The position numbers and the translations under genes are program-made. From Candidatus Micrarchaeota archaeon (GTDB lineage: Archaea > Micrarchaeota > Micrarchaeia > Burarchaeales > JAKAKT01): a stretch of 42,261 nucleotides of DNA. Of this stretch, positions 1 through 42,261 are shown one piece after another. The notes under the pieces are model-generated. The model searched no databases. It had not been told where the DNA came from and worked only from the letters and a program-made list of their open reading frames with translations. Every line of letters begins with the position of its first letter. Position 1 is the first letter of the stretch. The stretch is from the NCBI GenBank assembly GCA_043814255.1, contig JBDRKD010000034.1:1-42261 (forward strand), in the 5' to 3' direction.

Positions 1-2
1 CC

Positions 3-653
3 CACCACCAGCTTGTTGTGGATACGTCATGCACCCAGGAGATCGGGGACCCATGCATCACCGATGCTGATTGCTGCGGCATACCCTGCTACGAGGATTT
101 CTTCGGGAGCAAGGAGTGTAATATATTCCCCCCTGCAAATATGCATTCCACTGCATATACTACCGACTCGGCATGCGCAGCCCCAGACCCGGACAACTGT
201 CTTGTGGATGCAGACTGCCCCTGCTCAGGGGAGTGCGTCACATATCCTGATGAGACGAACCCACCAACGTACATATCGGGGAATTGCGCGTTCCCAGACC
301 TTGACCAAACAGACTTCGCGCCATTTGTCGATCTCACTGACCTATCCCCCGGGACATGCAATTCCATGCTCTCTAAGTGCTGGTGGGTCAGGAACATGGG
401 TAAGGCTCCGGCATCAAAATCAAGGGTCATCGACATAAGCGAAGGTATGCTGGTATATCTTGTATCGCCGTTTCACTTGCCTAGCTTTGTGCTGATGGTG
501 CTCGAGTCATGGATTCCATACCTGTTGTGGCCCGTCATGGCGGCAGTAGTCCTTTCGATTCTGGACATCATCATATGCATAACGTTCTTCAAGAGTATCT
601 CCGAGGCCATAGGCGGAGAATCATCGATACTTGGCCTCACGAGGGCATTATGA
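3..653 (+). CDS. 5'-truncated membrane protein with Cys-rich extracellular repeats; first visible member of the tandem paralog array
   Basis: Frame is open from position 3. It has Cys-rich units (CITDADCCGIPC, CLVDADCPCSGEC) and ends ITFFKSISEAIGGESSILGLTRAL, the C-terminal motif shared with the downstream paralogs. Confidence 0.8.
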   Translation, partial: HHQLVVDTSCTQEIGDPCITDADCCGIPCYEDFFGSKECNIFPPANMHSTAYTTDSACAAPDPDNCLVDADCPCSGECVTYPDETNPPTYISGNCAFPDLDQTDFAPFVDLTDLSPGTCNSMLSKCWWVRNMGKAPASKSRVIDISEGMLVYLVSPFHLPSFVLMVLESWIPYLLWPVMAAVVLSILDIIICITFFKSISEAIGGESSILGLTRAL

Positions 654-662
654 GTGATATCA

Positions 663-1559
663 ATGGTACTTGAATGTTTCACTGGTCAGATGTATGGCAG
701 GGATATTTGGGTAATGTTATCCTTGCTCATCATGGTCCTCATAATATCGTTGGCATATATGGTCTCAAGGATTCTGCATAGGATTGAGTGGGAGGCCTGG
801 GCGAGGAACGAGAGCTACCAGGTAATAGTTTCAGCTGTCATCGCATCGAGCATGATATTCATTGCAGACATCTCATGCGTCGTTTCAACAGACCTTGCAG
901 GGGGCGATGCATTCGATATTGCGGAGCAATTCCTGACTTCGAATTACCATGAGGGAATATCTATAATCTACAGTCTCTACGGGATAGTTGCGCAGCTCGA
1001 TTTCATGGCGAACTTCCAGATAGCATCTGCCACAAACCCAATGTTCATTAAACCGATGTTCCCCGGACTCAGCGCAATTGCGCAGCATATACGCTCAGTA
1101 ATCGCCATCATTGCCCTTCTCTCAGGGAACCTTATGGTCCAGAAGATAGGGCTCGAGATAATAGAACAGATAGCATTCAATATCCTCCTCCCACTGGGCC
1201 TCGTGATGCGCGTGTTCCCATGGACACGCGATGCAGGCTCGTTCGTAATAGCTGTGGCATTCGGGTTCTACATAGTGTTTCCACTGACATATGTGATGGC
1301 ATCAGAGGTGATGGATGCACTTGCGCTTGATGACGAGGGTAATTGGACCAGCTTTGTTGGTTTGCCTGGGTTCCCGCTCCCGGGTCCAGGGGCATTCTTC
1401 CTCATAAACCTGTTCTTCGGCCCGCTCACCACACTATTCTATGACATCAGGAATCTTGACATTATCCTCGCAGCCACGTTCTTCCCAGTTCTCAGCATTA
1501 CAATAACTATAACATTTATCAAAGCCCTAACCAAAGCGATAGTACACCATACAGGATGA
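663..1559 (+). CDS. Polytopic membrane protein, CedA/VirB6-like paralog 2
   Basis: ORF 654-1559; ATG 663 preferred. Motifs WEAWARNESYQ, LLPLGLVMRVFPWTRDAGSFVIAVAFGFYIVFP and ITITFIKAL. Confidence 0.8.
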   Translation: MVLECFTGQMYGRDIWVMLSLLIMVLIISLAYMVSRILHRIEWEAWARNESYQVIVSAVIASSMIFIADISCVVSTDLAGGDAFDIAEQFLTSNYHEGISIIYSLYGIVAQLDFMANFQIASATNPMFIKPMFPGLSAIAQHIRSVIAIIALLSGNLMVQKIGLEIIEQIAFNILLPLGLVMRVFPWTRDAGSFVIAVAFGFYIVFPLTYVMASEVMDALALDDEGNWTSFVGLPGFPLPGPGAFFLINLFFGPLTTLFYDIRNLDIILAATFFPVLSITITITFIKALTKAIVHHTG

Positions 1560-1563
1560 TATA

Positions 1564-2868
1564 ATGGACAACAGAATGATTGCATTGTTCCTGTTCATTC
1601 TCCTAATCTCGTTTGGATGCGTATCCCGTTTCGCACCAGGGGGAGGGGCATGCACGGTACCTGGAGATAGCTGTGACCAAGCTTTAATCGATTTAGGCCT
1701 AGAGCCTCCATGCTGCCCAGGCACTGAATGCATCTCAAACCCTTTATCAGAACCAACGCGATGCCATTACACCCTCATGAGCTACTGGAGTTCATGGATC
1801 ACGTTGGCACTCCTAGCGATTCTGATATCTGCGTTCATCGTCGCCCTAGCTTACATGATTGCATACCTCCTGAGCAACCAGATGCTCCTTGCATGGGCGA
1901 AGAGCGAGTTCTTCCAGGTCATTGCATCAGCAGTCATTGTTGGCTCAATAATGGGCGTGCTGTTCTTGATGCAACAGACCATCGCTTCAGAGATCAACGC
2001 AGCTGGGGCGGCATCCGGTGTTCCATTCGACTTATGCGATGCAGCAACCGTATCTCCATCCGGCATTCCGAACTGCCATATCCTGCTCGCCCACGAATAC
2101 ATGCAAGTGATGTATGATGACGCAGGAGAACTGGCAAATAGCATCCTTGTCACCAACACCGTGTTCACCCTACTGAGGGGCCTCTCGTTAGGTGTGGAAT
2201 TATTCGCGCCTCCTTACTTCGGCATAAACGTCGTTCCGCTCGCAGGGCTTGGGATACCTGCGGAGACGTTGACAACTGCACTGGATGCAGTGCTAAAAAT
2301 CATGATGGTCATGAAGATGCAACAGCTGCTGCTGAATTATATAGAGTCTACCCTGTTCCCAGTCCTGATGATTATGGGACTGGTGCTTAGGTCGTTCTTC
2401 TTCACAAGGAAGCTCGGCGGCCTGCTAATAGCAATAGCCGTAGGTTTATACCTCGTATATCCATTGATTTATGTACTGGCCCACAATATCTGGCTCAATA
2501 CAATCTACAAGGACAGGGCACTTTCAACTAGCTACAATACAAACATAGACAGCTACCTTCTCTTCTCATATGTTGATGAGGACCTCATGAACGTCGTCCA
2601 TCCAGAGCTTGCTGTTGGGGAGACCCTGTTCGACAGGCTCATAAAAATGAGGGTGAACAGCGGGGGGCTATATAACAGCATTCTTCCATACATAAATGGA
2701 GATTTCATCATAGGCGATGGCGGGTATCTGGAGAAAACTGGCGTCATGCTGGTATATGCGACATTCATCCCATTTATTGCCCTTATGGTGACAATAGGTT
2801 TCGTGAGGGGCCTTTCCATAGCATTGGGCGGAGATGTTGAGATCGCAGGCCTCACCAAATTCATATGA
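1564..2868 (+). CDS. Polytopic membrane protein, CedA/VirB6-like paralog 3, with lipobox and Cys-rich N-terminus
   Basis: Signal peptide ending LISFGC, then a Cys-rich segment. Motifs LAWAKSEFFQ, GLVLRSFFFTRKLGGLLIAIAVGLYLVYP and GFVRGLSIALGGDVEIAGLTKFI. Confidence 0.82.
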   Translation: MDNRMIALFLFILLISFGCVSRFAPGGGACTVPGDSCDQALIDLGLEPPCCPGTECISNPLSEPTRCHYTLMSYWSSWITLALLAILISAFIVALAYMIAYLLSNQMLLAWAKSEFFQVIASAVIVGSIMGVLFLMQQTIASEINAAGAASGVPFDLCDAATVSPSGIPNCHILLAHEYMQVMYDDAGELANSILVTNTVFTLLRGLSLGVELFAPPYFGINVVPLAGLGIPAETLTTALDAVLKIMMVMKMQQLLLNYIESTLFPVLMIMGLVLRSFFFTRKLGGLLIAIAVGLYLVYPLIYVLAHNIWLNTIYKDRALSTSYNTNIDSYLLFSYVDEDLMNVVHPELAVGETLFDRLIKMRVNSGGLYNSILPYINGDFIIGDGGYLEKTGVMLVYATFIPFIALMVTIGFVRGLSIALGGDVEIAGLTKFI

Positions 2869-2878
2869 TGTGTTTTGG

Positions 2879-4012
2879 ATGAAGAAGAACGGACTTGCAT
2901 TTAAGGCGTTCCCACTGCTCCTAGCAGCAGTTCTTCTCAGCGGGTGCGCCGGTCTGACAGTTTCTTCAATTGGGGGGGCTCTTCCATCAGATCTCCCCGA
3001 CTGGCTCCCAATAGCAATCATCGCAACAGCCATATCATTCATGATAATCTCCATAGTGTACCTGGTCGGCACACTGCTCAATGTGCAGGATCTTGTGCTC
3101 TGGGCGAAAAACGAATTCTTCCAATCAGCAGCTGTTGTCATAATGCTCAGCATACTCATGGTGTTCTTCAGCTTTCTGGATACTATGCTCATCCCAGGCA
3201 TAACGGCCACCTCAAGCGGAGGCCCTTTCGACATTAGTGCGAACAACATCTTCGATGCAGCCCAGAACTACCTTGCAAACATCAATGCAATATTCATTGC
3301 AGAGTTCACAGCCCTCCTGTACCTTAATGTGACCCTCGGCCTTTTCCAGGACGCCACAATCAGGGTCATGCCAATGGGTATCGGGTTCATCATACAGCCA
3401 GGAGCGCTCTTCACGCCACTGTTCCATTTCGTTGGCTATGGGTTGAATTTTCTTGGAATAGCAATATGGGCAGTCCAGATCCAATACGCGATACTGGAGT
3501 TCTCCAAGAACTACATGTTCAAGCTGTTCCTTCCGCTTGGTATAGTCTTCCGCTCAATGCCATTCACAAGAGGCCTAGGCGCGGTCCTGATAGCCATTGC
3601 AATAGCTTTCTATGTAGTATACCCACTCACATTCGTGCTTAACATGGAGATAGCGACAAATCACTATTCATCAGTCAATCATGCTCTGCTCATAACAGAT
3701 TTCAATGCATGGGTCTTCAATTTCGCCAAGGGAAACCCATTTGGTTCAGGCGATCTAAATATACTCAACTACTTATGGTATATCGCAAGGCTCATTATGG
3801 TAGTCGGTGTAACGTCCCTCTCGCTCCCGTTATATCTCTGCGCCAATCTCTTCGGCGATACCGGCATAGTGCAGGAGATGTTCTATGCAGTGATAACATT
3901 CACGATGATTCTTCCAATAATAAACGTCTTCATCACATTCACATTCGCAAGAGGGCTGGCGAATATCCTTGGTGCTGACGTCGATCTGAGTAGCATAACA
4001 AGGTTGATATGA
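2879..4012 (+). CDS. Polytopic membrane protein, CedA/VirB6-like paralog 4, with lipobox
   Basis: ATG 2879 gives MKKNG...LLSGC. Motifs VLWAKNEFFQ, LPLGIVFRSMPFTRGLGAVLIAIAIAFYVVYP and TFARGLANILGADVDLSSITRLI. Confidence 0.82.
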   Translation: MKKNGLAFKAFPLLLAAVLLSGCAGLTVSSIGGALPSDLPDWLPIAIIATAISFMIISIVYLVGTLLNVQDLVLWAKNEFFQSAAVVIMLSILMVFFSFLDTMLIPGITATSSGGPFDISANNIFDAAQNYLANINAIFIAEFTALLYLNVTLGLFQDATIRVMPMGIGFIIQPGALFTPLFHFVGYGLNFLGIAIWAVQIQYAILEFSKNYMFKLFLPLGIVFRSMPFTRGLGAVLIAIAIAFYVVYPLTFVLNMEIATNHYSSVNHALLITDFNAWVFNFAKGNPFGSGDLNILNYLWYIARLIMVVGVTSLSLPLYLCANLFGDTGIVQEMFYAVITFTMILPIINVFITFTFARGLANILGADVDLSSITRLI

Positions 4013-5124
4013 TGTACAGGAGGACATTAAGGACATTGGCGTTGTTCCTGCTCCTTATCAGCATTGCGCATGCGCAACCGACTGCGTGCGATGCAATACA
4101 GATAACAAACTACTGGAACCTCCGCTTCGGCTCATGGCCGGACATATGCATGCTCGGCATGCTGATATCATTCTTCATAATCTCCGCACTATACATGATC
4201 TCACATCTCCTTGGGAAACCAGGTCTGGCGGCGTGGTGCAAGAAGGAGATATTCCAGATAGCGATTACCGGAATGATTCTGGCAGGGATATTCGGCTTCA
4301 TGACATTCACATGCACATACATAAAACCGTCCCTCTTGGTCGATGTTCCGCCTGGACACACTGATGATTTATTCGAATATTCCAAGGAATATGTTCGGTG
4401 GCTCAGGGACACATCATACAAGAGCTATGTTTCGATGTCCCTAATGAATTCAGTAATTTCCGGGATATCCATGACGTATGTGCGTTCGAGCCCAGGCGGT
4501 TTCGGCATAGACCTCCGGCCGTTGCAGGGTCTCTCAGCCATAGGTGGGCTGTTGTCATTTTCCATGAACTCAGTCCTTATTGGTGGTGTAATAACAAGTA
4601 TAGCCCACCTCAGGATGCTGAAGGCAGTTGAGATAATGATGTTCAACATACTGCTTCCAGTGGGACTGGTGTGCAGGTGTTTTGAGCCGATAAGGAGATT
4701 TGGAGGTTCACTCATAGCAATAGCACTGGGTTTCTACCTATTCTATCCGTTCCTACTAATCATAAATGCAGGCATCATTGAGGGGAATCTTTTGATTGAC
4801 GCAGATGTGGACGCCTCAGTTTCTACCGTTGGAGCATGGGACTATGTCAATGAACTCTCCCTGGACGTGAATTACCACAGATATATGGATGCCCATGACC
4901 CTAGCTACCTTGACCCAAATCTCGCCACCGAAGGTCCTGGCCACATTGAAATGACGAATTACGCGAATATATTCGACATCCTCTACGATATAGCGCTATA
5001 CATACTCATAGCAGCACTCTTCCTCCCACTTTTCAATTTCATACTCCTCATAGCGTTTATCAGAAACCTGTCACAGGTTCTTGGGGAGGAGGTCGACGTA
5101 AGCCACCTCACCAGGATGATTTGA
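4009..5124 (+). CDS. Polytopic membrane protein, CedA/VirB6-like paralog 5
   Basis: ATGA overlap with the previous gene. Signal peptide (AHA-Q). Motifs AAWCKKEIFQ, LPVGLVCRCFEPIRRFGGSLIAIALGFYLFYP and FIRNLSQVLGEEVDVSHLTRMI. Confidence 0.82.
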   Translation: MMYRRTLRTLALFLLLISIAHAQPTACDAIQITNYWNLRFGSWPDICMLGMLISFFIISALYMISHLLGKPGLAAWCKKEIFQIAITGMILAGIFGFMTFTCTYIKPSLLVDVPPGHTDDLFEYSKEYVRWLRDTSYKSYVSMSLMNSVISGISMTYVRSSPGGFGIDLRPLQGLSAIGGLLSFSMNSVLIGGVITSIAHLRMLKAVEIMMFNILLPVGLVCRCFEPIRRFGGSLIAIALGFYLFYPFLLIINAGIIEGNLLIDADVDASVSTVGAWDYVNELSLDVNYHRYMDAHDPSYLDPNLATEGPGHIEMTNYANIFDILYDIALYILIAALFLPLFNFILLIAFIRNLSQVLGEEVDVSHLTRMI

Positions 5125-6180
5125 ATGAAGAGAAAAACAATTGCATTGCTCCTGATCCTGCTGCTTCCTAGCATGGCATTTGCGCAGTGGGCGGACGATA
5201 TGCGTAATCTGGTGGCAGCCCAATGGAGCAGCGGCTCCTGGGACGTGCTATGTGGTTTGGCGCTGTTCATATCGTTCCTCATAGCCATCTTGGCGTATAT
5301 GCTATCCGTAATCATTGGGTCCCCAGACCTCAAGCGTTGGGCCAAGGTGGAGTTCGTGCAAGTGGCAGCCTCCGCCGCGTTGGTCCTGGGGTTAATAGTG
5401 TTTGTAAACCTGCTGCTCAGCAGCATATCTGGAATTGCTTTTGACTTGGCCGATACGTCAACACCCGCAGTTCCGCTCCCTGATCTTCGCAAGGAAAACC
5501 CCTTCGCCGTTGCCCACTATTATCTTGATGTCCAGATGAATTGTGTGAAGAACTACTATCGCATAGTGTTCATCCTTAACTTCCCTCTGGAGATAATCGA
5601 GAAGACAGTGTTGCCTACTGGTGGCATGGAGGAGGTTACGGGCTGGCCCCTGAGCGGCCCAGTCGGTTTCCTGTATTGGATGGAGCATCAATACACATTC
5701 ATCCTTCTTGCAGGCTATTTCCAACGCCATCTCCTCGTGTTCATAGAGGATAATATGTTCACGCTATTCCTTCCATTGGGCATATTCCTGAGAATCCTGC
5801 CATACACGCGAGGGGCCGGCGGTGTGTTGATGTCAATCGCAATCGGGATGTTTGTTGTTTTCCCAACGATGTATGCCGTTCTTCTTGTGGCAATGCCCGA
5901 TGTGCCATGCGCAGAAACAGCTCCAAGCGTCTATGCTTGCGGTTCTCCAGAACCGCGCTGTCTTGCCTACTCCCTTTCATATATGCGGGATCACCGCAAC
6001 TTCGTGAACCTTGAGAACTTCATCAAGACAATTGCAATGGAACTAAACCTCATAATGATTTCCTCAGTCATCTTCCCACTAGTCAACATAACAGTTACAA
6101 TCACATTCATCCGTGCAATCATGCAGTTCCTTGGGGCAGATGTCGCCGAGATGGGCCACGGGATAATAAAGATAATCTGA
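5125..6180 (+). CDS. Polytopic membrane protein, CedA/VirB6-like paralog 6
   Basis: Abuts the previous stop (TGAATG). Signal peptide (AFA-Q). Motifs LKRWAKVEFVQ, LPLGIFLRILPYTRGAGGVLMSIAIGMFVVFP and TITFIRAIMQFLGADV. Confidence 0.82.
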   Translation: MKRKTIALLLILLLPSMAFAQWADDMRNLVAAQWSSGSWDVLCGLALFISFLIAILAYMLSVIIGSPDLKRWAKVEFVQVAASAALVLGLIVFVNLLLSSISGIAFDLADTSTPAVPLPDLRKENPFAVAHYYLDVQMNCVKNYYRIVFILNFPLEIIEKTVLPTGGMEEVTGWPLSGPVGFLYWMEHQYTFILLAGYFQRHLLVFIEDNMFTLFLPLGIFLRILPYTRGAGGVLMSIAIGMFVVFPTMYAVLLVAMPDVPCAETAPSVYACGSPEPRCLAYSLSYMRDHRNFVNLENFIKTIAMELNLIMISSVIFPLVNITVTITFIRAIMQFLGADVAEMGHGIIKII

Positions 6181-6277
6181 GACCTGGGTCCTAAGAATCA
6201 GAAGCCCTCTCCCTCAGAGAACTCGTTTTTTGTGAACGAGAAACAAATCCTCATTTAAGGAGGAGGGACATTACGAA

Positions 6278-6562
6278 TCAGCTAGTTGGTGGAAGTTTTG
6301 GTTTTGGAGGGTTAGGTTTAGCTGTATGACCATAAATCAATCCGAATACCCATAGCAAAATACCGATAACCATAATTGAAAACTTCAGAGGGGTCCAAAA
6401 AGTTACTTCTTCCCAACTACCACTCATGGGAGGAAACGTCGCACATGAAGTAAAAAACAACCACAGAAACCCAAGTGCAAAAAGAACGGCTCCTCCTTTT
6501 TTGAATGTGTCTGGTTTATTCAATTCACCAATTAATCCCATACATTCAACTATAATTTCCAC
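6278..6562 (-). CDS. Small two-TM hypothetical membrane protein with Pro/Lys-rich tail
   Basis: Two hydrophobic segments; C-terminus PNPPKPKLPPTS; more AT-rich than its neighbours. Start uncertain. Confidence 0.6.
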   Translation of the reverse strand: MEIIVECMGLIGELNKPDTFKKGGAVLFALGFLWLFFTSCATFPPMSGSWEEVTFWTPLKFSIMVIGILLWVFGLIYGHTAKPNPPKPKLPPTS

Positions 6563-6644
6563 TGTATTTATTGGTTTCTACTTGGGTTTGAGTATCAGCT
6601 CCCCCACGTTATCAATAACCCACTCGACTTCCTGAATCCTGCAA

Positions 6645-7190
6645 TCAGACCTCTGCTTTCCCCCAATCCAACTCGAAATTCTCGGTGAATTCCCTCGCCA
6701 CCCCCCCATCATCAATGAGAACAGAATACTCCCTGTTCTTCTTGAGCGCGCTGTATGACCAGTTAGTGCTCCCCACCAATACTCTCTTCCCATCCACTAT
6801 CATTGCTTTCGTATGTGTCAACTTATACTCAAGCGATGCCCACCTTACCTCAAGTCCGCCTGCCCTAAGGTACTCCATCATCTCAAGGTTTGGGTTATCT
6901 CCAAAAAGCCTGGGCTCAAGTATCACACGCACCCTAACTCCCCGTTCCCTAGCCCTAATGAGCTCGTCTGCAAGAGGTTCATAGTTGAACAGGTACATCT
7001 CCAAGTCTATTGTCTCCCCTGCGCTCCGTATAACTCCTATGATATCATCCTCAGCATCCGGCGAGAATATGTACTCAATCTCCCCATTGATGCATCCACT
7101 CTTCTCTTCCACATGCATCGATGAAAAGGCAAGGAATCCAAACAGCACACCCAAAACAAACACTGCCAAAAGCAGAAGTTGCTTGTGCAT
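6645..7190 (-). CDS. Membrane-anchored phospholipase D superfamily protein with a single HKD motif (Nuc-like nuclease or lipid enzyme)
   Basis: N-terminal TM anchor; HTKAMIVD (HxKxxxxD) followed by GSTNWS and NRE. Confidence 0.88.
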   Translation of the reverse strand: MHKQLLLLAVFVLGVLFGFLAFSSMHVEEKSGCINGEIEYIFSPDAEDDIIGVIRSAGETIDLEMYLFNYEPLADELIRARERGVRVRVILEPRLFGDNPNLEMMEYLRAGGLEVRWASLEYKLTHTKAMIVDGKRVLVGSTNWSYSALKKNREYSVLIDDGGVAREFTENFELDWGKAEV

Positions 7191-7223
7191 ATCGTTTTAT
7201 TACTAACACCACAATTAATAAGC

Positions 7224-7916
7224 ATGGATGCAAAGTTGGAGTCTGACCCATACAAGCTGTTTCCTGGGAAAAGCATAGTGGTGATGGGCCATCTGTTCTC
7301 GGAAGCGGAACGTTACGTGTACTATTCAGCCAACAGGTTCATCAAGAAAGAAGAGGATAACTGGGCCATATGGATATCAACAGACACCCCATACGGGAAG
7401 ATAAAGGAGAAATTTAAGGAATATGGCTTTTTGCTTGAACAACAGGAGGCACATCCTATTGCAGAACTCCCAGATGAAGCGAACAAGAACATACTCTTCT
7501 TGGACATGATATCCCACAGGGCCGGCGTTTCCCGCAAAAAGCACGATGACTGCAGATACCTCCAAGACCCAAGCAACCTTACCGAACTATCCCTAGCGAT
7601 AAACGAAGTGCTGGCGAAGAGGAAATGCGGTCTGATAATTCTGGATTCTCTCAATAGCCTATTGGTATACAACGACCTGACCAAGACCCTCCAGTTCCTG
7701 CGGTTCCTCTCAGCGGCGGTTTACGAGAAGAAGATGACCCTTGTGGTCTATTTCGTTCTTGGGGAGCAGGACCCGAAGATAGAGACATCAATAAAGATGG
7801 CCGCAGATGCGTCGATTATTTTCGATAGCGACCACATGTCTATCCAATTCGGTTCATCCCAAAAAGCATTCAGATTCGAGTTCTCAGGAGAAGAGCTTAA
7901 ACTCTTCAATCCATAG
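7224..7916 (+). CDS. Degenerate KaiC/RecA-like ATPase-domain protein
   Basis: Walker B-like LIILDSLNSLL and DPSNLTELS are present. The expected Walker A position reads VMGHLFSEAE, with no GKT. Confidence 0.75.
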   Translation: MDAKLESDPYKLFPGKSIVVMGHLFSEAERYVYYSANRFIKKEEDNWAIWISTDTPYGKIKEKFKEYGFLLEQQEAHPIAELPDEANKNILFLDMISHRAGVSRKKHDDCRYLQDPSNLTELSLAINEVLAKRKCGLIILDSLNSLLVYNDLTKTLQFLRFLSAAVYEKKMTLVVYFVLGEQDPKIETSIKMAADASIIFDSDHMSIQFGSSQKAFRFEFSGEELKLFNP

Positions 7917-7948
7917 TCTCATATCTCTTTGCGGATTCTTTGAGCACT

Positions 7949-9142
7949 TCAACCCCCAACGAGTTTCTTACCAAGTAGTGATTTCATGAGTGCCTTCCCA
8001 GCAAGGCTTATATACCCAATTTTATCACGTTTTATCCCAAGCCTATCTATTGCAGCGATAGTGTGCCCTCCACCAGCAAGCGAAAACGCACTGGAATTGG
8101 CGATTGCTTCAAGCACGAGCCTGGTTCCATGTTCGAACTCCTTTTCCTCTGAGACACCCATGGGGCCATTTATTATCACTGTCCCAGCAGTCATTATGGC
8201 AGCAGCATATGCTGTTGCAGTGTTTTCACCAATATCCTTCACCAAGAACTTGCTCGGAAGCGCATCAACCCCCAATTCCTCTCTGTTTCCACCACTATCA
8301 ACAGCAACATCCGTTGGGATGACTATCTTCTCACCATATCTTTCAAGGAGTTCCTTTGCCTTCGGGACTAGCTCTAGGTAGTTCTTTCGCTTTAGGAACT
8401 CATAACTCGGTTTCCCGATATCATAGCCCTTTCCAATCAACATGATGTTCCCCATAACCCCTCCAACAAGGGCCTGGTCCATGGTTCCCTTCTCGAGCCA
8501 TACATCCATTATTTTAAGGGAGTCCTCTGGCTTGGCTCCCCCGACAATGAACACACACGGTTTCTTTGGGCTCTCGATAGCCTTTGCTATGGACTTAACT
8601 TCCCATTCCATGACTCTTCCGGCAACAGATTTCATCACATTTGCGAACCCGACAATAGAAGCATGGGATCTGTGGGCTGCGGAAAACGCATCAAGCACAA
8701 AATAATCCGCAAGCGGTGCCAAGGATGAGACCAACTCCCCATTGGCGTGCTCCTCCGGGCTTTTTTCCTCAGTCTCTCCTTCAAAAAATCTGGTGTTCTC
8801 CAGCAAAAGAATCTCTCCATCTTTCAGTGCATCTATGGCGCCCCTCGCCTTTTCGCCAAAGAGGTCAGGCACATACCTAACCTTTCTTCCAATATATGTT
8901 GATAGCATCCCGGCGTGTTGTTCAAGGGAGATGTAATCATATTCCCCCTTTCTTCCCTGGTGTGCAAGTATGACTACCTTTGCTCCGTTTTCTGCCAACT
9001 CACCTATGGTCTTGGAATGGCCTTCAATTCTTTCTCCAGCAGAAATAGTTCCTGTATTCTTGTCCACAGGGCAGTTTATGTCGACTCTTACCAATACTCT
9101 TTTTCCCCTAACCTCAACATCATCCAATGTAAGGAAATCCAA
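7949..9142 (-). CDS. pgk: Phosphoglycerate kinase (archaeal type); C-terminus apparently frameshifted
   Basis: Motifs VLVRVDINCP, AHQGR, LLENTRF, DAFSAAHRSHAS, GGAKP, NGPMG and GGGHT. TTG start at 9142 follows GGTGG. Confidence 0.95.
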   Translation of the reverse strand: MDFLTLDDVEVRGKRVLVRVDINCPVDKNTGTISAGERIEGHSKTIGELAENGAKVVILAHQGRKGEYDYISLEQHAGMLSTYIGRKVRYVPDLFGEKARGAIDALKDGEILLLENTRFFEGETEEKSPEEHANGELVSSLAPLADYFVLDAFSAAHRSHASIVGFANVMKSVAGRVMEWEVKSIAKAIESPKKPCVFIVGGAKPEDSLKIMDVWLEKGTMDQALVGGVMGNIMLIGKGYDIGKPSYEFLKRKNYLELVPKAKELLERYGEKIVIPTDVAVDSGGNREELGVDALPSKFLVKDIGENTATAYAAAIMTAGTVIINGPMGVSEEKEFEHGTRLVLEAIANSSAFSLAGGGHTIAAIDRLGIKRDKIGYISLAGKALMKSLLGKKLVGG

Positions 9143-9158
9143 CCAACCACCCCCTGGT

Positions 9159-9539
9159 TTAAATTGGGACGCCATTAACAATACCGTCTTGCCCGACACG
9201 GTTTGTGACCTTTACCTTCCCGACTTCGGTGTCGAGGATGGCACCTTTCGTGATGATGTTCTTACGGGCATAGTGTCTGTTATCTGGAGTTTCCACAACA
9301 GTTCTTATTGTGACCTTTCTCATTCCCTCTTCGGTAAGCACATTTACATGAGCCGCTTTCTTGAGCTTAACTTTCGTTCTGCCCCCACGTACCCTTCTCC
9401 CAACGCCAACGTTTATATCAGAACATTTTGTCGCGGTGAATGGTCCACCTATCTCATGAAGCTTGACGCCATAGGAGTCCCTGACCTTGCCCCCGCTACC
9501 ACTAGTTTTCCTTCCAGAATGTCCGTGGTACTGTTCCAT
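9159..9539 (-). CDS. rps8e: 30S ribosomal protein S8e
   Basis: Motifs RVRGG, NRHYARKNIITKGAI and VTNRVGQDGIVNG; GGAGGT SD before ATG 9539. Confidence 0.96.
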   Translation of the reverse strand: MEQYHGHSGRKTSGSGGKVRDSYGVKLHEIGGPFTATKCSDINVGVGRRVRGGRTKVKLKKAAHVNVLTEEGMRKVTIRTVVETPDNRHYARKNIITKGAILDTEVGKVKVTNRVGQDGIVNGVPI

Positions 9540-9662
9540 AAGATAACCTCCCTCCAAATAAATATTCTAATCATAGGACTAATATATCCTCAGACGCACC
9601 TGTTACATGCTCTCCCGTACGTCGAAAACGTTATTAATGTGCTAATAATAATTAATAAATCT

Positions 9663-10136
9663 ATGGTGACTCTCATTGGAATAAGAACAAAAGCCAAAAC
9701 ATCAAAGGAGCTCTTCTCGAAACTCGCGAACCTATCCAAGCGTTATTCCATATTGCTTCAGGCATTCGACCCCAGCACAATCCTCTCTAAGCGACATATC
9801 CAACATGCATACGAGCTCTCAAAGCGCTCTTTTGCGAACAAGACGAACATAGCCCGCACAAGGGAGGCAGAACTCCTCCTCCGGGCCGCCGCCACACCAA
9901 AAATTGACCGGGCAATAGAGAAAATAGGGGTGAGAAACCCAAAAAGAATAATCCTCTTCTCACCATCCCACATTCCAAAATCAATTGTGGATGAGATCGG
10001 AGAACGAGACCAATCCCTCCTGAGACTCACCCAAAGAAAGAAAAACGAAATAGCAAAACTTTTTGGGATAGGGAAAGAGAAGCATATGTACTCGCTTGAG
10101 GAACTGCTTCTCGAAAGGATGGCGTTGATGGAATGA
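9663..10136 (+). CDS. cgi121: KEOPS complex subunit Cgi121
   Basis: Motifs QAFDP, HIQHA, NIARTREAELLLRAAATPKIDRAIEKIG and LLLERMAL. Confidence 0.85.
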   Translation: MVTLIGIRTKAKTSKELFSKLANLSKRYSILLQAFDPSTILSKRHIQHAYELSKRSFANKTNIARTREAELLLRAAATPKIDRAIEKIGVRNPKRIILFSPSHIPKSIVDEIGERDQSLLRLTQRKKNEIAKLFGIGKEKHMYSLEELLLERMALME

Positions 10137-10715
10137 CTACTCAACCAATTTCCGAACCCTTTTTCTCACCCCCCCAGAACACCGCTTAAGATATCCTCTC
10201 AGAATCTTTTCGTTCGCGTTCTTCCTAATCTCGCCTATAGCTTCTTGATTTAATGGTTCCTTGAAATAAACAAAATCTATAAGTGTTTTCTCCACATCCG
10301 AGACCGGAATCCAAAACTTCTGGTATCTCATCATCTTAAAACCGAAAAACATTTCGCGATTTATTCTTTTCACTAAATAATTCGCCCCGTCAAACGCCCT
10401 CACTCCGCTTCTGACTTTTCTTGGGGTTATCACAACCGGGTTAGTCTCTTGGCTCCATAGATTCATCAGAGAAAGGGCCTCCTGCAACCCATAATAAAAA
10501 GGCCTGAACCCAAATCCAACCACCTGGACATCATCACAGAAAGTATAAACTCCCCTGGATATTCTCTTAATCTCTCCTTTCGCCAGTAGGTTATGGATAA
10601 GGAGACGAAGATATCCTCTACTGATCCCTCGTTTTCCAAGAAACACCTGTAACTCCCCTATTGTAAAAGCAGCAGAAGCCCCAAACCGCTCTCGCACATC
10701 CTTCAAGTACTTCAT
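10137..10715 (-). CDS. AbiEi-like type IV antitoxin / wHTH regulator
   Basis: N-terminal wHTH (LLAKGEIKRISRGVY) and C-terminal VSDVEKTLIDF. ATGA-coupled to the upstream NTase gene. Confidence 0.8.
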   Translation of the reverse strand: MKYLKDVRERFGASAAFTIGELQVFLGKRGISRGYLRLLIHNLLAKGEIKRISRGVYTFCDDVQVVGFGFRPFYYGLQEALSLMNLWSQETNPVVITPRKVRSGVRAFDGANYLVKRINREMFFGFKMMRYQKFWIPVSDVEKTLIDFVYFKEPLNQEAIGEIRKNANEKILRGYLKRCSGGVRKRVRKLVE

Positions 10716-11356
10716 GAAAATCTCCTTTTCAGGGAATAGATAATCTGGTCAAACGTTGGTATCGTTCCAGAATAAACAACTGCCTTCAGGTTCTTCTCAT
10801 CGACAGGCTTTTGAATAGAGCCAATCAACTCCAGAACCTTTCCCAGAACCACTTCATCTTTACTCAGATAGTTCCGCAGGTGATAAACGTCATAGATATC
10901 TCGTATAAAGCGCCTCTCCCCATACGCAGCCATTTTCTCAAGAATCAAATCTTCTGGAGAAAGAGTCAGTACATCCATGAATGACCCATCCGTTCTCTCA
11001 TACGACCTGACTACTGAAGCCTTCTTAACCGAATAATTCATCTCAACGCGTATCTCAACATTCCCATCCGAAATCTTGCAAAAAACCAAATTAGCAGTTT
11101 TCTTGAATTTTTTAATAACAAGACCCCGTCCATCAACTACCCCCCGAAACTTTTGTTCAATCTTCCCAATACCGCTACAATAAAAATCCAGGTCCTCTGA
11201 GAACCTGTTCCCTCCATAGCACCTCCATATGGCTGTTCCCCCATGAAGCACTAAACCATTATCAACCCCATAAAGAATCTCCATTACCTCATCCTGCAGT
11301 AATGCAATCTCCACATGCATCCGTTTCCTCAACCTTCTTTCAAGCGGTATTATCAT
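10712..11356 (-). CDS. AbiEii-family nucleotidyltransferase toxin
   Basis: Motifs LHGGTAI, RFSEDLDF, EK and RDIYD. Confidence 0.9.
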   Translation of the reverse strand: MIIPLERRLRKRMHVEIALLQDEVMEILYGVDNGLVLHGGTAIWRCYGGNRFSEDLDFYCSGIGKIEQKFRGVVDGRGLVIKKFKKTANLVFCKISDGNVEIRVEMNYSVKKASVVRSYERTDGSFMDVLTLSPEDLILEKMAAYGERRFIRDIYDVYHLRNYLSKDEVVLGKVLELIGSIQKPVDEKNLKAVVYSGTIPTFDQIIYSLKRRFS

Positions 11357-11365
11357 GAATATATT

Positions 11366-11405
11366 AATCAACCAAAGTTATAAAAGAGTATATGTTTGGT
11401 TAATT
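11366..11405. promoter_or_regulatory. Inverted repeat flanking the TATA box of the AbiE-like operon (probable operator)
   Basis: AATCAACCAAA (11366-11376) and TTTGGTTAATT (11395-11405), one mismatch, surround TTATAAAA just upstream of the start. Confidence 0.55.
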
Positions 11406-11488
11406 CAGCTTTAAAAGCAGACTTGCGAGAGCCTCAGAGAAAACTAAGGGAAAGAGGGATTGGCCATCAAAAATAATTCTTTTTTCCT

Positions 11489-15200
<3,712 letters not shown>

Positions 15201-15263
15201 GGTTATAAGATTGTAGCGGTACCTATAAATATATTGGCATCCATTCTTTCAACAGGTGGTGGG

Positions 15264-15737
15264 ATGGCCGAATGCGAAATCTGCGGGAAAGAATCGAACC
15301 TTTATCTTGTTGAGATTGACCGGGCGAGGCTTCAGGTGTGTTTCGATTGTTCCAAGAGCGGGAAGGTGGTAGAGTCTCCCCATACGGAGCTGAGGCCTTC
15401 AAGACGACCAACCACCAAGCCGGTCCGGCATACAACCGAATTCGAGATTGTCCAAGACTATGGAAAGCGGATTAGCGAGGCAAGGAATAGAATGCACATA
15501 TCCAGAAGCGTGCTCGCGGAGATGATTAATGAGAAGGAGTCTTTTCTTGATAGGGTTGAATCCGAAAGGACGCTCCCTACAGAATCGCTTGTAAAGAAGC
15601 TTGAGAAGACGTTAAATATATCATTATATGAGGAAGTGGGGCTCGGTTCTGGTGGACTCAGTGGCGACCAAAAAAAAGGCCTGACTCTTGGAGACGTCAT
15701 ACAACTCAAGAGAAGGGGGAAGAGAGATGGGGACTGA
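15264..15737 (+). CDS. mbf1: Archaeal multiprotein bridging factor 1 (Zn-ribbon + HTH)
   Basis: CEICG...VCFDC, an HTH, and C-terminal LTLGDVI. Confidence 0.92.
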   Translation: MAECEICGKESNLYLVEIDRARLQVCFDCSKSGKVVESPHTELRPSRRPTTKPVRHTTEFEIVQDYGKRISEARNRMHISRSVLAEMINEKESFLDRVESERTLPTESLVKKLEKTLNISLYEEVGLGSGGLSGDQKKGLTLGDVIQLKRRGKRDGD

Positions 15738-16746
15738 CCTTTCGGGCATCATACAGGAGAAACCAATTTCCCTAGAATATCTCGCAGGAAGGAAAATTGC
15801 GATTGACGCTTATAATGCAATATATCAATTTCTCTCAATAATCCGCCAACGCGACGGAACTCCCTTAATGGATTATAATGGAAAAGTCACAAGCCATCTA
15901 TCAGGAATCTTCTATAGGACCTCCCGCCTCATGGCGCTTGGCATAAGCCCAATATATGTGTTCGATGGGAAGCCTTCTGTTCTCAAGCGTTCAACGATTG
16001 AGGCGAGATCTAAGGTAAGGGATGACGCCAGACGGCAATGGAAGGACGCACTCCAGAAGGGAGATATGGAAAAGGCGCGCATGAAGGCGCAGGCATCGTC
16101 ACGCCTCACCAGAGAGATGGTCGAGGATTCCAAACGCCTTCTATCACATATGGGCGTTCCATACATGCAGGCACCAAGCGAAGGCGAGGCTCAGGCAGCG
16201 TTTCTGGCAACAAACGGTGAAGCATATGCGTGCGCTTCCCAGGATTATGACGCACTTCTTTTTGGTTCCCCGCTACTTGTAAGGAACTTTACCATGAGTG
16301 GGAGAAGGAAGCTTCCCAGAAAGGGAATATACACTGAGGTCGTACCCCAGCTTATCGACCTGCAGGAGAATACCTCCTCCCTTGGTTTGACCCGCCAGAA
16401 GCTCATATGGATCGCACTGTTGGTAGGCACTGACTTCAATGATGGTGTTAAGGGGATTGGGCCTAAGAAGGCTTACAAGCTAGTGAAGGAATGCTCGACA
16501 CTAGATGAGCTCATGAAGAAATCCGGCGGGGAGTTCGAGGTGGATTTAGGGGAGGTGGAAGCGCTCTTCCTGACCCCCCCCATGAGCGAGGCCCCGATGG
16601 AGCCAGGACAATTCGATTTAAAAGAGCTTAGGGACTTCCTTTCATCAAGGGCATTCTCTCCTGAACGGGTTGAGAATACCATAAACGCAATTTCCCGTGC
16701 GCACAGGGAAAAAGGAGTCCAGTCAAGACTGGATACATTCGAGTGA
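15727..16746 (+). CDS. fen: Flap endonuclease 1
   Basis: Motifs AIDAYNAIYQFLSIIRQRDG, APSEGEAQAA, SQDYDALLFG and GTDFN; C-terminal PIP box QSRLDTF. Confidence 0.97.
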   Translation: MGTDLSGIIQEKPISLEYLAGRKIAIDAYNAIYQFLSIIRQRDGTPLMDYNGKVTSHLSGIFYRTSRLMALGISPIYVFDGKPSVLKRSTIEARSKVRDDARRQWKDALQKGDMEKARMKAQASSRLTREMVEDSKRLLSHMGVPYMQAPSEGEAQAAFLATNGEAYACASQDYDALLFGSPLLVRNFTMSGRRKLPRKGIYTEVVPQLIDLQENTSSLGLTRQKLIWIALLVGTDFNDGVKGIGPKKAYKLVKECSTLDELMKKSGGEFEVDLGEVEALFLTPPMSEAPMEPGQFDLKELRDFLSSRAFSPERVENTINAISRAHREKGVQSRLDTFE

Positions 16747-16810
16747 CAGTCCAAAATCTATAAAATACAGTGTGTCCATATATTGTTCCTATTTCTTCAG
16801 GTGTGATCTA

Positions 16811-17731
16811 ATGAAGCATGCGAAAAAAACCCGTTCTAGGAGTAAAAAGAAAAAAAACAGACCGAATTTTTTCTTGAGGATGTTCGGTTTTGGTAGAACG
16901 GATGGAAAAAAGGAGCTGATGAGGACAGCAACATCCATCACCCGGACCGATTATCGCGAACAGAGGATAACCGAGCTGGACAAGCAGAGAGAGGCACTCG
17001 AAAGGCTATCTGAAAGAGTCGGGCAGTTAAAGAGTAAGCTCGACACCCAAGGATTGATAAGGATAGCCCCTGGCGACATCCCCGCAGTACCCAAGGATCT
17101 TACAGGTGACGGCCCAAAGCATTTCCACGAGCAGGCCACTATGCTCGTTTCCAAAGATAGCACACTCGCAATCAATGTCAAGAGACTTACTGAAGTGCTG
17201 GGTATGATGAAAGGCCTATGCAAAGAGATGGCCGAAACCGAAGGGAGGATTAAGAGTTCAATGTCCATCGGTTCGGAGTCTTTGCCCTTTGGCCCCAAGG
17301 AGCAAATCTATCATGGTGTTTTTGATGGCAGCTTTAAAAGGATCGGTCTTCTGGCGATGGAGGAAGAGCTAAGGGAAATCAAATCCAGTCTCCAGAAGGT
17401 TCTAAGTTTAGTTGACCATTTTCAATATGCCGCGGTCCAAAAGGCTGCCGACACGTTATTCCGTACTGGCAGATATGTGGATGTGTCAAAAGACAGATCC
17501 AAACAAGTTGTTAGTACAGGTACTGGTCACATGGAGAAGATATCAAAACACCTTACTAAACTAGTACTTGCTGTTGATGATTTGTTTGGCAGAATAAATA
17601 CACTGGTTAAGGGCCAAACAGAGTTTGACTCATTCTCATCCAAACTAGAGCTATATACCCGTTCTGTTAATAGCTTTATTTCATACAACGAGATGCGTAT
17701 CGACAGACCTCGAGAAACCCCTGTAGCCTAA
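16811..17731 (+). CDS. Hypothetical coiled-coil protein with basic N-terminus
   Basis: 306-aa ORF from ATG 16811. A K/R-rich start is followed by FFLRMFGFG and heptad-like helices. Confidence 0.65.
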   Translation: MKHAKKTRSRSKKKKNRPNFFLRMFGFGRTDGKKELMRTATSITRTDYREQRITELDKQREALERLSERVGQLKSKLDTQGLIRIAPGDIPAVPKDLTGDGPKHFHEQATMLVSKDSTLAINVKRLTEVLGMMKGLCKEMAETEGRIKSSMSIGSESLPFGPKEQIYHGVFDGSFKRIGLLAMEEELREIKSSLQKVLSLVDHFQYAAVQKAADTLFRTGRYVDVSKDRSKQVVSTGTGHMEKISKHLTKLVLAVDDLFGRINTLVKGQTEFDSFSSKLELYTRSVNSFISYNEMRIDRPRETPVA

Positions 17732-17805
17732 CGTTAACAAACCATCCAAACATCATCAAGGCGTTTATAAATCTTACATGCAGATTCTATGCCATCAGTG
17801 ATTCT

Positions 17806-19221
17806 ATGCGTACTAAAAACATTGCCGCAGGTTTAATCATAATCGCAACAGCATTACTCTTCTATGCATTGCTTGTTTCGGATGCGAACGGCTTCATAAA
17901 ATTCCTCTTATCACTTGTGCTTCTCGCAGGCTGCGGGCTAAGCATCCAATCACTGCTTGGTCTTGAAGGCGAATACGGGCTCCTTCTCATAAGGACGAAA
18001 AAGGGTCTTGAGTACATAGATGTACTGGCAAACGCGGCCCCCCGTTTCTGGCAAGGCTGCGCAGACTTTGGCACAGTGCTTGGTTTTGGCGCGTCATCGA
18101 TCTTCTTCTTTAAGAAAATCCCAAAGAAGACATATCTTTTCTCACTATTTGCTCTCATCATTGTTTCGCAGACTATGATGCAGGAGGTGTTCCATGTAGT
18201 TGTAACTCTCATCAACATACCTGTGGAGTTGGGGGGCCTATCAGACCACGGAGGCCCCGTGGATATTCTCCTACCAATAATAATAATCTTCTCAATGCTC
18301 TTCTTCGGGTTCTGCGGAGTGACTGTCGTGGGCCTCATAGCGAACAGTTATTCTATACTTTCAAACATAATCGGAGTAATCCTCTCGGTCCCAGGAGCGG
18401 ATCTTGCGGACGCGGTGCCCGGCGCATCACCAGTCATACCTGGCATAAACATGCCATTAATTGAAGGCCTCATAGCCCTGGCATTCCTCCTATTCATACA
18501 TGAAGCATCTCATGGGATCCTATCCAGAATAGGCAAGATAAAGCTTGAATCTGCAGGCCTGCTGTTGTTCGGCATAGTTCCTGTTGGGGCGTTTGTTGAC
18601 CCAGACGAAAAATCGCTTGCTAAAAAAGATATTGATGTACAGACAAGGGTATTTTCAGCAGGTCCAGCATCCAACATGATAGTATTCATAGTAATGTTTT
18701 TCATCTTACTGGCGTTTGAATCGTTCTCAGTACCATATCTGGATCCCGGGGTGTATGTGCACTCAGTCGACTTCAACTCCTCTGCCTACAACGCCAACAT
18801 AACTACTGGGACATCGCTAGTCTCAATCGATAACATCCCAATAACTTGGGACAACCTGGAGCAGTTCAGGTCATTGGTGACCGACAGCGAATCAGTAACG
18901 CTCCAGACAGATGCCGGAACCCATGTTCTAGAACCGAAGGAATCGGTTCCCGGGGGAGAAAGAACCCTCGGATTACGTCTCCCACCGCAGCGATATTACC
19001 TGGGCGATTACTACTGGATGGGATTCATCAAGAACACACTCGGCCTTATATTCGTCCTCAATTTCCTTGTTGGTGTGATAAATTTCATGCCGATGTTTAT
19101 GGCATTCGATGGCTATAGGATACTATCACTCCACACTAAGAACAAAATGATTGTGAAAATAATCTCTTATGCATTACTGGCGATGCTCCTTCTCAACTTC
19201 GTTCCTTGGCTCTGGAGGTAA
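17806..19221 (+). CDS. Site-2 protease (M50) with PDZ-like insert
   Basis: Motifs HEASH, GAFVDPD, AGPASN and NFMP...FDG. Confidence 0.92.
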   Translation: MRTKNIAAGLIIIATALLFYALLVSDANGFIKFLLSLVLLAGCGLSIQSLLGLEGEYGLLLIRTKKGLEYIDVLANAAPRFWQGCADFGTVLGFGASSIFFFKKIPKKTYLFSLFALIIVSQTMMQEVFHVVVTLINIPVELGGLSDHGGPVDILLPIIIIFSMLFFGFCGVTVVGLIANSYSILSNIIGVILSVPGADLADAVPGASPVIPGINMPLIEGLIALAFLLFIHEASHGILSRIGKIKLESAGLLLFGIVPVGAFVDPDEKSLAKKDIDVQTRVFSAGPASNMIVFIVMFFILLAFESFSVPYLDPGVYVHSVDFNSSAYNANITTGTSLVSIDNIPITWDNLEQFRSLVTDSESVTLQTDAGTHVLEPKESVPGGERTLGLRLPPQRYYLGDYYWMGFIKNTLGLIFVLNFLVGVINFMPMFMAFDGYRILSLHTKNKMIVKIISYALLAMLLLNFVPWLWR

Positions 19222-19259
19222 TTTCAACAAATTACTTGAGCGAAAGGTTTAAATACTTA

Positions 19260-19319
19260 TGTTATATATATCTAACATAATGTTAAATAAATACAACAAA
19301 ATGTTGTAAATAAATAACA
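19260..19319. promoter_or_regulatory. Three phased TGTT-N10-AACA operator palindromes
   Basis: Sites at 19260-19277, 19281-19298 and 19302-19319 (21-bp period), downstream of TTTAAATA and upstream of the DUF2178-like/HTH operon. Confidence 0.75.
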
Positions 19320-19330
19320 GGGGTTATAAA

Positions 19331-19951
19331 ATGGAACGAAAACCTGAACAAATATTGCTGAAATTTATGTTAGGGATGGGAATTGGAATATGTTTGATAG
19401 CCACTTATCTAATGATTAAAGGATTTGTGAACTGGGGAATTGTTACTTTAATAATTGGGGTAGTTACAATCGCTGTTAGTTCAAAAAATAAATCTATAAA
19501 GGAGATTGAAAAAACAAAAACAAAAAATAATCTAAGACGAAATGAAAGAATAGGATTGACAGCAATTGTGATAATAAGTTTGTTTGTAATTACAACCGGA
19601 GCTCTATCCTCATATAGTTCTTTCAAAAATGGAAACGTTGCAGGAGGAATTCTAGGAATTATTATTGCAATTTTAATTCTCAGATTTGCTGTATTTGTTT
19701 TTAGAAGAGGAAATAGAGATATGAAAGAAGGATTTCCTTTACAAGATGAAAGAAGTAAGAGAGTATTAGAAAAATCAAGTTCTTTAGCATTCTATGTTTC
19801 GCTTTATCTATTACTAGCAATCGGGTTTTTATCTGACGGCATAATAAAGTTCAGGGATGTCAGCCAAGCAACAGGCCTTGCAATAGGTGGGATGGCTCTG
19901 TTGTTTGCTGTTTTTTGGGTATATTACAACAGGAAAGGGGATGTGGAATGA
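19331..19951 (+). CDS. DUF2178-like membrane protein
   Basis: Multiple TMs; [12 protein letters not shown] motif; largely AT-rich coding sequence. Confidence 0.78.
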
Positions 19952-20139
19952 AAACAAGAGTAAAAGAACTAAGAGCGAGGTATGACCTAACACAGGAGGA
20001 CCTTGCAAGAAAAGTGGGTGTGAGAAGGGAGACAATCGTTTTCCTAGAGAAGGGGAAATACAATCCATCCCTAAAACTAGCACACCAAGTAGCGAAAGTT
20101 CTCAAAACAACAATAGACGAGCTGTTCCTCTTTGATTAG
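19948..20139 (+). CDS. Xre/Cro HTH transcriptional regulator
   Basis: [32 protein letters not shown]; ATGA overlap with the upstream gene. Confidence 0.92.
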
Positions 20140-21191
20140 AACTCCATCCCACTGATGCCCCAATCCCCTGAGACCTTCTCCAGTTTGGAAACTCTCTTTC
20201 CCAAGTTGTATTGTCCCTTTATCCCTGTGAATATTGTAATGGCTTCTATCTTCCCCTCGAAAGACGGATCCATTCTAGCTCCCCATACCACATTGGCATT
20301 TGGATCAACACGTTCTGTAAGGGCTTCACCAACACCGTTCGCTTCCCCAAGAGTGAGGTCAGAGCCTCCAGTGAGGTGGAGGAGCACTCCGTTCGCCCCG
20401 CTGAAATCAACATCAAGCAGTCTGTGGTTCAACGTGTTCTTTACCACATCCCTCTCCCTGTTCGACCCCTTGGCCTCCCCAACAGCGATCATGGACACGC
20501 CTCCGCCGTTCATCACTGACCTCACATCTGCGAAATCCAGGTTTATCAGGCTTGGGGTGGTAATAGTTTCGGTTATTCCCCGCACAGCTCTTGCAACTAT
20601 CTCATCCGCAATATTAAATGCTTGGTCTATTGGGAGATTTGGAACGAATTCAACCAATCTATTATTATCTATAATGACAAGCGTATCTACAGATTTCTTC
20701 AACCTCTCAATTCCATCATCCGCTTTCTTGAGTCTCGCTCTCTCGAGCGCGAAAGGATACGTCACCATACCGACAACTATGGCCCCCTCCTCTTTCGCAA
20801 TGTCTGCGATTATTGGCGCACTACCAGTTCCTGTTCCTCCCCCCATACCTGCGGCGAGAAACATCAGGTCTGTGTTTTTGAGAAGTTTCTTCATTGCCTC
20901 TTTGGAGATTTCGGCTGCCTTCATTCCTATTTCCGGATATCCTCCAGCACCCAACCCTTTTGTGAGTTGGGCCCCAATGAGCATACGTGTTGCCTTGTCT
21001 GATATTGTCGTTAAGTGTTTTCTGTCTGTGTTAAATGCGATGAGTTCTGCACCAGCGACTCCTGCCTTCGCAAGCCTGTTAATTGTATTGCATCCTGCGC
21101 CACCTGTCCCAACGACAACGATTCTCGGGGCCCCAATGCGGGCATCACTATTACCACTGTTTTTCTTAGCAGACGCAAGTATCGATTCCAT
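20136..21191 (-). CDS. ftsZ: Cell division protein FtsZ (FtsZ2-like)
   Basis: GGAGCN and [17 protein letters not shown] and [14 protein letters not shown] fit the archaeal FtsZ2 pattern. Confidence 0.97.
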
Positions 21192-21284
21192 TGAAACACA
21201 CCCCTCACTATGTTTTCTAGGGTTCAATATTTAAATATACCTTCAGGCAAAGAGAAAGCCGAGCAAATATCAGAACAAAGAACC

Positions 21285-21737
21285 CTAATAATTCCCAGGC
21301 CCTTTCTTTATTTCGAACTCGCAGTAGTCGCTTTCCACTGCAACGCACTTAACCTCAGTTACGCTGACATCCCTCCAATCCTTGAATTCACAATACGCCC
21401 CACGCAGAATCCCCCTTATGAAGCTGCATTGCGGTATTCCTTTTGACTTGAGTTCTGTGAGTGGCGAGTTGTAGATTTTGACCTTCATCTCAACCGGATA
21501 GTTACTTGCTGGGTCATTCCTTGGAAGCACAGACTCGTAGCTTATATCACCCAAACCCTCTTTCTCCATATGGTCTTTCAGGACGTCCATGAGGATTCGC
21601 GGATCATTTATTGTCCTGTTCTTGACCATCGTTCTCCCTATCCTCTCTCCAGCGGCGAACATTATCCTATGCGTGGTGAAGTCTCCGACTATACTGAACA
21701 TAGACTCATAAACATCAACAAGGGATTCCGATTTCAA
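21285..21737 (-). CDS. V4R domain protein
   Basis: PQCSFIRGILRG...EVKCVAVESDYCEFEI; probable TTG start after GGTGA. Confidence 0.85.
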   Translation of the reverse strand: MKSESLVDVYESMFSIVGDFTTHRIMFAAGERIGRTMVKNRTINDPRILMDVLKDHMEKEGLGDISYESVLPRNDPASNYPVEMKVKIYNSPLTELKSKGIPQCSFIRGILRGAYCEFKDWRDVSVTEVKCVAVESDYCEFEIKKGPGNY

Positions 21738-21741
21738 TACA

Positions 21742-22443
21742 TCACCTGAACGTTGTTTCGCTGAAAACCTGTTCCTTTGGAAATACAACTACCCCAGTTT
21801 TTGTCATCTTGAACGGCACAACCTTGCTCATGTGGTCACACGCTCTCATCTTTATGACTTCAATGGCCCTCATCCTGAGATTTCCTTTCTCTAGATTGTA
21901 TAGGAAGACTATGCCATCACTTACGAAATGTTCCAACTCAAACAGTGTTCCCTTTCTCTCCATGCTAGGGAACTCGGCCGTGATGAGTGTCGTGCAGTTG
22001 AATCGTTTGAGGAACCCAACAAGGTTGAAGAGATTCTTCCTGAATTCAAGAGGTTCTTTGAAGTATATCTTGAGCAGTGTTGACGAATCAATGACGACCC
22101 TCTTCAGTCCCTTATCAGTTACCAAGTCCTGAACAACATCCATGAAATGCTCGAAATTGAATTTCTCAACAGATGCGACAACAATATCCTTGTTCTTGAT
22201 GTGCTCTTCAAAACCCTCCCAGCTATATGTCGATTTGATGTTTTCTACTATTGCCAAAGGATCCTCTTCTAGGGATATAAACATTCCCTTCTCCCCTAGT
22301 TTGGCTCCACCATACAGGAACTGCATACACAAGGTGGTCTTTCCAGTCCCTGGACCCCCACATATGAGGACATTATGTTTGTGGGGTATACCTCCTGAAA
22401 GCAACTCATCAAGCCCATCCAAACCGCTCTTGATCTTCTCCAT
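21742..22443 (-). CDS. KaiC/GvpD/RAD55-family ATPase
   Basis: Walker A GGPGTGKT, SLEE, Walker B RVVIDS, and IEVIKMR. Confidence 0.93.
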   Translation of the reverse strand: MEKIKSGLDGLDELLSGGIPHKHNVLICGGPGTGKTTLCMQFLYGGAKLGEKGMFISLEEDPLAIVENIKSTYSWEGFEEHIKNKDIVVASVEKFNFEHFMDVVQDLVTDKGLKRVVIDSSTLLKIYFKEPLEFRKNLFNLVGFLKRFNCTTLITAEFPSMERKGTLFELEHFVSDGIVFLYNLEKGNLRMRAIEVIKMRACDHMSKVVPFKMTKTGVVVFPKEQVFSETTFR

Positions 22444-22690
22444 CTGACCACCACCAAACCGCGCCGAACCCAGGGGGCACATCCGATTTGTCACTTTGGC
22501 GACAAATGGACCACAAGTGCCCGAGCACTTGTCGGTCCCCCCTAGGGTTGAGGCCCTATTTTTGCCCGTGCAAAAATGGGCATATTTGTGCTTGCACAAA
22601 TAATGTCCTCCTGACCCCCCTGACGAAATACACTCTCCTGACCCTCCCCCGCGAAGCCCAGTATAGCCTTCGCAAGAGGTCAGAGTTTTC
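22444..22690 (-). ncRNA. Candidate structured cis-regulatory leader RNA of the KaiC-V4R operon
   Basis: At least six near-perfect hairpins plus an enclosing stem. Most G-U wobbles favour the minus strand. No family recognised. Confidence 0.5.
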
Positions 22691-22740
22691 TCTTTTTACT
22701 TCGCATTAGACTTTTAATAGTCTTTCTATTAAATTCTTGC

Positions 22741-23466
22741 ATGGAGAAGAAGAACAGGAAGCCGCTCATCGTTGAGTTCGAGGCCTCCCACGATGGCTGC
22801 CCTGCCATAGAGAGCACATTAAAGGTCCATGACAGCTCTACCAGGTACATAATGACCTCAGGTTCCGATGGCAAAAACACATACGGTGTCGAGGAGTTCC
22901 GGTCTCCGGAGATAGAGAAGCTTGTTGAGAAATACGCCAAGCACCCCGGGATAAGGAAAATAGACGTGCTCATGAAGAAGGGTGACAGGGCATTGGTGAG
23001 CATAATCTACCCCAAGGACACGCTGTTCGTGCACTCGGCAGGCAGGACCGGATGCGTCGTTCTCCCGTTCACCGGCACCGTGGGCGGAGTAGACCATTAC
23101 ACAATCCTTGCGCCCTCTGAGAAATCCTATGCAAAGCTAATGGCCCTCCTCGAAGAGAAATTCGAGTTCAAGCTCAAGAGCAAGCACTTCCTGAAACCGA
23201 AAGAGGAGCTCGCGCTCGACGCATTCAACACAAGCGGTTTCCTGAAGCTGGCTTCCGCGAACAAGCTGCTGACGGAAAGGCAGGTGGCAGCATTCGAGCT
23301 TGCATGCAAGAGGGGCTATTACGCGCGGTCGAAGAAGACGACGCTTGAGGAACTCGCCAGGGAGCTGGGGATTTCAAAACCAGCATACGCGGAGTTGCTC
23401 AGGAAAGCAGAGAGCAAACTACTGCCTGTTTTCAACGAGATATTGGCGCTCCTGCGCCTTAGGTGA
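22741..23466 (+). CDS. Bat/HTH-10 family transcriptional regulator
   Basis: C-terminal LTERQVAAFELACKRGYY...TTLEELARELGISK...LLRKAESKL. Confidence 0.9.
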   Translation: MEKKNRKPLIVEFEASHDGCPAIESTLKVHDSSTRYIMTSGSDGKNTYGVEEFRSPEIEKLVEKYAKHPGIRKIDVLMKKGDRALVSIIYPKDTLFVHSAGRTGCVVLPFTGTVGGVDHYTILAPSEKSYAKLMALLEEKFEFKLKSKHFLKPKEELALDAFNTSGFLKLASANKLLTERQVAAFELACKRGYYARSKKTTLEELARELGISKPAYAELLRKAESKLLPVFNEILALLRLR

Positions 23467-23539
23467 TGCTCCCTCTCCACTTACACCACCATACAGGTAA
23501 GGCACCAGATGGAAGTACCTGAAAGCGCAAAACTTATAT

Positions 23540-24289
23540 ATGCATATCAATGCCGTTTGGAAGAACACGTGCAGGATACTTCTCCGGGAGGAGATAGGTG
23601 ACCTTGAGGACTACAGGGATTATCTCCTTAGGTTTGTTGAGGGTGTGGTGGAGCAGAAGTCCGCAATCTCCGGGAAGAGTACACATGTCTCTTCGTCTGA
23701 TTTCTGCGCAGGTGCGGAATTCGTGGGCGGGGATGAGATTGCGGAATACGCGAGGATGATGGAGGGATCGCCACTCAACATAAACGAGGTCAAGGACATC
23801 GACTCGGTCCTTGAGGCGCTCTCGGAACGGCTTTACTACGCAGGCGACATAACCCTCGGAAAGGGCAAGGAAGTGGAGAAAAGCAACAGGTGCGTAAACT
23901 CATCATCCGTCTACAATTCGAACGGCATATACGACAGCAAGTACATGGCGTTCTGCTCTATGCTCAGGTATGGCGAATGCAATTTCGGCTGTTCCATAGG
24001 GGGCGGCATAAGCTTCTCGATAAAGTGCTTCGATGGCGACAGGACGGTGCGCTGCTTCGAAGTCGCCAGGACCTACATATCCACCGATTGCTACTATGTA
24101 GCCAACTTCGAAAACTGCAAGAACTGCATGTTCTCCTTCAACCTCCGGAACAAGAGCAGGCATATAGGGAACATTCCTCTCTCGCAAAACAAATACCAAC
24201 AGCTCAGCGAGAAGCTCATAGAAGAAATAAAAGGAGAGCTGGAAACTAAGAAAGAAGTGCCTTCAATCATGGAGATAATCGGTGGATAA
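23540..24289 (+). CDS. Cys-rich repeat protein (putative beta-helix), paralog A
   Basis: Motifs CNFGC, CFE, CYYVANFENCKNCMFSFNLR and IGN. Confidence 0.8.
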   Translation: MHINAVWKNTCRILLREEIGDLEDYRDYLLRFVEGVVEQKSAISGKSTHVSSSDFCAGAEFVGGDEIAEYARMMEGSPLNINEVKDIDSVLEALSERLYYAGDITLGKGKEVEKSNRCVNSSSVYNSNGIYDSKYMAFCSMLRYGECNFGCSIGGGISFSIKCFDGDRTVRCFEVARTYISTDCYYVANFENCKNCMFSFNLRNKSRHIGNIPLSQNKYQQLSEKLIEEIKGELETKKEVPSIMEIIGG

Positions 24290-25063
24290 ATGAAAAAGGT
24301 AGAAAGAGCGTTTGGGAAAACAACCGCGTTGTTGTTTGGAAAGGAGTTGTCCCCCCTCATCGCCTTCGAAAGCTGGCTTGAACACCATATCGCTAAGATA
24401 ATCAAAGTGAAATCTGCTGTGAGTGATGAGAGCGTATATATGCCTACGGTGCAGTTCTACAAACACAGTCAAAAGAATTTCGTAACTTTGGAGGAGTCGC
24501 TGAAGCTTGGAGAACTCCGTGCTCAGCTTCCAGAACTCGAGACTATGAGGCTTTCGAATGCTGCCCAAACGCTCGAAAGAATAAGGTGTTTCTCACCAGA
24601 TGCGAGGGTAGGGGATAACACAGAGGTCGAGGAATCTGCAACTTATGGATATTCGCATTTCATTTTCAGATGTTCGTTTCCCCATACGACTAAATATGCA
24701 GCATACTGCTTCTGGCCGCGTGAATCCGAGTACGTCTTTGGCTGTTCGATGGTGTTCTCAAGCAGTTTCTGCATAAACTGCTATCATTCAGAGAACCTGA
24801 CGCGCTGCTTCGAGGTCAGCGACTCGCAGTCGTGCACCGACTCCTACTTCTGTCACAACTGCGAGAACGTCCGAGACAGCATGTTCTGCTTCAACACCAA
24901 GGGAAAGAGGTATGCCATAGGCAACGTTGAGTTCGGGAGAGAGAAGTACATACAGGTAAAGAGGCTTGTGCTCTCTGACCTGCTGAAGGCACTCGAGGAG
25001 AACTGCGAAATAAAGCTCAGCATCTACAATGTAGCCTGCTACAAGAGAAATGCCATAGGTTAG
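24290..25063 (+). CDS. Cys-rich repeat protein (putative beta-helix), paralog B
   Basis: SEYVFGC and FCINCYHSENLTRCFEVSDSQSCTDSYFCHNCENVRDSMFCFN...YAIGN; clearly paralogous to the upstream gene. Confidence 0.82.
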   Translation: MKKVERAFGKTTALLFGKELSPLIAFESWLEHHIAKIIKVKSAVSDESVYMPTVQFYKHSQKNFVTLEESLKLGELRAQLPELETMRLSNAAQTLERIRCFSPDARVGDNTEVEESATYGYSHFIFRCSFPHTTKYAAYCFWPRESEYVFGCSMVFSSSFCINCYHSENLTRCFEVSDSQSCTDSYFCHNCENVRDSMFCFNTKGKRYAIGNVEFGREKYIQVKRLVLSDLLKALEENCEIKLSIYNVACYKRNAIG

Positions 25064-25119
25064 TTTTTTTAACTTAACCACTAATATCTCTCCGTGAATT
25101 AATCATGGGGGGTGCAATA

Positions 25120-25806
25120 ATGAAAAAAATAACTAGAAGGGACCTTGTGTTTCTCGCACTATTCGGAGTTGCAGCGCTTATCGCAGCCCAAATAAACTTC
25201 TCTCAGATACTTGGGGCCGAGAACCAAGCGTTTACCCTGTTCCAGTTCTTCGGTCCAACCGCAGCAGCGTTCCTAGGGCCTGTTCTTGGGATAGGGGCGA
25301 TACTCTCAGCAGAGATTGCGAATTTTGCCCTGCTCGGCAAGTCAGTTACGTTCATAAACATTGCAAGGCTTTTCCCAATGCTATTCGCAGCATACTATTT
25401 CGCGAAGGGAAGGAACCTGCTTGGAATCGGCCTTCCGTTGCTATGCATGGCTGCATTCATGTTCCACCCAATAGGGGGGCAGGCGTGGTTATATTCCCTC
25501 TACTGGCTGATACCTGTGGCGGCGGCATATCTCCCGAACAGGCTGTTCCTGCGTTCTCTTGGGGCAACATTCACGGCACACGCAATCGGAAGCACGCTCT
25601 GGCTTTATACATTCGAGACAACACCTGCGTTCTGGATGATGCTCATCCCAATAGTCGCGTTTGAGAGACTGATGTTCGCCTCAGGAATCACAGTCTCCTA
25701 TGTTGCCATGAACACAGTGCTCGCAAAGCTCGAGACCAGATTCAACATGAGGAGCATCAACATAGACCCGAGGTACATAATACAAAGTAGAATTGTATCG
25801 GGCTAA
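25120..25806 (+). CDS. Hypothetical multi-pass membrane protein (possibly ECF S-component-like)
   Basis: About six or seven TMs; motifs FTLFQFFGP, HPIG, YSLYWLIP and LGATFTAHAIG. Function not established. Confidence 0.75.
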   Translation: MKKITRRDLVFLALFGVAALIAAQINFSQILGAENQAFTLFQFFGPTAAAFLGPVLGIGAILSAEIANFALLGKSVTFINIARLFPMLFAAYYFAKGRNLLGIGLPLLCMAAFMFHPIGGQAWLYSLYWLIPVAAAYLPNRLFLRSLGATFTAHAIGSTLWLYTFETTPAFWMMLIPIVAFERLMFASGITVSYVAMNTVLAKLETRFNMRSINIDPRYIIQSRIVSG

Positions 25807-25819
25807 CGTCCACTACCTC

Positions 25820-25838
25820 TATTTTTTATTTTATTTTT
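25820..25838 (+). terminator. Oligo-T archaeal-type terminator
   Basis: T-rich tract TATTTTTTATTTTATTTTT shortly after the 25806 stop. Confidence 0.45.
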
Positions 25839-25884
25839 CCAACTTCTAGTTAACTATTTAAATTACATTCCCCCCCAAGTATCC

Positions 25885-26190
25885 GGCAATGGGATAGATT
25901 GGGGGGCTAGGGGTCTCCTGTTACCGCAAATCCCCTTAGGCGGAATCGAACAGTTGGAAGAGGTGCCAACAGTCTGCATTGGCCCCGAATCACGACGCTT
26001 GAAACTCTGCCTCGTGGGATGGGTTTTTGTATGAACCGGGTCAGGCCGGAAGGAGCAGCCCTATGTGCAAACCAGGGGAGAATCTTCTCCTCCGGGCAAA
26101 ACAACCTATGCTCTGCGAGTCACAGAGCGTAGTACGGGTTTGGGATCACCATACAGGTTATTGGTTTCGATTCCTTCTCCTCTCATTGCC
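25885..26190 (+). ncRNA. ffs: Archaeal SRP RNA (7S)
   Basis: Helix 8 motif GGGTCAGGCCGGAAGGAGCAGCCC; Alu-like 5' domain GGGGGGCTAGGGG...CTGTTACCGCAAATCCCC; termini GGCAATGGGA/TCTCATTGCC pair; about 306 nt. Confidence 0.9.
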
Positions 26191-26196
26191 ATTTAT

Positions 26197-26351
26197 GCTG
26201 AGGTCGCCTAGCCTGGTAGGGCGGTAGCCTGCTAAGCTATTGGGCTTATGCCTACGAGGGTTCGAACCGAAATCCCCTTTCTTAGGAAGAAAAGGTCTCT
26301 CGACATATACCCCAAAAGAAAACAATGGGGTTGAAAATCCCTCCCTCAGCG
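26197..26351 (+). tRNA. tRNA-Ser(GCT) with non-canonical T-loop intron (~26267-26337)
   Basis: Acceptor stem GCTGAGG/CCTCAGC, anticodon arm GTAGC-CTGCTAA-GCTAT, and a long variable arm. The T-stem GAGGG/CCCTC is split by about 71 nt. No encoded CCA. Confidence 0.88.
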
Positions 26352-26655
26352 CATTTCTTTCTTAGTAGTTTTGACCCTTTTGGTTCAGCATTTCCCAGAG
26401 GGTAAATTTAAGCAGCTGGTACGGAGAAACAGAGAGGCACAGCAGCGCATCCAAAAAAGGCCATGCGAGGAAAAGGCAAAGGGACAGAAGGCTTAACGAA
26501 CGAATAAAGAAGGCGATGGAAAGGGCGGAGAGCACAGTTTCACGGAGAGAGAAGAGGAAGAAATGACATCTTCCATTCTAGTTCTTACTAAACTTATAGC
26601 AATCATCAACGAGATGAAAAAGGATATAAATGAGCTACACGTCGTTTTATCTATA

Positions 26656-27729
26656 ATGGAAATCAACCCGGGCGCAATAATCAGGGACGCACTCCACAGT
26701 TCGTTCCACAAGGCAAAAGGCAAGATATACATCTTCCTGTCGGCAATATGCCTTGGCTCGATCGGAATGCTCGTGAAACTCATAGGGGCCAGCGATATCC
26801 ATTACATGACGCTCAACTTCTACAGGATATTCTTCGGCTTCATATTCCTCTTAATCATCGTACCATCCTTGGACAAGCAGACATTCAAGATAACAAAGAA
26901 GGATGCAAAAGATTTCTTACTAGTGGGCATGCTCCTGGCAATATCATTATCCCTATACACCACAGCCAACCTATTCACATCGATACAGAGCGCAGTGCTC
27001 ATACACTATTCATATCCATTCTTTGTGCTAATATTCGCTTATCTTATACTAAAGGAGCAGGTAACCAGAACAAAGATCATCACCCTCGTCATAGCAATTA
27101 TCGGTCTGGCAATCCTAAATCCCCTTGATTTGGGCGCAAATAACTTCGGAAACATACTGGCGCTTATAGGGGCAATATTCTTTGCGGCTTTGGTAACCGA
27201 AATGAGAAAAGAGGACAAGACGCACGGGATTGGGGATGTGGTCTGGTTCTTCTTTTTCGCATCGCTCCTACTCCTCCCAGCCCCATTCATCTTCGGTTTC
27301 GGCGACTTGTCAAACGTATTCATCTACGTGCTCGTGTTGGGCGTTATCTCAACAGGGTTGGCGTACTTTCTCTACAACATTGCGCTCGAGACAATCGAAG
27401 CAGAAATGGCGTCCATAATATCCATGATAACAACGCCACTTGTAGCAATATCCCTCGCAGTTCTCATAATCGGCGAAACGCTCAGCCCCAAGATCATGAT
27501 TGGCGGGTCATTACTGATACTCTCAGGCATCTACTTACAGACGTACCTATATACCCAGAAGTACATCAACAGACTCATAATATTCCTCTCAAACCACACC
27601 CATATAAACAACGGTGAGGCATTTGGCGCTGTCGAAAAACTCAAGAACGGGATAAAGAATTCTACTTCGAGACTCCGTCGCAGGCATATCCCCCTCCGCG
27701 TACGTCGTAACCGCACATATTTTAAATGA
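26656..27729 (+). CDS. DMT/EamA family transporter
   Basis: Ten TMs in two repeats; YSYPFFV...LKEQ and PLVAISLAVLIIGETL. Start uncertain (ORF from 26563). Confidence 0.88.
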   Translation: MEINPGAIIRDALHSSFHKAKGKIYIFLSAICLGSIGMLVKLIGASDIHYMTLNFYRIFFGFIFLLIIVPSLDKQTFKITKKDAKDFLLVGMLLAISLSLYTTANLFTSIQSAVLIHYSYPFFVLIFAYLILKEQVTRTKIITLVIAIIGLAILNPLDLGANNFGNILALIGAIFFAALVTEMRKEDKTHGIGDVVWFFFFASLLLLPAPFIFGFGDLSNVFIYVLVLGVISTGLAYFLYNIALETIEAEMASIISMITTPLVAISLAVLIIGETLSPKIMIGGSLLILSGIYLQTYLYTQKYINRLIIFLSNHTHINNGEAFGAVEKLKNGIKNSTSRLRRRHIPLRVRRNRTYFK

Positions 27730-27759
27730 CAGCAGATAATCTACTAATGGGGTGAGCCG

Positions 27760-28140
27760 ATGCGTGAATTAACTATAGTCACCGAGAATAGGGTGGGGGC
27801 CCTCGCCGATGTATGCGAAGCGCTGGGCCATGTGGGCGTAAACGTGTCTTCTATATCAGCACATGGATATGCGAACAAGGGAATCATTCGGCTCGTGACC
27901 AGCGATGAGATAACTGCAAAGAAGACACTTGAGAAGATTGGTATGAACGTTGTGCTCGGGGATTTGTTAATTGTAAAGATACCTGATAGGCCAGGCGAGA
28001 TTGGGAAACTGACCAGAAAACTCTCCGATTTCAACATCAATATAGAAGGTATCTATCTCCTTGGGAGGTCCAACAGTCGCCTTGAGATGGCTATAAAACC
28101 AGACGACATACAGAAGGCTTCCCAGGCAATTAAGCGTTAG
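27760..28140 (+). CDS. Tandem ACT domain protein
   Basis: ENRVGALADV...VNV and PDRPGEIGKL...INI. Confidence 0.88.
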   Translation: MRELTIVTENRVGALADVCEALGHVGVNVSSISAHGYANKGIIRLVTSDEITAKKTLEKIGMNVVLGDLLIVKIPDRPGEIGKLTRKLSDFNINIEGIYLLGRSNSRLEMAIKPDDIQKASQAIKR

Positions 28141-28273
28141 CTAATTGTTCTTTTTTAATCTACTTTCGGGAATAATATTTATTATAAATGTACATAAAGA
28201 TTCATCAATGAACCAAAATGTTTATAAATGCCACACACATAATTATAGAGCATCAGATACTAGAGGTGTTCAT

Positions 28274-29590
28274 ATGGACAGAGACGATGTGAAAATAATG
28301 TTGACAAATGACGAGATGCCTAGGAGATGGTACAACATCGTGTCCGATCTCCCTGAGAGCTGCCCGCCCCCATTGAACCCACAGACGAACGAGCCAATTG
28401 GCCCGAAGGATCTTGCCCCGATATTCCCGATGGGGCTCATAAAACAGGAGGTCAGTACAGAGAGATACACCGATATACCTGAGGAGATAACCGAAGCGTA
28501 TATCAGGCTGGGACGCCCAACCCCCCTCTACAGGGCCAGGCGCCTTGAGAGATACTTGAAAACACCTGCGAAGATTTATTTCAAACGGGAGGATGTGTCT
28601 TTCGTGGGTTCACACAAGGTCAACACTGCGATTCCTCAGGCGTACTACAACATGAAGGAGGGCGTTGAGCAACTGATTACCGAGACAGGTGCCGGGCAGT
28701 GGGGTTCTGCCCTTAGCCTTGCAACTCAGATGTTTGGGTTGAAATGCCAGGTATTCATGGTCAAGGTCTCATATGAGCAGAAGCCATACAGGAAATATGT
28801 GATGAAGCTGTATGGCGCGCAAATCTACCCATCTCCAAGCAAGGAAACTAAATATGGCCAGAGGGTCCTTGAGAAGGACCCTAACTGCGCAGGAAGCCTT
28901 GGGATTGCAATAAGCGAGGCAATAGAGGTAGCGGTCGGGGATGATGCATCCAAGTATTCGCTCGGAAGTGTTCTGAATCACGTGATGCTCCATCAGTCAA
29001 TTATAGGCCAGGAGGTTCGTGCCCAGTTGGACAAAGTCGATGCAACTCCAGATATTATGGTCGGATGTGTCGGAGGGGGTTCCAACTACGCTGGATTCGC
29101 ATTTCCCTTTATTGGGGAGCAGCTGAGGAAGGGAAAGACAAATACCGAGTTTGTTGCAGTGGAACCAACAGCATGTCCAACTCTAACTGGGAGCGAGACA
29201 GGCGAATCGAAATATGACTACGACTTCGGGGATACGGCTGGCCTAACCCCGATGCTTAAGATGTACACGTTGGGCCACGAATTCATCCCACCGCCAATCC
29301 ATGCAGGCGGACTTCGATACCATGGGATGGCCCCAACAGTGTCCCTACTGTATAAGCATAACATCATACGCGCCGAGGCATACAATCAGCAGAGGGCATT
29401 TGAGGCAGCCCGTATCTTCATAAAGACCGAAGGCATAATCCCTGCTCCAGAGACATCGCATGCAATCGTATCTGTAATCGAACATGCGGCGAGGTGCAAG
29501 GAAAGCGGAGATGGAAAGACTATTGTGTTCAACTTCAGCGGGCACGGTCTTCTTGACCTCCAGAGCTATGCCGACGTCCTTAGCCTCTAG
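28274..29590 (+). CDS. trpB2: Stand-alone tryptophan synthase beta-like enzyme (TrpB2)
   Basis: GSHKVNTA (PLP Lys), [27 protein letters not shown] and SGHG. Confidence 0.94.
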
Positions 29591-29634
29591 TCCAATGGCA
29601 TTCTGTCAGTTGCCGCTCTCCACCTGGCGGAATG

Positions 29635-30114
29635 TCATTTCACCAAACACTCTTCCCGCGTTTTGTTTACGTGCCAGCACATCTCCTTCCCAGGAGGCGT
29701 TACCCTAAACTCTGCATCGTATATCTGGGAACATCGGAAGTGGAATCTTTCTTCGAACGTCATCTCCTCTTCTGAGGCGATTCTCATAGTGGAATTCTTT
29801 TCTATCTTCCCTTCTATGGGGGCACTAAAGACAAACGTGACTGTGAACTCACCAGACCTTTCCTCAAGGTTCTTGACAGTTACTGATGCCCCACCGACGC
29901 AGAAGACATCCATCTGGTATGGATCAAGTAATCTGACTTCTCCCGCGCTGTAGTTGAAATCAACCATCTGGCACACATACCGTTCGTACGTGATATTCCT
30001 ACAGCTTACAACATCATAGTGTATAGTATCGTTTTCGTCAGTTCCCTCCTGAGTCACCTCGTCCACACAACCGAGCATAAGCCCGACGAACAACACAACA
30101 ACAGCCAATTTCAT
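29635..30114 (-). CDS. Putative lipoprotein
   Basis: Signal peptide with MLGC lipobox; beta-rich body with several Cys. Confidence 0.75.
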   Translation of the reverse strand: MKLAVVVLFVGLMLGCVDEVTQEGTDENDTIHYDVVSCRNITYERYVCQMVDFNYSAGEVRLLDPYQMDVFCVGGASVTVKNLEERSGEFTVTFVFSAPIEGKIEKNSTMRIASEEEMTFEERFHFRCSQIYDAEFRVTPPGKEMCWHVNKTREECLVK

Positions 30115-31226
30115 GCGTTCCCTCTATTTCTTTGACCTGAAGCTTTTCTCAGGGCGTTCTTCACATCACGAATCCCCGCATCTGTTTTAATGGAATTCTC
30201 CTTAAAATGCGTTTTGCATACCTTGAATCCGTTTTGTAATAGGTTTTCCATCACACTATCAACTTTTTCTGCAGATACTCCTAAAACTTCAGAGACCTTA
30301 TGCAAATCATAATACGTTGCGGGCATTCCAACCTCGCATATCATCTTCGTTATGATCTTATCTACCTCATCCGTTTTTCCGTACCCTCTCTTCACGTTCT
30401 CCCTTCTCATGTTTTCGAGAATCGCTTTCTCATGAAGCTCTCCAATCCACAGTGGTCCCGCGTGTAGCAGTATTCCCCCGCACTTACACTTCTCCTTAAC
30501 CACAAGTCCCGAGGCACCTCTCCAAAGGCACCTCGGACAATGGGAGATGAATCCAAGTTTCTTTATTGAAGATACTGCCCTCTCTGCACCTTTCCTGAGT
30601 TCTACAACAACCTTTATGTAATGGTGTTTTGAGAGACCCACCAAGGGCACCAGTCCGAGGTTATGTTCACTGGCGCACCTCGCAATCTTACCCAGCAATA
30701 TCCTAATTGCATTCTCGTGACAGTATTCATTATCAAGAGGCTTGGACTGATAGTTCTTCAGACATGCCCTGTAGTGCGCCCCACACAGCACGGCAACATC
30801 AGTGGCAGTTACGGATAGGGTCCCCCCACCGTTCATGCTTAATGAACGTACACCAGAATAAAGATATGGGACAGGGCTTCCGAACGGGTCTATCTCTATG
30901 AAATCAAACGCCTTATCGACCAGGTATGCATTCACGTCACCCTTCCTTACAGACCAACCACTAAATCCGTTATGCCTCGCGTTATGCCTTGTATTCTTAC
31001 ATGCTTTCCCACTTAGGTCAACGAATATCACTTCTTTAACGCAGGAGTTCTCCATGGAGTATCTAATACCCCTCGCTCCTGTCGCGCACATCCCGTCGAG
31101 AACAGAAATCTTTTTTTTGAGGGTCCCCACAACTAGGCTTGAGACATCTCTACAAAGCTCCATCATCGGGTTGAAGAAAACGCCTTCATCAACCCTGATT
31201 TCAGCCAATCCCTCCTTTACGTACAC
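30111..31226 (-). CDS. trm1: tRNA (guanine26-N2)-dimethyltransferase
   Basis: VFFNPMMELCRD, ATGARGIRY, IDPFGSP, VTATD and GPLWIGELH; GTG start proposed. Confidence 0.94.
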   Translation of the reverse strand: MYVKEGLAEIRVDEGVFFNPMMELCRDVSSLVVGTLKKKISVLDGMCATGARGIRYSMENSCVKEVIFVDLSGKACKNTRHNARHNGFSGWSVRKGDVNAYLVDKAFDFIEIDPFGSPVPYLYSGVRSLSMNGGGTLSVTATDVAVLCGAHYRACLKNYQSKPLDNEYCHENAIRILLGKIARCASEHNLGLVPLVGLSKHHYIKVVVELRKGAERAVSSIKKLGFISHCPRCLWRGASGLVVKEKCKCGGILLHAGPLWIGELHEKAILENMRRENVKRGYGKTDEVDKIITKMICEVGMPATYYDLHKVSEVLGVSAEKVDSVMENLLQNGFKVCKTHFKENSIKTDAGIRDVKNALRKASGQRNRGNA

Positions 31227-31237
31227 GCAATTCCCCA

Positions 31238-31465
31238 CTAATACTTTATCAAGGCATCCAATAATCCATGTGCATAATTTATGCATCCAAATGACGTAAC
31301 GTAATCTTTCTTCTCAAGATAGTATCCTGCGTCCTTCCTATACCTCGTCGCAAGGTCAATAATCATATTCTCCCGTTCGGTTTTCCCAATAGCTTTCACT
31401 ATGTTCTCGTCGAACATCACCATGTCCTCCTTTATCCGTTTCTCCTCATCCCGCACTTGGCACAT
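31238..31465 (-). CDS. DUF357 protein
   Basis: YRKDAGYYLEKKDYVTSFGCINYAHGLLDA. Confidence 0.88.
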   Translation of the reverse strand: MCQVRDEEKRIKEDMVMFDENIVKAIGKTERENMIIDLATRYRKDAGYYLEKKDYVTSFGCINYAHGLLDALIKY

Positions 31466-31506
31466 GTAGTTTTTTTAAATTGATATATTATTATTCTTTG
31501 GGACAA

Positions 31507-31962
31507 ATGTTCAGGAACATCATAGTGGCGGGGACATTCAACATCCTTCATTCAGGGCATAAGGCACTGCTAGCAAAAGCGCTCTCTTCAGGAAAGAGGG
31601 TCAGGGTGGGGATTACGTCTGATTCATTTGCAAAAGAAATGAAAACATACAAAACGAACCCATTCTCTGAGAGGAAGGCAGCCATTGAGAGATTTTTTGG
31701 GAAGGAAGCCAAACGAATAGAGATAGTCAAACTCGAAGATAAATATGGCGATGCAACGACCACAACACTTTCTGATGCAATAGTCATAAGTCCCGAGACT
31801 GAGGAAATAGCACTAGAAATCAACAGCATAAGGAAGGGAAATGGATTAGAACCACTACACATCATCCTAGTGCAGATGGTTTATGCATGCGATTCAAAGA
31901 AGATATCGTGCACAAGGATATTGGGTGGGGAGATGGATGCCGAGGGGAAATCAGTTAGCTGA
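31507..31962 (+). CDS. coaD: Phosphopantetheine adenylyltransferase (archaeal CoaD)
   Basis: GTFNILHSGH, GITSD, IVISPET, INSIRKGNGL and KISCTRI. Confidence 0.88.
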   Translation: MFRNIIVAGTFNILHSGHKALLAKALSSGKRVRVGITSDSFAKEMKTYKTNPFSERKAAIERFFGKEAKRIEIVKLEDKYGDATTTTLSDAIVISPETEEIALEINSIRKGNGLEPLHIILVQMVYACDSKKISCTRILGGEMDAEGKSVS

Positions 31963-32024
31963 GGATCCACCCAACAGGCGGAGAAATGTTTATAACTAAA
32001 TAAACCCAGTTATAGTCAGATAAA

Positions 32025-33197
32025 ATGAAAAAGGGCCAGATATTCACCATCGATTTTGTAATAAGCCTAGCGGTATTTGTAACTATCCTGATAACCATCA
32101 TAACACTTTGGATGGGCATCGACCTTCACATAAAGGAAATAGAATCCAGAAGGGAGATGCATCTGATATCCATAGCCATCTCAGATGCGCTCATACGGAG
32201 CCCGGGCTACCCTGCAGATTGGAACGAGACGAACGTGCAGAGCATAGGGATTGCGAAAGGCGAGTATGTTCTCGATATCCATAAGATAATCGCACTAATG
32301 AATCTGGAATATGATACTGCCCGCAGTATACTGAGGCTTGGGAATTACCAGCTCTTCATTTACATGACGGATATTGACGGTGCCAATATTTCTACCGGCG
32401 TGCTCAGGAGCCCGATTGCATATTATTGCAGGAATCCAACCCTATGTACTATCCAAGCCAAACTCAATAGTTCCGGTCTTGTTTGGGACATGTACCAAGG
32501 AACAGGAAGCGACGTAAGCAGCCAATATAATGAGAGGTACTACTACAGGGCAGACGATTACTTCCCAGACCCGCCGTTTACCGACCCCCCTGCAAGCATG
32601 TTCAATTTCACAGTCCTAAACCTGAGCAACTATAAGACATTCATCGTTGAACGCCCCAACATACAGAACGAAGCGGTTAATATCACTGGGATGCAGGAAT
32701 TCTTGCAAAACAGCGGTGTCCTTCTTTTCGAATCTCAGGGAGACCAAGGTTTCCTAATGCTTGAAAACAACTTCTCCATGCATGCAGTTCATCAGGGTAG
32801 CACTACCGGCACTGTAGAATATCTGGGCGTTTTGTTACTCAACATGAGTGTTGGAGATACCATAAATTTTGATGATGCCTCATGGAGATTCTACGAGCAA
32901 GAAGGAGATGCGAATCTTATCACATATATCTCAGACCAGGCTGATCCTCTGAAGTGTTTGGTGTGTGAGTGGAATTATGGAAGGGGAACAGTATACTACA
33001 TTCAAGACTATGATGGGGTTGTGAATGGAGATATAACAAGGCCCCTTCAGGATAACCTTAATTTCATAGGCTGGCAGATAAGATACGGCATTCCCCCAAA
33101 CAGTTCATCTATAGATGTAATAAACATAAACAGGATGGCACTTCTGGAAGGGGTATTCAGGCAGCCAGTGGCTGTTCACATACTCATCTGGAGGTGA
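32025..33197 (+). CDS. Pilin-like protein with class III signal peptide
   Basis: MKKG/QIFTIDF followed by a hydrophobic helix; SPGYPADW motif. Confidence 0.8.
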   Translation: MKKGQIFTIDFVISLAVFVTILITIITLWMGIDLHIKEIESRREMHLISIAISDALIRSPGYPADWNETNVQSIGIAKGEYVLDIHKIIALMNLEYDTARSILRLGNYQLFIYMTDIDGANISTGVLRSPIAYYCRNPTLCTIQAKLNSSGLVWDMYQGTGSDVSSQYNERYYYRADDYFPDPPFTDPPASMFNFTVLNLSNYKTFIVERPNIQNEAVNITGMQEFLQNSGVLLFESQGDQGFLMLENNFSMHAVHQGSTTGTVEYLGVLLLNMSVGDTINFDDASWRFYEQEGDANLITYISDQADPLKCLVCEWNYGRGTVYYIQDYDGVVNGDITRPLQDNLNFIGWQIRYGIPPNSSSIDVININRMALLEGVFRQPVAVHILIWR

Positions 33198-34275
33198 GGA
33201 TTTTCTCCGCCTTTGGGATCATCTTCTCCCGTTTCTCCTTATGCCTCTTGATCCAGTTTAATACGGTTTCGAGAGATTTTTTCTTGCACTCCCCGCAGAG
33301 TATGCATCCACCAGTGCAATCATCATACATTCTCTTCAATTCAGCGTCATCGTCATAGAAATGGAAGAGCATAAGCTCGTATATGACGCACTTCCCAATC
33401 TCCCCACCGAGTTTTCGCTGCTCATCTGCAGTCGCCCTCCCACCAGTGAGGGCGTTGGATATCTTTTTCTTCATGGATGCCTCATCATCGTTGAGTGTCA
33501 ACGTATTCATCGGGTCACGCTTGCTCATCTTGGTCTCCCCATTCAGGCTCCTGAAGAACTTGTGAAATGTCGCGGCAGGTGTTTTGAAACCGTACTCGCC
33601 AGTGAATTTCTGGGCAATATCCCTTGTGAAACGTATATGTGGGTCCTGGTCCACACCCACAGGTACAACAACGTTCTTCGGCCCACCGAACTCCTGAAGC
33701 TGGGGCAACATGATGTCGCCTGCCTGCGTGAGGACGGAGAGATATATCCCAATGCTTCTCTCACCATATATCGCTTTCAAAGTCGCCATCGTCGTCTTTC
33801 TTGAGAACATATATGCCAAGTTCATGACGCTTCTCTCTTCAGATTGTTTGTAGATGTAGGAGTTTTTCGGGTCAAGTCCCATGGCGAGCAAGTCGGCAAC
33901 ATTCCGAACAGCGTTCTTCCCACTTTCCTCCAAGGATATCCCATTATCAGCATATGCTTCAAGGTCTGCTATTGCGTAGAACACCTTTGCCCCGAAGGCC
34001 TTCTGCAGGAACACAAGTTCTTCAGCAGTCAGTTTGCTCCCAAGGTGGAATTCCCCGCTTGGTTTTATCCCAGACATTACGGCGACATCCTTTTCATTTT
34101 TACTATCAGCTACAAATTTCTGAAAATCCCTATGTGCGAAGACTATGCCGCGCCTAAAAAGCCTGTTCGGGTTCGGTATGTCTGAGAGAAGCTTGCTGTC
34201 AAATTTTTGCATCCCAAATTCAGAAAACAGTTTCGAATAATCAACGAGCTCGTTTCCCCAGGGGTCAATATCCAT
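33184..34275 (-). CDS. trpS: Tryptophanyl-tRNA synthetase
   Basis: IDPW, PSGEFHLG, VPVGVDQDPH, KMSK, and TGGRATADEQRKLGG. Confidence 0.96.
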   Translation of the reverse strand: MDIDPWGNELVDYSKLFSEFGMQKFDSKLLSDIPNPNRLFRRGIVFAHRDFQKFVADSKNEKDVAVMSGIKPSGEFHLGSKLTAEELVFLQKAFGAKVFYAIADLEAYADNGISLEESGKNAVRNVADLLAMGLDPKNSYIYKQSEERSVMNLAYMFSRKTTMATLKAIYGERSIGIYLSVLTQAGDIMLPQLQEFGGPKNVVVPVGVDQDPHIRFTRDIAQKFTGEYGFKTPAATFHKFFRSLNGETKMSKRDPMNTLTLNDDEASMKKKISNALTGGRATADEQRKLGGEIGKCVIYELMLFHFYDDDAELKRMYDDCTGGCILCGECKKKSLETVLNWIKRHKEKREKMIPKAEKILTSR

Positions 34276-34293
34276 CTCAAACACCACTGACAG

Positions 34294-35010
34294 TTATTTC
34301 TCATCAAAAAGTTGTTGGTTGGGGTACACCTCTATCCCAGTTTCCCCTATCCTCATGGGACATATCTTGGTTTCGTGTATGACACCCCTCATCTTTATGA
34401 CCTCAAGAGCCCTCTCCCTGTAATCCTTCCTCCGTACGTTGTAAAGGTTTATGAGACCATCCGAAAGGTATTCTGCCCAATTCCTTCTGCCATCCTCAGT
34501 AAGGACAGTTCCAGTTCCCTCGGAAATAAGAATGACAGTACACCCCCAATTCCTCACTTTCTCAACAAGTTTAAGCATCCCTTCCCTTCTCTCCTTCTCA
34601 CTCCCATGTATCAACACAAGCGGCATTATGGAATCCACCACAAGTCTTTCGATGCCAACATTATCAACGAGGTCTCTGATGATGCCCTCCTGCTGCAGGA
34701 ATTGATCGACCTCGAACGGAGGATACTCAATGAATACCAATTTTTTCTCTCTATCGAACTTCTCAAGGTCCCAGCCGAATCTCCCCATGTTTCTGTACAT
34801 GGCCCTTCGTTTCTCATCGAACGATATATACAATCCAGTCTCATTATATTTTATCGCACCCTCGTGGAGGAACTGTATGCCCAGTGTCGTCTTCCCGCAT
34901 CCAGTATCCCCACTCACAGTGATAATGCTCCCCCTAGGGAACCCACCTTCTGTGATCTCATCAAGGCCTACAATGCCTGTTTTAATTCTCGGAAGCGGGC
35001 TTAGCATCAT
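34294..35010 (-). CDS. KaiC/RAD55-family ATPase
   Basis: GDTGCGKT, SFDE, RLVVDS and LEVIKMRG. Confidence 0.92.
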   Translation of the reverse strand: MMLSPLPRIKTGIVGLDEITEGGFPRGSIITVSGDTGCGKTTLGIQFLHEGAIKYNETGLYISFDEKRRAMYRNMGRFGWDLEKFDREKKLVFIEYPPFEVDQFLQQEGIIRDLVDNVGIERLVVDSIMPLVLIHGSEKERREGMLKLVEKVRNWGCTVILISEGTGTVLTEDGRRNWAEYLSDGLINLYNVRRKDYRERALEVIKMRGVIHETKICPMRIGETGIEVYPNQQLFDEK

Positions 35011-35491
35011 TATTCCCTCCAACCAGACTCTTCCCAAGCTCTGCCCTTCTTTGGAGTTTCTTGTTTAGGTCCTTTTTCTCATCATCACTCATGAGTTTCT
35101 CAACAACGTATGTTGAGAATTCATGGCTTGTTTGGGCAGCGGTCAGTATGACGTCTTGGGCTTCCCTAAGAGTCAGATTCACGGTGTTTGGTTTCATAAT
35201 CTCGACGCCTATCGGACCATAGCGGAACCCAACATTAACAAGAGTCATGAAATCATTTGTTAGGATTTTCACCTCAGCAGATGTTGTGAATCCAGACTCT
35301 TCCTCTATGGTATCCTTTATTTCACCAATGGCATAAACAACTCCTTCTTCAGTGGTAAGCTTTCTGATGAAGTCCACCATTGTGTTCTTTATCTGTTCTT
35401 TGGATTTTCCATGGATATCAAAGTAGAGAAGGCTTAGAACACCCCCTTCATTTATTGTATCGTCAGTTAGTTTTTCAACCGATTTTGACAT
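34982..35491 (-). CDS. Hypothetical protein
   Basis: Clean ORF within the operon with a GGTGA SD; motif YGPIGVEIMKP. Confidence 0.8.
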   Translation of the reverse strand: MSKSVEKLTDDTINEGGVLSLLYFDIHGKSKEQIKNTMVDFIRKLTTEEGVVYAIGEIKDTIEEESGFTTSAEVKILTNDFMTLVNVGFRYGPIGVEIMKPNTVNLTLREAQDVILTAAQTSHEFSTYVVEKLMSDDEKKDLNKKLQRRAELGKSLVGGNNDAKPASEN

Positions 35492-35510
35492 CTCACCACC
35501 ACACGCAATC

Positions 35511-36437
35511 CTAATGCAGTTCATGTTTTAAAATCATTTGCCCCCGTACAAACCCTTGACAATGTATCATTACAGCAATCATTGAATCCATCCCAAAACC
35601 AAGGCTGGCCCCAACAGTAGGGCACTTCACCCTGAGCAGACAGGCAGCCCTCCCCCCAACAACATCCCTATATTCATCAAGCGTCTCATAATTGGCCATG
35701 CCTTTTGCGATTATGAAGTCTGCAGTCTCAAATCTTCTCCAGAATCCCTCCGGAGCCCTCTTCTTCCAGACCCCATAGGACCTTCCTTTTCCAACTACCG
35801 GAATATCCCCCAACCCAACAAGTTCAATCTCCTCAAGGGAAACATCCTCATCCATCGGAACGCTTGAGACCACGGCAGTCACGCTGCTGTGCTTATTGAT
35901 CTCAGAGATAAGCGGTATATCAAAGACAGCTTCACCGCAATTATCACACAGATAGAGCACTTCCTTGGAATTCTTTACATTCTTAAATATCTCCTTAATA
36001 TCATCCGCTGTCAACGCTTTTTTCACAAGCTGCTTCATTTCATCCTCCATTCTCTCAACATGTGCCTTATGGTTCGGTGCGGAGAGTTCCAGGGTGTTCC
36101 CAGCAACAGCAAGCTTAACAGCTCTCTTGAATCGTTCATACGGTGTTTTCCCATCCGAAACCCATTCCCTGAACGATGGGAATATCCTCTTCGCAGCCCT
36201 TATCACGTCCCTCTTCTTCTTCCTATAGGGGTCTCTGTTCCCAGTAATATCCATTATCAGCTCACTCTGAACAGTTCCTGCAAACGATGGGCAATCTCCT
36301 CTCTTTATGGCTTTCCTTATATTGGCCAATACTGCAACCATACATTCCTTACGTAGCCTCTCGTCTCTGGTTGAAAGGCACGTGACTTCATAGAATCTCT
36401 CCGCCTTACAGGGGGCGCAGAATGAGGTTGTCTTCAT
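35511..36437 (-). CDS. DUF89/ARMT1-like damage-control phosphatase
   Basis: N-terminal CAPC, DPY, AGN, DNCGE, AKGMANYE and LRVKC. Confidence 0.9.
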   Translation of the reverse strand: MKTTSFCAPCKAERFYEVTCLSTRDERLRKECMVAVLANIRKAIKRGDCPSFAGTVQSELIMDITGNRDPYRKKKRDVIRAAKRIFPSFREWVSDGKTPYERFKRAVKLAVAGNTLELSAPNHKAHVERMEDEMKQLVKKALTADDIKEIFKNVKNSKEVLYLCDNCGEAVFDIPLISEINKHSSVTAVVSSVPMDEDVSLEEIELVGLGDIPVVGKGRSYGVWKKRAPEGFWRRFETADFIIAKGMANYETLDEYRDVVGGRAACLLRVKCPTVGASLGFGMDSMIAVMIHCQGFVRGQMILKHELH

Positions 36438-37685
36438 CTATTCCCCCCAGACAATTTTCCTGACTTCTTTCGGAGAAACGACCTTCTCCTCTCCAGTCTC
36501 GAGGTTTCTTACGGTAATCATGTCTTTCTCGGCTTCCCTCTGTCCGATAACGCCAATGAACATTATTTTCTTCGAGTTGGCATAATCGAATTGTTTGCGG
36601 AGATTTCTGCCCATGAGATCAACCTGCACATTCATTCCAGACGCTCTCAGCTCCTGGGCAACCGCAATGGCATTTGGATAGAATTCAGGTTTTACTGCAG
36701 CGATGCAAATTTCCACACAGCTCTTTTCATCCCCCTCACCAAGAAGCGCCATGATTCTCTCTATTCCAAGCGAGATACCAACAGCAGGCACGTCCACTCC
36801 CGAATAGACCCCGATGAGATTATCATATCTCCCACCACCGGCTATGCTCCCGACCCCTCCCCCTGCGCTTATCTCAAAAACAGGCCCCGTATAATAATCA
36901 AGACCCCGCACAAGGCTCAGGTCCACTGAAACGTTCTCTAAGCAATATGTATTACACAGCGCCACCAGTTCTTCAAGTTCTCGTATGCCATTCTCTCCAT
37001 ATCCCCCTACGTTTTTAAGGATCTCTTCATTATCCCCCTTCTGTGATATTATCTCCATGAGTTTTTTCACTGAATCTTTACCCACTCCCATTTCAACAAG
37101 CTCATCGTTTACTCCTTTCTCTCCAATCTTCTCCAGCTTATCCAGAGTTCTGAATACCGCTGCCGATGCAGCTGTTATCCCAACACCAGTTATAATCGAA
37201 TCCAATATCTTCCTGTTGTTCACCCTTATCCTGAAGTCCTTAAACCCAAGTTTTTTTAGGCATTCTGAAGCGCAGGCGAGAAGCTCAGCGTCACACTCCA
37301 TCTTAGAACTTCCAATAATATCAACATCTGCCTGCAGGAATTCCCTAAACCTGCCTTTCTGAGGCTCTTCCCGCCTCCACACCTTTCCTATGCAATAGCG
37401 TTTGAACGGTTTTGGCAACGATTGGTTTGAGGCAACAACTCTTGCAAGCGGGACTGTCAAATCAAATCGCATCCCCAGTTTTCCGTCTTCTACTCGATAT
37501 ATCTGCTTGTTGGTATCCTCGCCACACTTCACATCAAGTATCTCCATATTCTCCAGGGCAGGCGTCTCAAGCGGTTCGTAACCATACCTCCTGAAAACCC
37601 GTTCCACTACCGAAATAACCGCATTCCTTGCATTCATCTGCGCAGGCATGAAATCCCTCATCCCACGCGGTGTTCTCAGCTCCAT
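36438..37685 (-). CDS. hisS: Histidyl-tRNA synthetase
   Basis: PRGMRD, RFDLTVPLAR, GRFREFLQ, LVRGLDYYTG and GGGRYD. Confidence 0.97.
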   Translation of the reverse strand: MELRTPRGMRDFMPAQMNARNAVISVVERVFRRYGYEPLETPALENMEILDVKCGEDTNKQIYRVEDGKLGMRFDLTVPLARVVASNQSLPKPFKRYCIGKVWRREEPQKGRFREFLQADVDIIGSSKMECDAELLACASECLKKLGFKDFRIRVNNRKILDSIITGVGITAASAAVFRTLDKLEKIGEKGVNDELVEMGVGKDSVKKLMEIISQKGDNEEILKNVGGYGENGIRELEELVALCNTYCLENVSVDLSLVRGLDYYTGPVFEISAGGGVGSIAGGGRYDNLIGVYSGVDVPAVGISLGIERIMALLGEGDEKSCVEICIAAVKPEFYPNAIAVAQELRASGMNVQVDLMGRNLRKQFDYANSKKIMFIGVIGQREAEKDMITVRNLETGEEKVVSPKEVRKIVWGE

Positions 37686-37733
37686 CGTTTCACCCGAAGA
37701 GGTCATAATATGTCGTTTGGGTTATTTAAATCA

Positions 37734-38408
37734 TCAGGCCGAATTCTCCATTGCCTTCAGGATCTCTTCTGCCGCCCCGAAGCTATCCCTTGAGTTCGTA
37801 ATATACCTCCCGATAACAAGTATGTCTGCCCCTGCTCTCAATGCCTCCGGAGCACTGTCAGCAGTTATCCCTCCAGCAACAGAGATAAGCGCCCCACGGA
37901 ACCTTGCCTTCATGAATTTAATCTTCTCCCACAGGTGGTCATTTTCCCCCTCTCCATCTATCCCCCTGTGGATATTTATGATATCTGGAAGTTTCTCAAG
38001 AGATGCAAGTTTCTTAACAGGGTTATCTACCCCCATACAATCTACAATTGAATAGATATCCACATCTCTGCACCCAGAGATGAATCTCTCAAGTGTGTCT
38101 ATGCTTGCGCACCCAGACGCAGTAGCGGCGTCCGCACCCCCCTCAAAAGCAATATCCGCTTCCAATTTTCCAGTATCCATGGTCTTCAGGTCAGCAACGA
38201 TAAACCTACAACCAGAATGTTTCCTAAGTTCCTTAACTACTTTTGCCCCAGCTGATTTTATCAGGGGTGTTCCGGCCTCGAGAATTAATCTGTTGCTCCT
38301 CGGAAGCTTGGTGATCGTGCGCACCGCTGCATCGATATCTGTCATGTCAAGTGCAACCTGGAGGTAAGGTGGATATGAGAGGCCTTTAATGAGCAATCCA
38401 TTTGTCAA
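37734..38408 (-). CDS. hps: 3-hexulose-6-phosphate synthase (OMPDC/HPS family), stand-alone
   Basis: PPYLQVALD, LEAGTPLIK, ADLKTMDTG, HRGID, VAGGI and GRYIT. Confidence 0.85.
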   Translation of the reverse strand: MTNGLLIKGLSYPPYLQVALDMTDIDAAVRTITKLPRSNRLILEAGTPLIKSAGAKVVKELRKHSGCRFIVADLKTMDTGKLEADIAFEGGADAATASGCASIDTLERFISGCRDVDIYSIVDCMGVDNPVKKLASLEKLPDIINIHRGIDGEGENDHLWEKIKFMKARFRGALISVAGGITADSAPEALRAGADILVIGRYITNSRDSFGAAEEILKAMENSA

Positions 38409-38487
38409 TTCACCACCACATATAAGATTTTAAAATAACTACAATATAATTGAGTATGTCCTTTATTAAAAAATTGCTGGTGGTTCA

Positions 38488-39819
38488 ATGTCTGTGAGTC
38501 CGATTGAAGAACGCTATCGTACTGAGATGAATGATGTTTTCGAAGATAAGAGCGTCCTGAGAAAATGGCTTCAAGTAGAGGTAGCCCTCGCGAATGCACA
38601 TGCGCGCATAGGTCACATAACGAAAGAGAACGCAATCCAGATATCCAAGGCGGCAAAGAGGGTGCGTCTCTCGCGGGTAAAACAGATAGAGTCCCAAATA
38701 CATCATGATCTCATGGCGATGGTAAAGGCGCTGACAGAGGCCTGTTCAAAGGACTCCGGAGCACACGTGCATCTCGGGGCCACCAGTTATGACATAGAAG
38801 ACACTGCAACAGCCCTTCTTTTGAGGGATGCATTCGCAATACTTTGGAAACGCGCAGAGGAACTCAAACACATACTCATTGATCTCGCAAAACGCCACAA
38901 GAGGACCGTGTGTATTGGCAGGACCCATGGCCAACACGCAGTGCCGACAACATACGGGCTCAAGTTTGCACTCTATGCAACTGAAATCGATAGGCATCTT
39001 TCTCGCATTGAACAGGCTGAAAAGAGACTCTATGTCGGGAAGATGACCGGTGCGGTTGGAACGATGGCTACTTTTGGAGAGGATGCATTTAGGCTTCAGG
39101 AATATGTGATGGAGGAGCTTGGGTTGCATCCGCCGCTTGTAACAAACCAGGTTATCCAGAGGGACAGGCATGCTGAGGCAATGTTCATACTCTCACTCAT
39201 CGCGTGTTCTCTGGAGAAAATTGCCAAGGAGATACGTAATCTCCAAAGGACAGAGATATCCGAGATAGCAGAACCTTTTGGGAAGAAGCAGGTCGGTTCA
39301 TCGACAATGCCCCAGAAACGCAACCCCCACAAGAGCGAGCGCATATGTGGCCTGGCAAGGGTGGTCAGGGCAAATTTACAAGTTTCCATGGAGAACATAT
39401 CTCTTGAACATGAACGGGATCTCACGAATTCCGCAAGCGAGAGAGTAATAATCTCTCAGAGCTTCATACTTGTCGACTACATGCTGTCCCAAATGATAGG
39501 CATACTGTCAGGCATTGAATTCTTTAAGCACAACATCCAGAGGAACCTTCACTTTACAGGAGGACTTGTAATGGCTGAGAGAATGATGATTGCCCTTACA
39601 GAAGCTGGGATGGGGCGTCAGGAAGCGCATGCGCTTGTGAGAAAGGCAAGTATCCATTCACTACACTCCGGAAAACACCTAAAACAGGTTCTCTCAAAGG
39701 ACAAGCAGGTTAGGAAACTCCTCACAGTAAAGAAGCTTTCAGAACTTTTCAATGAGGAAAGTTATGTTGGAAAGGCATTCGAGATAGTTGATAGGGTTAT
39801 CGAAAAGAGCGTGGAATAA
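38488..39819 (+). CDS. purB: Adenylosuccinate lyase
   Basis: HLGATSYD, GRTHGQHA, GSSTMPQKRNP and EHERDLTNS. Confidence 0.96.
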   Translation: MSVSPIEERYRTEMNDVFEDKSVLRKWLQVEVALANAHARIGHITKENAIQISKAAKRVRLSRVKQIESQIHHDLMAMVKALTEACSKDSGAHVHLGATSYDIEDTATALLLRDAFAILWKRAEELKHILIDLAKRHKRTVCIGRTHGQHAVPTTYGLKFALYATEIDRHLSRIEQAEKRLYVGKMTGAVGTMATFGEDAFRLQEYVMEELGLHPPLVTNQVIQRDRHAEAMFILSLIACSLEKIAKEIRNLQRTEISEIAEPFGKKQVGSSTMPQKRNPHKSERICGLARVVRANLQVSMENISLEHERDLTNSASERVIISQSFILVDYMLSQMIGILSGIEFFKHNIQRNLHFTGGLVMAERMMIALTEAGMGRQEAHALVRKASIHSLHSGKHLKQVLSKDKQVRKLLTVKKLSELFNEESYVGKAFEIVDRVIEKSVE

Positions 39820-40154
39820 TGAGTGGCTATATGAGCATGATTGGCGCCATAATAGTGCTTATGCTGATACTCCTATTTGTCATCGCTAAGGTTATAGGAA
39901 CGAACGTGCGACAGGATACATCCCTTTCGTCATTGGGCTCTTGCAGCGAATTCTCAGATGAGGACTCAAGAAACAAATGCCTCAGGTCTCTTGCCCTGCA
40001 AAACCTAGATATTATCCCATGCCTCCAGATTCGGAGCATACCCGAGCGCGATGCGTGCTTAAGGAATGTTGCCATACGTACCAGGGATTTTTCCCTATGT
40101 GCCCAGATATCTACTCCCAGTATACGGGATATGTGTTCTTCTGAAATAGACTAA
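39819..40154 (+). CDS. Small membrane-anchored Cys-repeat protein
   Basis: N-terminal TM, then three C-x2-(F/I)-x5-R-x2-C repeats. Confidence 0.75.
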   Translation: MSGYMSMIGAIIVLMLILLFVIAKVIGTNVRQDTSLSSLGSCSEFSDEDSRNKCLRSLALQNLDIIPCLQIRSIPERDACLRNVAIRTRDFSLCAQISTPSIRDMCSSEID

Positions 40155-40487
40155 TCAGTTTCTCTTTGGTTTTGGGAGCCTAAGGTAATAGACGCCCTCA
40201 GTATCCTTTACAACAACCGGGTTTTTCGCCAGTGAACCTACATCTATCTCAAATATGCCCCTCTTTATGACTTTCACATTCTCCACATCTAACGAGACGA
40301 CCTTGTGGGTTTTCTGGACTATCCCCGCGAGTTCCTCCTCTATCCAGGCGATATCTTCGACACCCTCCAAGTCCGCCTGTTCATTCGTGAAAACGAAGAC
40401 CTTTGCTCCGCACTCGCATCCTTTGTTGAGTGATTCGACATCTTCGTCGCCATAAAGTTTATTGCACCTTACACATCTATGGGGCAT
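40155..40487 (-). CDS. oapC: OapC Zn-ribbon protein (DUF2072)
   Basis: MPHRCVRC...GCECG, VENVKV...GIFEIDV and GVYYL. Confidence 0.85.
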   Translation of the reverse strand: MPHRCVRCNKLYGDEDVESLNKGCECGAKVFVFTNEQADLEGVEDIAWIEEELAGIVQKTHKVVSLDVENVKVIKRGIFEIDVGSLAKNPVVVKDTEGVYYLRLPKPKRN

Positions 40488-40491
40488 TATA

Positions 40492-40848
40492 TCACCTGGA
40501 CTCTGCAAACAGGTTGATTTTGTTTGGGTTTCGTTTTATCTGTTTCACAAGCTTTGACGGGCCAATAACAGTCATACCGCCAATATTTCCCCCCAGCATC
40601 TTTATTATCTTCGTCCGAACGTCCGATTCGTTCTTGCCCAGGGTGGATATCTCTATCCCTGAGAATTTGCTATCGATTCGTTTCATAGTCTCCTGTATCA
40701 GGTTCTTCTCCTCTACAGGACTCAACATTTCATCAAGGACGATGATTTTGTTCTTGCTGACACTCCTTAGGATATAATCCATCCTTTCCTCTTCATCCAT
40801 AGGTTTCAGGGAATTTGAAGAGATGAATTCTATTTGAAGTGTCATCAA
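40492..40848 (-). CDS. oapB: OapB (DUF2073)
   Basis: IIVLDEMLSPVEE...LIQETM...FSGIEI and MTVIGP. Confidence 0.87.
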   Translation of the reverse strand: MMTLQIEFISSNSLKPMDEEERMDYILRSVSKNKIIVLDEMLSPVEEKNLIQETMKRIDSKFSGIEISTLGKNESDVRTKIIKMLGGNIGGMTVIGPSKLVKQIKRNPNKINLFAESR

Positions 40849-40850
40849 AT

Positions 40851-41483
40851 TTACCTCAAATGAGTCGTTAATGTTTCATACAGGGTGTCCATGTTCTTCC
40901 CAGTCAATGCAGATATCTCCACAATCGAATACTGTGGAAAGGCTTCTCTAATCCTATCTGGTTTTGCGTCCCGCCTGTCAACTTTGTTCGCAACCAATAT
41001 AACCGGAATATCCTTTGCTTCCAAATTACCCAGTATTGTTAAGTTTACTTGAGTGTATGGGTCCTGACTTGAGTCCATAATCACTAATGCAGCATCAACG
41101 TCCTCAAGCCACTTTATCGCTTCGATTATGCCCCTGGTGGCTTCCTTTGCTCTGGTTCTGGCTTCCTTGGGGTTTACTCCAAATGATACAAAATCACGGT
41201 AGTCCACCTTTGAGGCGATCCCAGGCATGTCCAGAAGGGTCATATCAAGAGTCTTTCCATAGGATTCCATAGTAATCCTCTCTTTTTTAGTCACCTCCCT
41301 CGTTTCGTGCGGGATTTCCGAAACAGATCCCATAGGCTCTCCGAGCCAATCCAATGATATCTTGTTCGCAAGAGTTGTTTTCCCTGTGTTTGGGGAACCG
41401 TAGAGGCCAAGGCTAATCGCTTTTCTCTTATTAAATAAAGAATTTATCCAACTTAAAAAATTGTTAAACACTCTACCACCCAT
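40851..41483 (-). CDS. oapA: OapA Era-like GTPase
   Basis: GSPNTGKTTLAN, IPHETR, DMPG, NKVD and ISAL. Start is ATG 41483 or GTG 41471. Confidence 0.9.
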   Translation of the reverse strand: MGGRVFNNFLSWINSLFNKRKAISLGLYGSPNTGKTTLANKISLDWLGEPMGSVSEIPHETREVTKKERITMESYGKTLDMTLLDMPGIASKVDYRDFVSFGVNPKEARTRAKEATRGIIEAIKWLEDVDAALVIMDSSQDPYTQVNLTILGNLEAKDIPVILVANKVDRRDAKPDRIREAFPQYSIVEISALTGKNMDTLYETLTTHLR

Positions 41484-41691
41484 GAACTTCTCAACTATAC
41501 AACTGGTCGTTCCTAATATCAATCTCCCCATTTAAATATCTTACCCTAATCATCAAAACACCAATTTGGTGGGTGTGGCGGCAGCGCCAATATCTGCGCC
41601 ACACCGCGGCAGCTGCTGGGACAGTTCTACAGGGCCCGAATTTGGGAAAGCATAAATACCTTTTCAAACAGGTATTGTCTGTTGTGGTGGT

Positions 41692-42225
41692 ATGACAAAA
41701 GGAACAATGGCACGAGTAGACGAACGGGGTCGCATAATAATCCCAGCGCCCTTCAGAGAATCGCTTTCGATAAAGGAGGGAAGCAATGTGCTTATGCGCA
41801 TTGATGAGAAAAGCGGCACGATCATGATTCTACCCTTTGCAGTTGAGTCAGACAAGCTTGCGCGAATCGATATCATGATGAGCGACACGCCTGGAACACT
41901 TTCTCAAATTCTGAAATCTCTTGCGTCCGAAAAAATAGATCTTATAAGAAGTGAATCAACGGCACAGGAGAGGGGTCGTTTTGCAGAATGGAATGCCATT
42001 GTGGATTTGTCCAGATGCAGGAAGAGCATTTCTCAGATAAAGAGGATGATGCTTAAAGGGCGTTTCGCTCGGGAAATCAGAATGGAAAAATTATACACGA
42101 CCCTCAACCGAACAAATCTTAACAACGGACAGCTTAAGTATGCCCTGTTGTTTCCGATAATTTTCCTATATCATCAGAGAGTCGAAATCTTTTTATACTC
42201 CCTATCATTAATAATCACTTGGTGA
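41692..42225 (+). CDS. AbrB/MraZ-type DNA-binding domain fused to an ACT domain
   Basis: VDERGRIIIPAPFRESL, then SDTPGTLSQILKSL...IDL. The last ~43 aa look non-conserved. Confidence 0.82.
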   Translation: MTKGTMARVDERGRIIIPAPFRESLSIKEGSNVLMRIDEKSGTIMILPFAVESDKLARIDIMMSDTPGTLSQILKSLASEKIDLIRSESTAQERGRFAEWNAIVDLSRCRKSISQIKRMMLKGRFAREIRMEKLYTTLNRTNLNNGQLKYALLFPIIFLYHQRVEIFLYSLSLIITW

Positions 42226-42261
42226 TTTTGGTGGCTACAAAAAAGAAGGCCAAAAAGAAAA

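Follow-up and report, generated by a model that had tools for sequence, protein, structure and literature searches.

The rvh T4SS of the Rickettsiales, obligately host-associated bacteria with reduced genomes, carries several VirB6-like genes in tandem, encoding bacterial proteins much larger than those described here. Among archaea, the available text of PMC9905601 describes two chromosomal T4SS-derived systems, Ced in Sulfolobales and Ted in Thermoproteales, each comprising a VirB6-like membrane protein, a VirB2-like pilin and a VirB4-like ATPase; in the same text, Beltran et al. report that the N-terminal hairpin is homologous to the pilin for both the CedA/CedA1 and the VirB6/VirB2 pairs. 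CedA has a paralog, CedE, with five TM helices (as stated in the accessible part of PMC11868833). The VirB6-like protein DotA, as summarized in the accessible portion of 10.1101/2025.06.23.660953, has long hydrophobic helices in addition to a signal peptide and two TM helices at its N-terminal end, and contains an inserted domain with disulfide bonds. In the Patescibacteria (CPR), the available sections of PMC12102498 describe a chromosomal and widely conserved T4SS with VirB4, VirB6, VirB3-like proteins and arrays of VirB2-like proteins, components of which are reportedly essential to the epibiotic growth of one cultured strain.

We analyzed a window of 42,261 nucleotides, the whole stretch of DNA from a Candidatus Micrarchaeota archaeon (contig C34 of its genome). 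Positions 3..6180 hold six plus-strand paralogs, the first one cut by the contig edge, of a family to which we give the working name F:

g1 (position 1 paralog), 3..653, plus strand: ORF open at its 5' end, C-terminal 216 aa only
g2 (position 2 paralog), 654..1559, plus strand: 301 aa, the shortest member, with a shortened C-terminal tail
g3 (position 3 paralog), 1564..2868, plus strand: 434 aa; ortholog P0002, 67% identity
g4 (position 4 paralog), 2879..4012, plus strand: 377 aa; ortholog P0001, 66% identity
g5 (position 5 paralog), 4009..5124, plus strand: 371 aa
g6 (position 6 paralog), 5125..6180, plus strand: 351 aa, closing the cassette; ortholog P0006, 47% identity

The co-oriented and closely packed arrangement given in the preliminary description is borne out, with successive junctions from g1 to g6 of 0 nt, 4 nt, 10 nt (using the 2879 start), a 4-nt overlap and 0 nt, as is the running of the array off the left edge. 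For g4, ATG 2879 (377 aa) appears to be the better start and the upstream ATG 2834 (392 aa) the less likely one, because ortholog P0001 begins at the equivalent of 2879. What remains of g1 includes an outer loop rich in cysteine, the final TM helix and the motif of the C-terminal tail; it covers positions 209-352 of the family profile and matches residues 289-484 of the 484-aa protein P0012 at 51% identity; consequently, it is without about 270 N-terminal residues.

F proteins have a common layout. A signal peptide or a helix at the N-terminus precedes the first hairpin, TM1-WAKxExxQ-TM2, which a long outer loop of variable sequence separates from the next, TM3-TM4; another variable outer loop leads to TM5, and the chain ends in a tail on the cytoplasmic side. 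The six subunits together amount to ~2200 residues. The motifs originally reported can be read in the translations of g2-g6 with few deviations. W(A/C)(K/R)xExxQ sits between the first two hydrophobic helices, and the L(L/F)Px..R..TRxxG..LIAIAxGxYxxYP block has LM for LP in g3 and IR for TR in g5 and ends in FP in g2 and g6. Similarly, the last helix and the FxRxLxxxLGxxV....LTRxI tail are complete in g1 and g3-g6 and shortened in g2, as had been described. The extracellular loops are as divergent as first claimed: in a MAFFT alignment of the six proteins (A1) both long loops are unalignable among paralogs, and their inserts are rich in cysteine, with 14 Cys in the loop of g1 and 6 in the N-terminal part of g3. 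The g3 N-terminus is signal or lipobox-like and is followed by its Cys-rich outer segment, and that of g4 has a lipobox-like signal (LLSGC). Paralogy is nonetheless clear, with pairwise identities to g2 of 24-29% in A1, scores of 62-112 bits among the complete genes (BLASTP) and recovery of every complete gene by a six-protein profile at E 5e-96 to 2e-133.

The cassette is fixed in size and order. Exactly six members in a constant positional order were found in 15/15 complete related loci (distinct loci, with L025 and L030 counted once and one member of L031 split by a stop). Since every complete related locus has exactly six, the window array most likely comprises six genes as well, with g1 truncated by the contig end, so that the initial "at least six" can be sharpened to six. 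The same genome carries a second, colinear six-gene cassette on C73+C60, and the cross-array best matches pair g2 with g2, g3 with g3, g4 with g4, g5 with g5 and g6 with g6 at 26-34% identity. Across 16 cassettes, the best match in another cassette occupies the same position in 1232/1421 comparisons (p1 150/221, p2 232/240, p3 231/240, p4 172/240, p5 214/240 and p6, the strongest, 233/240), and the shortened tail is always at position 2. We therefore regard the six genes as ancient, non-interchangeable paralogs, and the constancy of their order favors a defined hetero-oligomer over a variable array.

The preliminary description had also allowed for a variable pore. Interchangeable VirB6-like surface proteins that serve to vary host range or antigenicity, with one or a few in use at any time, would account for the unalignable, Cys-rich outer loops, for the very large inserts in some relatives' members (1366, 1431 and 1090 aa) and for the two divergent cassettes of this genome. 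A minimal system with one F, described below, likewise implies that a single F can suffice, and tandem VirB2 pilin paralogs of some intracellular bacteria have been interpreted as variation devices (available text of PMC12102498). Yet the constant copy number, a separate ortholog line for each position and the invariant place of the short tail all speak against such an array, as do tight packing with overlapping stops and starts, of the kind seen for co-translated complex subunits, and the absence of signs of recent duplication or gene conversion at this level of paralog identity. We consider this explanation improbable, and the variable pore does not fit the positional orthology.

Profile searches place F outside the named families. 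All six proteins gave 0 matches in Pfam and NCBIfam, and PF04610 (TrbL/VirB6) gave 0 matches both for the six proteins and in the whole genome; even at E up to 10, 0/125 family members matched TrbL. A PDB search with the A2 family profile returned no VirB6 chain at E 10, and no Ced-named family was among the NCBIfam matches of the F proteins at E up to 1. On this sequence evidence, F is without Pfam TrbL membership. The family itself is large, comprising 3011 cluster representatives at an E-value cut-off of 0.001. An ESM Atlas lead (score 0.86) is a 293-aa cluster; its commonest phylum is Microcaldota, and the CedA1 family PF27251 is present in 23% of its members.

Structural comparison, by contrast with the profiles, points to a possible connection of F to VirB6. 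A g5 model built with a 125-sequence alignment (pLDDT 87.7) has TrwI/VirB6 as its top two Foldseek matches among 350,542 chains (E 0.042 and 0.067; prob 0.94 and 0.89). Two paralogs modeled separately have the same two T4SS channel proteins as their best full-length matches of 48,161 chains, the structures concerned being TrwI/VirB6 of R388 (PDB 7o3v, 8rt9, 8rtd) and DotA (PDB 9ngy). No matches to another transporter family were found. A similarity to VirB6 is suggested by structure but not by TrbL/VirB6 profiles. In addition, the pilin hairpin (A4) aligns with the F TM1-loop-TM2 segment (A2) in hhalign with prob 80% and E 1.4e-5 over 44 columns, both being hydrophobic hairpins whose composition may inflate the score.

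The gene neighborhoods of relatives provide a further link. In seven of them, from two families (L029, L030, L031, L032, L033, L035 and L036), a VirB2-like pilin, F gene(s), a two-TM protein (c0) and a CedB/VirB4-like ATPase belong to one gene string. The order in L029, L031 and L033 is pilin, pilin, F x6, c0, c0, ATPase, a 100-aa protein, c7, c3 and c4, and in L030 and L032 it is F x6, c0, ATPase; L035 and L036, from another family, have a minimal string of pilin, one F, c0, ATPase and c4. Here c0 occurs in one or two copies, and c4 is a large bitopic protein. In the genome studied here, the pilin/ATPase module lies on C49/C37, apart from both F cassettes, and in G136 and G093 cassettes and ATPase module are 75 to ~350 kb apart, separations that weigh against a common machine.

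No ATPase or pilin had been seen in the array itself, and the preliminary description hinged on a VirB4/CedB-like ATPase elsewhere in the genome. One is present at C37:25145-26680, with a VirB2-like pilin beside it. This ATPase matches AAA_10 (4.6e-14), DUF87 and P-loop_TraG in Pfam, and in NCBIfam CedB is best at 1.1e-20, followed by CedD, VirB4-like CD1110, TraC and VirB4_CagE, all below their equivalog cut-offs. As the CedB match reaches 73.9 bits against an equivalog cut-off of 700, the protein is not a CedB ortholog. Its PDB match is the VirB4-like chain 4ag5 (3.7e-7). TrwB_AAD_bind has weak matches in two ATPases of the genome. The pilin HMM hits the end of C37 at 2.7e-15 and the start of C49 at 4.5e-4; a relative's pilin matches TrbC/VirB2 and T4SS_pilin over nearly the whole profile (each E 2e-4, below the Pfam cut-offs), and many of the pilin homologs (n=87) carry precomputed PF18895 and/or PF04956 annotations.

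F and the ATPase also share their distribution. The F profile is found in 178/201 sampled genomes of the phylum and the ATPase in 180/201. Family by family, the two counts differ only in f14 (F 2 vs ATPase 3 of 10) and f20 (0 vs 1 of 1), where the extra ATPase matches are weak (E 7e-12 and 4e-14). We note that this co-distribution is largely one clade-level pattern with few independent events.

Two alternatives bear on these data. In the first, F would form a new kind of hetero-oligomeric membrane complex unrelated to VirB6, such as a transporter, an envelope or S-layer anchor, or a lipid- or nutrient-scavenging pore; the fold likeness would then be a generic long-helix arrangement and the ATPase neighborhood a matter of shared envelope function only. 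The lack of sequence or profile similarity to TrbL/VirB6 or Ced families, the position of the window cassette amid the housekeeping genes PGK, GAPDH and FtsZ, and a near-universal presence that is unusual for conjugation-type systems are all in its favor. It does not readily explain why two separate paralog models share their best matches, or why the pilin-F-c0-ATPase string recurs in two families, including the minimal form; the hairpin alignment, with its possible hydrophobic bias, also weighs against it. Moreover, widely conserved chromosomal T4SS are known in analogous ultra-small bacteria, as far as the accessible text of PMC12102498 goes. We judge this alternative unlikely, if somewhat less so than the variable array.

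In the second, the cassette would be part of a self-transferring conjugative element, an integrated plasmid or ICE, rather than a machine owned by the host. The ATPase does resemble conjugative VirB4/TraC: tblastn returned 564 plasmid records, 247 of them conjugative, with features named TraC or VirB4-like. C12 encodes a second, DUF87/TrwB-like ATPase. Against this stand the breadth of the family, an ATPase identity of 56-73% across the phylum and cassette flanks that close relatives share, with a gene for a class I aminoacyl-tRNA synthetase on the upstream side and PLD-like and PGK genes on the downstream side. The GC content of the cassette (0.47-0.51) is similar to that of the remainder of the window, and no integrase, evident relaxase or repeat boundary was noticed beside it. 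A mobile element is thus highly improbable.

We conclude that the six F genes are probably VirB6/CedA-class paralogs, forming a channel or pilus-base platform of a chromosomal T4SS-derived machine present in most Micrarchaeota. This assignment rests on the pilin-F-c0-ATPase string, on the matching distribution of the ATPase, on the resemblance of the F models to VirB6 structures and on the pilin-hairpin alignment, which may be biased by hydrophobicity. The CedA/VirB6-like channel first proposed is supported by the gene string with pilin and ATPase in seven genomes, while its variable-pore version is not. In the putative machine, (I) the conserved helices of the six F subunits would build a hetero-oligomeric ring, (II) the ATPase at the cytoplasmic face would power assembly and transport, (III) the divergent, cysteine-rich outer loops would be the cell-surface part that meets the pilus or partner cell, and (IV) the VirB2-like pilin, c0 and c4 would complete the parts. 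Paralogy, six-gene fixity, synteny, co-distribution and a resemblance in fold are observed, whereas assembly into a hetero-oligomer is inferred, as are the direction in which transport runs and the cargo, which may be DNA, as in Ced/Ted, or other host-derived material.

A more far-reaching model, which we offer tentatively and hold to be rather less likely than not, is a T4SS-derived cell-contact machine, chromosomally fixed in most Micrarchaeota and serving as the main route of macromolecule uptake. Its channel would be a ring of six VirB6-like subunits, all different and long diverged, in place of the bacterial homo-pentamer. The conserved helices of this ring would form the pore and the fast-evolving, cysteine-rich loops partner-recognition surfaces, to which the giant Cys-rich secreted proteins neighboring type B cassettes might add. 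The A and B six-subunit sets would share one engine of CedB-like ATPase, pilin and c0, that is, one motor with two docking heads, through which these reduced-genome symbionts could take DNA or other macromolecules from partner cells.

How DPANN archaea and their hosts physically exchange material is a long-standing question, and the F machine is a concrete, phylum-wide candidate in Micrarchaeota whose parts can be listed (pilin, six VirB6-like subunits, c0, CedB-like ATPase and c4). It may be a route for the exchange of DNA or other material with partner cells, and a likely role can be assigned to the large, unnamed family F. We found no published description of it. If our reading is correct, a fixed set of six VirB6 paralogs would be a new T4SS inner-channel architecture and a natural case of transition from a homo-oligomeric ring to a hetero-oligomer.

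Compared with known systems, F appears to resemble VirB6/TrwI and DotA in being all-helical and polytopic, long hydrophobic helices coming after a TM hairpin at the N-terminus; its signal peptide and the cysteine-rich domains inserted on the outer side recall DotA, and, as in VirB6 systems, its genes in relatives adjoin those of a VirB2-like pilin and a VirB4-like ATPase. It differs in having no detectable sequence or profile similarity to these proteins, in its archaeal, single-membrane host, and in that no VirB5, VirB8, VirB9 or VirB10 counterparts were identified here. VirB6 and DotA are single genes whose products are homo-pentamers in the solved machines (R388 and Dot/Icm), onto which six distinct, fixed F subunits do not map simply. 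Ced and Ted are likewise archaeal and chromosomal and combine VirB6-like, VirB2-like and VirB4-like parts. As with CedA and CedA1, the N-terminal hairpin of F aligns with the pilin (both segments being hydrophobic, with possible bias), and CedB is the best NCBIfam match of the ATPase. In contrast to Ced, however, this ATPase is without the N-terminal part and is preceded by the separate two-TM protein c0. The number of VirB6-like genes, one or two in Ced and one in Ted, is six per cassette in this genome, which has two such cassettes. The Rickettsiales rvh system shares tandem VirB6-like genes in a host-associated organism, and any relation would be convergent. Finally, the T4SS of Patescibacteria is bacterial and of the monoderm conjugation type, and its tandem arrays are of pilins rather than VirB6; as with the F machine, its lineage is ultra-small and dependent on hosts, and the system is widely conserved there without being carried on plasmids.

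The window opens with six co-oriented and tightly packed genes whose predicted membrane proteins (family F; g1 to g6, at positions p1 to p6) are mutually similar by both MAFFT and BLASTP, in agreement with the tandem six-paralog array proposed in the preliminary description.

3..653, + strand: g1, ORF, open at its 5' end
654..1559, + strand: g2, ORF
1564..2868, + strand: g3, ORF
2834/2879..4012, + strand: g4, ORF with two candidate starts
4009..5124, + strand: g5, ORF
5125..6180, + strand: g6, ORF

Adjacent genes overlap by up to 4 nt or are separated by up to 10 nt. Identity to g2 is 24-29% in the MAFFT alignment of the six paralogs, and the complete genes match each other at 62-112 bits (BLASTP). 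The three motifs that were said to be shared are all legible in the translations, with small deviations, while the two long loops are unalignable between paralogs and contain cysteine-rich inserts. GC over the array is 0.47-0.51, similar to the remaining window. We note that g2 starts with a GTG codon, immediately after the g1 stop.

No credible Pfam or NCBIfam match was found for any of g1-g6, and TrbL was matched by 0 of 125 F members at a threshold as loose as E 10. Similarly, a PDB sequence search with the F profile returned only ABC-transporter rows, at E 0.1. For g1, NCBIfam gave a weak match to "putative transporter small subunit" (E 1.6e-4; 21.5 bits, cut-off 40), spanning 29 residues at the last TM helix, which we dismissed as a hydrophobic-helix match; weak Pfam rows for Abhydrolase_9_N (7/125 members) and DUF485 (4/125) were discounted on the same grounds. 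The structure predicted for g5 from a 125-sequence alignment (pLDDT 87.7, pTM 0.79) is all-helical with very long helices. Searched with Foldseek against 350,542 PDB chains, this model found nothing at E 0.001, and its top two rows are both TrwI/VirB6 of the R388 type IV secretion system (T4SS): 8rt9_F (E 0.042, probability 0.94) and 8rtd_L (E 0.067, probability 0.89). A complex prediction combining g2 (15-301), g5 (27-371) and g6 (21-351), each with its own alignment, scored 0.00 and is uninformative on binding.

The family is very large. A six-paralog profile searched against 1.84 billion cluster representatives found 3011 proteins at E<=0.001, 2288 at 1e-10 and 347 at 1e-30. None of the 15 close homologs of g5 is informatively named or has a Pfam domain. 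Each of the 14 loci found in contigs representing one genome per species is labelled Candidatus Micrarchaeota or Micrarchaeum, the 7 named homologs out of 18 of a divergent F member are all from Micrarchaeota, and the nearest ESM Atlas clusters are archaeal, with "Microcaldota" most frequent. Within the phylum, the F profile matches 178 of 201 sampled genomes and 135 of the 153 of high quality; with up to 10 candidates scored per genome, these tallies describe presence and not copy number. No F match was found among the genomes sampled from f13 (0/6) and f17 (0/4), or from f19, f20, f22, f24 and f26 (one genome each), and family f14 had F in only 2 of 10.

A second F cassette (array B) is present in the same genome, as revealed by a profile search of its contigs. 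It comprises one partial and five complete genes on contig C60, while contig C73 ends in an N-terminal fragment. The C73 and C60 pieces match a single relative, P0038 (550 aa), at residues 19-391 and 394-550, and therefore C73 runs into C60.

C73:16345-17937 and C60:1-5861: array B, six genes, 26-34% identical to the window cassette (array A)

The two arrays are colinear, with best cross-array matches of g2-g2, g3-g3, g4-g4, g5-g5 and g6-g6 at just 26-34% identity; they stem from an ancient duplication of the complete cassette. Six members are found in every related locus with room for them (15 distinct loci, with L025 and L030 counted once and one L031 member interrupted by a stop); a further three loci are on short, truncated contigs. 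Across 16 cassettes, 1232 of 1421 best matches in another cassette occupy the same position as the query (p1 150/221, p2 232/240, p3 231/240, p4 172/240, p5 214/240, p6 233/240); excluded from this count were g1, truncated in the window, the three short loci, L030 and L031. These fixed positions imply that F had already multiplied six-fold before these lineages diverged and that its order was retained, and the pattern is the one expected of six different subunits of one assembly. The constant six members and the kept positional order argue against the earlier suggestion of a variable pore. Some members are unusually long, with open frames of 1090-1431 aa (L021 2391-6488; L026 2163-6455 and 7754-11023) against a typical 300-450 aa, which points to putative inserted ectodomains.

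The preliminary description had proposed looking for a VirB4/CedB-like ATPase in the genome, and we find one outside the window, on contig C37.

C37:25145-26680, - strand: CedB-like ATPase, 512 aa; AAA_10 (4.6e-14), DUF87, P-loop_TraG, TrwB_AAD_bind

Its best NCBIfam match is "DNA import protein CedB" (1.1e-20; 73.9 bits, far under the 700-bit equivalog cut-off), followed by CedD, VirB4-like CD1110, mycoplasma ICE VirB4, TraC and VirB4_CagE. Matches in the PDB are HerA proteins and the VirB4-like 4ag5 (3.7e-7). By tblastn, the ATPase matches 564 plasmid records, of which 247 are conjugative, at features annotated as TraC, VirB4-like CD1110 or DUF87 (22-39% identity); its identity across the phylum is 56-73% among the best 150 matches listed. 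DUF87 has four matches in this genome, this ATPase among them, and PF03135 and PF04610 have none anywhere in it. In the region C12:4226-11232, a separate 689-aa DUF87/TrwB_AAD_bind-like ATPase (best NCBIfam match CedD, 8e-7) is flanked by three ORFs of ~525-547 aa that are alike at the N-terminus, with similar N-terminal motifs in ORFs of contig C88.

The CedB-like ATPase and F have nearly the same distribution. The ATPase is present in 180/201 genomes, and its per-family counts equal those of F apart from f14 and f20, where the extra matches are both weak (f14, G056, 6.7e-12; f20, G115, 4.2e-14). Strong f14 matches occur only in G146 and G148, which are also the only F-positive f14 genomes. 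The tallies include two genomes flagged as unpublished (G029 and G198), both positive for F and ATPase; without them, F is found in 176/199 and the ATPase in 178/199. Since related genomes are not independent, this co-distribution amounts to few events.

The two are also neighbors in some relatives. Five genomes of family f2, within the order to which the window's genome belongs, have the ATPase immediately downstream of the F cassette and on its strand. Three of these loci (L029, L031, L033) read c2, c2, six F genes, c0, c0, ATPase, a 100-aa protein, c7, c3 and c4; the other two (L030, L032) keep the six F genes, c0 and the ATPase. Among the neighbors, c0 (~275 aa) has two TM helices and a soluble part, the 100-aa protein resembles the ATPase C-terminus, c7 is a small CxxC-type protein with TM helices, and c3 and c4 measure ~270 and ~810 aa. 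For c0, there was no Pfam or NCBIfam match, and a PDB profile search gave nothing better than E 0.35; an Atlas lead is a cluster in which 23% of members have a TraC-like family (score 0.82). Our guess is that c0 corresponds to a detached VirB3/VirB4-N-terminal part.

G146 and G148 carry a contiguous minimal string on one strand (L035, G146:C11; L036, G148:C14), consisting of a pilin, a single F, c0, ATPase and c4, with HMM E-values of 2e-14 to 4e-14 for the pilin, 1e-62 to 1e-68 for F and 1e-46 to 1e-50 for c0. No one position of the cassette is closest to this single F, and the form could be either ancestral or reduced. The corresponding module of the window's own genome adjoins neither F cassette, and an assembly break divides its pilin between the start of C49 and the end of C37, whose ends overlap by 24 nt.

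C49:2-193 and C37:21035-27793, - strand (C37): module of pilin, c0, ATPase, 101-aa protein, c7, c3 and c4

The separation recurs in the well-assembled genomes G136 and G093, with 75 to ~350 kb between F and the ATPase.

The c2 proteins (115-143 aa), the putative pilins, consist of a two-helix hairpin preceded by a signal peptide. One of them matches TrbC/VirB2 and T4SS_pilin over near-full profile length, each at E 2e-4 and under the cut-offs. Many c2 homologs (n=87) have precomputed PF18895 and/or PF04956 assignments, and the UniRef name of a protein identical to the c2 query starts with "TrbC/V". The pilin profile gave 0 rows against PDB sequences. When an alignment of 48 pilin sequences is compared with the broad F alignment, the pilin hairpin aligns to the TM1-WAKxExxQ-TM2 segment of F (hhalign probability 80%, E 1.4e-5, 44 columns). 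Because both segments are hydrophobic, we regard this alignment as supportive, not decisive, of a possible pilin-like N-terminus in F. An Atlas cluster of 293-aa proteins near F, with Microcaldota as its commonest phylum and the CedA1 family in 23% of members (score 0.86), fits such an N-terminus as a lead only.

The cassettes fall into two settings. Type A (the window, L015, L016, L017, L022, L027) is set among housekeeping genes, with a divergent upstream gene resembling leucyl-tRNA synthetase (HIGH and KMSKS motifs, read by eye) and, in close relatives, PLD-like, DUF835-like and PGK genes downstream. Type B (C73+C60, L019, L020, L021, L024) follows a divergent gene whose 900-1460 aa product combines a signal peptide and a single TM helix with a large cytoplasmic part. 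On the downstream side of the cassette, C60, L019 and L021 encode a ~255-aa protein, a ~2000-aa cysteine-rich secreted protein and a ~800-aa Cys-repeat protein; our guess is that these may act at the surface together with the B cassette. We note that g2 and its type B counterpart begin without the signal peptide that the ortholog P0008 carries (window 654-700).

C73:13350-16562, - strand: type B upstream membrane protein, 1071 aa, divergent
C60:5834-14981: type B downstream proteins of 261 aa, 2028 aa (cysteine-rich, secreted) and 798 aa (Cys-repeat)
6278-6562, - strand: two-TM ORF, 94 aa, no Pfam match, directly after the window cassette
6645-7190, - strand: PLD-like protein, PLDc_2 1.4e-28
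7179-7916, + strand: DUF835/KaiC-like protein, 5.4e-8

The PLD-like and DUF835/KaiC-like genes hold the same place in L016 and L017. Beyond the array, the window is ordinary chromosome, with PLD-like, DUF835/KaiC-like, PGK, GAPDH, M50 peptidase, FtsZ, HisRS and adenylosuccinate lyase genes; no tRNA genes were found in it. An 894-aa ORF beside GAPDH (12513-15200, - strand), with no Pfam match at E 1e-5, has the same place in L016. GC falls to 0.338 at 19001-20000, against ~0.45-0.50 elsewhere, over a 206-aa ORF (19331-19951, + strand) with no Pfam match. A search for sequencing runs containing this DNA found two of DNA type, with shares of 0.44 and 0.07 of the sampled words, and none of RNA.

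In sum, these observations are most economically explained if F is the membrane component, of VirB6/CedA class, in a T4SS-derived machine of the Ced/Ted kind that is core to most Micrarchaeota. On this account, F would have multiplied six-fold early, and its copies would since have been maintained as six specialised subunits. Neither Pfam nor NCBIfam, in the versions searched, contains a model for F, and the pilin and ATPase are partly recognised by automatic annotation. Our literature search, which covered openly available full texts, found no published account of the cassette or of a T4SS-like system in Micrarchaeota; in the text of PMC8784108, a term search found "type IV", VirB, secretion, pili and conjugat all absent.

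Ced and Ted provide precedents for archaeal DNA transfer (excerpts of PMC9905601 and PMC11868833) and, together with the CedB-like ATPase, point to DNA as a candidate cargo. Near-universal presence in reduced genomes leaves room for a broader host-contact role, as do the analogy with the chromosomal T4SS of Patescibacteria (excerpt of PMC12102498) and the VirB4-like ATPases of Nanohaloarchaeota, which are tied to giant surface proteins (excerpt of PMC10266531). The cassette may form a hexameric ring, or its six subunits may be placed separately in a larger structure. Solved bacterial systems contain a homo-pentamer, which the six distinct subunits of the Micrarchaeota cassette do not fit.
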